A stretch of DNA of 54,982 bases from a virus (Duplodnaviria; Caudoviricetes), in the IMG/VR virus record IMGVR_UViG_3300030329_003381, positions 1 through 54,982 of that record; one strand, given 5' to 3'. Position numbers and translations under genes: made by a program. Of this stretch, positions 1-54,982 are shown piece after piece; the stretch's first letter is position 1; the number at the start of each line of letters is the position of its first letter. The notes under the pieces are model-generated. The model ran no database searches and was not told the origin of the DNA. It worked only from the letters and a program-made list of their open reading frames with translations.

Positions 1-1
1 A

Positions 2-205
2 TCAGATCAGATTACAGAAATTGATATAACAGATGGAGCTGGTTCAGCTTTGACACTAACAACAGGTTCATACATAACCGTATTTGGTGCAAGTGGTGAT
101 GTAGCAAATGATACAACACCAGATGGTTCAATTTTTGAAGAAACAGATACAGGAAAACACTATGTATGGAATGCAACATCGGATTCGTGGACAGAGATTG
201 CATAA
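2..205 (+). CDS. 5'-truncated virion/fibre-type protein (C-terminal 67 aa)
   Basis: Frame 2 is open from the window edge to TAA at 203-205 and ends ...PDGSIFEETDTGKHYVWNATSDSWTEIA; T/G/S/D-rich; not in the ORF track. Confidence 0.6.
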   Translation, partial: SDQITEIDITDGAGSALTLTTGSYITVFGASGDVANDTTPDGSIFEETDTGKHYVWNATSDSWTEIA

Positions 206-253
206 CCATGGTGCCGGGAACCTTTATGACCTTACATATGGAGAGAATTAACA

Positions 254-625
254 TTGTCTGAGGAATTTGAAAATTTACTTGCTTTAGGTACTTCCTATCA
301 AGCATTAGCTATTGGAGATACTTCTGGTGCAAAAGGTCAAAATGTAGAATGGTTTTCAACTGATCTAACAAGAACAGGCGGACCACAATTTTCATCTAAA
401 TACAGAATATCCTTAGCATTAGATGCCGAGAAATCTGTTGAAGTTACATTAAACAGTGGATCCAATTGGGTTAAATTAAATGGTGGTACAGCTTTAACAG
501 CTAATTGTGCTTATGTATTTGATATACCAATCAGAGCTTCTGATACTTTTAATGTTCGTATTCCTGATGCAAGTGGAGCTACAGTTGTTTATTGTAGAGT
601 CGACGAGGTATTTAGTGAAGGATAA
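254..625 (+). CDS. putative virion beta-sandwich protein
   Basis: 123 aa, TTG start, beta-rich; translationally coupled to the next gene (TAATG). Confidence 0.5.
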   Translation: MSEEFENLLALGTSYQALAIGDTSGAKGQNVEWFSTDLTRTGGPQFSSKYRISLALDAEKSVEVTLNSGSNWVKLNGGTALTANCAYVFDIPIRASDTFNVRIPDASGATVVYCRVDEVFSEG

Positions 626-1242
626 TGGGTAGCAATCCTCCTCAAGGTGGTGGCGGCGGAACCGTTATCAATGCTTTATCTGATGTAGAAGATGTAACAA
701 TTAGTGGTAATAGTTCTGGTGAAATTTTAAAGTGGAATGGTTCAGCTTGGATTAATCAAACTTTAGCTGAAACTGGTATCCAAACTACATTATCAAATGC
801 TGCAATTAAAACTGCTTATGAAGCAAATGCAGATACTAATGAATTTTCAGATGCTGAACAAACTAAATTAGCTGGTATAGCTGCTAATGCAAATAATTAT
901 ACACATACAACTAATGCTAATTTAACAGGCGAAGTAACATCAACAGGTAATGCTGCAACAGTGGCAGATGATATTATCGATGAAGCAAATCTTAAAGTTG
1001 ATAATAGTCCAACAAATGATTATGTATTAACAGCCAAATCAAGTGCAGCAGGTGGCTTGACATGGAAAGTTGGCGGTGGAGGTAATCATACAGTTCAAGA
1101 TTGGGACTTACAAGGTTCAACTCCAGCAGATCCAGGAACTGATACTGGTAGAATGTATATGAAAGACATTGACAGTAACAACGAAGGTCTCTTTATGAAA
1201 ATAAAGAAAAATGGTACAGTAAGTGAAGTGCAAGTACTTTGA
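625..1242 (+). CDS. putative fibre/spike-like virion protein
   Basis: LSDVEDVTI..GEILKWNGSAWIN and DYVLTAKS..GLTW fibre-type motifs; Gly-rich linkers. Confidence 0.55.
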   Translation: MGSNPPQGGGGGTVINALSDVEDVTISGNSSGEILKWNGSAWINQTLAETGIQTTLSNAAIKTAYEANADTNEFSDAEQTKLAGIAANANNYTHTTNANLTGEVTSTGNAATVADDIIDEANLKVDNSPTNDYVLTAKSSAAGGLTWKVGGGGNHTVQDWDLQGSTPADPGTDTGRMYMKDIDSNNEGLFMKIKKNGTVSEVQVL

Positions 1243-1919
1243 GCGAATTTAGAAGCTGCGTATATAAATACGACAGCAATGGTAAAGATTTAATAGCTGA
1301 AGAAATTAACATTGGCGGAGAAATTGAAGAATGGCCTCACAAATGGGAAGACCCTGTCCTTTATTGGGATTTAGTTTCTGATTCACCAGATATTGAAGGT
1401 GTTGATTTAGAAGAGAAATCTATTAAACGTGCATTGTTACGTTGGCAAGTTGTAATAAGTGATTTAAAATTTAGAAAATGGAGAAAGAATAAACCAGCTC
1501 CAAAAATTAGAATAGAATTTCGTACTGGTGAGAATGATGATTTATTTAGAAAAAGTAAAGGAACTTTAGCTTATGCATATTTCCCAGGTCAAGGAGCTGT
1601 ATCTGGTAAAGTAGTTTTTAATGATGACAATTTATGGTCAACAACTGGTGAAGGTGTACCTCACATTAATCCAGATGGTTCTAGAGTTGTATTAAAAGCA
1701 TATCTTTTAGAACATGTATTGATACATGAATTTGGTCATATGTTAGGATTAAGACATGACAAAGTCGATAGAAAAAGTGTAATGTATCCTTTCTATAGTG
1801 GTATATTAGATTTATCAGGTACTGATATCTTAAGAATACAAAGGAAATACGGAGCGAGAAGCATATGGAAAAAGTTGCTAGCCAGATTACAAGGATACTT
1901 CAACAGGAAGATTCAGTGA
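1239..1919 (+). CDS. matrixin-family (M10-like) zinc metalloprotease
   Basis: HEFGHMLGLRH (HExxHxxGxxH), Met-turn SVMYPFY, GTLAYAYFP, D..RIQRKYG. Confidence 0.9.
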   Translation: MSEFRSCVYKYDSNGKDLIAEEINIGGEIEEWPHKWEDPVLYWDLVSDSPDIEGVDLEEKSIKRALLRWQVVISDLKFRKWRKNKPAPKIRIEFRTGENDDLFRKSKGTLAYAYFPGQGAVSGKVVFNDDNLWSTTGEGVPHINPDGSRVVLKAYLLEHVLIHEFGHMLGLRHDKVDRKSVMYPFYSGILDLSGTDILRIQRKYGARSIWKKLLARLQGYFNRKIQ

Positions 1920-2047
1920 GATGTTCGAATGCTCTACATGCTTGGGTAGAGATTTTGAATTTAAAAGAAAACAGATACACTAGAAAATGTGTTAAATGTT
2001 CTTCAGAACAAGAGTATAAAGGAGGTAAATGGGATTGGATAGTATAA
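1916..2047 (+). CDS. small Zn-finger protein
   Basis: GTG start overlaps the previous stop (GTGA); CxxxxH...CxxC. Confidence 0.45.
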   Translation: MRCSNALHAWVEILNLKENRYTRKCVKCSSEQEYKGGKWDWIV

Positions 2048-2577
2048 AGGATGAAATTAAATTATTACAACCTGAGCGTCCTTGTGATATCTGCAGGACT
2101 CCTAATGTAGAAGATATTGAGTTGAAATATGTACAAAAACAATTATCAACACAAGAGGTTATCACGCAATTAGATTGCTCTAAATGGAAATGGTATCATC
2201 ATGTAAAATACCACCTTAAACCAGGTGTAGCAGCAGTGATGAGTAAAAATGCAGATTTCCTAGCTAACCAAATTGTAGATAAAACTGGTGATTTATTAGA
2301 GAGTTTAGAACGATTACAAGAGAAAGTTAATTTATTAGAATCACAAATAGATGGTAATACTGAACCAGCTAAAATTAAAGCATACACTAGTATGGAAGCT
2401 GAGATTAGAAATACTATATTAGCTTTAGGAAAAATTCAAGGTGACTTTAAAGATTCTGCTTACATTCAAGTTAACAATATTACACTTCAATTAAATAAAA
2501 TATCTGATGTTATAATGTCAAACGCTTGTCCAAAGTGTAAACCAATTTTCGCAACCAAACTAGAAGATCTTAAATGA
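2029..2577 (+). CDS. putative terminase small subunit
   Basis: Directly upstream of and overlapping TerL; N-terminal CxxC..H Zn/HTH region, coiled coil, C-terminal CPKC. Confidence 0.6.
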   Translation: MGLDSIKDEIKLLQPERPCDICRTPNVEDIELKYVQKQLSTQEVITQLDCSKWKWYHHVKYHLKPGVAAVMSKNADFLANQIVDKTGDLLESLERLQEKVNLLESQIDGNTEPAKIKAYTSMEAEIRNTILALGKIQGDFKDSAYIQVNNITLQLNKISDVIMSNACPKCKPIFATKLEDLK

Positions 2578-4103
2578 AGTCCGGAATAATTTCTACTTGT
2601 GACCCAGCTGATTGGACTGATCTACCACAAAATAAAAAAATGAGTATATTACTTCAAGCATCTGAAGACCCTGTTTTCTTTTGGACACATCCTTCATTAG
2701 GTAATACAAAACCATGGGACGCACAAACTAAAATGTTAAAGGATTTTTATTCTAAAGATGAGAAAGGTAAAAGAAACTATTCTGAGTTGATTTTTGTATC
2801 AGGAATGCGGGGTGGTAAAACTACTTTAGCTGCTATGATTAGTTTGTATGAAGTATTTAAATTATTAATTCTAGATGACCCAGCTAAACATTACAAGCTT
2901 GGTCCAGGTAGTGAGATTCAATGTATTAATGTAGCTCCTTCAGAGCCTCAAGCATTAGATACAGTATTTAAGAGAAGTAAAGAACTTGTAGCACATAGTC
3001 CTTTTTTTATGGCTAGAGAATATGAACTAGTTTATAATGCAATTAAATTCCCAGATAAAAATATTACAATTAAAGCTTTAGGTTCTAACTCCGGTTCTGG
3101 TGTAGGAAGAACAGTAAAGTGTTTTATTGCAGATGAGGTTAGTAGTTTCTTAGATAATCAAAATAAAAGATCTGCCCAAGAAGTATATTCTAGATTATCA
3201 AAATCAACTGCAACTTTTAAACCATGGAATGAAAATATTAGGGTAGCTATCTCTTCCCCTCTCTATGACGGGGACTTTATCACAAGTATGCATAAAAGGG
3301 CAAAAGAAGAAAAATGGGATTGGGCTATGATAATTTGGGAACCGACTTGGAATCTTAATCCTAATTTAACTAAAGATGTGTTAGAGGAAGAGAGAAAGAA
3401 AGATCCAATTTCTTTTGATAGAGATTTCGGTGCAACTCCTGGTGTTGAAGTTGAAAACTTCTTTTCTAGTGAATTAATCAAAAGAATTAAAATGTCTCAG
3501 TTAAGAAACCATAATTTATTAGAAGACTTGGAACATCTCGAAGCTAAAAATGATGCTGTATATTATATTGTAGGAACAGACCCTGCAATTAAAAATGACT
3601 CTTTTGGTTTAGCTTTGGGTCATGTAACAACTAGTGGTGATATAATTATTGATGGTTCATTATCCTTTTCAGCTGATAGAGGAGAAGAAATAAAATCAGA
3701 TGATATTAAAGAAATACTTGTTCCTTTATTTGAACAATTACCAGTACAGTATTATGTATTTGATGCATACTTACACGGTGAATTAAAAGACTTGGCAGAA
3801 ACATATGGTATTACTACTTTCCAACATTATCTTAATATTGAAGATTGGATTAAAACACGAGATGCACTAGATAAAGGAACTGCTCAATTGCCCTTAGATG
3901 AACAATTAACTAAAGAATTACAATATCTACAACTGATTAAAGCAAAGCAAGTAGATCACCCTAGAAAGTTTCCTGACGGTTCTCAAGGGGGAAAAGACGT
4001 TGCTGATGCTTGCTGCCAGATTATATCGCTGGTTAAGAGGACAGAGGATCTCCAATCAAACAAATACTCTAAAGTCCCTAGTTTTATCGTGCAAACATTT
4101 TAG
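2574..4103 (+). CDS. terL: terminase large subunit
   Basis: Walker A SGMRGGKTT, Walker B CFIADEV, motif III ISSP, nuclease GTDPA and KDVADA. Confidence 0.92.
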   Translation: MKSGIISTCDPADWTDLPQNKKMSILLQASEDPVFFWTHPSLGNTKPWDAQTKMLKDFYSKDEKGKRNYSELIFVSGMRGGKTTLAAMISLYEVFKLLILDDPAKHYKLGPGSEIQCINVAPSEPQALDTVFKRSKELVAHSPFFMAREYELVYNAIKFPDKNITIKALGSNSGSGVGRTVKCFIADEVSSFLDNQNKRSAQEVYSRLSKSTATFKPWNENIRVAISSPLYDGDFITSMHKRAKEEKWDWAMIIWEPTWNLNPNLTKDVLEEERKKDPISFDRDFGATPGVEVENFFSSELIKRIKMSQLRNHNLLEDLEHLEAKNDAVYYIVGTDPAIKNDSFGLALGHVTTSGDIIIDGSLSFSADRGEEIKSDDIKEILVPLFEQLPVQYYVFDAYLHGELKDLAETYGITTFQHYLNIEDWIKTRDALDKGTAQLPLDEQLTKELQYLQLIKAKQVDHPRKFPDGSQGGKDVADACCQIISLVKRTEDLQSNKYSKVPSFIVQTF

Positions 4104-4112
4104 GTGAAATAG

Positions 4113-5618
4113 TTGGGAATTTTTGATATTTTTAAATCTAAAGCAGCTTCTAATCCTGTACCTCAAACAACTCAACCATCAGATCCATTAGTAATGGAAC
4201 CTTTCCAGGTTGAAACAGGTAGATTAGTAGATTCAAGAACACAAAGAGCATCTAATAGATATACCGAAGCAGACGCTCTTGTAAACATGGATGAGAGATT
4301 ATGGTCTGTTATTGAATTAGCAGCAGTTATGGTTAGAAAGTCATATAATGGAATAAGTTTAAAACCAGAGGGAAACGAACCAATTCCAACAAATACTTCT
4401 AACGCTGAAGAGAATGCAATCTTAGAAGCAAAGAAATTTGCAGATCAAATTGATATTCCAGGTTTACTTTATAATTACACAAAAGATTTGTGGAAATATG
4501 GCGATGCTGTAGATAAAATTACATTCTACGGTGGCAATGGTATTTCTAAAATAACACCTTTACCTATGAATCTAGTCACAGCAATTGATAATAGAAAACA
4601 ATTCCAACAGCAATTAGGTTTAGGTGGTGAAGTTATCCAAGATCCAAAATTCTATTGTGTAGATGAATTGAATGCTAATTTAAGAGTTAAAGATCAAGTC
4701 ATTCCTGCAAATAGAATTATGCACATCTCATTCGATAATCGTAGACAATGGATAGTTGATAATATTGGCAGATGGACATTTAATGTTTGGTCACATTCTC
4801 CAATTGAAACCTTAAAAGTTCTTATTGAATGGAAACATAACTTAATTAGAAATGACCTACTTTGGAGAAATAGACTATTACCAAGAGAGCATCATAAATT
4901 AGATTTATCTGTATATGATCCAAGTAAATATACTGGAACATATTCTACTAAAGTTGCAAATGCTAAATCAGATGCAACAACTGCAATTAAAGATTATAAT
5001 GACAAGATTAAGAGAAGAGAAGCTGACCAAGGTTTCACTACTGGTACAAATGTTGATATTGATATCATCGAACCAAAAACAACTAATTACACTTCACCAA
5101 ATCAAATCATAGATCAAATCAATAGCTTGATCTCAACTCCAACCGGCACTCCAGGTGCGTTAGTTGGTGGTGAGAGCAAAGGATTTACATCATTACTTCA
5201 TTCATCATCTTTTACTGCTATGAGAGCAGATATATATGCAATGAGAATCACAAATGCACTTGAAGGACTAGTCAAGAAACACGTTGCACTAGTTAGACCT
5301 GGTTTGAAACAAGAAGTGATAGATAGATTATTTATAAGAAATAAATTAATTCTAGATAGAGATAGAACAGAATTGGCAAAGATAATTGGTGTACTTGTAA
5401 ATACAAATGTATTTACTCCATCAGAGATAAGAGCAATATGGGGATTAGATCCTTTAACTGAACAACAAAGTCAAGAGATAGAAGCAATATTAAATAAACC
5501 ATCTCATACTGATTCTGTTACAGAAGATTTACTTAGAGAGAATCCTGAAAGTCCAACTGGTGATATGGAAACTGGTGCACAGCGCGGTAGAAATATTAAT
5601 CAGAGAGGAGATTTATAA
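4113..5618 (+). CDS. portal protein
   Basis: 501 aa after TerL; DLWKYGDA, IMHISFD, FTPSEIRAIWGLDP portal-type motifs; GGTGA RBS upstream. Confidence 0.8.
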   Translation: MGIFDIFKSKAASNPVPQTTQPSDPLVMEPFQVETGRLVDSRTQRASNRYTEADALVNMDERLWSVIELAAVMVRKSYNGISLKPEGNEPIPTNTSNAEENAILEAKKFADQIDIPGLLYNYTKDLWKYGDAVDKITFYGGNGISKITPLPMNLVTAIDNRKQFQQQLGLGGEVIQDPKFYCVDELNANLRVKDQVIPANRIMHISFDNRRQWIVDNIGRWTFNVWSHSPIETLKVLIEWKHNLIRNDLLWRNRLLPREHHKLDLSVYDPSKYTGTYSTKVANAKSDATTAIKDYNDKIKRREADQGFTTGTNVDIDIIEPKTTNYTSPNQIIDQINSLISTPTGTPGALVGGESKGFTSLLHSSSFTAMRADIYAMRITNALEGLVKKHVALVRPGLKQEVIDRLFIRNKLILDRDRTELAKIIGVLVNTNVFTPSEIRAIWGLDPLTEQQSQEIEAILNKPSHTDSVTEDLLRENPESPTGDMETGAQRGRNINQRGDL

Positions 5619-5791
5619 TGGAAGAAATAGAAAGTAAACAAGCAATAGAAAAGATAGATTTGATTATGGAACAATTACAAGAAATTAAACAACATCTTGA
5701 AGGTGCTGCTCCTAAAGCAGAAGAAGAACCTGAAGAATATGATGAACTACCAGATGATGTGAGGGCTTTAATAAATGGCGCTACTTCCTGA
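5618..5791 (+). CDS. small acidic protein (57 aa)
   Basis: ATG coupled to the portal stop (TAATG); MEEIESKQAIEKIDLIMEQLQEIKQHLE...; below the ORF-track cutoff. Confidence 0.6.
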   Translation: MEEIESKQAIEKIDLIMEQLQEIKQHLEGAAPKAEEEPEEYDELPDDVRALINGATS

Positions 5792-6794
5792 AGATAATAG
5801 TAATCATTCTTACAGTATTCATACTGTATGGAGAGGCAGAACACCTAAACTATTTCTTAATTTAAAATTCGGATCTAATGTGCATACTTTTAAATTTTCA
5901 CTACCACACGAAGAAGAAAGATCAATTAGAACATATAAATTCGCACAACGTAAAACTGAAGAATTAAGTTACTTGTCTGACAATGTAAATGTATCTAGAT
6001 TATTTGGTCAATTTGCTGAGATTAGAGCACCTTCTTGGTTGAATCTAGAAGGCGTAGATAATAAAACAAAAGAAGTTTATGTAAAGAATGCTATGGGTGA
6101 ATTTACAGTTGGTACACAAACAGATGAATTTACAGAGTTGTTCTTTCATAAAGGTAAATTATCAGGTAGATGGGTATTAAGAAATATTCCTAATGTATTT
6201 GCAAAGGAATTTCTTAATAAGAAAAAAGATGTATATTTATTATGGAAGCCTACAGAACAAACACCTCATGCAGAGCAAAAATCAATTAATTGTGGTGTAT
6301 GTCCAGCTAAATCATTACAAAGCCAGCCTATGAAAAAAGGTAAATTAACACCAAAAAAGGCTAAATTTCAGATGCAAATTAATGTAGATGAAGAGAATCA
6401 TACATTTGAAGGCATTGCATCCGCAGAAGGAACTTGGGTAGATATGTATGGAAACAAGTTCATTTACACAGCAGATTTTGTCAAAACGTTATACAATCGT
6501 ATGACAGAGACAACTTTAAAGGGAAAATTAACGGTTGATAAGGAACATGACGAAGAAGACAGCGGATTAATAACTAGTGTCCAGCTGGTCCAAGAACCTA
6601 TAAACCATATCATCGTTAAGGGAACTTATAGCGGTACTTTAGACGATGTTCGAGGTTTGTCCCCCGAGCTAGTATTACGTTCTGCCTGGAATGAGGAATT
6701 CGCTGGGTGGGTACCGGTAGATGTCACACCCGATAGGGTATCATTGGTAACAAACCCAGCATGTAAAATATGCTGGATTCAGGAAATTAGGTGA
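5775..6794 (+). CDS. prohead protease with an N-terminal LigD phosphoesterase-like domain
   Basis: C-half has protease-type VDKEHD, RGLSPE and VSLVTNPAC; N-half has GEFTVGTQ..TELFFHKGKLSGRWVLR; lies between portal and scaffold. Confidence 0.7.
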   Translation: MALLPEDNSNHSYSIHTVWRGRTPKLFLNLKFGSNVHTFKFSLPHEEERSIRTYKFAQRKTEELSYLSDNVNVSRLFGQFAEIRAPSWLNLEGVDNKTKEVYVKNAMGEFTVGTQTDEFTELFFHKGKLSGRWVLRNIPNVFAKEFLNKKKDVYLLWKPTEQTPHAEQKSINCGVCPAKSLQSQPMKKGKLTPKKAKFQMQINVDEENHTFEGIASAEGTWVDMYGNKFIYTADFVKTLYNRMTETTLKGKLTVDKEHDEEDSGLITSVQLVQEPINHIIVKGTYSGTLDDVRGLSPELVLRSAWNEEFAGWVPVDVTPDRVSLVTNPACKICWIQEIR

Positions 6795-6801
6795 ACAAAC
6801 A

Positions 6802-7449
6802 ATGTCAACCAAAACAACAGAGACTCCAGAAACTTCAAACAAATACTTAGAGTTTGAAAGTGATGATCTCAAGAATGAAGCTACACTAATTAAAGAAGCA
6901 CTCGTTGCATCTAAAGTAGACTTACATTCCGCATTTGGTCTTGAAAAAACTGAGGTACAAGTAGACAACACCGAAGCAATCGCAGCTCTTCAAAAAATCC
7001 ATATTGCTACAGGCAAGAAGATCGAAGAACTCGGTGGCGAAATAACTTCTAAACAATCTTCAATCGAACAATCACCAGCTGAGAAACAAGTTTATGCTGA
7101 ACTAGAAAAACTTCATGCATCTTCATTGTCTGCAAAGACACAAGAGGTATTGAAACTAGATCCAGACTTTCCAGTTGATGTAATCAAAGAAGCATCCATT
7201 CCTACTGCTGATAAAGTTTCATTAATGTCTGCAATGACTACCGTTGCTGCAAGACAATCTGAAGCAATCAACAGAGTAAAATCTGAAGTAGCAGCACAGG
7301 AATCTGAAACAGAGGAGACCGCTAAATTTAGTGCTCCAGAAACAGAAGCAAAAACAGAAGATGATCCAGAAGCAGGTGCAAAATACTTAGCAGCTCTTCA
7401 AGCAAAGTTTGGAATAACCGAAACTGAAACTAAAGAGGTCGAAAACTAA
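6802..7449 (+). CDS. capsid scaffolding protein
   Basis: Acidic, helical, E/A/K/T-rich; between protease and capsid genes. Confidence 0.65.
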   Translation: MSTKTTETPETSNKYLEFESDDLKNEATLIKEALVASKVDLHSAFGLEKTEVQVDNTEAIAALQKIHIATGKKIEELGGEITSKQSSIEQSPAEKQVYAELEKLHASSLSAKTQEVLKLDPDFPVDVIKEASIPTADKVSLMSAMTTVAARQSEAINRVKSEVAAQESETEETAKFSAPETEAKTEDDPEAGAKYLAALQAKFGITETETKEVEN

Positions 7450-7450
7450 A

Positions 7451-7999
7451 ATGGCAACATATTCAGGTGCCGGTAGAGTCAGAGAACCTGGCGAAATCTG
7501 GTACGAACAGTTGAAAAACGCAGACACTTTAGATGATTCTGGTTACGTATTAGCATATGTTACTGAAAGTAGCACTGTTAAACTAACTAAGGCAGGCAGT
7601 TCGGATTTAGGCGTTGCAGTTAACTATAGGTCTACAAGAGATCCACACGATCTCAATTTCCCAGCCGGAGACTTTAAAACTGGTCAAACCATCGGTGAGA
7701 TGGGTATCCCAGTTCTAGATGAAGGATGGGTAAGACTTAAAGTAGCAAACAACAATGCACAAATTGCTATTGGTGATCCAATTAAAATCTCAGCAGGTGG
7801 TAAAGTGGATAAATACACTGCAACCACAATTGGTGATACATCTTCTGCAAATCAAGCAACCGCTTTGAATGCAAGATTTACCGAGTTGAGAAAAGTAGTT
7901 GGAATTGCTAAAGAAGCAGTTGCTGCAGGATCTGGAAGCGCTCCTGGACAAGACAAAGTGTTAGTTAAATTAACACTTGGTACTGTAGGTACTCAATAG
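7451..7999 (+). CDS. capsid cement/decoration protein
   Basis: IAIGDPIKISAGGKV..VVGIAKEAV motif; immediately upstream of the major capsid gene. Confidence 0.65.
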   Translation: MATYSGAGRVREPGEIWYEQLKNADTLDDSGYVLAYVTESSTVKLTKAGSSDLGVAVNYRSTRDPHDLNFPAGDFKTGQTIGEMGIPVLDEGWVRLKVANNNAQIAIGDPIKISAGGKVDKYTATTIGDTSSANQATALNARFTELRKVVGIAKEAVAAGSGSAPGQDKVLVKLTLGTVGTQ

Positions 8000-8009
8000 G
8001 TGAATTAAA

Positions 8010-8999
8010 ATGGCAGATATTCCATATATTAATACACAAGAGTTAAAGTCCTATAACGCAGGCGCACTAGAAAAGCTTAAAACCAAATTCGGTGGAGAGG
8101 CTTCATTTGATGAAGCAGTTCAACTAAACATCATTAGAGAGAAAATTTATCAAGAATCCGCACTTCTATCAGTTGTAAATCAAGTTGTACGTCAACGTGC
8201 AATGAACCAACTAGAAGCACAGATTTTTGCTCCTGGTGATGACGCAGTTAAGGTAACTTATCCTGTTCCTCCTGAGGCAATCGGTACTACAGCTAGATCT
8301 GAACCAGTCACATACAACTTGAAGAAAGTTGACCTCCAAATGGCAGAAGTTAGATACTTTATATCTGATGATGCAAAATTGAGAGGAGCATATAACTGGT
8401 TACAAGAAGACTCCATTAGAAGAGCAGCTGAGCACCTCGCAGAACAAAGAGACAAACACGTCTTAACCGAGTTAAACACTGCAGCTCCATCTGGAAACAA
8501 TGTAGCAGCAACAGCAACTTGGGCAAACGCATCTGCAACCCCAGAAGATGATGTAGCTAAAGCAATTGCTAATATCGTAAAGAACAGTAACATCCCAACA
8601 GCACAGTTGAATAAACCAAGAGCATTCGGTTTGGTACTCCCTGCAGAAGCATTTGTAGGTGTAACTAAATTGAAACTCATCCGAAACATAACTCAGCCGA
8701 TACAAGACTTCCTTTCCACAGAATATAAATTATCAATTTTCTTAACTAGAAAACCAAGAATCGAAAGTTCATGGCCAGTAGCTAATGATGCATTAATTGT
8801 ACCATTAGATGACCCATCACTTGGATTCTTAGGCACTTTCGATGGTGCAGGAATTATCCCAGCACAAAAGAGAATTGAGTTTGATCGTGGAGAAGATATC
8901 ATCACAAGAGAATGGTTCAGATACATAACTATCCCAGAACCACTGGACGGAACAACAACAACAAACGCAAGAATAGCAAAGATTACCGGAGTAGCATAA
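8010..8999 (+). CDS. major capsid protein (HK97 fold inferred)
   Basis: 329 aa; spine helix IRRAAEHLAEQRDKHVL; ATATW..ASATPEDD motif; GGTGA RBS; followed by a T-tract. Confidence 0.8.
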   Translation: MADIPYINTQELKSYNAGALEKLKTKFGGEASFDEAVQLNIIREKIYQESALLSVVNQVVRQRAMNQLEAQIFAPGDDAVKVTYPVPPEAIGTTARSEPVTYNLKKVDLQMAEVRYFISDDAKLRGAYNWLQEDSIRRAAEHLAEQRDKHVLTELNTAAPSGNNVAATATWANASATPEDDVAKAIANIVKNSNIPTAQLNKPRAFGLVLPAEAFVGVTKLKLIRNITQPIQDFLSTEYKLSIFLTRKPRIESSWPVANDALIVPLDDPSLGFLGTFDGAGIIPAQKRIEFDRGEDIITREWFRYITIPEPLDGTTTTNARIAKITGVA

Positions 9000-9029
9000 T
9001 CATCATAGGACAGTGAGATTAGCGTAAAA

Positions 9030-9047
9030 CTTCCTTTTCTTTTTTTT
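9030..9047 (+). terminator. archaeal-type oligo-T terminator after the capsid gene
   Basis: CTTCCTTTTCTTTTTTTT about 30 nt after the stop. Confidence 0.6.
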
Positions 9048-9057
9048 ACGATGAACA

Positions 9058-9375
9058 ATGATTGAAATAATTGAGAATAATTTAGGTTTTATAGGATTAG
9101 CAATAGGCACAGTTACCGCTGCAATTGGCAGTGTAGCTGCATATAATAAATATTGGATGGAGAGAGGTAGAGAGAAGGGTATAGACCAAATCCAAGATGA
9201 AATCATGAAACAAGAGATCAAAGGAATACATGAATGCATTACTGCCTTGGAAAACAAAGTGGATAGTACCCGTAAGGATTTATATCAGCGTTATGAGCAT
9301 ATTCATGGAGAGATCAAAGAAGTGACTGGTAAAGTGGATACTGTTATAGATTTAATTAGGAGAAATGGAAATTGA
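9058..9375 (+). CDS. membrane-anchored coiled-coil protein
   Basis: N-terminal TM (LGFIGLAIGTVTAAIGSVAAY) followed by a heptad-rich region. Confidence 0.6.
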   Translation: MIEIIENNLGFIGLAIGTVTAAIGSVAAYNKYWMERGREKGIDQIQDEIMKQEIKGIHECITALENKVDSTRKDLYQRYEHIHGEIKEVTGKVDTVIDLIRRNGN

Positions 9376-9779
9376 CCGCAACAATTGCTGAAGTCAGAGA
9401 TTTAATGGACTCAGTTTCTGCAAGTCAATTATCTAATGATGTATTAACTGCTAACTTGACTAGATCGCAAAATTGGATTGATAATATTAAAGAAGCAACA
9501 GCTACTGCAGCTGATGTAGATAATGCTGTAAGAGCATTATGTGTATGGTTAGCTTATGGTAGCTATACTGAAGGAATTGATAGACAACTCGGTGCTGTTC
9601 CACAAACAGCAAAATGGAAATTAGAACATTATAGAAAAGTAGCAGAATTATTTATTAACGATGTTAGTAAATCTTCAATCGACTTTGATGATGACCATAG
9701 TCCTATAGGATTACCACCATTAGTAGAATTTCCTACTTCTGAAGGCTGGCAAAAAAGTTGCGATTGTGATTGTGACTAA
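9372..9779 (+). CDS. head-tail adaptor
   Basis: ATIAEVRDLM..SQNWID helical adaptor pattern; position after the capsid gene. Confidence 0.6.
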   Translation: MTATIAEVRDLMDSVSASQLSNDVLTANLTRSQNWIDNIKEATATAADVDNAVRALCVWLAYGSYTEGIDRQLGAVPQTAKWKLEHYRKVAELFINDVSKSSIDFDDDHSPIGLPPLVEFPTSEGWQKSCDCDCD

Positions 9780-10270
9780 TGAAACCTTCAATTAGACTAA
9801 CAGTTAGAGCTAGTCCTATCAAAGTTAATAATCTTTCTAATGCAATCAATAATGCAAAAAATTCAATAAATAAACAATTACCAGGAATTGGCAGATCAAT
9901 GACTATGGTAATAACTAAAGCTTTAAAAGAAGAAGTTCCTGTAAGAACAGGTAGATTAAAGAACTCTATTAAAGTATTAGAACGAAGTCAAAATCTAATA
10001 GGAGATACTGGTAAATTAAGTAGGGTAGTTGGACCTACTGCTAGATATACAAATTATGTAATTAAAGGTACTGCACCTAGTATTGGTAAATTTGTACCAC
10101 AATTTAATGCAAGAATAAGTAGAGGTTTCCATCCTGGAACACCTGCAAATAATTTTGTAGATAGAGCTAGAATAAGAGTTAGAGGAGAAATTCAAACTAG
10201 AAAGGGTAGATGGCAACAAAAGATGACTAATGCATTTAAACTTTCATTCTATCAAGGAGGTAGAAGTTAA
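9779..10270 (+). CDS. tail completion protein (HK97 gp10-like)
   Basis: Basic; PVRTGRLKNSI, YVIKGT, HPGTPANNFVDRA. Confidence 0.75.
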   Translation: MKPSIRLTVRASPIKVNNLSNAINNAKNSINKQLPGIGRSMTMVITKALKEEVPVRTGRLKNSIKVLERSQNLIGDTGKLSRVVGPTARYTNYVIKGTAPSIGKFVPQFNARISRGFHPGTPANNFVDRARIRVRGEIQTRKGRWQQKMTNAFKLSFYQGGRS

Positions 10271-10710
10271 TGGCTTTAGCAAACATTTATAAAAATTTGG
10301 TAACTGAGATAGTTACTCAATGTAAGACGATTAGCGAGTTAGCAGACGATAGTGGAAACACTAGAGTACATAAATGGCAAGGTAAACGCAGAATGAAAAC
10401 TGACGATTACGAAGCCGTAGTAATAGCAGGTCCAATGGATAACATAGGAGGATATACTTCTAATAGTACATTGAACAACTTTACTGTTTATGTAGATATA
10501 TCATACAACTCTCAAAACTTTGACACTGGATTCGATAATGCGATGGGTGTCGCCGAGAAAGTATATGATAAATTCCACCTCACTAATATCAATAACAAGT
10601 GCCGTCAAGCACGAGTTGAACTATTGCCTGGAGAGACATCAGTCGAAGGATTTTATATGATAACGGTACGATGCGTTATATTATGTGAAAAAATAGTAAC
10701 ACAAACATAG
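10270..10710 (+). CDS. tail terminator protein
   Basis: 146 aa between the gp10-like and tail tube genes. Confidence 0.55.
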   Translation: MALANIYKNLVTEIVTQCKTISELADDSGNTRVHKWQGKRRMKTDDYEAVVIAGPMDNIGGYTSNSTLNNFTVYVDISYNSQNFDTGFDNAMGVAEKVYDKFHLTNINNKCRQARVELLPGETSVEGFYMITVRCVILCEKIVTQT

Positions 10711-10723
10711 AAGGTGAATAAGT

Positions 10724-11698
10724 ATGACAAAAAGATACACACGATTTGAAACACAAGCAGCAATGACTACTAATGATAGTAGTTGGACTGCAGGTGCCAA
10801 TGTGCATGTGCTCGATGTCAGCGGCGAAGATATTTCTGTAGATAATGGATATATTTATCCAGCAACAGCTTCTAGTAGACACTATAAACGTGGTATTAAA
10901 GGCCCGGTAAAAATTACAGGACCTATTGATACTCCTTTGTTCCCAAAAGGTGCAGCATCATTGCTATACTATACATTGGGTTCAAATACTACTTCAGGAA
11001 GCTCAGCACCATATACTCACACAATAAAGAAAGGAGATTCAATTCCTCAATTTAGTTGTGAAGTAGGTAAAGATGTTAAAGCTCACAAATTTGTTGGTGG
11101 TATAGTTAATTCTGCAACTATAGATTATGCACCAGATGATACACTCAATGGATCATTTGATACAATCTTTAGAAAAGAATTAGCAACAAGTTCCCTAGCA
11201 AGTGTCACATTCCCAGACTTTGATAGTGCTGAAAGAGCATTTGCAGGTCATGAATGTACCTTTAAGATTGGTGCAGCAGAAGGAGGAAGTCCAACAACAT
11301 CTACTATTTGTGAATCATTTTCATTATCCTTAGAAAATAATGTTGCAGACGACGCATTTGCTTTAGGAGATAGATATCTTCCAGCAAATATAGTTGCACA
11401 ATTTGCAGCATCAGGTACTATGGACTTGAGATATGATGCTAGCACACACTATGATGACTTTTTAGCAACAACTGAAAAAGAAATTCATATTGTAGCCGAC
11501 AACGGTTTAAGCAGCGCAAATAATAGAAAGCTAACAATAAAACTTCCAAGAATTGCATATGATTCTAACAGATTACCAACCGACAATGTAGAAAGATTTG
11601 TACAAGCAATTAGTTTCACTTGTGAAACCAATGCAGCTGGCGATCCAATAATTGTTGAAGTAATCAACGCCGAGACAGAAGCACAATTCACAGCTTAG
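10724..11698 (+). CDS. major tail tube protein
   Basis: YTHTI..PQFSCEVG, FSLSLENN, LTIKLPRIAY tube motifs; GGTGA RBS. Confidence 0.8.
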   Translation: MTKRYTRFETQAAMTTNDSSWTAGANVHVLDVSGEDISVDNGYIYPATASSRHYKRGIKGPVKITGPIDTPLFPKGAASLLYYTLGSNTTSGSSAPYTHTIKKGDSIPQFSCEVGKDVKAHKFVGGIVNSATIDYAPDDTLNGSFDTIFRKELATSSLASVTFPDFDSAERAFAGHECTFKIGAAEGGSPTTSTICESFSLSLENNVADDAFALGDRYLPANIVAQFAASGTMDLRYDASTHYDDFLATTEKEIHIVADNGLSSANNRKLTIKLPRIAYDSNRLPTDNVERFVQAISFTCETNAAGDPIIVEVINAETEAQFTA

Positions 11699-11707
11699 GA
11701 GAAAAAT

Positions 11708-12157
11708 ATGGTCAATCCAAAGATTCAACGTCTACGAGAGAAAACACAGCACACCGTGATCGTAAAAGATGAAAATCTAGGTGAGATCGAATGGGTAATT
11801 CGATCAATACCTGCATATGATTTGTTACAGCATTATGATTTATTTTCTTCCATGCCTCAAGACATCAACCTTGATGTAGATAAGGATGGACAGATGAGTG
11901 ATAAACAAGCTAAAGTACTTAAAGAAAAATTACTTCCAATGATGGAATTAATTGTTCCAGCATGTGCTATAGACCCTCCTGTTACCGTTGATCTAAAGGA
12001 TCCTCGAATAGCAGAAGGAGAAGCTTTACACTTGAGAGATATTTCATTCCAAGCAGTAACTGATTTATTTGCAAAGATTTTAGACGTTTCTGGTCTGTCA
12101 AAGGAGGCAGACGAGAAAAGAAAAAAATCGGCAGGAGCCAATTCGCCAAAACAATAG
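11708..12157 (+). CDS. tail assembly chaperone (G)
   Basis: Between tube and tape measure; slippery heptamer near its 3' end. Confidence 0.75.
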   Translation: MVNPKIQRLREKTQHTVIVKDENLGEIEWVIRSIPAYDLLQHYDLFSSMPQDINLDVDKDGQMSDKQAKVLKEKLLPMMELIVPACAIDPPVTVDLKDPRIAEGEALHLRDISFQAVTDLFAKILDVSGLSKEADEKRKKSAGANSPKQ

Positions 12158-12351
12158 GTTCGTTATGTCATGCAGTTCCTTGTACACTCCCCCATCTCAT
12201 GTTGGGATATAATATAGATGACCCCGAAGGCATATTTCTTTCAGCGGAAATTCTTAATGCTTCAGCTCCTCAAGGGCAAGGAAGCCAAAGTAGTACAAAA
12301 GCTGGTCAACAACAACGAAGAGCGCGCTTGGCTCGTAAAAGCAGGTATTAA
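12121..12351 (+). CDS. -1 frameshift extension of the tail chaperone (G-T)
   Basis: In-frame A AAA AAA at 12121-12127; the -1 frame is open for 74 codons (IGRSQFAKTIGSLC...RKSRY) to TAA at 12349-12351. Confidence 0.75.
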   Translation, partial: KKIGRSQFAKTIGSLCHAVPCTLPHLMLGYNIDDPEGIFLSAEILNASAPQGQGSQSSTKAGQQQRRARLARKSRY

Positions 12352-12356
12352 CCCAC

Positions 12357-12367
12357 TCCTTTTTTTA
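12357..12367 (+). terminator. oligo-T tract after the chaperone
   Basis: TCCTTTTTTTT right after the G-T stop. Confidence 0.4.
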
Positions 12368-12383
12368 TTAGAGGAATTATACG

Positions 12384-15300
12384 ATGAATCCTAAAGAAAC
12401 AATTAATTTTATTTTCCAGTCCAATGTAGCTGGTATCAATAAAGCAGTAAATTCTGTAAAGAAACTTAATCAACATATAAAGAATACAAAGAAAGCAAGT
12501 AACGGTAGTTTCAATGCCATGAATAATGGCATGATAGAGACTGGAACTATTGCAGAAAAATTAGGTAACAAATTCGGTTTCATTGCATTTCAGTGGACAT
12601 TTATAGCTGGTACTGCAAGTAGAGCATTAAATGAAATTCGAATGGCAGCTCAGGAAGTCTTCCGTGAAGGCGCCGAAGGCATGTCAAAGATTCAAAGAGC
12701 TTCATTAGAAGCATTTGAACTAGGTGATTCATTAGACGAAACAAACAGAAAGATGAAAATCTTCTCTCAGTATGCTCAAGAAATGGGTTCGGGAGAAACA
12801 ATGTTTGGTGCTGGAGAAATAGCAGATACATTAAAAGAAGTAGTTAAAGCTACTAACGATATTAACTCAGCAATTCCAATTACAAACTCACTTCTGAAAT
12901 TAATGACAATTGAAGAAGTGGATGCAGCTAAAGGTGCTAAAGGTTTCCTTGCTGTAATGAATAACTTTAAATTAACAGGCGAAGATGTAAATAGAGTAAC
13001 TAATACATTAGTTGCTGTAAACAAACAATCTAGACTTTCTCTAGATGAAGTAATCCATTCATATGAGTTTGCAGGTCAGCAAGCTAGATTAATGGGATTA
13101 GATATAGAAGAAGCAGGTACCTTGATTGGTATGATTGGTGACCAATTACCAGCTGGAACTGTAGGTAGAACCTTCTCACAGATGCTTGTTAACTTTAGAA
13201 AAGAAACTGTAGCATTAAATCCATTGTTATCACAGATGGGTGTTAACTTGTATGACAATGAAGGCAACATGAGAGGCTTTGCAAATATCATGAGAGATAT
13301 GTCAAAGATGATGAAAGATGCTGGTGATAAAAATGATTACTTCAGAGACTCTTTATTGAGAAGTATGAAGTTAGATACTCGAGCAGAGAGAGTATTCTTA
13401 GCATTAATTAATAACTTTGAAGAGTATGAAGATAGATTAGAAAAAGTAAGACGTGGTGGAGAGTATGTAGACTTTCTATATGAACAATTAAAGAATTCTC
13501 CTGAAGCTGCAATGAAGAGAATACAGCATGCTTTGGGTCAATTAAAGATTCAATTAGTAGCAGGATTTGCTCCAGCATTATTACAGATATTAGAAATATT
13601 AATGGAGTTTGTTAGAAGAGAAGAAATTCAAAGAGCATTCCATGCTATAGGAAAAGCTATAGGTCAAAATATAATTCCAGTTGTAGAAGGAGCAGTATGG
13701 CTATTTAGAGGATTAGTTGCATTGTATAAGAAACTAGGATTAGGTGCTGATGGACTATCAAAGATATTCTTAGGATTATCATTAGCCTTAGGATCATTAG
13801 TTGTAGTTGGTACTTTAATTACATTATTTGCAATGTTTGCTAGCTTGGCAGAAAAAGCTGCTGCTAAGATGGCTGTATTGGGAATCACAACCAGATTTAC
13901 AAACATGACAATGTCATCATTCTTAATTGGCATGATGAGAGTTGGTGCTATTATGTTTGGACTTTGGTTCTTAATATCTGGTGTTAATAGATTAATAACA
14001 ACATTATCTGATGGTTTCCAAGAAGGAGAAGAAGAAGCTGTATTAATGGGATTAGGATTAACTGCTTTGGGTGCAGCTATGGTAGCATTACCATTATTAC
14101 CGTTAATAACTAGACTAGCAGGAGCTGTAGCAGGAAGTGCAGCCTTAACAGGTGCCTTTGGTGTATTATCGATAGCAATGAAAGGAGTTGGAGTAGCATT
14201 TATGACTACTCCATTGGGTGCAGCAATTGCAGTATTTGCAGCAGTAGCCACAGCAACATACTTAGCTACTGAAGCTATCAAAGATCATGTTAATGCATGG
14301 GCTGATGTAAAACCAAATGATGATTTAGCTACTGTATGGCAAAAGATATTCTTAAAGATTGGTGACTTGAGTGCAGAAGAATTTATTGGAGGATTCCATA
14401 CTTTCTTCGAAGAGAAATTTGCAATCGGTCAATGGATATGGGATGCAGTAAGTAAAGCACATACATTTATTATGGCACAAGGTGGATTACTTGCTGCAAT
14501 GATAGATGCAGGATTTAAAGGTGATTGGTCACGTATGTTTGACATTGGTGGAGAAATTCAAAGAAATGTTACAAGTGCAGCTATTAAATTTAAAATGAGT
14601 GGTGTACTTTTGGCTGAAAGTATATGGCAAGGTATTGTAGACTTCTTTACAGGTAAAACTATATGGGATGCTGTAATGGCACAAGACACATACTTTAAAT
14701 ATAGTAATCCAGATTTATTCGAAGATGATCGTACTCAAGAAGAAAAAGATGCAGCAAAATTACATCCAGCATTCCAAATACATACAGAACAAATACAAGA
14801 GAATGTTGATTCATTAGCAGAAACAGTAGGAGAAGTAGAAGTAGCTACAGAGACAGTTGTAGCTGAAGTAGAAGAATTTACAGAAGGTATGGATGGAATA
14901 ACTAAAGAAGCTGAGAAATTAGCTGAACAAGTAGAAGAAGAAACCAAAGCAATTATTAAAGAAAATGAAATAACTACTAAAGTAAGTGATACAAAGCAAC
15001 AAGTAGAGAAGACATTATTGACTAGTAAGAACTTAGAGATTACTCATATGGCTAGAATGGTAGAATTAATAAGAGATAAGATGAGATTACATGATTTATA
15101 TCAATGGCAAATTGAAATAATGGATCAATCTTTTATACCTGAAACTATTAATACTGTAACACATTTAGTTGAATTCCAAGATAGACTTATTGTAGCTAGT
15201 AACGCTTTCGATAGATTAGCATGGGCTGCTGATAGAACAGTTAGTCGATTAGCTAGTGTAAAAATAAGTGCTTCGGGTAAATTTAGTATGGCTTCCTTTG

Positions 15301-15539
15301 GAGCATTACCAGGTGGAATGATTAACAATATGCCTGTTGCAACACCTACACGCGGAGTATCACAAGACATAATGAACCAATTGTTAGGATTGCGCCCAGA
15401 AGCTCCGGTAGTAAATAATAACATTGAATTGACAATGGATATTGAAAGTATTAGATCTGAAGAAGATATAGAAAGAATGGCAGGATTAGTAGCAGATAAA
15501 ATAGCAGAAGAATTACCTAGTAAGAGTGTGACTGAATAA
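12384..15539 (+). CDS. tail tape measure protein
   Basis: 1051 aa; TP901-type N-terminal region (ETMFGAGEIADTL, MGVNLYDNEGNMRGF); long hydrophobic central stretch. Confidence 0.9.
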   Translation: MNPKETINFIFQSNVAGINKAVNSVKKLNQHIKNTKKASNGSFNAMNNGMIETGTIAEKLGNKFGFIAFQWTFIAGTASRALNEIRMAAQEVFREGAEGMSKIQRASLEAFELGDSLDETNRKMKIFSQYAQEMGSGETMFGAGEIADTLKEVVKATNDINSAIPITNSLLKLMTIEEVDAAKGAKGFLAVMNNFKLTGEDVNRVTNTLVAVNKQSRLSLDEVIHSYEFAGQQARLMGLDIEEAGTLIGMIGDQLPAGTVGRTFSQMLVNFRKETVALNPLLSQMGVNLYDNEGNMRGFANIMRDMSKMMKDAGDKNDYFRDSLLRSMKLDTRAERVFLALINNFEEYEDRLEKVRRGGEYVDFLYEQLKNSPEAAMKRIQHALGQLKIQLVAGFAPALLQILEILMEFVRREEIQRAFHAIGKAIGQNIIPVVEGAVWLFRGLVALYKKLGLGADGLSKIFLGLSLALGSLVVVGTLITLFAMFASLAEKAAAKMAVLGITTRFTNMTMSSFLIGMMRVGAIMFGLWFLISGVNRLITTLSDGFQEGEEEAVLMGLGLTALGAAMVALPLLPLITRLAGAVAGSAALTGAFGVLSIAMKGVGVAFMTTPLGAAIAVFAAVATATYLATEAIKDHVNAWADVKPNDDLATVWQKIFLKIGDLSAEEFIGGFHTFFEEKFAIGQWIWDAVSKAHTFIMAQGGLLAAMIDAGFKGDWSRMFDIGGEIQRNVTSAAIKFKMSGVLLAESIWQGIVDFFTGKTIWDAVMAQDTYFKYSNPDLFEDDRTQEEKDAAKLHPAFQIHTEQIQENVDSLAETVGEVEVATETVVAEVEEFTEGMDGITKEAEKLAEQVEEETKAIIKENEITTKVSDTKQQVEKTLLTSKNLEITHMARMVELIRDKMRLHDLYQWQIEIMDQSFIPETINTVTHLVEFQDRLIVASNAFDRLAWAADRTVSRLASVKISASGKFSMASFGALPGGMINNMPVATPTRGVSQDIMNQLLGLRPEAPVVNNNIELTMDIESIRSEEDIERMAGLVADKIAEELPSKSVTE

Positions 15540-16057
15540 TGGTTTGGAAAATAGATGATATATCATTACCAATGGATCCTACTTTAGTAGAGAGAAGAAT
15601 TATTAGAAATGCTCCTACTCAACCAACACAATTTGATTTCCCATCAATGGGTGTTACTTCTTTGCAATCATTTACATTAAAAATTAAAGGTTTTATTTGG
15701 GATGAAGTATTAGCACAACAACTGTGGGAATTAACTAAAGACGCAGAGTCTGAAATTATAAATATTCAAATAACAGATGATACTGATCATGAATGGATAG
15801 CAGGAACATATGCAGCTGCAAAAAGCTTTATTAAACGTTCAGGTCCTCAATATGTAGAAGAAACAGATGGTACTAATTCTCCAGTATGGGAATATGATAT
15901 AGCCTTTGTACAATTTGCAGAAGCAGGAATAGATGGTCCTGGTGAGGAATTATTTCCAGAAGATGAAGATCCAGGAATAGGTCCTGATAAATGGAATGAC
16001 ACATTAGATGACTGGGTATTTGATAGCTGGACCTGGTTTGCACAAATTTTGATATGA
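15539..16057 (+). CDS. putative distal tail protein
   Basis: Directly follows and is coupled to the tape measure gene; beta-rich. Confidence 0.5.
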   Translation: MVWKIDDISLPMDPTLVERRIIRNAPTQPTQFDFPSMGVTSLQSFTLKIKGFIWDEVLAQQLWELTKDAESEIINIQITDDTDHEWIAGTYAAAKSFIKRSGPQYVEETDGTNSPVWEYDIAFVQFAEAGIDGPGEELFPEDEDPGIGPDKWNDTLDDWVFDSWTWFAQILI

Positions 16058-17736
16058 CTCGTATTACAGTAGCTGGTCCAAAGGATGTAAGTAAATTTCA
16101 ACCTTTAGGTAAAGTCTACAATAGAACAACTAAAGATGGAAATGTTCCTATTGCAACATATTTAATAGGTTCACATTATCAAATTAATTCTGATGGTATA
16201 CTTGATAGTTCAACTGACGGTACTTATATGACTAGTAATACTACTACAACTAGTAGTTCAAAATTAAACATTACTGGTAAATCATCTCAAGTGGGTCAAA
16301 TAGGAAAGAATATTAATTCATTCTCATCATTTACTTATTTGTATCCTAAAACAAAAATTGTAGGACATAGCGAATTAGCAATTTCATCTAGTAGTTTATC
16401 ACCAAGACCAACTCATAGATTAAGACATAAATTTGAAGATATTGCAACTACTGATTCATTAATTGTAGATTGGGGATTAAATGCTGCAGGTACTGCAAAT
16501 GAATTGACACTTAAACAAACAGTTGATGGTGTAGAATCAACAGTAGCAACCTATACAGCTTCAGCTGGAGTAACTGAAATTAATTGGGAACTTAGATATC
16601 TTGAAGAAGGAGTTACCAAGTTCTTTTATAAAACACCAAGTGGTAATAGAAAAAGATTATTCAAAGGTAATACAACAGCTGATATAGCTGAATGTAAAGT
16701 ATCTGCAGAATATTGGACTAGTGAAACTACATTAAGAACGGTTAAAAGTGACTTTTTATTTATATGGTATCCTATTATTCACTTGAATTATCAAGGTACA
16801 ATAGCTAACTATCTCTTAGGTAATTGTAAAGTATTAGATACTAAAGGTTCTGAATCTGAAGCAAATTGGGTAAGAGTATATTCAGGAGACCATGAATTTT
16901 CAGGTGATAGAATTATAGAAAATGGATTATTAAGGATGAGAATTACTACAGATCCTAAAGTAAAATTCTACGGATGGAACACTACTTCATCTACTTATGA
17001 ATATATTGGTGCATTAAATCCTATTGATTCTAATGGTAACCTTTCTACAACCTTTAGTGATGTTTTGTTTAAACAATTAACTAAATCCCGAATGAAGTTT
17101 ACAATTAAATTTGGAGTATTAGATTACGAAGTTGATTTACATAGAGGTTGGCCTCATGCAAGAATTGTATTAAACTCTAAACAATGTAGATTTGAAACTA
17201 ATAAAGGAAGATTTGCTACTAGTTCAGATTATACAAATAATAAATTAATTAACTGGAATCAAAAGACTTCTGATGATACCGGTAAAGGAAATCCATTAAA
17301 CTTATCGGCTGCTTCATTCCAGCAAGATGCTTTTCAATCTAATGCATTTCAATCTAGTATCTCAACTGGTGTGAATCCTTATGATTTTACAAACGATACT
17401 AATAATGACAGTGGATTACAAAACATAGATGATAATTGGTTTGCATTTTATGATGCAGGTCAAGCAGATGATACTGTTGGATTTATAGGTGTACTTAAAA
17501 AACCAACTGGATTACAATTAAAAGCCTCAACTACGACAGCTCTAGAATATGCTAACTTTACATTCGATAAGAAAATGATTATTGGAGTTGGTATGCTGCA
17601 GGCTTCTATTACTTCACAAGTATCAGGTATCCCATTAGCATTTCATATTGGTAACCAAGATGAATATGTAAAGTGGAGAGCTAATGAATCTGTTGTTGGC
17701 TTTGGACAAAAACAATTCTCAAGGAGAAAGAGATAA
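16054..17736 (+). CDS. tail tip/baseplate protein
   Basis: 560 aa, beta-rich; IIENGLLRM motif; FQQDAFQSNAFQ insert; tail operon. Confidence 0.5.
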   Translation: MTRITVAGPKDVSKFQPLGKVYNRTTKDGNVPIATYLIGSHYQINSDGILDSSTDGTYMTSNTTTTSSSKLNITGKSSQVGQIGKNINSFSSFTYLYPKTKIVGHSELAISSSSLSPRPTHRLRHKFEDIATTDSLIVDWGLNAAGTANELTLKQTVDGVESTVATYTASAGVTEINWELRYLEEGVTKFFYKTPSGNRKRLFKGNTTADIAECKVSAEYWTSETTLRTVKSDFLFIWYPIIHLNYQGTIANYLLGNCKVLDTKGSESEANWVRVYSGDHEFSGDRIIENGLLRMRITTDPKVKFYGWNTTSSTYEYIGALNPIDSNGNLSTTFSDVLFKQLTKSRMKFTIKFGVLDYEVDLHRGWPHARIVLNSKQCRFETNKGRFATSSDYTNNKLINWNQKTSDDTGKGNPLNLSAASFQQDAFQSNAFQSSISTGVNPYDFTNDTNNDSGLQNIDDNWFAFYDAGQADDTVGFIGVLKKPTGLQLKASTTTALEYANFTFDKKMIIGVGMLQASITSQVSGIPLAFHIGNQDEYVKWRANESVVGFGQKQFSRRKR

Positions 17737-18347
17737 TGCCTATACAATTATATTTATCTGGTGGAACTGGTAATACTAATCCTTATGCTAGTCTTGGCGG
17801 TAAACGTTCTTCGACACAAGTAACTAATGATGCATTGGAAAATATATTTGATGATATTTCAAGACAAGAAGCTCTAGTTGGTAAGACTGAATATCGTTGC
17901 TTGTATGTATATAATCCTTCTGGTAATGCTTTAACTAATGTCAAAGTACACATTTCACAACATCCTACAATTACAAATATTTCTATTGGTTCTGATGCAG
18001 CGGGAATAGGCAATGGAACATCTACTGCTATTGCATCTTCTATTGCAACAGAAGACACAGTACCAACAGGAGTTACTTTTTATGGAGAATCAGAAGATCA
18101 TTATGGATTGGCTTTAGGAACATTAAAAGCCGGAGAGGGTACACCATTTTGGCTAAAGAGAGAAGCTGAAACTAGTACATCACAAACTATTTCTTTTACA
18201 TTAACTATAACAGAAGATTCAGGCACATTGCCTTCTACTTCTCACGCTGATGGTTTAGCTTTATCAGAATGGAGAGACTTTGATACAACACCAACTGGTA
18301 CATATAAAACAGGAACTGCAAAAGTAGGATTTAGTGATATAGGATGA
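17736..18347 (+). CDS. minor tail protein
   Basis: SLGG..S..LENIFDDIS..EYRCLYVYN..LGTLKAGE..FWLKR, a virion-protein-like pattern. Confidence 0.55.
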   Translation: MPIQLYLSGGTGNTNPYASLGGKRSSTQVTNDALENIFDDISRQEALVGKTEYRCLYVYNPSGNALTNVKVHISQHPTITNISIGSDAAGIGNGTSTAIASSIATEDTVPTGVTFYGESEDHYGLALGTLKAGEGTPFWLKREAETSTSQTISFTLTITEDSGTLPSTSHADGLALSEWRDFDTTPTGTYKTGTAKVGFSDIG

Positions 18348-18610
18348 CTATATATGAGGAAGAGAGAGAAGCAGCTAGAAAAGCTATGCTGTTAACTGTT
18401 TATCAACGAATGGGAGATATTGCTTCTCAAATAGAATATACTATAAAAAAACAAAAACACGGCAAACCTGTCGATACAATCGGACAGTCCAGTCCAGAAG
18501 ATATTATTAAATCACTCTGGGATCGATTGAATGTACTAGAGAGTATTGTGTGCAAACAAGAGAATGAACTTAATATACGAGAAAGAAATACATTGGAGGA
18601 ATTATTATGA
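18344..18610 (+). CDS. hypothetical helical protein
   Basis: ATGA-coupled on both sides. Confidence 0.5.
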   Translation: MTIYEEEREAARKAMLLTVYQRMGDIASQIEYTIKKQKHGKPVDTIGQSSPEDIIKSLWDRLNVLESIVCKQENELNIRERNTLEELL

Positions 18611-19155
18611 CTTTAGATAAATGGACAACTGGAGATGTAATTACCGAAGGTAATATTAATAAACGTGGTATTAGAAGAGGTACAACATCAGATAGAGGTT
18701 CTGCAACTACAGTTGTAGGAGATCATTATTTTAATGAAGATGAAGATTGTACTCAAGTAAAAGTTTCTGCTAGTCCAGAAGTTTGGATGAATGCAGGAAG
18801 AGTATTATTGGGTGCTGATTCTAATGAAACTGCAGTCACTGGTACTACAGCTACACAAGTAAAAGATATTGATGTGATAAAACATACTTCTACTTGGGCC
18901 GGATATTTAGTTTTAATAGTTGCTAGAATAAAATCATCTAATGGTTCTCATGCTGCTTCTTTAAGAGTAAGACTCAACGGAGCTGGTAGTGATTCCTTAG
19001 TTTTAACTTCTAGTTCGACTTCTTATGCAGTAGTAAAAGGAACAATTGATGTTTCATCATTAGCTGCAGGAAGACATACTATAGAATTATTCTTAGATTC
19101 TGCAAACTCATCTTCAACCGCAACTATGGATATGACAGAAATCTGGGGATCTTAA
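18607..19155 (+). CDS. putative tail fibre/receptor-binding protein
   Basis: N-terminal WTTGDVIT..N anchor; C-terminal beta-sandwich (LAAGRHTIELF). Confidence 0.55.
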   Translation: MTLDKWTTGDVITEGNINKRGIRRGTTSDRGSATTVVGDHYFNEDEDCTQVKVSASPEVWMNAGRVLLGADSNETAVTGTTATQVKDIDVIKHTSTWAGYLVLIVARIKSSNGSHAASLRVRLNGAGSDSLVLTSSSTSYAVVKGTIDVSSLAAGRHTIELFLDSANSSSTATMDMTEIWGS

Positions 19156-19517
19156 TGGAATGGAAATTAATTAATAAACGAACCCAAGAAGATAAAGTGG
19201 GTAATTTATTACAACTTGATGGTGGAGTTATTCCAAAGAAATGTCAAAATTGTAAATCTAGTTTAGATAGCGAAATAACACTTAAAGAAATGAAACAAAC
19301 AATTCCATATTTTAAATGCAATGATTGTAAATTTGAAACAGCTGACGGTGGTCAAGCTTTATGGCATGAACATGAAGAATCCGCACATACAATAGAATTT
19401 ACAACTGGTGAGAAAGTTCTTGAGATTAATAAAGTAATTGAAAATCCTCCTAGAATTATTAAAGAGGATGATGACGTAATTATTTTATGTTCGGAATGCT
19501 ATGACAAGAAGTATTAG
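19155..19517 (+). CDS. Zn-finger protein in the tail operon
   Basis: CQNC, C2H2-like CNDC..H....H, and CSEC. Confidence 0.55.
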   Translation: MEWKLINKRTQEDKVGNLLQLDGGVIPKKCQNCKSSLDSEITLKEMKQTIPYFKCNDCKFETADGGQALWHEHEESAHTIEFTTGEKVLEINKVIENPPRIIKEDDDVIILCSECYDKKY

Positions 19518-20802
19518 AAAAAATAATATTCCTCAAAACCTTATATTATTTACAGGTTTAGGTTCTGCACCTTCTAAATTTATTATAGAAAGTAACAACG
19601 ATAAAATGCCTAGAAATACTGCTAGCGGTGTTAATCCTGGTAATGAAATTACTACAGCTGCACATCAGCATGCTGCTTCGGGTACACACGAACACGATGG
19701 TAATGTAAGCCATGCTCATCATGTGCAAACAGATACTTATACAGGTTCAGCTGGACATGGTTCATATAATGGTTCAGCAGGAATACATTATCACGAGTAT
19801 GATACTAATGCAACTACTGCTAATTTAGATACAGCAGCTGGTGGAGACCATCAACATCCTGCTACTGCTACAGCAGATCCTCCTTATTATACTTATTTAG
19901 CTATAAAGAAAACTTCTGTTTATAATTTAAGATCATCACATCAGATACCACATAAAGCTTGTGTGATGTGGAAAAGTTCATCTCTTCATACAGGATATGG
20001 GGCCGATACAACTGGTAATGATAAATTTTTTAAATTTACAAATACTCCTGGCCAGACAGGAGGAGAATCAACTCACACACACAGTGAAGTAGCTGGACAT
20101 AATCATACTTTTACTTTAGCAAGTCATACTCATGCATTGCCTTCAGCTACAGGAACAGGTAGTAACACTTCAGCTAAGATTGGTTCTGGTAGTGCAACTG
20201 TTACTGTTGGTTCAGGACATACACATGGATTATCAGGAACTACTATTTCTAGTAATACTGCAACTGGTAGTACAGGAACTAGTGATGCCCATTCAGAGAT
20301 AGCAATAGCAAGAGATCCTGCTTGGTTTAAAGTTCAAGTTGCAAGAAGAGATATAGTCTCAATAAGAAAACCTGGAATACCTAAATCAGGTATTTGTATG
20401 TGGAAAAATACTCTAGCTAGTATCCCTACAGGCTTTGTATTAACAGATGGTAATAATGGTACTACTAATTGGTTAAATAAATTTCCTAAAATCGGCAATG
20501 GTGCTTCTAGTGTAGGTGGCAGTGATACACATCAACATGCCTCACAAACTCATACTCATACTTTAACTGCTCATCATACTCATACTATTTCTGGTAACAC
20601 TGATTCAGGTGGCTCAGGAGGAAATCCTGGCGCAGCTGGAGCCACTACAGGAACTAGATTAGGAGAACACGTACATGGTCCTGGTGATATAATGACTACA
20701 ACATTTGATCCAGCTGTTACTGGTACTGCATCGCATCAACACGCAGCTGCTACATCATTACCTAATTATATACAGGTTGCTTATATAGAGAGAACGAGTT
20801 AA
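19501..20802 (+). CDS. His-rich tail fibre with three collar/needle repeats
   Basis: 14 HxH motifs; collar motif ICMW....ASIPTGFVLTDGNNGT; three P(Y/W)-type end motifs. Confidence 0.75.
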   Translation: MTRSIRKNNIPQNLILFTGLGSAPSKFIIESNNDKMPRNTASGVNPGNEITTAAHQHAASGTHEHDGNVSHAHHVQTDTYTGSAGHGSYNGSAGIHYHEYDTNATTANLDTAAGGDHQHPATATADPPYYTYLAIKKTSVYNLRSSHQIPHKACVMWKSSSLHTGYGADTTGNDKFFKFTNTPGQTGGESTHTHSEVAGHNHTFTLASHTHALPSATGTGSNTSAKIGSGSATVTVGSGHTHGLSGTTISSNTATGSTGTSDAHSEIAIARDPAWFKVQVARRDIVSIRKPGIPKSGICMWKNTLASIPTGFVLTDGNNGTTNWLNKFPKIGNGASSVGGSDTHQHASQTHTHTLTAHHTHTISGNTDSGGSGGNPGAAGATTGTRLGEHVHGPGDIMTTTFDPAVTGTASHQHAAATSLPNYIQVAYIERTS

Positions 20803-20820
20803 GGAGCCCGAGGGAAATTT

Positions 20821-21318
20821 ATGGTCCATAATGAAAACGATGATATGATCTTACCACATCATGGTGTTTTTACTTTAAAAGTATTCGATAAAGACGGTAA
20901 TCTTAAACATCAACAAGAAACTGAAAATATAATTACTAATGCAGGTGTTTATGAATTAGGTGATTTATTAATAGGCGCTCATACTAATACAATAAACTAT
21001 CTCTCCTGTGGCACAGGAACTGCAGCACCGGCAGTTGGAGATACTGATCTCAATGTAACTTGCCAACAGGGAGGTAGTTCTAGTGCAGCACAAGTAAGAA
21101 AACAAGTTACTTCAAGAACAAGAACAACTAATACTTTAACCTTTTCTAGATTACTTGCATCTGGTGATTATGATAGACCAGCTACTATAAGCGAATTAGG
21201 AGTTTGGTTTGCACCTCAAGCTACTGGTGATTTGTTTGCTAGAGGTTTATTAAATACAACAGTTACACTTGCTAGTGGCGATACAGCTACATTAACTTAC
21301 GGGATTCTACTACGATGA
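20821..21318 (+). CDS. minor tail/baseplate protein
   Basis: NIITNAG..YLSCGTGTAAPAVGDTDL..TISELGVW..LFAR pattern typical of baseplate/fibre attachment proteins. Confidence 0.65.
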   Translation: MVHNENDDMILPHHGVFTLKVFDKDGNLKHQQETENIITNAGVYELGDLLIGAHTNTINYLSCGTGTAAPAVGDTDLNVTCQQGGSSSAAQVRKQVTSRTRTTNTLTFSRLLASGDYDRPATISELGVWFAPQATGDLFARGLLNTTVTLASGDTATLTYGILLR

Positions 21319-21428
21319 CCACTGTTAATTTTACTGCAAAGTATGTCACAGGAAGTACTACTACTGTCAGGCAAAAGCCAGAATATAATTTTGAATTTCC
21401 AAAAAGTCTTGTGGTGGTGATAGAGTAA
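21315..21428 (+). CDS. 37-aa micro-protein
   Basis: ATGA- and TAATG-coupled; MTTVNFTAKYVTG...; below the track cutoff. Confidence 0.5.
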   Translation: MTTVNFTAKYVTGSTTTVRQKPEYNFEFPKSLVVVIE

Positions 21429-21580
21429 TGCCTTTAATTAATAGATCCGAAGCTGAAGATACATTTGGTTCTGATGAACTACACAGTTCTGCATGTGAAT
21501 GTGGCAAGTGGTTTAATGGAGCACAAGTGATTGACGGTAAGGTTAAATGTAAAGAATGTGGCGCTGAGAAATCTGTATGA
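21428..21580 (+). CDS. 50-aa Zn-ribbon protein
   Basis: CECG...CKECG; coupled on both sides; GGTGA upstream. Confidence 0.55.
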   Translation: MPLINRSEAEDTFGSDELHSSACECGKWFNGAQVIDGKVKCKECGAEKSV

Positions 21581-23301
21581 GTAGTTCAACATTTACTGCG
21601 AAATACAATACAGCTGCAAAGTCTGATGTAGCTCAACAATTTCCTTATAAGAAAAGAGCAACATTCAGTAATATTTCTAACTGGTCAATTGTAGATAAAC
21701 TCAATGATATAAAGACGGTAAAATTTCAAATACCAAACCAACCAGAAGAAAGAATCAATGTGGTATTAGAGAGAAATATCTCTATACCTTTTTTAACTCC
21801 ATTTAAAGGAGTCATTACTAGTAAATCTCTCGGCAGGGATAAAATTTCTGTAGTTGCCAAAGAAAATGCCTGGCATCTCACTAGAAGAATATTTCGTGCA
21901 GGTAGTCTTGTAAATCATAATTCTGATAGTTATAAACTTGAAATGCAAGGTGGCAGTGCTGCTTACGTAGATGGTAAATTTGCTAAAGCTTTTAATTTCA
22001 CAGGTTCAAATGAAATACAATGTAATGCAGCTGATGAAGGTGCTTTTGACTTTGAAAATAATGCAGCATTCTCTATGGGAGGATGGATTAAATCTTCCAA
22101 TATCGGTTCCCAGCAATATCTTTATCAAAAATTAAATGGCGTTGTTGGTATTTCTATTTATTTCTCATCATCCAATCATCTATGTGTCTCTCTGTGTAAC
22201 ACTGCAAACTCTAACGAACTTAAGAAACGATATACTACAAATCTCCTAGATGGAGAATGGCATCATATTTGGATAACAAAATCTACCTCTCTCTCAGCCT
22301 CAGGGTTAAAGCTTTATGTAGATGGCGTTGAAGTTTCAACAACAACAGATGCAGATACACTTTCTGCTTCTATTTTAAATAATAATGTTTTCACTCTAGG
22401 TGGCAAAGCTGGATCTTATAGGTTCACTGGTCATATGGATGAGTGGCGAATTTATAATGTAGAACATAATAGTACAAAAGCTAAACAGGTAATGGATAAC
22501 ACCGAATCACTATCGGGTGTAGTTGCCCGTTATCCCTTTAATAGTGCTAAACTCAGTTATACTTCGACGGCGGTCAATGTGTTAGCACAATCAATTCTTG
22601 ATAAAGCAAATGAAGATATGCCAAGTGGAATGACTTGGGAACTCGGTCCAAATACCTCTACTGAGGTAGTGGATATAGAATTCAAATTTCGTAACCACTG
22701 GGAAGCACTTCAAAAGCTTGCACAAGCAGCAAAACTAGATTTATGGGCTGATAGCGAAAACCATATCATATATCTCGAAGCGTTTAGATCCAAGGGTAAA
22801 ATGTTAGATAAGGTATTAGATATTGTAGTAGAATCAACACCACATTTATCAGTAGATCAAGTTGCTAACCAAATTAATGTTTTAGGAAAAGAAGTAGGTA
22901 CCGATACTCAATTAGAGAGTATTGCACAAGCTGAAACTGACCTAAAATATACGTATGAAATGGTAGTATCTGATAGACAGATTACTAGCATGGCAGCAGC
23001 TACAGGAGCAGCTGAAAAGTTGTTAGATGAATATAAAATTCTCACACCTGTAGTTAAAGCAAAAGTTCCGTTCCAACAATACGTAAGATTCGATATGGAA
23101 ACAGGGGATGTTATCCGTATTGTAAAACCTGAACAGGAACTAGATGGCAAATTCCGTATATTGGAATTAGCTATACAAAGTGATTCAGTAGCATTGACTC
23201 TAGAGTCAAATGATACAGCTGTATCACACGTCCGATCAAGATCTATGGGAGATATATTAGGACACTTACTCCGCAAAATGAATGATAATAACATCAATTA
23301 G
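21577..23301 (+). CDS. baseplate hub/Tal-like protein with an inserted LamG domain
   Basis: LamG motifs FSMGGWIK, DGEWHHI, LKLYVDG, FTGHMDEWRIYN; hub motifs VANQINVLG, ETGDVIRI. Confidence 0.75.
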   Translation: MSSSTFTAKYNTAAKSDVAQQFPYKKRATFSNISNWSIVDKLNDIKTVKFQIPNQPEERINVVLERNISIPFLTPFKGVITSKSLGRDKISVVAKENAWHLTRRIFRAGSLVNHNSDSYKLEMQGGSAAYVDGKFAKAFNFTGSNEIQCNAADEGAFDFENNAAFSMGGWIKSSNIGSQQYLYQKLNGVVGISIYFSSSNHLCVSLCNTANSNELKKRYTTNLLDGEWHHIWITKSTSLSASGLKLYVDGVEVSTTTDADTLSASILNNNVFTLGGKAGSYRFTGHMDEWRIYNVEHNSTKAKQVMDNTESLSGVVARYPFNSAKLSYTSTAVNVLAQSILDKANEDMPSGMTWELGPNTSTEVVDIEFKFRNHWEALQKLAQAAKLDLWADSENHIIYLEAFRSKGKMLDKVLDIVVESTPHLSVDQVANQINVLGKEVGTDTQLESIAQAETDLKYTYEMVVSDRQITSMAAATGAAEKLLDEYKILTPVVKAKVPFQQYVRFDMETGDVIRIVKPEQELDGKFRILELAIQSDSVALTLESNDTAVSHVRSRSMGDILGHLLRKMNDNNIN

Positions 23302-23305
23302 GTGA

Positions 23306-23605
23306 TTGAATATGAGTTTTGAACAATTGATACTCCAAGGCACAGTCGGTATCGGTATGGGAGCTTTAATAGCTGTCGCTGGATATCTTGCAACTGCTGC
23401 AGAATCTTGGAATAATAGAAAATTCGCATACTCTGTAATCATTGGTGTCTTTACCTCATTTACTGTAATTTCTGGCTTAGGTCAAGAAATCACAACAAGT
23501 AACTTTATTCCAACATTACTATCTATTGCTGGTGTAAGTTTCTTTGCTAACAAAGGTATCAAGACAGCTTTGAGAGTACGCGGACACGACGACGAATTAT
23601 ACTAG
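23306..23605 (+). CDS. holin-like membrane protein
   Basis: Three hydrophobic segments and a charged C-terminus; last gene of the late operon. Confidence 0.55.
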   Translation: MNMSFEQLILQGTVGIGMGALIAVAGYLATAAESWNNRKFAYSVIIGVFTSFTVISGLGQEITTSNFIPTLLSIAGVSFFANKGIKTALRVRGHDDELY

Positions 23606-23725
23606 TCAGAGTTACTCCCGACGTTAATGGGACTCCCCTTACCTCATTAACAAAAGCAGGGTAGTGTGAGTATGCACACTTGAAAAAGAAGACTGGTGTT
23701 ACGAGCCAGCCCTGCTTCTTTTTTA
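23604..23725 (+). ncRNA. candidate structured RNA / structured late-operon 3' end
   Basis: Hairpin 23623-23651, then a three-way junction closed by AAGCAGGG/CCCTGCTT (23654-23717), then a T-tract. Confidence 0.4.
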
Positions 23726-23832
23726 TCCTTTATTTTCGTATTCAGAAATTAATCTTTTAAAAACTCTAAGTCTGTAATCTTGAGTTATACTAGGAAGTAA
23801 ACGTTTCCACAAAATAAATCGAAAATTTTCAT

Positions 23833-24066
23833 TCAAAATATTATCTCCATTAATTGTGATCCAAATGATTCAAAGGTGGATACGCAAGGAACATATCCAA
23901 TCAGTATTGTCTGCTCCATTCGTTCTAGAACCTTCTGTCCCATTGTACTTCCTCTTCCAAAATCCAAATATATCAAATACATTATTCCAACTATACCTAA
24001 AGATAGAATAGTTCCAGGTGTAAGTTTAAAAGTTTCCGAGTTTACCATAGTCCCAGTCATCTTCAA
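23833..24066 (-). CDS. hypothetical membrane protein
   Basis: 77 aa with one hydrophobic segment; codirectional with the - strand block. Confidence 0.4.
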   Translation of the reverse strand: MKMTGTMVNSETFKLTPGTILSLGIVGIMYLIYLDFGRGSTMGQKVLERMEQTILIGYVPCVSTFESFGSQLMEIIF

Positions 24067-24228
24067 ATCTCTTTGTCTTCATACATTACGGACATGGGTT
24101 AGTCATCCCCATATTTGGTGTGAAACAATCCTTAATAGGATGTGTATCTGCTGGTGTATTATGTGAAGCTATAAACATAACTAAAATAAATACAAGAACA
24201 ATTGGTACTAGATAGAATAAATTAAAGT

Positions 24229-24372
24229 TCAAAATTTTGCTCCGCAACCTACACAAGTAGAATATCCTTTTGAATGACCGTCATTCTTTCCCCAAGTCCA
24301 CTTATAACCTTGTTTCTTTTTACATTTAGGGCAAGGTTCAATTGGATAATTACCTGAACCCCAATCACTCAT
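24229..24372 (-). CDS. 47-aa Zn-ribbon protein
   Basis: MSDWGSGNYPIEPCPKC...STCVGCGAKF; ATGA-coupled; below the cutoff. Confidence 0.6.
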   Translation of the reverse strand: MSDWGSGNYPIEPCPKCKKKQGYKWTWGKNDGHSKGYSTCVGCGAKF

Positions 24373-24665
24373 TTATCATCTAACTCATGTACTTCTTTAA
24401 TATCTTCATCAGATACCCATACCCATTTACCTTTATCATTCTTTGCAATAGGTTTTTTAGGTTTCTTTTTCTCTTGTATCTGATTAAGAAATATCATTGC
24501 ATTAGCTAAAGTATATAATAATCTGGTCTTTTCACTTCCTTGAGCACCAACTAATTCAGCTTGAATTGAATCTGCCCAAGCTTGTATCTCAGCATCATTA
24601 GGTAGGAGAAATTCTTCTTTTTCTAATAATCCACCTAGATTCTTAAACCAACTTCCTAATCCCAT
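24369..24665 (-). CDS. hypothetical protein
   Basis: 98-aa ORF with GGTGA upstream on the - strand. Confidence 0.6.
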   Translation of the reverse strand: MGLGSWFKNLGGLLEKEEFLLPNDAEIQAWADSIQAELVGAQGSEKTRLLYTLANAMIFLNQIQEKKKPKKPIAKNDKGKWVWVSDEDIKEVHELDDK

Positions 24666-24781
24666 CTTCCGTCACCTTTCTTTCTTCTGCTTTCTTTCCA
24701 CTTTGGTATATAATAACCTATCGTGAGCCCACCGAAGAAATAGGCCATACAAATTAATGTAAATCCTAAATCACCGATCAT
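24656..24781 (-). CDS. 41-aa single-TM micro-protein
   Basis: MIGDLGFTLICMAYFFGGLTIGYYIPKWKESRRKKGDGRWD; ATGA-coupled to the MCM-like gene. Confidence 0.55.
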   Translation of the reverse strand: MIGDLGFTLICMAYFFGGLTIGYYIPKWKESRRKKGDGRWD

Positions 24782-25923
24782 TTCTTATCCCTAATGGCTA
24801 CTATATCACCATTAACTTCTTTCTTTACCCATTTCAATTTAATCAAAGTCATAATTAAATCAGATGCATCTTGCCAATCCATACCAAAGTCCAATAAATG
24901 ATTCTTTAGTTTTAATTCACTTATTCTACCTACATCTTGTACTAAGGCCCATACTTGTGCTAATTGTGTTCCTCTTTTAATCTTAAATCTATCTCCTTTC
25001 TCATTATCAAATAAAGCATCTAGTGTAGGATCCATTTTAATTGTCAAAGTCTTTGGCATTTCTTTTACTTTCATAAGCCAATACCCTAGGGCAATTCGTT
25101 CATATAATGGTTCTTCATAATGTACTACATCTAATTCATCAAGCTTTTTATAAATAGTTCTATCAAATTCTACCTTTTCTAATTTTTTCATAATATCATC
25201 ATATCGGGTATTAATAGCAGCTTTAAGTTTACTTAATGTTAAAGTATTAGTCTTTACATTCTTACTACTTCTTCTATTCAATTTGAATTGTTTGATATCA
25301 TTAAAGTTAGGAATAAGTAATAGGAATAAGAATCTTCTAGCTAAACCACTGCTCAATTCATATCTTGCAGGTTGAACTCCAGTCCACAAAGAAAGGTTAG
25401 TTTGATATTCTATTTTACCTGCGGCTAATCTTTTCCTAACCATTCCCGAGTCTAATGCTGTAAGCAAAGCTGTATCCAATCCTGCATTATAATTTTGACT
25501 TACTGCAGCAGATATAGCTGAAAACTCTTCTATTCCTACTATACTATTACTTTCATTTCTACATAAACCAGGTGACTCTTGCGCTACACCTTCGGAATTA
25601 AATTTAGCAGTTCCTACAAATCCTGCTTCGGACATTTGTGATTCAAAAGTACAACCAACTTTAGTTCCTTTTACTAGACTTAATTCATTTTCTAAAAATT
25701 GTCTAAGCCAAAATGATTTACCGAAACCTGGAACCGTAACAAGAATAATATGTTGTCTAGTGTTAACTTTCAAACCAGCTTCTGTATAAATGCCTTTTTG
25801 CTGATTCATGATATTAAATATGTGACAACCTAAAGAAGAAATATAGTACGGTGGAAACTTTCTAGCATAGGCTACATTCCTGGCCTCTAATTCATTTAAT
25901 ATTGCTTCATATACATCAGTCAT
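24778..25923 (-). CDS. MCM-like AAA+ ATPase (putative replicative helicase, N-terminally reduced)
   Basis: HIILVTVPGFGKS (Walker A), SEAGFVG, IVGIEEF (Walker B), LLTALDSG, LARRF (Arg finger), C-terminal wHTH. Confidence 0.75.
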   Translation of the reverse strand: MTDVYEAILNELEARNVAYARKFPPYYISSLGCHIFNIMNQQKGIYTEAGLKVNTRQHIILVTVPGFGKSFWLRQFLENELSLVKGTKVGCTFESQMSEAGFVGTAKFNSEGVAQESPGLCRNESNSIVGIEEFSAISAAVSQNYNAGLDTALLTALDSGMVRKRLAAGKIEYQTNLSLWTGVQPARYELSSGLARRFLFLLLIPNFNDIKQFKLNRRSSKNVKTNTLTLSKLKAAINTRYDDIMKKLEKVEFDRTIYKKLDELDVVHYEEPLYERIALGYWLMKVKEMPKTLTIKMDPTLDALFDNEKGDRFKIKRGTQLAQVWALVQDVGRISELKLKNHLLDFGMDWQDASDLIMTLIKLKWVKKEVNGDIVAIRDKK

Positions 25924-26036
25924 CTTATTATCACTTCTATTCCCATTATTGCAAAAGTAGTTACTAGCATTACTGGTACGGTGATTGCTGGGATAATTAT
26001 CACATATAATTGTGGATATTTTTTAAACAGATTCAT
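25920..26036 (-). CDS. 38-aa single-TM micro-protein
   Basis: MNLFKKYPQLYVIIIPAITVPVMLVTTFAIMGIEVIIR; ATGA-coupled on both sides. Confidence 0.55.
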   Translation of the reverse strand: MNLFKKYPQLYVIIIPAITVPVMLVTTFAIMGIEVIIR

Positions 26037-26713
26037 TTCGATATCACATTATCCAACATGAATCGAATTCTTTGTAATCTACTTGGACCAATTCCTGGAA
26101 CTTTAAGCAATTCATCATCATCAGCATTCACTATACATCTTACTGTAGAAAATCTATCTAAAAGATTTTGTGCGACATCAGTCGGAACATTTAATAATAA
26201 TTTAACCACTTCTCTTTGTGGGTTTTCAGTTCGTTTTATTCTTCTATCTTTAATCTGATCCAGCTTCCCTTCTGCAATCTTTTTCAAGAGTTTCGTAGCC
26301 ACCATCAAACCATCATTATGTGGATCAGAATAACCATCTTGTATCCAAATTACACTTCTCAATCCAAATCTAACTATTGCACTTGCAATTGCTCCTTGAA
26401 CGTGTTCTTCGGTTATCTTGCTCTTCTTGTAATACTTTTCTACTTCTTTGTAACTACCTGTAATAAGTAAAATTGGTATAGGCTCTGAAGCTAATCGTTT
26501 TAATTGATCTTCTAATCTACCTGATAGAAGACTTTGCATAAAATCAGAAATTGCTTTTCTTTCTATTGTAACTTTACCATCATCAGCATAAGCTGCATAG
26601 TCACCACATGATAAAGCTTTTACTGTAAATTCTATTCCATTGTGTTTAAGTAAAGTTCTTTGTTTAACTTTTTCTCTGGAATCAACAACAATCTCTATGT
26701 CTTTTGCGGCCAT
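26033..26713 (-). CDS. ERCC4/XPF-family structure-specific nuclease with HhH
   Basis: IVVDSRE, GDY, IERKAISDF..GRLEDQ; HhH LLKVPGIG. Confidence 0.92.
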   Translation of the reverse strand: MAAKDIEIVVDSREKVKQRTLLKHNGIEFTVKALSCGDYAAYADDGKVTIERKAISDFMQSLLSGRLEDQLKRLASEPIPILLITGSYKEVEKYYKKSKITEEHVQGAIASAIVRFGLRSVIWIQDGYSDPHNDGLMVATKLLKKIAEGKLDQIKDRRIKRTENPQREVVKLLLNVPTDVAQNLLDRFSTVRCIVNADDDELLKVPGIGPSRLQRIRFMLDNVISK

Positions 26714-27435
26714 GTTTCTACTCCTTCATCATAAGCGATTGGATCTTTAATTCCTGCCTGACCGAAACCTAAGAGTCTGTATTCACAACTTGGACATTTG
26801 CCACAAGCTTTCATTCCACCTCGATAACAAGACCAAGTCTTATCCCAAGGTACTCCTACTTCCTCTCCTAATCTAACTACATCTGCTTTTGTAAGATACA
26901 CAATTGGTGCATGTACAAAAATATCATTTGTATGTGTTTTGATTACTTCGTTTACTTTTGCTATGTATTCTGGTCTGCAATCCGGATAACCAGAATAATC
27001 AATAATATTAGCACCATAAAAGATATCAGTATATCCCCATGACTGTGCATATCCAGCTGCAATGGCTAACATTATAGTATTTCTAAATGGTACATAAGTT
27101 GGTGGAACATCTGAAGTTGCACCATCTGGTATTTCAATATCAGAATCTTTACTCAAAGCTGTAACAAAATTACTTGCTAGATTATTCAAGTCAATTGTTT
27201 TCACATCAGCTTGATATTCCCAACCAACTTCTCTAGCACATATAATTTCTTTACTATGGGTCTGACCATAATCAAAAGTTATACAACCTACTTCTCTAGA
27301 ACAAGATTTAGCTAGTCCTAAACAAGTTGCACTATCCATTCCACCAGATATTATTACTAGTGTCTTAGACAAGTTCAACTTTCTTGAAGTCGACATAACT
27401 TCACTTGTTGATTTACCCCATTCCATAAAATTCAT
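26695..27435 (-). CDS. queC: 7-cyano-7-deazaguanine synthase
   Basis: SGGMDS, FDYGQTH, TYVPFRN, YSGYPDCR, TWSCY..CGKCPSC. Confidence 0.97.
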   Translation of the reverse strand: MNFMEWGKSTSEVMSTSRKLNLSKTLVIISGGMDSATCLGLAKSCSREVGCITFDYGQTHSKEIICAREVGWEYQADVKTIDLNNLASNFVTALSKDSDIEIPDGATSDVPPTYVPFRNTIMLAIAAGYAQSWGYTDIFYGANIIDYSGYPDCRPEYIAKVNEVIKTHTNDIFVHAPIVYLTKADVVRLGEEVGVPWDKTWSCYRGGMKACGKCPSCEYRLLGFGQAGIKDPIAYDEGVETWPQKT

Positions 27436-27671
27436 TAGTATAACTCCATTCCTATTTTACACATAGGACAAACTGTTTTTCCATCTACTTGTTTCATTTC
27501 TTTTGGACAAAAGTCACCAGGACATTCATCACATCTTTGCAGATGAGAACTGAAACATCCTTTACAACCTTCCATTCCGCATCCCGCACAATCTTCTATA
27601 CAATACTGACAAAGAACAATCCCACATTTACTGCATAGCACTGTATGTTCACAATGTCTGACATCAGTCAT
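27435..27671 (-). CDS. Cys-rich multi-Zn-finger protein
   Basis: Repeated CxxC pairs; sits between folE and queC. Confidence 0.6.
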   Translation of the reverse strand: MTDVRHCEHTVLCSKCGIVLCQYCIEDCAGCGMEGCKGCFSSHLQRCDECPGDFCPKEMKQVDGKTVCPMCKIGMELY

Positions 27672-28252
27672 TACGCCTTTCCTAGATTAAGCAAATCTAA
27701 AAATTCTTGTCGAGGATTAAATCCTTCTGGTGGCTTTGCAAATACACCTGTTAAACTACTTGTAGTAGTTACTGTCTCAGGTTGTTTTACGCCTCGAGCA
27801 CGCATACAGTTGTGAATGCCTTTACAAACAACCATTACCCCTTTACAATTCAAACCTTTGTGTAAAACGTTTGCCAACTCAGAAGTATAATCCTCTTGTA
27901 TCCAAGGATATCTTGCAAGATCAATAGCAATACGTGAGAGTTTTGAAAGTCCTATTGCTTTTCCTTCTGGAACATATCCTATGTATACGTCGTATTCTAT
28001 CAACAACATATGATGTGGACACATTGAAAACGTTTTAATTGGGTCTTGTACCACTAAGCCATTATTAATTGTTGGGAATGTAGCTTTAAAATGATCACAC
28101 AATGATTCATCGATTTGTTTTTTAGACAAACCTTGATAAACTGCGAGCCATTTAGCAAATCGTTTTGGCGTGTCATTAAAGTTGATATCTCCACCCCAAC
28201 CCATGACATCAACTAATTCTTCGATTAGTCTTTCTATCTTTTCGGTTTTCAT
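27671..28252 (-). CDS. folE: GTP cyclohydrolase I
   Basis: TPKRF, SMCPHH, IGLSKLSRI, IQE, HNCMRARGV; ATG at 28252 overlaps the queE stop (track start 28297). Confidence 0.95.
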   Translation of the reverse strand: MKTEKIERLIEELVDVMGWGGDINFNDTPKRFAKWLAVYQGLSKKQIDESLCDHFKATFPTINNGLVVQDPIKTFSMCPHHMLLIEYDVYIGYVPEGKAIGLSKLSRIAIDLARYPWIQEDYTSELANVLHKGLNCKGVMVVCKGIHNCMRARGVKQPETVTTTSSLTGVFAKPPEGFNPRQEFLDLLNLGKA

Positions 28253-29139
28253 ATCCCGTCCATTTCTCCTGGCCAATATATTTTGTGAAGTTGACATAAT
28301 ACTCTACAATTATTTGTGTGAACTGAGTTTAAAAACGTTTCGGCGAACTCAGCATAGGACAACCATCCTTTGGGCAATTTACCCGCCTCATGTGCCGGCT
28401 GTTGAAACTTTTCAAGATACAGACTATAATCCCTTAAAGTCTCTGCGTATTCTTTATTCTTTTTAACTTCAGCTTCTGACCACATGACAGGTTGAATCGT
28501 AACGTTAATAGGATCGAAGAATTTAATTTGGTTCAAAGCATATGTAATATCTTCTTTAGTTTTTGCTATAGCCATTTTAAATTCAATTTTATTTCTTAAA
28601 GTTTCATTTTCTATACAAGCACCAATAAATTCATTCTGTACTGTTTGATCTCCTTTAAATGCTCTACTAGCTGGAGGTTTTAAATCAATAGTAATGAAAT
28701 CTAATTTATCAAGTAATGGAACATATACTTCTTCTCCTGCTGTAATCATATGCCATATCTTTTTATGATTAGGATTTCTCTTTTCAAACCATTCTATGAA
28801 ATGCAATATATCTTTTGAGAACTCTGTTGGTTCACCACCAGTCCACCAAATACGATCTACATTCCAAAACTCTTTCATAAACATTTCTTCCAAGTCTTCA
28901 AATGTATATCTTGTACCTAAAGGTTTACTATTTTTCTTTCCAGGCCAAGTAGACATTGCATCACACCAGGAACAGCCTACATTGCATCCTTGAAATCTGA
29001 CAAAGATACAGCTTTGTCCTATAAAATTACCTTCACCATTAATTGTAGGATAAGGTCTTTCATATAAATATAAAGCCTCTTCTCCCCAGCCTAATGGTTT
29101 TTCAATCACATTCGTTTGATTCTTCATTTTCATCTTCAT
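28249..29139 (-). CDS. queE: 7-carboxy-7-deazaguanine synthase (radical SAM)
   Basis: TINGEG..G..CIFVRFQGCNVGCSWCD, TGGEP, TIDLKPP, QLHKI. Confidence 0.92.
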   Translation of the reverse strand: MKMKMKNQTNVIEKPLGWGEEALYLYERPYPTINGEGNFIGQSCIFVRFQGCNVGCSWCDAMSTWPGKKNSKPLGTRYTFEDLEEMFMKEFWNVDRIWWTGGEPTEFSKDILHFIEWFEKRNPNHKKIWHMITAGEEVYVPLLDKLDFITIDLKPPASRAFKGDQTVQNEFIGACIENETLRNKIEFKMAIAKTKEDITYALNQIKFFDPINVTIQPVMWSEAEVKKNKEYAETLRDYSLYLEKFQQPAHEAGKLPKGWLSYAEFAETFLNSVHTNNCRVLCQLHKIYWPGEMDGI

Positions 29140-29236
29140 CTCTTAACCATGCCCATTCTGGTCTTTCTTTCATCTCAAAGCAGTTCCACAATGCAAGCAT
29201 CTCAAAACTTCTTCGCTCCAATCTACTCCACAATGA

Positions 29237-29446
29237 TTAACGGTATTGTTTGTTTGGGTTGTTGGGCCATTGTCCGGTGACAATATCTTTTCCAGCTTGC
29301 CATTCAGGACTTCCTCTTTCAACACTGATTCTACCTTTCCCGGAACATCTTCTACAGTTGGCGATCGTGACTCTTCCAATTTCATCTCGTCTCCGATATT
29401 GACCAGTTCCTTTGCAAGTATGACACCAAACATTTTCTTTGCTCAA
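29237..29446 (-). CDS. DnaJ-type CxxCxGxG Zn-finger protein
   Basis: CHTCKGTG and CRRCSGKG; TTG start overlaps the queD stop. Confidence 0.65.
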   Translation of the reverse strand: MSKENVWCHTCKGTGQYRRRDEIGRVTIANCRRCSGKGRISVERGSPEWQAGKDIVTGQWPNNPNKQYR

Positions 29447-29817
29447 ACTTCAATACCATACTTTCCAGTCTCCCAAATTCGTAAGCCCACTTTCGCGTCT
29501 TTATGTTTAAGTAATAATTCGACTTGGATTAATTTTTGTAATTCTTTTACTAGAGTTTCTGTATCCATTCCACCAATGTATCTAATTTTATTTTTAGACT
29601 CATCTGGTTCGCCTAAATGATCTAAACTTCCCAACACTGCTACTTTAATGTCTTTAAAGTCGACCCAATCTTTCGTCTTAACTCTAACTTCTAAATATGC
29701 ATCTAAATGATTATGTGGTTTAAGACAAGCCTTGTCAACTAATTCAGGTCGGTCTTTAGCTATGAAATGTCTAAAACTAAACGTAGTTTTAAATAAACGA
29801 GTATAGTTAATAGCCAT
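29443..29817 (-). CDS. queD: 6-carboxytetrahydropterin synthase, divergent
   Basis: FSFRH, C..PHNH (HGH variant), VDFKDIK, LDH, TETL, IWET; adjacent to queE. Confidence 0.8.
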   Translation of the reverse strand: MAINYTRLFKTTFSFRHFIAKDRPELVDKACLKPHNHLDAYLEVRVKTKDWVDFKDIKVAVLGSLDHLGEPDESKNKIRYIGGMDTETLVKELQKLIQVELLLKHKDAKVGLRIWETGKYGIEV

Positions 29818-29822
29818 CTCCT

Positions 29823-30176
29823 TTACCTCCCTTCTTCTTCTTCTTTCGTTTCATAGTCATCTTTCCATACACCTTCTACTTGCTCTAATTCCCCTTTCAC
29901 GGATAATATTGCATATCCTAGTCTTACATAATTCAAAAGATCTAACCAGTTATCTTTTATAGACTCGTGATTTGGTTCTTTTGCATTAGGAGAATATAAG
30001 CTTAATAATCTATTTAAATGTTTATTCATAAAAGTATAGGCACTATACCATCCAAATGGGAACATATCCGATATGTCAACTGATCCGCTATTGTAATCCT
30101 GATCTTTTGAACCGAAAAGCAAAGCGTCAGCCTCATCAGTCATTTCAGCTATTTTCTTCCTTACTTCGTCATCCAT
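29823..30176 (-). CDS. DUF1599/Nmad1-like nucleotide-modification-associated protein (MazG-like fold)
   Basis: K.QDY...K..RL...NHESIKDNWLDLLNY signature. Confidence 0.7.
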   Translation of the reverse strand: MDDEVRKKIAEMTDEADALLFGSKDQDYNSGSVDISDMFPFGWYSAYTFMNKHLNRLLSLYSPNAKEPNHESIKDNWLDLLNYVRLGYAILSVKGELEQVEGVWKDDYETKEEEEGR

Positions 30177-30310
30177 CTTCTTCTACCTTCTTTTCCTGAG
30201 CTGCTATTACTTCATCCACACTAATAGCTGTGCACGAATGCGTAACAGTATCTATAACGTACCAATAATCGTCTGTAGTTATATACATCTTACCTTCTTT
30301 TACTTCAAAC

Positions 30311-31123
30311 TTACAATCCATTTAAATCAAAATCTCCTTCACCAAAACTATACAAACAATCATTCGAATATTTACACCAACCACATAATGGACTCAAGTT
30401 CTTCTCGAACGGTCCTTTTGCTTTAATTTTTTTCACCAATTTATTATATTGATTCTCAACTGCCTTTAATGACATTGAATGGAATCTTTCAACATGATAT
30501 TGTTTTAGCATTGGATTTATACAAGCCCAATGTGTTACAGGTAAATCATACATCTTAAGTTTGTTAAGGATAATTGCATACCACCCTGTTTCCGCTCTTA
30601 GACTCGTCAAGGTCCTATCTTTGGACAAATTATAAGAACGTCCAGTCTTATATTCCACAACACATAAGGCTTTCTCTGCTGGTAAATAATCTAACCTATC
30701 AACATGCCCTGTTCGTGGATACTCACCAGGCAAGTTAACATATAGCTCTGTTGCTACTGGCATGTAAACTTTGTCTAGCTCTTTCTCGTATGCCGTCTTT
30801 GCCATGATAAATCGTCTAGCCTCAAATTCAGCAAAGTAATCAAACCAATCGTCAATGCGTTCATTGTCAGGCAGCCGAGTTCGAATATATTTAACTAGAT
30901 CCTGTTCACTATCAAGTCTCCTCATCTCCTCAAGATCTATTTTTGGAAAGAAATCATCACATCCTACATGGAAGATTTGACCTTTTCCAGTAGGGGTTTT
31001 ATCATCAACTATCGGTTGAACATAAGCATCATAATCTGGGTCACGGAAAAAGAAATACTCGAATTGTTTCTCACAATGCTTAAACATCATGAATGCAGTC
31101 TTTCTAATCTTTTTGTTTTCCAT
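30311..31123 (-). CDS. Cas4/RecB-like PD-(D/E)xK exonuclease
   Basis: GHVDRLD..VVEYKTG; one N-terminal Cys plus CGWC....C (Fe-S cluster pattern). Confidence 0.85.
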   Translation of the reverse strand: MENKKIRKTAFMMFKHCEKQFEYFFFRDPDYDAYVQPIVDDKTPTGKGQIFHVGCDDFFPKIDLEEMRRLDSEQDLVKYIRTRLPDNERIDDWFDYFAEFEARRFIMAKTAYEKELDKVYMPVATELYVNLPGEYPRTGHVDRLDYLPAEKALCVVEYKTGRSYNLSKDRTLTSLRAETGWYAIILNKLKMYDLPVTHWACINPMLKQYHVERFHSMSLKAVENQYNKLVKKIKAKGPFEKNLSPLCGWCKYSNDCLYSFGEGDFDLNGL

Positions 31124-31358
31124 TTCTAATCCTCGAGTAGATTAACATACCAATATTTATCATAGGTATCACTTCAATCAAATCTACACCATACAGGAAG
31201 AAATCTAATACTGGATGTACATGAGAAATTATACCCAGTTCTAAATAAAGATCTGCGTTCCATATCATATGTGGTATTTGGATATAAATGATAATCGCAG
31301 TTAATAATAATGATTCTGTTATATGTGAATCATACCATTGCCAGAATCTATTCCACAT
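31104..31358 (-). CDS. small membrane protein resembling a Nitrososphaerota family
   Basis: MWNRFWQWY..H.TES..QIPHMIW..D.IE.IP; family assignment from recall. Confidence 0.6.
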   Translation of the reverse strand: MWNRFWQWYDSHITESLLLTAIIIYIQIPHMIWNADLYLELGIISHVHPVLDFFLYGVDLIEVIPMINIGMLIYSRIRNGKQKD

Positions 31359-31462
31359 CTTTACCTACCTCTTTTCCACAAGTCCTACAATAAAATTTAA
31401 ATTCCTTAAAGAATAAATTAGGATGGTTACATATCCAAGCTCTTTCATGGAATTCGTCTACA

Positions 31463-31639
31463 TCACTCATCTTCACCTGCCTCCTTTGCTTCATCTGCTT
31501 TAGCTAAAGCCATTGCTGATAATTTAATAAAAGTGTTCCTTTCATCTTGATTTGGATTATTTTGTTTAGCAAACGCTCGTTCATACCAATTAAGTATGTT
31601 TTGGTAATCCTTTACTGTTAATGTTATATCCATACTCAT
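31463..31639 (-). CDS. 58-aa hypothetical protein
   Basis: MSMDITLTVKDYQNILNWYERAFAK..TFIKLSAMA; overlaps the polB stop; below the cutoff. Confidence 0.55.
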   Translation of the reverse strand: MSMDITLTVKDYQNILNWYERAFAKQNNPNQDERNTFIKLSAMALAKADEAKEAGEDE

Positions 31640-33999
31640 TTAAACCATTGATCCAATTGTTGTTCTCCATCTATTACTACTCTCCAATGATATCCCATTG
31701 CATCAAGAATAGGTTCGAATTTCTTCTTCACTATCTTCTCAAACATAATACCAAAGTCTATTTCAACTTCTGGAGGCAATTTATGATGTTCTTGTATGCA
31801 AATAACATCTGTGGGCATTAATGGTGAACTGACCCTTTTGACATATAATAATCTTGGGGCAGCTGATTCATCATACCTCCACCCTAGAGTTTTTCCATAT
31901 TCCATTCCTCTCCACCAAGGCGAAGATTCATTCGCAGTGTGTATCTGTCTCGGCACCGCTATCTCATACGGATTAACGTCCTCAAATTTATTTTTTATAT
32001 TTTTTATCAAAGCCAGAGCTCCGCTTTCGTTGTCGTCGATCAACCAAACCTTAAAGAAATGTTCCATAGTATGCTTTAATATATCAGGAGTATCACTACG
32101 TCTTGTTTCGAATCCTTTAACGTACACTTCATTAGTCTTAGTTCCTTCTGACCAAGTCATCTTTGCAGCATACTTTTTCTTAACAGGTACCCATTTACCT
32201 TTACTTATCTTTCTTCTCTTAAAGGCAATCTTATCAAAGAACTTTTCAAACTTTACGTCAATCTCGCTTCCTGTAACTCCCATAGACTTTAGCTTAGTAT
32301 CTAAATATTCATGTATCAAATCTTTAACTATAAATCCACCATCGAGATTTTTACAGTTCACAAATACACTATCTGTATCTCCATATTCTACAGGATAACC
32401 TTTGGTTTTTAAATGCTCAGCAAGCCCATTAATAACCATTCTTCCAACTGCTGTAATTGCATTCGCACAATCGGGATCAAATAATCTGAATCGTGGAAAG
32501 GCCATGACGCCGTAGAAGCTAGTAATAATGAATTTATCAGCGGTATCTTCCTCCTCTAATGCTTTGTATTGTGGTGAGTCATGTCCAAATTCTTTTTCAG
32601 CAGCACGCTTTCTTTCTCTTACTCTCTCTCTCAGAGCTCTGAATTCAGTAATGGTTTCTGGCATAATTCCTTTTTGGATTTTAGGATCAAGAAACCTATA
32701 TTCATTTCCTTTTTCATCGTTAATCACAATTGTTCCTTCTTTGTTTTTTGTCTCAGGCGATATATTAAAGCCCGCAATAATGCTAGGATATAGAGCTGCT
32801 GCGTCAAATACTCCAATGTTGTAGTGAGTACCTGGTGACGGCAATAATACCATGCCTCCTTTAACATCTCTTTCAATTTCTCCTCTAGGTTTACTTGGTA
32901 GTATTCGATTACCTCGTCTTAATAAGATCGCATGGTCAATTATTTGTTCTTTAGAAGTCGTCTGAGGTAATGTGCAACCACTTAATTTAGCAACAGCTAA
33001 TGCTTGTTCTATTAATTTCTCTTTGACTATAATATTCTTTTCATTCTCAACATCAGTCTGACAATAATTAATAACTATATTTGGATCTTTTTCCCATGTA
33101 GCTTTAATTTTATCTCCATAATCTTCCCACTCTACATCTAGTTCTTTTTTAGCTACCGCATGCAAGTTATAACTATTCATCTGACCTGATGGATTCTTTT
33201 TAACCTTATATGCAGCCAAGGCATCAAAGATTATCCTACCTGCTATTTGAAATTTATGATGTACTTTTTTATCTGGAGCAGTCCAATGTCTTATTTCAGC
33301 TTTGTGTACAGGTGATAATGCATTCTTATCAATGCCAAGGTGGTCCATTCTAGCCATAATCCAACTAGCGTCATAGTCAACATTCCAACCTGTAATAATG
33401 TCTGGATCATGTTTCTTTAATAAGTTTAAAAACTCTTTCCACATTTCTTTCTCATTTGTTCCATTTGTAGAGAAAGTATATTGTTTATCTTCATAGCTAT
33501 CCCAAACAATCACACAAGCAGTTTGATATTGTGGTGTTTCCCAAGTTGGTACTATATCTGGTGTAGATATAACTTCAACGTCAACTACCCAAGTTCTTAA
33601 TTCAATATCAGTTGCATCTGCTGGTACGATTCTATTATATTCATTTAATTCAAAACCATCAGTAATACCTAGTTCTATTAACTTGCATTCAGGCCAATGA
33701 ATATCTGCTTCATGATGAGGTAATCCATCTCTAAGATCAATTACGTCACCTGGCATTTTAGAAGTAATCTTCCATAAAGGTTTTCCATAGATACTAGTGT
33801 ATCCTGATTCAACTTTTTTAACTTTCTTTTGTAAATCTAAATTATAATCTGGTTCTGTAGCAGACCAAAAGTAACTTGTTAATCCTTCTTGTCTAATACT
33901 ATAACGTTTTCCGTCATCTCCTCTAGCAAAGACAAGGAGAATAGGTTTATAATTTCCTCTCTCGTATAATTGGATTGCGTCAATTTTACGGTAGCGCAT
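31636..33999 (-). CDS. polB: family B DNA polymerase
   Basis: Exo I VVDVE, Exo II GWNVDYD, Exo III YCQTD; polymerase motifs DAAALYPS, KFIITSFYG, YGDTDS; C-terminal PIP-like QQLDQWF. Confidence 0.97.
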   Translation of the reverse strand: MRYRKIDAIQLYERGNYKPILLVFARGDDGKRYSIRQEGLTSYFWSATEPDYNLDLQKKVKKVESGYTSIYGKPLWKITSKMPGDVIDLRDGLPHHEADIHWPECKLIELGITDGFELNEYNRIVPADATDIELRTWVVDVEVISTPDIVPTWETPQYQTACVIVWDSYEDKQYTFSTNGTNEKEMWKEFLNLLKKHDPDIITGWNVDYDASWIMARMDHLGIDKNALSPVHKAEIRHWTAPDKKVHHKFQIAGRIIFDALAAYKVKKNPSGQMNSYNLHAVAKKELDVEWEDYGDKIKATWEKDPNIVINYCQTDVENEKNIIVKEKLIEQALAVAKLSGCTLPQTTSKEQIIDHAILLRRGNRILPSKPRGEIERDVKGGMVLLPSPGTHYNIGVFDAAALYPSIIAGFNISPETKNKEGTIVINDEKGNEYRFLDPKIQKGIMPETITEFRALRERVRERKRAAEKEFGHDSPQYKALEEEDTADKFIITSFYGVMAFPRFRLFDPDCANAITAVGRMVINGLAEHLKTKGYPVEYGDTDSVFVNCKNLDGGFIVKDLIHEYLDTKLKSMGVTGSEIDVKFEKFFDKIAFKRRKISKGKWVPVKKKYAAKMTWSEGTKTNEVYVKGFETRRSDTPDILKHTMEHFFKVWLIDDNESGALALIKNIKNKFEDVNPYEIAVPRQIHTANESSPWWRGMEYGKTLGWRYDESAAPRLLYVKRVSSPLMPTDVICIQEHHKLPPEVEIDFGIMFEKIVKKKFEPILDAMGYHWRVVIDGEQQLDQWFK

Positions 34000-34228
34000 G
34001 ATCGACCATTCCGTTACTCATCTTGACATACTTTTTATTTTCAATGGCAGCTGATAGAGCAATAGCATATTCGATAAATTCATCAACAAATACTTCTGCA
34101 ACAACTTGGTCTTCATTTATTAATTTAAGTATAGGCCCCATATGTGGATCATATTTCCATTCCTTGTGAGTATAATAAATACTTTCAGTTTGAGTTTCTC
34201 TATGAGGATCTCCGTGATCAATTACCAT
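33986..34228 (-). CDS. hypothetical protein
   Basis: 80-aa ORF overlapping both neighbours. Confidence 0.5.
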   Translation of the reverse strand: MVIDHGDPHRETQTESIYYTHKEWKYDPHMGPILKLINEDQVVAEVFVDEFIEYAIALSAAIENKKYVKMSNGMVDHALP

Positions 34229-34674
34229 TCTTCTGTCTCCTCATTCCATTCCCATGGAAATTGTACCCATGAATTTGTCTCTGTGGTCTGTCCAGCATAT
34301 TCAGGACTGTGGGCTGAAGTATGTGACTTGTGAACCAATACTGCTGTTGCAAATTCATATTCATCATTCTTATCCATTATTAATAATGTTCTCATTACAT
34401 TATTAAGTGTTTCACCTGAATCGGCAATATCATCAACTATTAATATTTTCCTATCTAGTATTGGTAAATCATAATGTAAAGGATAGGAATTGTTCATTTT
34501 AATAGTATCGATTGTTTTCATATTAAACTTTTTGGCAAGCATTAAAGCTGGTGTCAATCCGCCCATCTGAATACCAATTATCTTATGAGGTATCCAACCT
34601 TGATCGAGTAGTTGTTCGTAGATATAATTAATACCGTCTTTTACATCTGCTTCTGTTAGTGCTAATATGTTCAT
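34222..34674 (-). CDS. type I phosphoribosyltransferase (purine PRTase-like)
   Basis: IIGIQMGGLTPA, PRPP loop ILIVDDIADSGETL, C-terminal WVQFPWE. Confidence 0.92.
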   Translation of the reverse strand: MNILALTEADVKDGINYIYEQLLDQGWIPHKIIGIQMGGLTPALMLAKKFNMKTIDTIKMNNSYPLHYDLPILDRKILIVDDIADSGETLNNVMRTLLIMDKNDEYEFATAVLVHKSHTSAHSPEYAGQTTETNSWVQFPWEWNEETEEW

Positions 34675-35414
34675 TTCTTTTTCAACTTGCTCTCTATTCC
34701 TAGTTTAAATCCTTTAACATGGTAATTTAATGATTGTACATCTAAAGGAAATTGTGTAAAGTAATAACCTAATTGATCTTGGAACTCTGTTGCGTATGTT
34801 ATCTTAACTGGATATTTTGTATCCATACTAACTAGTTTCCATGGTTTAGAATGGAATGTAGCTAATTCTTGCAAGTTAACAAAGCCCAAGAAATGTACCT
34901 TCTTAAACTTTTTATTAGCACCTTCCCATAATTCATCAGCAGCTTTAATTCTATCTTTCCAAAAACCTACGTGCTTTGGAATACAAACAATATCAACTGC
35001 TTTACTATAATCATCCATTACAGCATTGTAACATTCTATCAAGTCATCCATTGTTCCTCCTTGTGGAGCAAACATTAATTTAGGTCTATTATCTAATTGT
35101 ACCAAATCTGGAATAAAATCTCTAGCTAGACTAATACTTTTATTTACACTACCCATAACATCAGGTATTACTGCCCAAGTAGGTTCGAGTATACTTATAA
35201 TATCCATATAATCTTGACTATCCATAGATGCACCAAATTCCCAAGCACCATTATCTAACATTATCTGGCGTCCATTCTTTTGTAAATTATCCATAGCTGC
35301 CATATACTTTCTACCAGTTTCATCTTGGCGATTTAATAATGGTGCTAAACAAAATGTAATATCTCCTACATCCAAGTCCGAATACTTTACAGGTAGATCA
35401 ATTGCTAATTTCAT
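34671..35414 (-). CDS. TGT-fold transglycosylase, DpdA-like
   Basis: TGT motifs in order: IMLDNGAW, VIPDV, FAPQGG, VHFLG, SMDT; queCDE/folE in the same genome. Confidence 0.7.
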   Translation of the reverse strand: MKLAIDLPVKYSDLDVGDITFCLAPLLNRQDETGRKYMAAMDNLQKNGRQIMLDNGAWEFGASMDSQDYMDIISILEPTWAVIPDVMGSVNKSISLARDFIPDLVQLDNRPKLMFAPQGGTMDDLIECYNAVMDDYSKAVDIVCIPKHVGFWKDRIKAADELWEGANKKFKKVHFLGFVNLQELATFHSKPWKLVSMDTKYPVKITYATEFQDQLGYYFTQFPLDVQSLNYHVKGFKLGIESKLKKK

Positions 35415-35719
35415 CTATAGTACCTTTTATCTACTTCTAATAACTTATTGTACATTTCTTTTCCATAGTCAGTGGCTTTGTAAAAGTTTACATACGTATC
35501 TAATCGTTTAATATATTCTGTATCAACCATTACCATATTGGCTTTAATTAATTTTCTAAGATGATAGTTCATAACACCTCTAGTTTTATGTGCTAGGTAT
35601 CTTTCCATACGTGCATAATTTACTCCATCTTTGTTACTGAGTAAATATTCTAATAATCGAACAGACTTTTCATCTTGTAATGTGTGTCCTACTAGTGCGA
35701 GTCTATCTATTCGTTTCAT
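35411..35719 (-). CDS. winged-helix (ArsR-like) regulator
   Basis: LLEYL..MNYHLRKLIKANMV..FYKATDYG. Confidence 0.75.
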   Translation of the reverse strand: MKRIDRLALVGHTLQDEKSVRLLEYLLSNKDGVNYARMERYLAHKTRGVMNYHLRKLIKANMVMVDTEYIKRLDTYVNFYKATDYGKEMYNKLLEVDKRYYR

Positions 35720-35721
35720 AA

Positions 35722-35740
35722 TTAAAAAAAAAGGGGAAGG
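35722..35740 (-). terminator. oligo-T terminator
   Basis: CCTTCCCCTTTTTTTTT on the - strand after the Sak4-like gene. Confidence 0.5.
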
Positions 35741-36616
35741 TTAAACACCAAATACCTCTTTCGGAACTTCGCCTTCAAGACTTTTCTTCAATGAATCGAA
35801 TGTGATATCTTCAACTTGTAAATTATTTACAGAATTGAATCGACATTTTTCAATCGTACCCATTCTCTTCACTTGCATCTTGGCAGTTGCTTTTCCGCCT
35901 TCCATTATAGGCATTGGTCGTTTCTCTACGTGAACACTTATGTCCACATAGTATGTGCTTTCACCTTGAGCTTTAGCTTTTGTTTGATTAGTCAAGTTCC
36001 CACTTGCATCATAAACAGCACCACTTCTACTGGTAAATACTACATGACAAGGTCGTGAGAGTAATCTCATAACTAGCCATCTATATTTAGCATTAGCATG
36101 TTGCCATTCAGTTCGCATCATAAATTCCTTTCCTGACGATTTGCTTACTTTTGTAGCTGCATTGTAATGTAACCACAAACCTAACCAAGACCAAATATCA
36201 CTGATTGAATCAACAATAATTGTTCCGCCTTCGACATCTTTTAATGCTTCTGTAGCTAATTCTACTTTCTCTAATGATCTAATTGGATCAATAGCAAAAG
36301 GATCCTCATCTGTTGCGCCGCCACTCTTTTGTGGTTTGTCAGTATAAGGTTCACTACATTCCATTATTCGAATGTCTTTATCTGGGAAATGATGTTGCAA
36401 TTGGGAGACTCCAAACTCTGTAGAAATTACATAGATTGGCTCAGGGAAACTGAGACCAAAATATGTTTTACCTACTTCCTGTTCGCCCCAAACTAAAACC
36501 TTTAATCCTCTACGAGAATTGGTTTCAGTAATAGGTTTAAACAGAGCATCTACTTTAGATGCTGTGCTGTCAGCTGCCTTAGCTTTATCGGCTTTATTCA
36601 TATCGCTCATTGACAT
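35741..36616 (-). CDS. Sak4/AAA_24-like P-loop ATPase (recombinase)
   Basis: KVLVWGEQEVGKT, ISTEFG, TIIVDSIS, HVVFTS, IEKCR. Confidence 0.8.
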   Translation of the reverse strand: MSMSDMNKADKAKAADSTASKVDALFKPITETNSRRGLKVLVWGEQEVGKTYFGLSFPEPIYVISTEFGVSQLQHHFPDKDIRIMECSEPYTDKPQKSGGATDEDPFAIDPIRSLEKVELATEALKDVEGGTIIVDSISDIWSWLGLWLHYNAATKVSKSSGKEFMMRTEWQHANAKYRWLVMRLLSRPCHVVFTSRSGAVYDASGNLTNQTKAKAQGESTYYVDISVHVEKRPMPIMEGGKATAKMQVKRMGTIEKCRFNSVNNLQVEDITFDSLKKSLEGEVPKEVFGV

Positions 36617-36618
36617 TT

Positions 36619-36816
36619 TTATATGATGCCCTTGTACGCCATATGCGGACAGATTGTCTGAGGAATAAATTCTCCATTATCGTCTTTTCTGAATGCTTGT
36701 ATATCTTGATCGCAAACAAAACAATGAAACAATAAATGCGTCTCCGCAGTTGCTTTTCGTTTTGCTTTTACAACTCCGTCTTTTACGGATTTTGTAAGTT
36801 TTTTTGCGTTCGCCAT
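36619..36816 (-). CDS. small Zn-binding protein
   Basis: CFVC...CPH. Confidence 0.5.
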   Translation of the reverse strand: MANAKKLTKSVKDGVVKAKRKATAETHLLFHCFVCDQDIQAFRKDDNGEFIPQTICPHMAYKGII

Positions 36817-36835
36817 GTATACAACAGATCCAGAT

Positions 36836-37870
36836 CTACGAGAGGAGTTCCTCGTCCGCCGGTGTAGCTAAGCCAGGAACTGGAAATACGCCGAGAGCAT
36901 TTAATGCAATCATATCTTCGTCAGTTTGTTGTTTGGCTTCTCTGTCATACTTTTTTGCTAATTGTGTTCTTGCGAATACAGTTACAACAGAACCTTTACC
37001 AAAGTTGGTATGGCCTCTGAGTGTTTTTGGTACCCAACAGGTTACACTATCAGCATCCAAGGACAAAGTCTCGTCATTCAACACGAGAAGATCACTACTG
37101 GCTTTCTCACTTTCAATGCGTCTTAGCACATCAACAGTACCTTCAGTTACCACAAAAGCTTCGTAATCGCCACGGTTGGACTCATGATAACTGATATCAA
37201 TTTCCCCCAGTGGTTTAAACTTATCTGCAAATGCAGATGAGATTATCTCCTGGACATTCGCATCTGATTCGAGTGGTCTGAAAGCTGTGACTGATGATGA
37301 TCTAAGATCATAAAAGTCTTCGCCAGTTTCGCCTAATGCTCTGAATTCTACTTCTTGGAAATATGGCAAGTCAGTTTTGGCAATGTCACCACGTAATTGT
37401 ATTTTACCTGGTACCCATTTATCGTCGCCTGCTTTTTTAACTGCCATAATTACTCTTCTAACGAACAAAGTAGCTGGCTGATCTTGACCGTATCGTGGGT
37501 TTGGTTTACCTGCGATCTCTTTACGACTGTCAGTTAAGACTAGTTCGTTGGTGTCTGCATCTAGTCTAGCTCTCTTGCTATCTAGTACACCTTGTGGATC
37601 TGATTGGTATTCTTCTACGACTTTGGCTTTGATAGCTGCCATCATATCTCTTGGTTCATCTGCACCCACAATGATTGCGCGAAATGCAATTGCTGGTGAA
37701 CGTAGATTTGATTGAATCTCGCTCTTAAGTAATTGCAAAGTACGTTTATCCTTTTGTGCTTCTGGTACTGATGAAGGCAAAGTTGCGAAAATATCTTTGT
37801 ATTTTGCTTCCAAGTCTTCCAAGGATTGTCCGGATTTAGTAGCCCAAGCTTCTAGTTTCTTAGTATCCAT
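36836..37870 (-). CDS. putative ssDNA-binding (RPA-like OB-fold) protein
   Basis: OB-like strands (FVVTEGTVD..LLVLND..VTCWVP..GSVVTVFART); next to the Sak4-like gene; AGGAGG before ATG 37870 (track start 37909). Confidence 0.55.
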   Translation of the reverse strand: MDTKKLEAWATKSGQSLEDLEAKYKDIFATLPSSVPEAQKDKRTLQLLKSEIQSNLRSPAIAFRAIIVGADEPRDMMAAIKAKVVEEYQSDPQGVLDSKRARLDADTNELVLTDSRKEIAGKPNPRYGQDQPATLFVRRVIMAVKKAGDDKWVPGKIQLRGDIAKTDLPYFQEVEFRALGETGEDFYDLRSSSVTAFRPLESDANVQEIISSAFADKFKPLGEIDISYHESNRGDYEAFVVTEGTVDVLRRIESEKASSDLLVLNDETLSLDADSVTCWVPKTLRGHTNFGKGSVVTVFARTQLAKKYDREAKQQTDEDMIALNALGVFPVPGLATPADEELLS

Positions 37871-37871
37871 T

Positions 37872-38165
37872 TCAGCATTCCTCCTTACTGGTATCAGATT
37901 GTAATTCATCTGATGTTTTCTTATCTTCCGATTGTATTCTATACCACGTATTGTTTATATGTATAGCTTTAATGTCGCAAACTAGTTGGCAATTCATCGT
38001 CCGTCCACTAGCCCCTATAGGGATTTTTCCTAACTGTTTCTCTAACTGATCCAACATAAATTTAGGAATAGAAATTTGTCTATTTCTTCTAAGTCTGGCT
38101 TCAAATCTTATTTTGTTCAAGTCAGATTTTATTTCGTTTGGTGAATCTTCAAATACCCATTTCAT
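37872..38165 (-). CDS. AbrB/SpoVT-like DNA-binding protein
   Basis: ARLRRNRQISIPKFMLDQL. Confidence 0.5.
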   Translation of the reverse strand: MKWVFEDSPNEIKSDLNKIRFEARLRRNRQISIPKFMLDQLEKQLGKIPIGASGRTMNCQLVCDIKAIHINNTWYRIQSEDKKTSDELQSDTSKEEC

Positions 38166-38429
38166 AATAATAACTTTAACCTTTGTAATATCTTAACATA
38201 TTTTGGACAGATACATTGTTTCAGCCCTTCGCCACATGATATACAAATTCTTACTTTGCCAACCATTCTATATATTTTATTAGCCCAAAGACCATCCATC
38301 GTCTGTCTTTATGTTCGTTAAGTAAGAATGCAACTGTATTAACAGGACAAGTTCCTATATAGCAATCTGCGTGGTCAGAGGTGCATCTTTTTTCATGAGC
38401 ATTCCTAAGCAGTGTTTCTAAATTATCCA

Positions 38430-38729
38430 TTATCTGTCGTCCGGTTCGTAGTCTTCTTCGGCTTCTCGGACGTCGAAAAATTGACGACAATCGCATTTTG
38501 CATCATCACATGATTCATATGCAAACTCTTCCTCGTCATTTCGAATGTTCAGTTTCTCTACAAGAGCCCTGTCTTCTTTATTCTGGGCATCATAATGATC
38601 TTCCCAGTAATGTCCACAGACACATCTAACATCACTGTCACCATAATAGGCATCAATCATACTATCAGTGACGCCAGGTGGTAGCCAGCTAGACATAACT
38701 CCACTTCCTAGTTTTAAAACATTTCTCAC
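38430..38729 (-). CDS. small CxCGH Zn-binding protein
   Basis: CVCGH...H...C....CDC..F; likely start at ATG 38696. Confidence 0.55.
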   Translation of the reverse strand: MRNVLKLGSGVMSSWLPPGVTDSMIDAYYGDSDVRCVCGHYWEDHYDAQNKEDRALVEKLNIRNDEEEFAYESCDDAKCDCRQFFDVREAEEDYEPDDR

Positions 38730-38853
38730 ACATTCTCATTCCTACCTTTAAACATTCTATCCAAGATTGTTCTTCTTTGCAACTTTCGCATAGTGTCATA
38801 AGTCCCACTCGTCTCTATAACTAAATTCTTTAACTCTAACTCTTAACACATCT

Positions 38854-39090
38854 CTACACCTCTATCTCTGGGTTAATAGCCCAATATACCCTACCGCGTA
38901 TTCTTTTTCGAATCACTTCATCTTTTTCCAAGTGTCGCAATAAACGTTGACGAGCACTAGGATGTGATATGTGAAGTAAAGCAGCAATCTCTTTTGTTGT
39001 ATAAGCAGTTTCAGGTTGCATATAAGCCATAACTGGTTTATTTTCGCTAATTTCACTACCTTGTTCGAATTCATCTATACTAATAGGCAT
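38854..39090 (-). CDS. winged-helix protein
   Basis: AYTTKEIA..SARQRLLR..RGRVYW. Confidence 0.75.
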   Translation of the reverse strand: MPISIDEFEQGSEISENKPVMAYMQPETAYTTKEIAALLHISHPSARQRLLRHLEKDEVIRKRIRGRVYWAINPEIEV

Positions 39091-39217
39091 TATTGTTCCT
39101 CCAATAGTTGTTTACATTTCTTACATAGAAGATTATTATGGTAAAGTACTACTTGCTCTTTGCAATTTCTTAAATGCCATAACAATTCCCAATCATTAAC
39201 TGGTTCCCAGTTAAATT

Positions 39218-39571
39218 CTATTCCTCGAATTTGAACCAATCACTTGTCTCCATCATCATTAAATCTTGAAATGTTCCACAATCCATAATTTCCATACTTA
39301 ATTGTTCTAAAGTTTCTATAACTGGTTTTAAATCTGCTTCAGCCTCTGGACTTGCTGCAGATACTTTTTTTAATTTCTTAATCATACTGTCTAATTCACC
39401 TGTACGATCATCTCCACCCGAACATTGATCTTCCATCTTTTGTTGTAAATCTTCAACAAAGTATTTAGCATCTTCTAAATTATCTTCTATCTCATCATAT
39501 TGGTTTTCTGTTAATATCCTTTCCATCTTTTTTGCGCCTCTGGTTTGTCTGGGTATTGTTTTACTTTCCAA
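39218..39571 (-). CDS. acidic helical protein
   Basis: D/E-rich ORF; true start may be the later Met (MERILTEN). Confidence 0.5.
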   Translation of the reverse strand: MESKTIPRQTRGAKKMERILTENQYDEIEDNLEDAKYFVEDLQQKMEDQCSGGDDRTGELDSMIKKLKKVSAASPEAEADLKPVIETLEQLSMEIMDCGTFQDLMMMETSDWFKFEE

Positions 39572-39753
39572 TAAAACTCTCCATTATCGTTAACCTTCTT
39601 TTCAAGATAACCTGCACTTTCCAGTCTATGTAATTGTTTAAGTACACTACATCGTTGATTGCCTTTAAGTTCAACTAATTCTAATGTACTATAGGCTTTA
39701 TGCAAACCCATTTTACGAAGTAATCGATATGTTTCGATTAGTATTTTCATCAT
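39511..39753 (-). CDS. winged-helix protein
   Basis: AYSTLEL..VLKQLHRLESAGYLEK..GEFYW. Confidence 0.75.
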   Translation of the reverse strand: MMKILIETYRLLRKMGLHKAYSTLELVELKGNQRCSVLKQLHRLESAGYLEKKVNDNGEFYWKVKQYPDKPEAQKRWKGY

Positions 39754-40025
39754 TGTACACCAGGATTATCTGTCTTATCTCCGGGCATGTTCATTGGAAC
39801 ACCTTTCGATGCAGCTACTTGTTCGACTGTTTTAAATATAAAGTCTAATGCATTAACTACTCCTTCTTCTTGTATAGCTAGCTTTGCTGTTTGATCAGCT
39901 ATACCATCTAGCTTGTACTGTAACATCTTTAAATGTTCATTCAAAGAAGAGTTATCATGCTGTAACTTTTCTATTTGTTTTTCCAGATCCTTTACTTTTG
40001 GTTGTTGTTTTATTTTCTTTTGCAT
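39750..40025 (-). CDS. coiled-coil protein
   Basis: Heptad pattern LEKQIEKLQHDNSSLNEHL. Confidence 0.55.
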   Translation of the reverse strand: MQKKIKQQPKVKDLEKQIEKLQHDNSSLNEHLKMLQYKLDGIADQTAKLAIQEEGVVNALDFIFKTVEQVAASKGVPMNMPGDKTDNPGVQ

Positions 40026-40323
40026 ATTCTTTTTGCACCTCCGAATCTAATGGATTGGAGTAATCTAATTCGACCGTTTCATCTCGTGGCCAATCTTTTA
40101 TTTTTCTCCAGTACTTTGTTTTTCCTAGAGTCTTGAACTCGACAAATCCTAATTGTTCTAAACGTTTTAATCTTTGTAATGCTGCTGGGTGATGAATCTT
40201 TAGGAAGGTTTGTACTTCAGTTGTTGTATAGGCTTGGTCACTTCGCATCCAATCGAGAAGCATAGAGTTGCTTTTCAGCTCTCTTTCTTCGATATTCATC
40301 CAATCATCTAGATCTATAGGCAT
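39955..40323 (-). CDS. winged-helix protein (paralog of 38854-39090)
   Basis: MPIDLDDW..AYTTTEV..HPAALQRLKRL..GKTKYW. Confidence 0.75.
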   Translation of the reverse strand: MPIDLDDWMNIEERELKSNSMLLDWMRSDQAYTTTEVQTFLKIHHPAALQRLKRLEQLGFVEFKTLGKTKYWRKIKDWPRDETVELDYSNPLDSEVQKEYAKENKTTTKSKGSGKTNRKVTA

Positions 40324-40738
40324 GTTTTCTTCTCCTTGATTTCTTATTACTCCATTTATTATATGAAGTAACTAAATGATCTCTGCGTTCCTTTTCTACA
40401 CAAAAACTCTGCCAGTCTTTAAAGTGATGTCTTCCTACATCACCATTCATACCACCGAAAGTTTTAGGTTTTTTTAGCATAACAGAAGACTCGTAAACTA
40501 TCTCACACCATGGCATTTCATGTCTTACTAAATTACCAAAGTTATAGCTTCCGCAATCATGTGTTTTGCAAATCCATCTCTGCCACTTGTGTTTAGGAGC
40601 TTTCTTTATTTTTACCTCTTGTTTCTTTCCGGTCAAACATTCATGGCAAACAAAGCCATCCTTACCTTGTAGTTTATGAAGATTATCTCCACTACTGGAT
40701 GGTGTCCCACACTGTGCACAGGCAATTACATTGATCAT
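40304..40738 (-). CDS. Zn-finger protein
   Basis: CAQC...CHEC, CKTHDC. Confidence 0.55.
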   Translation of the reverse strand: MINVIACAQCGTPSSSGDNLHKLQGKDGFVCHECLTGKKQEVKIKKAPKHKWQRWICKTHDCGSYNFGNLVRHEMPWCEIVYESSVMLKKPKTFGGMNGDVGRHHFKDWQSFCVEKERRDHLVTSYNKWSNKKSRRRKHAYRSR

Positions 40739-41031
40739 CTTAAGTCTGAAGGAACAAATTCTTCGCCAAGCTTCTGCACTGCTGCAGCGACAGCAAATGC
40801 CATCTCGATATCAAAAGCAACACTCTTACCATTCTTTGTAAGAGATAGACATCGCTTTGGATTATCTTTATCTGCGTTCTCACCATCGTATACGATACGA
40901 CTTACGTGCATGATTGCTTTTTGTGGCGTTATAAGATCTATGTGTTCTTCCTCAGACCAATGATTTTCTTTCACTGGTGCTGCGAATTTTTCGATTGTTT
41001 TGTCTTTTAAATCCATCATTCTAATATTCAC
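40735..41031 (-). CDS. hypothetical protein
   Basis: 98-aa coupled ORF. Confidence 0.5.
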   Translation of the reverse strand: MNIRMMDLKDKTIEKFAAPVKENHWSEEEHIDLITPQKAIMHVSRIVYDGENADKDNPKRCLSLTKNGKSVAFDIEMAFAVAAAVQKLGEEFVPSDLR

Positions 41032-41308
41032 CTGTCATTGCTTTACCAATACAGTCGTCGCAACAAGGTATTCCCTTGATTAAATTATCTGCAGTCATAC
41101 TACAAAATTCACAATTCTTTAATTTCTTTATTGAGGCCTCAATATATCTATGAGTCTTACTTTCATAAACTAACTCTCCATTTATTTTTTTCTCACCGCA
41201 TTCCTTACAAAACGCATTGAAAGATGTTCCCCAATAATCCTCCCCTATTTTAATTACTTTAGCACATGCAGTGCATACGTGTTCTTTCTTACCTGTTAAC
41301 ATTCTCAA
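41021..41308 (-). CDS. double Zn-finger protein
   Basis: CTAC..CKEC; CEFC..CDDC. Confidence 0.6.
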   Translation of the reverse strand: MRMLTGKKEHVCTACAKVIKIGEDYWGTSFNAFCKECGEKKINGELVYESKTHRYIEASIKKLKNCEFCSMTADNLIKGIPCCDDCIGKAMTGEY

Positions 41309-41529
41309 TCTACTTCACCTCTATTTGCTAATCGGGCCTCACACCATCTTAATGCAAACCAATCTGCAAAGTCTTGTACTGCTTGCATATCCGCTAATGG
41401 TTTCTGGTTTCCATTTTCTTCTTCATAATCAGTTACTATCTCATCCATAGCAGTAACTGCAGCCATTTTTGGTCCATTATCTTCTACGGTCTTTACAGAT
41501 ATACCCATTTCTACTATCCAATCTATCAT
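41305..41529 (-). CDS. hypothetical protein
   Basis: 74-aa coupled ORF. Confidence 0.5.
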   Translation of the reverse strand: MIDWIVEMGISVKTVEDNGPKMAAVTAMDEIVTDYEEENGNQKPLADMQAVQDFADWFALRWCEARLANRGEVD

Positions 41530-41599
41530 TCTAATGGTTCCTCTCCTTTTGTGTATCCTTTTTTCTTAAGCCAATTTTCATACCAAGGATGGTGTTTTT

Positions 41600-41938
41600 T
41601 CATTCTAGCTTACTCTCTATTAAATTCCTACAGTCTAAACATCGTTTCGATAATTCATTATAGTTCTCATCAACATTTACTTTGCCTTTTTCAAATTTTT
41701 CAAAGTCAGGAAGAGGCGATTGATGTCTCAAGCCACGTTTAAGCATTTCATTAACAATTGCTTTGTGGCGCAAATTAATATTATGTACTTCAACTAGCCC
41801 ATTTTTAGCATAGCCTGTTAAAGTTACTGAAGGATGAGGCGATCGTTTAATAGTCCCTACAAACATATGCAATTCAACATGCTCTCCTAAAAGATGTTGT
41901 TGACACATATATTCTGGATCAACCATCCACATTCTCAT
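41600..41938 (-). CDS. pyrimidine-dimer DNA glycosylase (T4 endonuclease V-like)
   Basis: MRMWMVDP..MCQQHLLGEHVELH..RH..IVNEMLKRG..HQSPL. Confidence 0.85.
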   Translation of the reverse strand: MRMWMVDPEYMCQQHLLGEHVELHMFVGTIKRSPHPSVTLTGYAKNGLVEVHNINLRHKAIVNEMLKRGLRHQSPLPDFEKFEKGKVNVDENYNELSKRCLDCRNLIESKLE

Positions 41939-42026
41939 TTAACTAAAACCTCCAAACTAAAACCATAAATAAATATATATCTCATTTCTCTTACACAATG
42001 CTCACATTCACACAAACCTCGATACC

Positions 42027-42347
42027 TCATTCTTCATTCTCCGGATTATTTAAATCAACAAACTTTGGTACATAATCTATTATAATAGCATCATCAGGCA
42101 ATGTATCTTCTCTTACCTCTTTTTCTTTCTTCTCTGGCTTCCATATCTTCATCCCATATTTCTCACTAACTTTCTTAGCTGCCCACCACTTTCGAACTTT
42201 CGGTCGTGTCTTATAAGGTAACTTTGTAATAATAACTTCGTGCCCTTCATCACTGTGTTGATTTAAAGTCTTATCATCGCAATTAACTCCACATCTGATG
42301 CACCTACCGTAGTACTTCTCTGCTTTGTCATCTAGAATTTTTCCCAT
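42027..42347 (-). CDS. hypothetical Zn-binding protein
   Basis: CIRC..H...H; leaderless start just after a TATA promoter. Confidence 0.55.
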   Translation of the reverse strand: MGKILDDKAEKYYGRCIRCGVNCDDKTLNQHSDEGHEVIITKLPYKTRPKVRKWWAAKKVSEKYGMKIWKPEKKEKEVREDTLPDDAIIIDYVPKFVDLNNPENEE

Positions 42348-42399
42348 AATATATATATAAAGGCGTTTATATATAACTATTTTGGCTTTTTGTGGCGTT
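42348..42399 (-). promoter_or_regulatory. repeated viral promoter, copy 1
   Basis: - strand AACGCC..GCCAA..TTATATATAAACGCC.TTATATATATATT-ATG. Confidence 0.7.
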
Positions 42400-42538
42400 G
42401 GCTCTTATGTCTCAGGTTTGAAACTTTCCATACATTTGGCACATTCTTGCCATTCCCAATCTTTAGGCATTAAATCTCTACAATGCTTACAGACAGGATA
42501 TTCATGTTCTTCATTTGCATTTGTTACATTCATAATCA

Positions 42539-42880
42539 TAAAAGGTCTCAGCGGGAATTCCTCCTACCCTAACCGGACCGAGACCTGTTACTTCATCGAG
42601 GTATCAACGTGCAGTGCTTACAGTGGGCCTTTCAACTCGTGTGAGTCGAGGTACGCTTGTACTAGATATCGTGCAGGGACGTGATGAAGCCTGCTATCGT
42701 ATTAATCCGATAACTATAAAGAGAAAAGACCCATTATGATCAATAATGGGCCTGTTATAGATACTTATTAACTACGTGAGGAGAGATGTGTCGCCAGGGA
42801 CCCGAAGGTGTAGGAGGGACATGTGCACTCGTGAGAAGTTAAGTACCTACCTGTTATACCGTATACGTGATAACTGTAAA
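42539..42880 (-). ncRNA. candidate tandem structured RNAs (two homologous three-hairpin units)
   Basis: Six hairpins; G-U pairs form only on the - strand; cUUCGg loop; four UA(A/G)CAGG motifs; no convincing ORF. Confidence 0.55.
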
Positions 42881-42888
42881 AAAAAAAG
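42878..42888 (-). terminator. oligo-T terminator
   Basis: A10 on the + strand (T10 on the - strand) downstream of 42974-43279. Confidence 0.55.
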
Positions 42889-42973
42889 AGGTCCAAAGAG
42901 TTTGCACCGGGCGTCAAGAGTTACTGGAACTCCCTATGAATGACGTTATACAAGACCAAATTGAGTTGCCCGT

Positions 42974-43279
42974 TTATGCGTCTTTGGATTTCTTCTTTGT
43001 TGTTTTTGGGACTGACCATCTATAGTAGGTTTTAGTGTCTCTTCTACCTTGTTCGATCTTGCCCTCGCTCATCAGCTTATTCAAGACATTTCTTGTATAA
43101 ACCTCGCTCACATGAGACTCTGAAGATATGGTCTTAACAGAGGCCCATAATTGTGGACTTTCGGCTGACAAGGTTTGTAAGCATTTGATCACTCGTTCTT
43201 TCGATGATCCTACTGAGATGCTATCAAAGTCCTCGATTGACCTTGCTTCCACAAGGTCTCGATTAATCTTTTCTTCCAT
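42974..43279 (-). CDS. winged-helix protein
   Basis: SVKTIS..YTRNVLNKLMSEGKIEQ..TKTYYRW. Confidence 0.75.
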   Translation of the reverse strand: MEEKINRDLVEARSIEDFDSISVGSSKERVIKCLQTLSAESPQLWASVKTISSESHVSEVYTRNVLNKLMSEGKIEQGRRDTKTYYRWSVPKTTKKKSKDA

Positions 43280-43333
43280 ACGATATATATATCGTGGCGT
43301 TTAAATATAAAGTTATTGGCTTTATTTCGCGTT
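43280..43333 (-). promoter_or_regulatory. repeated viral promoter, copy 2
   Basis: AACGCG..GCCAA..TTTATATTTAAACGCC, then the 16-bp palindrome ACGATATATATATCGT abutting the ATG. Confidence 0.7.
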
Positions 43334-43532
43334 AGGACGTTTGTTGTATAAGCTGTGGTGCATCCATAACATACTCTTTACCACATCTACCACATACAAC
43401 TTGTGCATTGTATTTAGGGAAGTGGTTAGGTGTATTACAATGATCGCAAACTTGCTTCCATTTTACTGTCCACCCTTCTCTCTCTAGCACAACGGACTTT
43501 ATAATCATCTCGTTGATTTTTTTGCTACTCAT
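43332..43532 (-). CDS. Zn-ribbon protein
   Basis: CDHC...CGRCG. Confidence 0.6.
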   Translation of the reverse strand: MSSKKINEMIIKSVVLEREGWTVKWKQVCDHCNTPNHFPKYNAQVVCGRCGKEYVMDAPQLIQQTS

Positions 43533-43995
43533 ACTTTACTCCGTTCACTGAAACTGAAACTGGTTTTTGTAGTTTCAGAAGATCATCTATACTCACTTCA
43601 TCACCACGACCAATTCTTGTAATAATTTGTGTATACTTGACATCTAGTTTGTCTAGATCATCTGTGGCATACCATAACCACAATTGCTTGTTGATTGCTA
43701 ATACACCTGCATACTTGTTTGGAAATTCTTTCTTCGCTGCTTTGTATTTACGAGGTAATGAATTACCCATAGTTTGTAAATTGATCATTGCGAACTCTAA
43801 TTTCATAAAGCCAATATCGAATTCAGTGTATCTAATTATCTCATCAACTTTTTTGTCCATTCCACAAGTTAAACCTCCGCTTACCTTTACTACTGGCAGG
43901 ACGTGTTCTAAGTCTTGTCCCACAACACGGACAAAATGCTCCTTCCCATAAGATAAATATCCCACAGGAACTACATCTTTTTCTTCCGTCACCAT
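43525..43995 (-). CDS. hypothetical protein
   Basis: 156-aa ORF; overlaps 43844-44068 in another frame, so its start is uncertain. Confidence 0.45.
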   Translation of the reverse strand: MVTEEKDVVPVGYLSYGKEHFVRVVGQDLEHVLPVVKVSGGLTCGMDKKVDEIIRYTEFDIGFMKLEFAMINLQTMGNSLPRKYKAAKKEFPNKYAGVLAINKQLWLWYATDDLDKLDVKYTQIITRIGRGDEVSIDDLLKLQKPVSVSVNGVKYE

Positions 43996-44068
43996 AGTTG
44001 AAGTCTCCCTTGTATCGTTGGTATGATTTGTGTTTTAAACAAATCCCATTGCATGTTTGTACTTTCAT
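43844..44068 (-). CDS. small Cys-rich Zn protein resembling a Nitrososphaerota family
   Basis: CNGIC..Y..G.KRCSSC.IFI.WEG..CPCCG.RLRTRP. Confidence 0.7.
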   Translation of the reverse strand: MKVQTCNGICLKHKSYQRYKGDFNYGDGRKRCSSCGIFILWEGAFCPCCGTRLRTRPASSKGKRRFNLWNGQKS

Positions 44069-44176
44069 TTTCTTTTATGTGTTTCCTTGACATGATTTAT
44101 AACCTCTTTAAAGTTCTTAAAGTCTCCTTTACCACAATGTATACAATGTGTAATGTCATAGGGAGGCATTCGTCAA

Positions 44177-44455
44177 TTACGATTTGGTGAATTCCTTTAA
44201 TGACCTTATAGGGCGACCACTTACAGAGGTCTTATTAACATATAATGAACGGTGTTTACCGCGAGGTTTCGAACGTAACCTTCTATGACAACATATGCAA
44301 TAGAAGGTTTTCCAAGTATCTTTAGGATCAAACCATTTACTGCATCCTTTGCAATACCAAAGTCTCTCATAGATTCTCTGATACCCATTATGTTTACCTG
44401 GCACACGGTCAGCACGCTGTGCATAACGCGCACACACGCCATGACATAGATACAA
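44177..44455 (-). CDS. paralog of 43844-44068
   Basis: CHGVC..Y..YCKGC..CICC..RLRSKPR. Confidence 0.65.
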   Translation of the reverse strand: MYLCHGVCARYAQRADRVPGKHNGYQRIYERLWYCKGCSKWFDPKDTWKTFYCICCHRRLRSKPRGKHRSLYVNKTSVSGRPIRSLKEFTKS

Positions 44456-44456
44456 G

Positions 44457-44645
44457 TTAGTTCTTAAACTCCTTGTACGGATGTGTACTCTTCTTTTGCA
44501 ATTCTATTTGTTCGTCGTGGTGTGCTCTACAAAAGTTCACTTTAGCTTTAACATCTTCAAAGATCCCTTTCTCTTTTTCCACTCGAACTATTGCTTCAAC
44601 TACTATGTCTGTAGGTGCTTCACAACCTACTGCGTCACAGGTCAA
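44457..44645 (-). CDS. small Zn-finger protein
   Basis: CDAVGC...FCRAH. Confidence 0.55.
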   Translation of the reverse strand: MTCDAVGCEAPTDIVVEAIVRVEKEKGIFEDVKAKVNFCRAHHDEQIELQKKSTHPYKEFKN

Positions 44646-45022
44646 TAGTCGTCCTCCTCTTCTTCATCATCACTGCCAAAGTCAATTGTCAATGTTCTAA
44701 TTCTACTACCTTCGTATGTGGCGTATACTGGATATGAACCGTCGCCATATAAAGTATCACATACAATACCAGATTGATATTCGTGGAAGTTTTTCTTCAT
44801 TTCGCTTGTATTCTCTGGAACATACCCTCTAATTTTAAGTAGCTGGTTATAATTCACAGTGTGTCGTTTAGGTACTTCTTCCATACATCCTGTATCTTCG
44901 TTGAGGACTTCTTCCATTTCTCTCTCCTCATCCGGTAGAACGTAACACGGATCAATGATCATTATCTGACCACTATCAACTGCACATTCGCCTATTTTTT
45001 GTCCATCATGCATCATTATCAC
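44642..45022 (-). CDS. DUF4241-like protein
   Basis: IGECAVDSGQIMIIDPCY...YGDGSYPVY. Confidence 0.75.
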   Translation of the reverse strand: MIMMHDGQKIGECAVDSGQIMIIDPCYVLPDEEREMEEVLNEDTGCMEEVPKRHTVNYNQLLKIRGYVPENTSEMKKNFHEYQSGIVCDTLYGDGSYPVYATYEGSRIRTLTIDFGSDDEEEEDDY

Positions 45023-45482
45023 CTCCTAGTTCTCGCATTACCCATAGGAAATCTAAACAAGGTTCTATTTCTAACTTTGTATTCCTATGCCTGCTAAAAT
45101 TGTCATGAGTGTGACCCCACAGTGAAAAACTATTCAATTCAAAGTCTAACGTATCATGCATAAACTTTACTATATCTTCCCATTCGTGACCATATATATT
45201 AATATGTGCTGGGTTACGCTCTTTAGTATAATCCCAATTCTTTTCAATTATACGTACGCTCATATAGTAATCATCTTCTCTATCGTAATGAGGATGTACA
45301 TCTCTGCCTCGTATAAGCCTGCAAGCAAAATCATATGTGAGATTATGACGTTCAGTGTTCTGGTATGGATTATGTCGACTTAGTATTTCTGCTAATCCTC
45401 TAGCTACATACTCGGCGAATTCATCATCTTCCTCCCATGTAACTTTCCATTTACTGCCTTCACCTAATTCAGTCATTGTCAT
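45006..45482 (-). CDS. hypothetical protein
   Basis: 158-aa ORF in the codirectional block. Confidence 0.5.
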   Translation of the reverse strand: MTMTELGEGSKWKVTWEEDDEFAEYVARGLAEILSRHNPYQNTERHNLTYDFACRLIRGRDVHPHYDREDDYYMSVRIIEKNWDYTKERNPAHINIYGHEWEDIVKFMHDTLDFELNSFSLWGHTHDNFSRHRNTKLEIEPCLDFLWVMRELGGDNDA

Positions 45483-45576
45483 TGTACTCCCTAGCTAATT
45501 CTCCTATATCGTCTACGTGTATTAAATCGTCATCTTCAAACTCTTCACTACAGTGTGGACATTTTATTACTGCCAT

Positions 45577-45927
45577 CTAATCACCTCCCTCCATTGTAAC
45601 ATTATCTTCGTTGATTTCTAAAATGAACTGTCCCATTTGTTCACTAGTAAGTTCTCCTGCAGCTTCGACACCCAATGTAGAACGTATCATAGCAGTTGCA
45701 AACTTACCAGCAACAGTAGGTCCTAACAAAATTTGAAATGCTGCATCCCGTTTCCAGGCATCCCAAATCTTACCCATACCTTTACGAGGTACAGTATTTT
45801 CAGAGAACACCATATGATCTACGGCCTGCTCTTCTAACTCACAGTACTGACATATTTCAGTCTTGTTATCTCTACGAGAGAGAATATTTTTTGTTTCATT
45901 TTTATTACATCTAGTACATATCATCAT
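45577..45927 (-). CDS. Zn-finger protein
   Basis: CTRC..NILSRRDNKTEICQYC..E motif. Confidence 0.6.
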   Translation of the reverse strand: MMICTRCNKNETKNILSRRDNKTEICQYCELEEQAVDHMVFSENTVPRKGMGKIWDAWKRDAAFQILLGPTVAGKFATAMIRSTLGVEAAGELTSEQMGQFILEINEDNVTMEGGD

Positions 45928-46196
45928 CGGTGTTCATCCTCATAATCTCTAATTGAATTGTTATCAACAACTCCTATTCCGTCATCTTCGTAGGTATATT
46001 TTAATTTACCTTCACGTTTAGCTTTAATTGATTCAACTATTCTATCTGTTAGTTCACTAATACCTTGTTCTAGTTGGTCCATAAAAACTATTGTAGTTTG
46101 TGCTTGTAATAGTTCCACGTCATCTAATATAACTGTAAGCATTAGTGTGTGTTGTTCTTTGTTTTCCATTCTATCAATTCTAAATTCTTCAGTCAA
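45924..46196 (-). CDS. hypothetical acidic protein
   Basis: Coupled ORF. Confidence 0.5.
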   Translation of the reverse strand: MTEEFRIDRMENKEQHTLMLTVILDDVELLQAQTTIVFMDQLEQGISELTDRIVESIKAKREGKLKYTYEDDGIGVVDNNSIRDYEDEHR

Positions 46197-46408
46197 TATT
46201 CATCATCTCTATCTTCTGGTTCGTATTCAGCTAATTCGAATGTTTTGCATTCGCACTTGTTGCATTTCTCAGACCAATTAGTTTCTTGATTACCTTCATC
46301 ATGCCACTCTAAAGTATGACCACATATGCACGGATCATCATCTTCTAAATGTTCTACATAACGTTCTGCATAAGGAGAATCTCTGTCTCCATATTCTCTA
46401 CCTACCAT
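46193..46408 (-). CDS. small CxCGH Zn-binding protein (similar to 38430-38729)
   Basis: CICGH...H...CNKCEC..F...YEPEDR. Confidence 0.6.
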   Translation of the reverse strand: MVGREYGDRDSPYAERYVEHLEDDDPCICGHTLEWHDEGNQETNWSEKCNKCECKTFELAEYEPEDRDDEY

Positions 46409-46624
46409 CGTTCTTCGTTATTAGTCTCCGCATGGTGCCATTCGAAAAATGCAGGAAGCTCATTAACATAATGCCATGGCTTTTCTAAGAAAGCATACAA
46501 ATCTTTTAACCCGTGCATGTCTCCCCAGTACTCTGCAAAGCGTCGTAAGTATTCATAATCATCAAAGAAAGTATGATCTAGTATGTGTCGGAAACCACAT
46601 ATCTTACACCTGTGATCTGAAGGC

Positions 46625-47020
46625 TTACCATCCGACAATGTGTTTACTCCCGAAGAATGTAGCTGATTGTGCGTCACGTTGATCTTCAAATACATTTGCA
46701 CAGGCATAACATTCTCCATCATAACATGCCATGCATAATTCGTTACCGCATCTATCACAATGCTCATGCCACTCGCATAAGTTACCTTGGCACATAAACT
46801 GAAAGTGCATCTTGACTCCGCACTTTTTATCTACACAATGGGCCAATTCCCATCCTGGAACAACTTTACCATTATATTCCATCCACTCATCTTTAGGTGT
46901 AGATATCCATTCACAGTCTGCCCCACACTTGTAACATCCTTCTTTCTTGATCTTAACGAATCTCTTGGGCTTCTCTGCCTTTAAATCTTCATATATTTTC
47001 CACCAGTTAATTTTTTTCAT
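46625..47020 (-). CDS. Cys-rich Zn-binding protein
   Basis: More than 10 Cys in CxxC pairs. Confidence 0.55.
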   Translation of the reverse strand: MKKINWWKIYEDLKAEKPKRFVKIKKEGCYKCGADCEWISTPKDEWMEYNGKVVPGWELAHCVDKKCGVKMHFQFMCQGNLCEWHEHCDRCGNELCMACYDGECYACANVFEDQRDAQSATFFGSKHIVGW

Positions 47021-47244
47021 ATCGGCATATCTCCTTTATCATCACTCTCTAACCATTTGTTTACTTGAGGACTACTCATAACAAAATGCATTCCTCTATA
47101 AATTGTCCATCCTCTCTCTTGACAAATTGTGTCTATATATTGTAACCCTGTTTTTAATTCATGATCATATTGTGCTAACATAATTACGTGATCAACATTC
47201 TCTTTGAATTCACTATTGTCCCATGGATCTATATTGTCGTTCAT
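47017..47244 (-). CDS. small protein resembling a Nitrososphaerota conserved hypothetical
   Basis: VIMLAQYDHELKTGLQYID...G.TIY; ATG 47244 overlaps the upstream stop (track start 47301); family from recall. Confidence 0.5.
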   Translation of the reverse strand: MNDNIDPWDNSEFKENVDHVIMLAQYDHELKTGLQYIDTICQERGWTIYRGMHFVMSSPQVNKWLESDDKGDMPI

Positions 47245-48227
47245 ATTAATCCAAACGTTCCTATTATACACGCAGCCCCGAATATCCCAAGTATTGCCCA
47301 ACCTAGTTGTTGTTTAAATTCTGCCTTTGATTTTTCTAAGTCAGCATTTTTAATATCTCTATTTAGATAGTCTATGTACTTGTCTTTCTTTAATCTCTTT
47401 AATTTAACCTTAGGCTCTTTTCCATCTAGTGATGGCTCAGAACCTGCATGATGAGTTTCTCTTCTTCTAATATGGTGTGGCTCTGTTAGTTTTAACCATT
47501 GTGGTGAATAAAACATTGCTTGCCCTTTACCGAATCTCTTTATCTTATTCATAATTTCTTTCCTACCTTTACTATCTATGCCATCATCATCTAATAATTC
47601 CTTCACACTTTCCAGGTCTCTATTGGCTTGCATATTCAATATTATATTTAAGTCAGCTTGTGAAAGAATATTTTTATGGAGGATTGAGGCTCTCTGAGTA
47701 ATAGACGTAACGCCGATGCCTCTGCCTCTACCTCTTCTTACAAGATTATCAATAGCTTTAAATGATGCTTTTCCTTCTTTTCCTCCACCCGTTTGTGGCG
47801 CAAAAACATCTGTCTCTTCAATAATTACATGAAGTGGTTTTCTATTTTTCTGATAAAGTTCATTAACAAATTCTGTTACAAATTCTCTCTGCGTATCTTG
47901 ATCCCAATGACTCACATCTATCAGAATAGATTTTTTTAGATCGACTATCAAGTTCGCTAGCTTTGGCCCGTCTCCCATTTCGATATCAATATCACCGTGA
48001 TCTCCTCCGAAGATTGGAATAGAATATAATTCTCTAAGACCCCAATGAGCTCCCATAGGATCTATTACCACAAATGGATAATCATTCTTTGCTAGTTCTT
48101 CTTCTAACACACCTGCCAGATAAGATTTACCTGCACCTCTCTTAGCGAGGATGTTTATGCATTTAGTGATTGTATTGGGAGGTAAACTTATTGTACCTAA
48201 ATGTAACTCTGGTAATTGTTTACTCAT
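47241..48227 (-). CDS. HerA/DUF87-like P-loop ATPase
   Basis: ILAKRGAGKSY, VVIDPMG, IIEETD.FAP, RRGRGRGIGV..ITQR...LHKNILSQ. Confidence 0.88.
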   Translation of the reverse strand: MSKQLPELHLGTISLPPNTITKCINILAKRGAGKSYLAGVLEEELAKNDYPFVVIDPMGAHWGLRELYSIPIFGGDHGDIDIEMGDGPKLANLIVDLKKSILIDVSHWDQDTQREFVTEFVNELYQKNRKPLHVIIEETDVFAPQTGGGKEGKASFKAIDNLVRRGRGRGIGVTSITQRASILHKNILSQADLNIILNMQANRDLESVKELLDDDGIDSKGRKEIMNKIKRFGKGQAMFYSPQWLKLTEPHHIRRRETHHAGSEPSLDGKEPKVKLKRLKKDKYIDYLNRDIKNADLEKSKAEFKQQLGWAILGIFGAACIIGTFGLI

Positions 48228-48480
48228 CTATTTTTCGTCCCCAGTATAAATAAATTAAACATTTTGTAGCTATAAGTTCTTCTATATTTTCTTTACGGTG
48301 CATTCCAGATGCTTCTTTACATATTGCACCTTCATCATTGAGCTGAACATAACGTCTTAAAAAGTTTGATATATGTCCATCTATCTCATCTATCTCTTCA
48401 GGTGTACATTTTTCTAACAAGTCATGTAACTCTTCTGGTTTTAATGGTGCTACTCTGTGTAACACATCTTCTATATTCAT
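48220..48480 (-). CDS. hypothetical protein
   Basis: 86-aa ORF. Confidence 0.5.
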   Translation of the reverse strand: MNIEDVLHRVAPLKPEELHDLLEKCTPEEIDEIDGHISNFLRRYVQLNDEGAICKEASGMHRKENIEELIATKCLIYLYWGRKIDE

Positions 48481-48586
48481 TTATCCAGCTTCTCCACTAC
48501 CAATGATAATAGTTTGTTCATTCGTTTAAGTTCAAGTAAAATATTATGAATGTCTGCATAGTAATCTACTTCATATCCTGTAACCA

Positions 48587-48790
48587 TTACTTATATCCCT
48601 CCAACTGACATACTCCACATACGGACTTTCCTCTGATATCTTCGCAAAAGTTCCCTTCGCCCTGACAAACATCACAAATTTTCCTTTTGATTTTAAATGG
48701 TAATAATATAGCTTGGAATTGTACTGCGGTTATCTTCTCCGCCAAGTAATCAGCAGTTGCTTGTTTGATTATATCGTTATCACTTGTCAA
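48587..48790 (-). CDS. small Zn-finger protein
   Basis: CDVCQGEG...CGVCQLEG. Confidence 0.55.
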   Translation of the reverse strand: MTSDNDIIKQATADYLAEKITAVQFQAILLPFKIKRKICDVCQGEGNFCEDIRGKSVCGVCQLEGYK

Positions 48791-48909
48791 GTTTCCATTC
48801 TCCTGGTTTGATCACAAAGTCTTCTTTCAAAACTAATCCTCTGAACATTTTAGCAACTAATCTTTCTAGTGTTTCTAATCGTTCGATAATATCTTCCATT
48901 GAATTCTCC

Positions 48910-49179
48910 TCAGCCATCATTAACTTCTCCTTCTGGTCGTAATCTAAAGTAAGCACTATGTCCTTGTTTTCTCTTCTCAATTATCCTTACGTAATTAAGT
49001 GCTTCACATATCTTTAATGCGTAAGTTCTATGAAAGTTTAAGCCCTCAGCTAACATAGTTGGTGTAAACCATTTAGTTGGATACCGTTGGAATATAGTTA
49101 ATACCTGATTGCGATAACCTTTAGGTAATATATCTACTCCTACTCTATCAAAGTAATCTACTTTTTTCTTATCGCTCAT
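48910..49179 (-). CDS. winged-helix protein
   Basis: WFTPTMLAEGL..YALKICEAL..IIEK..SAYFRL. Confidence 0.7.
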   Translation of the reverse strand: MSDKKKVDYFDRVGVDILPKGYRNQVLTIFQRYPTKWFTPTMLAEGLNFHRTYALKICEALNYVRIIEKRKQGHSAYFRLRPEGEVNDG

Positions 49180-49363
49180 TGTCCCACTCCTTTAATCTTT
49201 CTATTGTAACTAGTAGTCTGTCTTGTTTTAATTGTTCAATAGTGTTATGACATTCCTCGTTAGATTTTCTTAATCTCCTAGTCTCACTTTGTAGTAGTTC
49301 TACTAATCGTAACAAGTCCATAATGTCTGCATGTGATAATCCTCGTTCATCTGTTTGCATCAT
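49169..49363 (-). CDS. small coiled-coil protein
   Basis: Heptad pattern. Confidence 0.45.
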   Translation of the reverse strand: MMQTDERGLSHADIMDLLRLVELLQSETRRLRKSNEECHNTIEQLKQDRLLVTIERLKEWDNER

Positions 49364-49493
49364 CGTAATATTAACTCCTTATGTTTTATAAAGCATTGTT
49401 TACAAATATCATTTCTCTCTCCAGTGGTAATACTAATATATGTTACGCCACCATCCCAATGTCCCATACTGTCTTTCTTACAAAGTACACAAG

Positions 49494-49922
49494 TCATTCT
49501 TCTATGTTCTCCAATTGTTTCATAATATATTCTTTGTCCAGCATTGGTATATCATTCTCTATACAACTCTTCACTGCCATTATATGTTTGCAATCGCCAT
49601 CATTACCTCGATACTGAAAATCATAACAAGAACATTGCCATTTCTCATCTGTCATTCTCACATCGTAATAAGTTTTAGAACTTTCCCCATAGACTTTAAA
49701 GATATTAATCAGTTTGCCTTCTGTGTAAATGATTGGAACTGGCATTTCATTATAAGTTTTTCCTGCTGCTTCTTTGAAATGCTTAGTATGTTTCTTAACT
49801 ATCTTCTCTGCTTTGTGTTGACGACTTGAACCTCTAACTTTAGAACTAACACTATCAGCTGGCAACTCTTCTACACCCATATTCTCAAACATTCTAACAT
49901 ACTTACTTGTACTTTTTTCCAT
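49494..49922 (-). CDS. SWIM Zn-finger protein
   Basis: WQCSCYDF..R....CKHI (CxC..CxH). Confidence 0.85.
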   Translation of the reverse strand: MEKSTSKYVRMFENMGVEELPADSVSSKVRGSSRQHKAEKIVKKHTKHFKEAAGKTYNEMPVPIIYTEGKLINIFKVYGESSKTYYDVRMTDEKWQCSCYDFQYRGNDGDCKHIMAVKSCIENDIPMLDKEYIMKQLENIEE

Positions 49923-50109
49923 CCTGTCTCCACCTTTCTAAACTTTCTGAACCAAAATTAGCTATATCTCCCGTCACACCTAATAGTAATACTACGACAG
50001 ACATGCCTAACAAAAATCCTCCTATGACCCAATTTACAAACAAAAGTACAATCCCTGCTACGAATAAGACTATCGGTCCAATTGCTAATACGTAGTTTCT
50101 CATGCTCAT
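49903..50109 (-). CDS. two-TM membrane protein
   Basis: Two hydrophobic helices; GGTGA upstream. Confidence 0.65.
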   Translation of the reverse strand: MSMRNYVLAIGPIVLFVAGIVLLFVNWVIGGFLLGMSVVVLLLGVTGDIANFGSESLERWRQDGKKYK

Positions 50110-50128
50110 TTTTCTTCTTTGTCACCAT

Positions 50129-50172
50129 GATATATATATCTTGGCGCGCGAATATAACTTCTTTGGCGTTTG
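50129..50172 (-). promoter_or_regulatory. repeated viral promoter, copy 3
   Basis: AAACGCCAA..GTTATATTCGCGCGCCAA-GATATATATATC. Confidence 0.65.
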
Positions 50173-50184
50173 AAGTCTCTTGTT

Positions 50185-50215
50185 AAAAACAAAGAGGGAT
50201 GCCTCCGAAGAGGAC
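50185..50215 (-). terminator. UUCG hairpin plus T-rich terminator
   Basis: CCTC-TTCG-GAGG then CTCTTTGTTTT on the - strand after 50249-50545. Confidence 0.55.
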
Positions 50216-50248
50216 TTTTTCGTGAACTTACAATAGTGTGTGTCTCGT

Positions 50249-50545
50249 CTATTGTCCAGCCCATTTGTAGTAAGATGTTCTACCTGACTTTACCTTTTCC
50301 AATATGTTATCTCCGACGAGTTTTTTCAACACGTTGTTGATATATGGATTGGAGTAGCCAGTTTTGTCTCCATGCTCTTGGTCGCTGAGGTTGTCACGAA
50401 AATCTCTCTGTGTAAAGAACTTCTCTGGGAATGCTTCGCACACTTCCATGATGGTACTTCTCACAGACATTAGATTTTCTGGCGTATCCTCAATTCCAAC
50501 GTTCTGGAATCTTGCTACGATTGAATCTTTGCTTTCTGAAGCCAT
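50249..50545 (-). CDS. winged-helix protein (similar to 42974-43279)
   Basis: FFTQRDF..YINNVLKKLVGDNILEK..GRTSYYKW. Confidence 0.75.
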   Translation of the reverse strand: MASESKDSIVARFQNVGIEDTPENLMSVRSTIMEVCEAFPEKFFTQRDFRDNLSDQEHGDKTGYSNPYINNVLKKLVGDNILEKVKSGRTSYYKWAGQ

Positions 50546-50574
50546 TTTCGCTCTAATATAATTACCACTTTATA

Positions 50575-50765
50575 ATATATAAACTTAATTCCCCAAAACA
50601 CCTTTGGTGAAGGGGGGGAACATAATTAAGAACTGTTAAAGAACAACTCTATCTCTCTCTCTCTATCTCACACCCCGTACGTACACTGTTCGCGCAGCGG
50701 CTAGTTTTGGAACTTAAAAGAACAGCGCCATGTAATGGTCCAGTACGGTAACTTCAAAAGAACAC
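50575..50765. repeat. intergenic module with TATA, G7 string and AACT..AAAGAACA repeats
   Basis: 50575-50645 aligns with 52893-52962; 50705-50738 aligns with 52942-52974 and 54935-54968. Confidence 0.6.
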
Positions 50766-50823
50766 AATGACAGCCAAAGGAGTCCACTGAGGAGCAATTA
50801 AATCAAAAAAAAATAGGGAGGAA

Positions 50824-51408
50824 TTAGATATGACAGTCTATTCCAATCAAAGCGTACTCTCTATACTTTCTGAGTAAGCTTATTACCTCGTCTTTCCAGA
50901 CATTAGGCTCTTTAGGTTTGTCCATAACGCCGAAATACAATGGTCTACCTTCTTCTAACCATTCACCTTCAGGAGTTACAATAGCTGAAGGAAGGAATGT
51001 TTTCTCATCGTCTTCGAGTGTCCTCAAGTAGTATCTGCACATCACATAGTTTGCGTTGACATCTTCTTCAGGAGGACTCTCTATGTTTTTGATTCTTCCA
51101 TTCCATCTTCCACCAATTACCCACCAGTCCCACTTTGATTGTGGATTGTACGTTGTTCTATAAGTACCTTTTCCAGAACATGATGGGCACTCTTCACCTT
51201 TCTCTTTGAAAGTTTCTGCAGGCGCTTTAGCTTTTACAACATCTTCTCCGAATGGAGGTTTGAAGTGTATTGCATCTTGACACCAACATGATCGTTCGTA
51301 TTCCTCTACTTCGATTCTTTCATCGAATGGTTTGATGGCATCTGTGATGGCTGAATGTACATATTCAGTTTCCATTGGAATGATTATTCCTACTGGATAG
51401 TGAGTCAT
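50824..51408 (-). CDS. conserved phage-type hypothetical protein
   Basis: YNPQSKWDWWVIGGRW, AIVTPEGEW, terminal DCHI; inserted CxxCxGxG finger. Confidence 0.7.
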   Translation of the reverse strand: MTHYPVGIIIPMETEYVHSAITDAIKPFDERIEVEEYERSCWCQDAIHFKPPFGEDVVKAKAPAETFKEKGEECPSCSGKGTYRTTYNPQSKWDWWVIGGRWNGRIKNIESPPEEDVNANYVMCRYYLRTLEDDEKTFLPSAIVTPEGEWLEEGRPLYFGVMDKPKEPNVWKDEVISLLRKYREYALIGIDCHI

Positions 51409-51602
51409 TGTACTGTCTCCACTAGATGATCTTCAGACTTGACAAAGTCAGGAAGTTCTTCGTAGATATGTGCTAGTCCTTGGATGTGACCCATTGCGAA
51501 TTCATACTCTTCCTCGCTTATCGCTCCAAGTATTTGATTCCATTTGGTGCACCTACTCAAATCTTCAATGAATGCTTTGCACATTCTATTATCGATCTTC
51601 AA
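51405..51602 (-). CDS. hypothetical protein
   Basis: Coupled 65-aa ORF. Confidence 0.5.
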   Translation of the reverse strand: MKIDNRMCKAFIEDLSRCTKWNQILGAISEEEYEFAMGHIQGLAHIYEELPDFVKSEDHLVETVQ

Positions 51603-52108
51603 CGTTGTCGTCCTCCAATGCTTGTGTGGGCTTTGATGTTTTGTTCTGCATATACATGATATAAGAAATCTCCTGTGACTTCCAATTTGAAAGCTAGTTT
51701 GTTTACTATATCTCTTGGTATCTCTACTCCGATATATGCTGCACCACTATGATTTACTGTAGGTAATGTGACGTCAATAACTTGATAGTTATCTTTCTTC
51801 ACTAGCCAAGAATGTGCCATAGCGATATATGGTGATTCTTTTGCTATGACATATCCTTCATAGTAGTAGTGCTCTCCTGTAATGTCTGCGTGGAAACAAT
51901 TTTGGTAACAATGCTTTGGTATGCAACGATATCGTTCTATAAGCTTCTTTGATGTTATCAAATCGACATCTCTGAATACCTTTGAATGGTGTACGAACCA
52001 TCTGTATGCATCTTGTGAGTCATGTGCTCTCAGTAATTGTTCTACTGTTGGATATAAAGGCATATCAAGGAGCTCTTCGACCTCTTGTAGTTGTCTATTC
52101 AAGGCCAT
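51599..52108 (-). CDS. papain/transglutaminase-fold Cys-His-Asp protein
   Basis: CYQN..YYEGY..AHSWL..VIDVT. Confidence 0.6.
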   Translation of the reverse strand: MALNRQLQEVEELLDMPLYPTVEQLLRAHDSQDAYRWFVHHSKVFRDVDLITSKKLIERYRCIPKHCYQNCFHADITGEHYYYEGYVIAKESPYIAMAHSWLVKKDNYQVIDVTLPTVNHSGAAYIGVEIPRDIVNKLAFKLEVTGDFLYHVYAEQNIKAHTSIGGRQR

Positions 52109-52476
52109 TGTTTTAGACCTCCCTTCATGCCTTTGACCATATTTGCTAACTTGTCACTCCAGGTTTGTGTGAATACATCATCCATTTCTACCCATTTGGC
52201 TCCATAGTAGACATTGATTTGCATACTATTTTCATCGTTTGGTACGACTTGAACCTTTAATGGAACTTTTGGTGGTGCTGTCATGTTTTCGTCTAAGAAG
52301 TCTTCTGCCATGATAAATCCAGTTTCGATTCGAGTCTCTAATAACATCTGTTCTGTTACCAGGCTAGATGTTATATAAAAGTACTCTTGGTCTTCTTCGA
52401 TTCTCATGTCGACAAAGTCTTGACCATATATCTTGGTCATGTTCTCTGTTAGTTTTTCTTTGATGTTACTGTTCAT
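52099..52476 (-). CDS. hypothetical protein
   Basis: 125-aa coupled ORF. Confidence 0.55.
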   Translation of the reverse strand: MNSNIKEKLTENMTKIYGQDFVDMRIEEDQEYFYITSSLVTEQMLLETRIETGFIMAEDFLDENMTAPPKVPLKVQVVPNDENSMQINVYYGAKWVEMDDVFTQTWSDKLANMVKGMKGGLKQWP

Positions 52477-52871
52477 TGTCCTACAATCCTTATGTGATAA
52501 AGTTTCTCATACACGTGGTATGGCATCTCTTTACTTGCACACATACGTCTTATTGTGGTTGCATCGGTAATACCTGCTTGTTTACATAATCGACCTTTAT
52601 CGCTTGGCCATCCATTCTTCCATTCTCTTAGTAATGCCCTGACGGCCTTCTGCAAGTCTGTTAATCTTGTGCCAGGTCGATACGTCGGGTATTCTTTAGG
52701 AAGTGGTACGACATAGGCTGAAGGGTTACCACATCTATTGCACTTAATAGGTATGTTCTCTATCCAACCATATTCGATATCCGCTCGATCATGTTCAAGG
52801 TATTCACATTTCCTGTCAATACAAAACACATCTCGTTTCTCGTTCGGCGTCGTGGTTTCATTCATAGTCAT
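52473..52871 (-). CDS. Zn-ribbon plus putative HTH protein
   Basis: Start reassigned to ATG 52871 (MTMNE) just after a TATA promoter; CIDRKC..CNRC; RLCKQAGITDATTIRRM. Confidence 0.6.
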   Translation of the reverse strand: MTMNETTTPNEKRDVFCIDRKCEYLEHDRADIEYGWIENIPIKCNRCGNPSAYVVPLPKEYPTYRPGTRLTDLQKAVRALLREWKNGWPSDKGRLCKQAGITDATTIRRMCASKEMPYHVYEKLYHIRIVGQ

Positions 52872-52892
52872 TAAATAATATATAGTTACATC

Positions 52893-52974
52893 ATATATAA
52901 ATTTTTTTCTACAAATGCCATTAGGATTAGGGGGGAGCACATTTTGGAAGTTTTTAGGTACAGCCATTGTATTG
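52893..52974. repeat. second copy of the intergenic G-string module
   Basis: ATATATAAA..CAAA..CC.TT.GG..AGGGGGGA.CA..TTTTGGAAGTT..CAGCCATTGTATTG. Confidence 0.6.
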
Positions 52975-53077
52975 TAGCGGACCAGTTGCCCACATGGGAG
53001 CCAATGGATTACATTGTCGGAACTGCGGCAAAGACCAGACCAGGAGCAACGCTCAGTAAAAAAAAGGACGGATACCG

Positions 53078-53338
53078 TCAGTATGTGAACTGAACGGATA
53101 TTTTTGGATCGTTGTGACCGAATCTTTCTGGATACCACCATTGCTCGTGATCTTCCATACAGACCACGTCAGACAAATGTTCCTGTCTGAAGTTTTCTGA
53201 TGCTGTGTGACCACCTTGTTCTCTGAGATTACTTTTCGTGAAGCGTCGGATCATCTTGACGATCTCCTCTACTTTCTCGATTGGAAACTCATCGCTTGGG
53301 AATGAGATTACAATGGTTGTCTTTCTCATATTGGTCAT
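53078..53338 (-). CDS. hypothetical protein
   Basis: 86 aa; followed by a T8 tract on the - strand (53058-53065). Confidence 0.5.
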   Translation of the reverse strand: MTNMRKTTIVISFPSDEFPIEKVEEIVKMIRRFTKSNLREQGGHTASENFRQEHLSDVVCMEDHEQWWYPERFGHNDPKISVQFTY

Positions 53339-53574
53339 TCTTCATCGGTCCTGAAGAGTAATAGATACTCTCCTAAGTTGGTGAACACGTGTGCTCTCTG
53401 TCTTAGACTGCCTACCTCGGACTGTGAGAAATGTTTGCCCATTGCGACCAATTCTTCTCCATATAGTTTCGCAAACAGGTTGAGATTGCGTTGCATATCT
53501 GGTGATAGACCTTGACCGAATCGACGTTTCGTATACTCTCTCAAGTTGTTTGGAGTGGCTGGTTTGCCAAACAT
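53335..53574 (-). CDS. hypothetical protein
   Basis: Coupled ORF (TAATG). Confidence 0.55.
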   Translation of the reverse strand: MFGKPATPNNLREYTKRRFGQGLSPDMQRNLNLFAKLYGEELVAMGKHFSQSEVGSLRQRAHVFTNLGEYLLLFRTDEE

Positions 53575-53915
53575 TATACTAGCTCCTCCATGAACTGAAT
53601 CATCTTATCAAGTTCTTCTTGGTCATCTTTCTTTCCGACATATTCATTTCTGATACGTCTGAGTACTGTTGACCAGTGACCGGACTTGATATGTTCGACC
53701 CAGTATGGCATGCCTGTGTCTGCATTGATTGTTGGTGTGTTACTTTGTGGTGACCATTGAAGACTATCTTGTGTCTTCTCTGGTTCTTCTGCTGTGTGAA
53801 CAATAACTGGATTGTCTTGTGTGCTTTGTGGTATCTGTGATACGCCATGCACTTCTGCATCCTGTTCTGCTAACTCATCTCTGAGTTTGTCTTCTTCGTA
53901 AGGCATTGTTACCAT
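53574..53915 (-). CDS. hypothetical protein
   Basis: Coupled ORF, acidic and low complexity. Confidence 0.5.
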   Translation of the reverse strand: MVTMPYEEDKLRDELAEQDAEVHGVSQIPQSTQDNPVIVHTAEEPEKTQDSLQWSPQSNTPTINADTGMPYWVEHIKSGHWSTVLRRIRNEYVGKKDDQEELDKMIQFMEELV

Positions 53916-54280
53916 TCCTCTCCGTCTTGATTGAACTCGTCATAGTAGAACTCTGGACCTTCTTCTCCATGATGAACCCGTTGGTGATAAGGACATACTG
54001 TCTCACCTTGCCAGGTGTCTGGTTTAACATATCCATGTTGACCACAGTAGTACGTATTCTGTCCATGTGGTTGTTCTGACACTCGACTGGTTGGGTCAAT
54101 GTCATTAGGATCCATGTTAATTTCTTGGATTTTTCGTCCACAGTCTGGGCAACAAAGATCGCCTAAGGAGTCCATTGAACTTCTTAGTTTTTCGTCGTTC
54201 CAGTATTGTTCTACTAAAGCCTCGAGATTGTCGTGGTAGCATTTAGACTGCTTCGGTTCTGTGCTTTCATTCATAGTCAT
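53909..54280 (-). CDS. Zn-finger protein
   Basis: CYH..CPDCG; CGQH..CPYH; leaderless start after TATA. Confidence 0.6.
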   Translation of the reverse strand: MTMNESTEPKQSKCYHDNLEALVEQYWNDEKLRSSMDSLGDLCCPDCGRKIQEINMDPNDIDPTSRVSEQPHGQNTYYCGQHGYVKPDTWQGETVCPYHQRVHHGEEGPEFYYDEFNQDGEEW

Positions 54281-54456
54281 TAATATATATATAACTTAGT
54301 TAAATATAAAGCTTGATTCCGAACATACCAATCGAGTCAGACTAAGCCAAACAAAAGGCGAACAAGGAGCCAAGTGCGGCTTTGCTCTACGCTCGCTAAG
54401 GGTTGTTTTGTTTGAACAAATGATTTATATATCACAAAAATATATATATATTAAGA
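54281..54456. promoter_or_regulatory. divergent promoter region (strand switch)
   Basis: - strand TTTATATTT..TTATATATATATTA-ATG; + strand TTTATATA..ATATATATATATT..ATG. Confidence 0.65.
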
Positions 54457-54684
54457 ATGAAACAGACGATTACAATGAGCGATACATGGTTCGAGACGAT
54501 CGAAGCATTAAGTATCGTACAAAAGGCAAAAGAAGACATAGAGTGGGACTTGCAGCACTATAAAGGCCAAGAGCTCAAGGACAGGATCTTTGAGATTGCT
54601 GATATAGAGCTATCAAATGCATTAGCTTCAATAACAAAGCTAATCATACGCAGTCAAGATCTGGAGCGATATAAGGCAAAATGA
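54457..54684 (+). CDS. hypothetical helical protein
   Basis: 75 aa after a TATA promoter. Confidence 0.55.
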   Translation: MKQTITMSDTWFETIEALSIVQKAKEDIEWDLQHYKGQELKDRIFEIADIELSNALASITKLIIRSQDLERYKAK

Positions 54685-54905
54685 CCGCAAAGTTTCCAGA
54701 AGCACTCAAGGTCTATACTAATGCGCTCAGACACGCATATGTCAATGTCGGAGCAATAGATAGGCAAACAGAGGATGAGAAAAAAGAAGGCTTTCATAGG
54801 CTAGACATAACAGTTATGATGCTGTCAGAATTCGGTCACGAAGTAACAGTGAACGATGACGGAACATACGTTGTCAAAGCAGGAAAGCACTTTAATCTCT
54901 CCTAA
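54681..54905 (+). CDS. hypothetical protein
   Basis: ATGA-coupled; followed by a T10 terminator (54911-54920). Confidence 0.55.
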   Translation: MTAKFPEALKVYTNALRHAYVNVGAIDRQTEDEKKEGFHRLDITVMMLSEFGHEVTVNDDGTYVVKAGKHFNLS

Positions 54906-54982
54906 GTCTCTTTTTTTTTTGATCATCTCTGTACTTTTGGAAGTTTTCAAAAACTGCCCATGTATTGGAGTTGGTCATTTTT

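Follow-up and report, generated by a model that had tools for sequence, protein, structure and literature searches.

Does the ORF-poor interval between two small genes of an uncultivated marine tailed virus encode structured RNAs, and what might such RNAs do? We addressed this question for positions 42540-42880 of a 54,982-bp linear IMG/VR virus record (estimated to be 74% complete), the whole of which is called the window here, by reading the interval 42300-43100 on the minus strand. A first-pass annotation had proposed that two homologous units with the same layout lie on this strand, and this holds on the strength of the repeated layout, the clustering of motifs and the comparative data. 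We read the units as a new family of virus-encoded small structured RNAs, which deserve annotation as RNA features rather than as an ORF-poor gap. To our knowledge, very little is known about the ncRNAs of archaeal viruses, and almost nothing about those of uncultivated marine ones. A 229-nt ncRNA of marine group II archaea has been reported (PMC5069720), and the listings and abstracts returned by full-text literature searches contained no description of RNAs such as those considered here.

The virus and the genes flanking the units

The window encodes tail proteins, a family B DNA polymerase (PolB), an ERCC4 nuclease, QueC, radical-SAM enzymes and many small zinc-ribbon proteins. Among annotated viruses, the nearest PolB sequences are those of haloarchaeal tailed viruses (26% identity, E 7e-56); metagenomic relatives, of which one carries the label 'archaea type' from its source, share 43-88% identity, and the enzyme groups with those of archaeal viruses and of T4 type. 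Several genes of the window share an upstream motif, which consists of TTTATATWTAAA, ~8-9 nt, a ATATATATAT run and then ATG, and which resembles the TATA promoters of archaeal genes with leaderless mRNAs. On the basis of this TATA-type, leaderless promoter motif, the virus is treated here as one that probably infects archaea.

The gene upstream of the units (42974-43279, minus strand) encodes a predicted winged-helix DNA-binding regulator of 101 aa. Its Pfam matches, to Rrf2, TrmB and DUF7342, are all weak and below the cut-off, its AF2 model (pLDDT 78) resembles repressors of the ArsR/SmtB/MarR type, and 16 relatives were found at E<=0.001. The regulator gene has its own TATA-type, leaderless-style promoter at ~43280-43320. 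A run of ten T residues just 5' of unit A (42878-42887, minus strand) is, from its sequence, the likely termination signal of this gene; a contig of DNA run X6 has one extra base here, as a length variant. Downstream of the units lies a 44-aa zinc-ribbon ORF (42405-42539, minus strand), which starts 1-7 nt past the U-tract of unit B and has no promoter of its own, unlike the next gene, which carries the TATA motif of the virus. A third and degenerate copy of the motif that opens the units (UUUAUGAUUAUG, 42531-42542) overlaps the start of this ORF, whose true start is probably at 42533, since the first ATG is missing in the related genome L025.

Architecture of the two units

On the minus strand, both units follow a single order: UUUAYA, a 22-nt hairpin (hp1) from GUUAUC, AG, a large domain (hp2) with a closing stem of 8-14 bp and G-U as its closing pair, UAACA, a terminator-like hairpin (hp3), and a U-tract. 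MFE folds give the same order of three hairpins for both units, with a final hairpin of 10-11 bp. This layout is present twice in the window and in five of five units across three genomes.

The RNA of unit A, of ~155 nt (42718-42874), is delimited by its fold, by the L025 ortholog and by contigs of the RNA libraries X9 and X12. It is preceded by UUUACA (42875-42880, minus strand; identical in L025), the first half of the 12-mer UUUAYAGUUAUC with which the unit opens. In hp1 (42853-42874), GUUAU pairs with AUAAC and an inner CG with CG around a UAUA loop. The large central domain, hp2 (42757-42850), has an interior that varies between the window and L025; in the fold, 42840-42850 pair with 42757-42767 to form an 11-bp closing stem, beyond which come a 3-nt bulge and three further pairs, and the cUUCGg tetraloop noticed at the outset lies at the apex of the domain (42802-42807). 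The 11-bp hairpin hp3 (42727-42753) was called terminator-like by the minus-strand scan, and a U-rich tract (42718-42726) lies directly 3' of it.

Unit B (~175 nt, 42540-42714, minus strand) repeats the layout of unit A, as judged by its fold, its orthologs in L025 and L026, and contigs of X9, X11 and X12. It begins 4 nt past the U-tract of unit A and is preceded by UUUAUA (42715-42720). The fold places hp1, with a 7-bp stem that includes a U-G pair, at 42693-42714. The large domain hp2 (42590-42690) is closed by GCUUCAUC/GAUGAAGU, both in the fold and in the relatives; its 5' part, CACGUCCCUGCACGAUA, is conserved, as is CUUCGGGUCCCU among the unit segments, and the middle 55-65 nt are replaced or unalignable between the window and L025/L026. 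The hairpin hp3 (42543-42586) is formed by AGGUCUCGG / CUGAGACCU, and the UUU(U) that follows it at 42540-42543 runs straight into the start of the 44-aa ORF. The folds of B hp3 and of the ortholog hp3 hairpins show the same arrangement of hairpin plus U-tract as in unit A, from which termination is predicted.

All six stems described in the first-pass annotation are present where it had placed them, and the G-U pairs that it reported in five of the six were confirmed, the sixth stem (A hp1) having two mismatches instead. Two of its smaller observations stood only in part. The string shared by the large hairpins is GUCCCU, found in five of five units, and not the full 7-mer GUCCCUG; the 8-nt complement between 42560-42567 and 42810-42817 is perfect in the window, but in L025 just 4 of the 8 pairs of this supposed link between the units remain.

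Perfect copies of the 12-mer TTTAYAGTTATC number two in the whole 54,982 bp, one at the start of each unit; allowing as many as two mismatches gives 27 matches, compared with 21.3 expected. TAACAGG occurs 12 times in the window against an expectation of 6.95, a count reached by 5 of 100 shuffles, and 3 of the 12 copies lie within 273 nt at the units, all on the minus strand. Folding energies were compared with those of dinucleotide shuffles. Unit A folds better than its shuffles (MFE z -2.99, 2 of 200 shuffles as good; -3.22 in a second test), whereas neither unit B (z -1.04, 29 of 200) nor the whole 342 nt does so (z -1.12 on the minus strand, 12 of 100; -0.39 on the plus strand, 34 of 100). 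Unit B of the window and the orthologs of both units fold no better than shuffled sequence (z -0.2 to -1.4), so that four of the five units are weak in this respect. By the criterion of the first-pass annotation itself, folding energy is thus insufficient, and the case is carried by the layout seen twice, the clustered motifs and the comparison with relatives. A scan of 12 gaps on the minus strand of the window brought out no further structured intergenic stretch.

Relatives of the units and their mosaic conservation

An alignment of the regulator with five relatives retrieved one viral and six metagenomic loci (7 in total). L025, whose regulator has 85% aa identity to that of the window, carries both units downstream, and L026 (86%) carries a B-type unit only, with a different 3' hairpin. 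The other five regulator loci (39-49% identity) have no units downstream; two of these, L027 and L028, have a plain hairpin plus T-run, then a promoter, at the position of the units. The comparative set therefore consists of five units from three closely related genomes, with two sequences for A and three for B, and the distribution is narrow so far, being confined to these three related genomes.

Further searches were made in collections that may omit records very near the window, so that the blanks that follow do not show absence. A blastn search of 50,697 phage records gave no match. In viral contigs, the pattern TTTAYAGTTATC-N4-16-RATARCAGG, which fits only unit B of the window, had three matches, all unrelated, and GTTATC..ATARCAGG..TAACAGG had 19, which look like coding or chance sequence without the layout. 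The pattern TTTAYAGTTATC-N11-RTARCAG, which fits all five units, had one viral match (the unrelated L003) and, in prokaryote genomes, 15 matches in unrelated bacterial genomes, about the chance number by our own estimate. Searches for close relatives in viral contigs with the 101-aa, 106-aa and PolB proteins, and a search of metagenome contigs with the 106-aa alignment, returned nothing. When the three B units were made into a covariance model, the model recovered these three and unit A of the window, the latter at 15.6 bits (E=0.053); unit A of L025 is not listed, and nothing was found in L024, L027-L030 or the rest of the window (83 kb searched). Homologs of the units, for which the first-pass annotation had proposed a covariance-model search, were located in L025 and L026 and in none of the sequences searched outside this lineage. 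Since the model finds unit A of the window only at E=0.053, the duplication appears to be old, and the comparison indicates that A and B are old paralogs sharing little beyond the scaffold.

The window is 94% identical to L025 over 4.2 kb. In bins of 50 nt, identity is 64% and 75% in the interior of unit B, 81% in that of unit A and 82-94% in the regulator gene, compared with 88-100% in most other bins. The two sequences of unit A differ at 20 of 166 columns, and 14 of these differences lie in the hp2 interior (columns 50-107). Compared with L026, identity is 95% over the first 61 nt of unit B and 68-77% over the flanking genes; the 61-nt segment comprises the lead-in U-tract, UUUAUA, hp1, the 5' strand of the hp2 stem and the first bases of CACGUCCCUGCACGAUA. 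The rest of unit B gave no blastn alignment to L026. The domain interiors diverge faster than the flanking genes. The 61 nt at 95%, set against genes at 68-77%, and the variable interior together indicate that constraint on the scaffold exceeds that on the neighbouring proteins and that the core is constrained much more weakly or is subject to diversification. The conserved scaffold with variable interior that had been proposed is borne out by the 61-nt segment of L026, the interior bins of L025 and the differences between the two sequences of unit A. As a separate observation, the regulator gene and the units form a local divergence hotspot with respect to L025.

Stem changes and the strand that folds

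In unit A, 97% of the cells at 33 named pairs are paired, compared with 23-49% when the partners are slid. The changes comprise one double change (U-A to C-G), two wobble transitions, one mismatch that becomes U-G and one disruptive change (C-A). In hp1, an A-G mismatch of the window is a U-G pair in L025 (pair 13-22); the closing stem of hp2 shows G-U to A-U and A-U to G-U in L025; and hp3 in L025 has the compensatory U-A to C-G change plus the one C-A mismatch. With two sequences, the shuffle control for unit A (250/500) carries no information.

In unit B, 94.7% of the cells at 25 named pairs are paired, compared with 34-47% when the partners are slid by 1-3 columns. A U-A pair of hp1 becomes U-G in L025 and L026 (pair 11-24), and the closing stem of hp2 is unchanged, except that L025 inserts a 5' A and a 3' U, adding an A-U pair. 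In hp3 of L025, both bases of one pair have changed (G-C to A-U), and there is one U-C mismatch. At the hp3 position, L026 has an unrelated hairpin plus U-tract, and most double changes counted in unit B stem from this replaced hairpin, which is not aligned. Most stem pairs are invariant across the available sequences.

The G-U pairs found in five of the six stems would be C-A mismatches on the plus strand, and all the wobble-type changes are tolerated only if the minus strand folds. Selection on a single-stranded minus-strand molecule, as first suggested from the window, is supported by these wobble changes and by the compensatory changes in the relatives.

Occurrence in RNA libraries

At least part of the stretch is contained in 20 public runs, 4 of which are RNA libraries. 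The region 41000-44500 was examined in three RNA runs (X9, X11 and X12; one study, at most three samples) and in the DNA run X6, which comes from the sample of X9. All three RNA runs of this one study have contigs over the units (X9, 42561-42874; X11, 42584-42810; X12, 42685-42872). These are separate from the contigs of the upstream genes, which begin at 42996, 42992 and 43035, and in the DNA run a single contig spans 42574-43141. Over the 3.5 kb, RNA cover is patchy and DNA cover is nearly continuous at a depth of 2-5; DNA carry-over is thus an unlikely source of the signal. The contigs of X9 and X12 end within 2 nt of G42874, the foot of A hp1. Contig depths were 43.7, 147.9 and 10.5 for the units and 23, 45.8 and 23.8 for the upstream genes, values that cannot rank expression. 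These results establish that RNA containing both units, including A hp1, exists in the environment, in contigs that give no strand, ends or level. RNA-contig cover is absent from 42875-42991 (X9) and downstream of 42561; these may be transcript ends, and a hole in cover proves nothing.

Known RNA families, promoters and targets

The scan against Rfam 15 (4227 models), a check proposed along with the suggestion of an undescribed RNA, found no known family: there was no match at the gathering threshold in the whole window, and of four weak matches at E<=10 in 42300-43100 none lies inside 42540-42880. ARAGORN found no tRNA or tmRNA gene in the window. The C box RUGAUGA occurs in none of the five units and CUGA in one, inside a stem; a C/D box sRNA was rejected, the C box being missing from all units. 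CRISPR repeats are ~25-37 nt long, with spacers of ~30-40 nt. Here a 12-mer and a 7-mer recur at spacings of 61-160 nt, no cas gene is among the 96 ORFs, and a CRISPR array or solitary repeat was rejected. ToxI-like RNAs consist of tandem repeats of ~34-50 nt directly upstream of an endoribonuclease toxin gene, and a type III toxin-antitoxin RNA of this kind was rejected, as the units are 155-175 nt long, number two copies and are followed by the gene for a 44-aa zinc ribbon.

Guide RNAs of mobile elements (the omega RNA of TnpB/IscB, the IS110 bridge RNA) were rejected as well, the neighbours of the units being winged-helix and zinc-ribbon proteins; no TnpB, IscB or IS110 recombinase family is among the 25 of 31 Pfam families listed for the 96 ORFs. 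A retron msr-msd was rejected because no reverse transcriptase is among the Pfam families listed for these ORFs, nor is any Cas, transposase/TnpB, L7Ae or Sm-like protein. The scan of the 96 ORFs found no RNA-binding partner. Membership in each of the H/ACA, C/D, CRISPR-like, ToxI-like, pRNA, retron and mobile-element guide classes is contradicted by one or more of the features tested.

No promoter of the virus's own type was found before either unit, and no sigma-70 type promoter on the minus strand near them. Reading TTTAYAG as an archaeal TATA box, with an RNA start near CAGG, was rejected as the preferred interpretation, since the pairing of hp1 is kept and contigs of two RNA runs extend to 42872-42874. 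Five perfect complements of at least 11 nt were found between the units and the rest of the window, about the chance number, and the duplex energies of the units with 96 translation-start regions were no better than those of shuffled queries.

A proposed origin and role for the RNAs

The explanation that we favor, and to which we give roughly an even chance of being right, is that the units are two paralogous genes on the minus strand for small structured ncRNAs of ~155 and 175 nt, which would be released from regulator-promoter transcripts, stable, and active in trans through the variable domain as decoy or base-pairing RNAs. Transcription would enter from the promoter of the regulator gene, the U-tracts and hairpins would end or punctuate the transcript, and cleavage, or trimming in the 5' to 3' direction, would bring the end of the RNA to the foot of hp1. 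Cutting or trimming is suggested by the lack of an own-type promoter before either unit, which also makes 'processed' RNA a plausible description, in the sense of a candidate. The two hairpins hp1 and hp3 may then protect two stable RNAs of ~155 and 175 nt, with hp3 plus the U-tract both ending transcription and stabilising the 3' end.

The variable central domain would act in trans, as a specificity-determining decoy or base-pairing RNA in conflict between virus and host or between viruses. The combination of a conserved scaffold with a hypervariable core suggests that it is through the core that the RNAs work, and that they do so in trans; this trans-acting function is the weakest step of the explanation. 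Against the explanation as a whole count the shuffle-level folding energies of unit B and the orthologs, the small comparative basis (five sequences from three close genomes), RNA contigs that come from one study and give no strand, ends or level, the lack of an RNA-binding partner among the 96 ORFs, the more distant regulator relatives without units, the failure to find a canonical promoter for either unit and the failure to find a target in the viral genome.

The locus offers a compact pair of RNAs, seen in environmental RNA, whose scaffold is defined and whose core is hypervariable, and within the early/regulatory gene region it occupies the part that diverges fastest. Should the core determine specificity toward a host or viral factor, the pair would be a testable case of RNA-based conflict or regulation in archaeal viruses.

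Alternative explanations

The main rival is that the locus acts in cis, as tandem terminators or attenuators or as a leader between the regulator and zinc-ribbon genes, the short RNAs being functionless terminated by-products. Such a cassette would gate read-through into the promoter-less 44-aa gene, and several features agree with it: each unit ends in a hairpin plus U-tract, the 44-aa ORF follows within 1-7 nt of the last of these, L027 and L028 carry a plain terminator and then a promoter at the same place, and the exchange of hp3 in L026 for an unrelated hairpin plus U-tract suggests that hp3 is needed only as a generic terminator. However, a terminator needs neither a conserved 5' hairpin, nor a domain of 95-115 nt with a conserved stem, nor 61 nt conserved at 95%; unit B in L026 is not adjacent to a homolog of the 44-aa ORF; and no anti-terminator pairing was seen by inspection and no riboswitch family matched. 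We regard a purely cis-acting role as possible but on the whole unlikely, and if the units were only a terminator or leader cassette, they would still show how these viruses divide transcription.

More doubtful is a stronger form of the trans-acting proposal, in which the units are exchangeable specificity cassettes. The scaffold (5' hairpin, closing stem, UAACA and terminator) would be fixed, the central domain would be under diversifying selection and swapped between strains, and this domain would serve as a decoy or guide aimed at a competing virus or at a defence of the host; the RNAs and the co-diverging regulator would then make up an RNA-based module of immunity or counter-defence in archaeal viruses.

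That the conserved motifs work at the level of DNA seems to us very unlikely. Here the GTTATC-N10-GATAAC palindromes and the CCTGTTA repeats would be operators for the winged-helix regulator or another protein, and transcription would be incidental. The adjoining gene does encode an ArsR/MarR-like winged-helix protein, the GTTATC half-site is invariant in five of five units, the spacing of the palindrome is kept at exactly 22 nt, and the regulator gene diverges from L025 in one hotspot with the units. The right half-site, however, drifts to GATAGC and GGTAGC, and with it the DNA symmetry is lost while RNA pairing is kept through U-G; because these forms keep only the RNA pairing, the operator reading is weakened. 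Compensatory changes and a paired insertion in other stems have no DNA-level rationale, the stretch occurs in RNA libraries as contigs of its own, and homologs of the regulator exist without the motifs.

It is highly improbable that the units have no function and represent a recent local duplication of a non-coding spacer that happens to fold. The narrow distribution over three related genomes, the chance-level matches that were all the viral and prokaryote pattern scans returned, and the weak folding z of four of the five units would fit such an origin. Against it, the duplication is old rather than recent, A and B sharing only scaffold motifs and yet agreeing in layout and in a hairpin of exactly 22 nt; conservation is higher in the scaffold than in the adjoining coding sequence; the stem changes preserve structure; and the stretch is present in RNA libraries.

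Least probable of all, and hardly to be entertained, are archaeal H/ACA-type guides directing pseudouridylation of host or viral RNA through the large hairpin and ACA: the likeness seen in the first-pass annotation ends at the UAACA directly 3' of hp2 in five of five units (the position of the ACA box), a lower stem of 8-11 bp and an interior inside a conserved stem that is variable, as expected of guides, whereas inspection of the five unit sequences revealed no K-turn or K-loop (tandem sheared G-A opposite a 3-nt bulge), the hairpin of 95-115 nt is oversized beside the ~60-75 nt of archaeal H/ACA hairpins, no Rfam H/ACA model matched up to E=10, no Cbf5, Nop10, Gar1 or L7Ae is among the 96 ORFs scanned, and the small 5' hairpin of unit B is followed by GCA and not ACA.

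Comparison with known RNA systems

For the trans-acting RNAs that we favor, the nearest analogies would be processed phage regulatory RNAs, terminator-ended sRNAs and the decoy RNAs of large viruses. The C4 RNA of P1/P7 and the CI RNA of P4, which temperate phages use as small immunity or regulatory RNAs, are excised from longer transcripts (RF01695). Like them, the units are virus-encoded, structured, in the range of ~80-180 nt and near a DNA-binding regulator, combine a conserved scaffold with specificity parts that differ between close relatives, and are probably released from a longer transcript. Unlike them, the units have no Rfam match and no above-chance target sites in the virus, are about twice the size and belong to a virus of archaeal type.

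With bacterial-style terminator-ended sRNAs, and with sRNAs derived from 3' UTRs or leaders, the units share a 3' hairpin plus U-tract, a 5'-terminal hairpin and a position directly downstream of a coding gene; they differ in that the host here is probably archaeal and that no seed or target was found for them. In archaea, U-tracts alone terminate transcription, and we know of no established Hfq-type sRNA biology in these organisms. Adenovirus VA I/II and EBV EBER1/2 are abundant structured RNAs of ~160-170 nt, encoded as tandem paralogs, that act as protein decoys. The units resemble them in forming two tandem paralogous genes for highly structured RNAs, but the internal Pol III promoters, known protein partners and eukaryotic hosts of those systems do not apply here. 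Finally, phi29-type pRNA (RF00044) is likewise ~170 nt long and encoded by a tailed virus whose polymerase belongs to family B, and the window allows a possible loop-loop pairing (42560-42567 with 42810-42817); it differs in that the units have no Rfam match, the loop-loop complement falls to 4 of 8 pairs in L025, and the PolB of the window groups with archaeal-virus and T4-type enzymes.

A strongly structured region of another kind was found in the syntenic position at L024, downstream of a regulator gene whose product is 44% identical to that of the window. The complete 74-kb virus behind this locus has no DNA match to the units, and the region, of ~150 nt (3250-3400 of the locus), is unrelated to them; its fold has a z of -3.38, with none of 200 shuffles as good.

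Divergence and structured RNA at the regulator locus

Alignment of the window with L025, a locus carrying both RNA units and a homologue of the winged-helix gene, was mostly 94-100% identical outside one local hotspot of divergence, which is formed jointly by the winged-helix gene and the RNA units (42540-42880). The winged-helix gene (42974-43279, - strand) is 82-94% identical to its L025 counterpart in 50-nt bins. The gene and the RNA units may be evolving as a single module. L024, a complete 74-kb related virus with a homologue of the winged-helix gene and without the units, contains a stretch of ~150 nt (L024:3250-3400) that folds strongly, is closed by a stem of 13 bp, and has a folding z of -3.38, with none of 200 shuffles as good. 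Like the units in the window, it is located 3' of the winged-helix gene and 5' of a zinc-finger gene. No Rfam match was obtained for it, nor any similarity to units A or B.

Flanking sequences

Upstream of unit A lies a long-range inverted repeat (42879-42899/42981-43001) with arms of 21 nt that are 81% complementary; one arm is at the end of the winged-helix ORF, and it pairs with a T10 run. The stretch free of RNA contigs in the three metatranscriptome runs (X9, X11, and X12) is almost exactly bracketed by this repeat. The T10 run (42878-42887) has one additional base in a contig from the DNA run X6, which is a population variant in homopolymer length.

The motif that begins each unit recurs in degenerate form a third time at 42531-42542 (UUUAUGAUUAUG in the window, UUUAUAAUUAUG in L025), where it overlaps the beginning of the ORF for the 44-aa zinc-ribbon protein (42405-42539, - strand). 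Since the first ATG of this ORF is absent in L025, translation probably begins at 42533. In a protein collection clustered at 90% identity, the 44-aa protein (P0013) was placed under a 436-aa representative, and another 436-aa member of this cluster is annotated as a tRNA methyltransferase; BLASTP produced no alignment between P0013 and the representative, so this membership looks like a clustering artefact.

Promoter-like motif and other encoded enzymes

Several window genes share a motif consisting of TTTATATWTAAA, a gap of ~8-9 nt, and a ATATATATAT run immediately followed by ATG, with copies at 42348-42385, 43280-43320, 50546-50590, and 54281-54315 (- strand) and at 54420-54456 (+ strand). 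It resembles the TATA promoters of leaderless mRNAs in archaea. ORF 49903-50109 is also preceded by a similar copy, and its true start is probably an in-frame ATG further upstream.

The window also encodes QueC, a radical-SAM/4Fe-4S protein, and a phosphoribosyltransferase, which together suggest a 7-deazaguanine (preQ0/archaeosine-type) modification of the viral DNA. Additional ORFs encode an ERCC4-HhH nuclease and a pyrimidine-dimer glycosylase (41600-41938).
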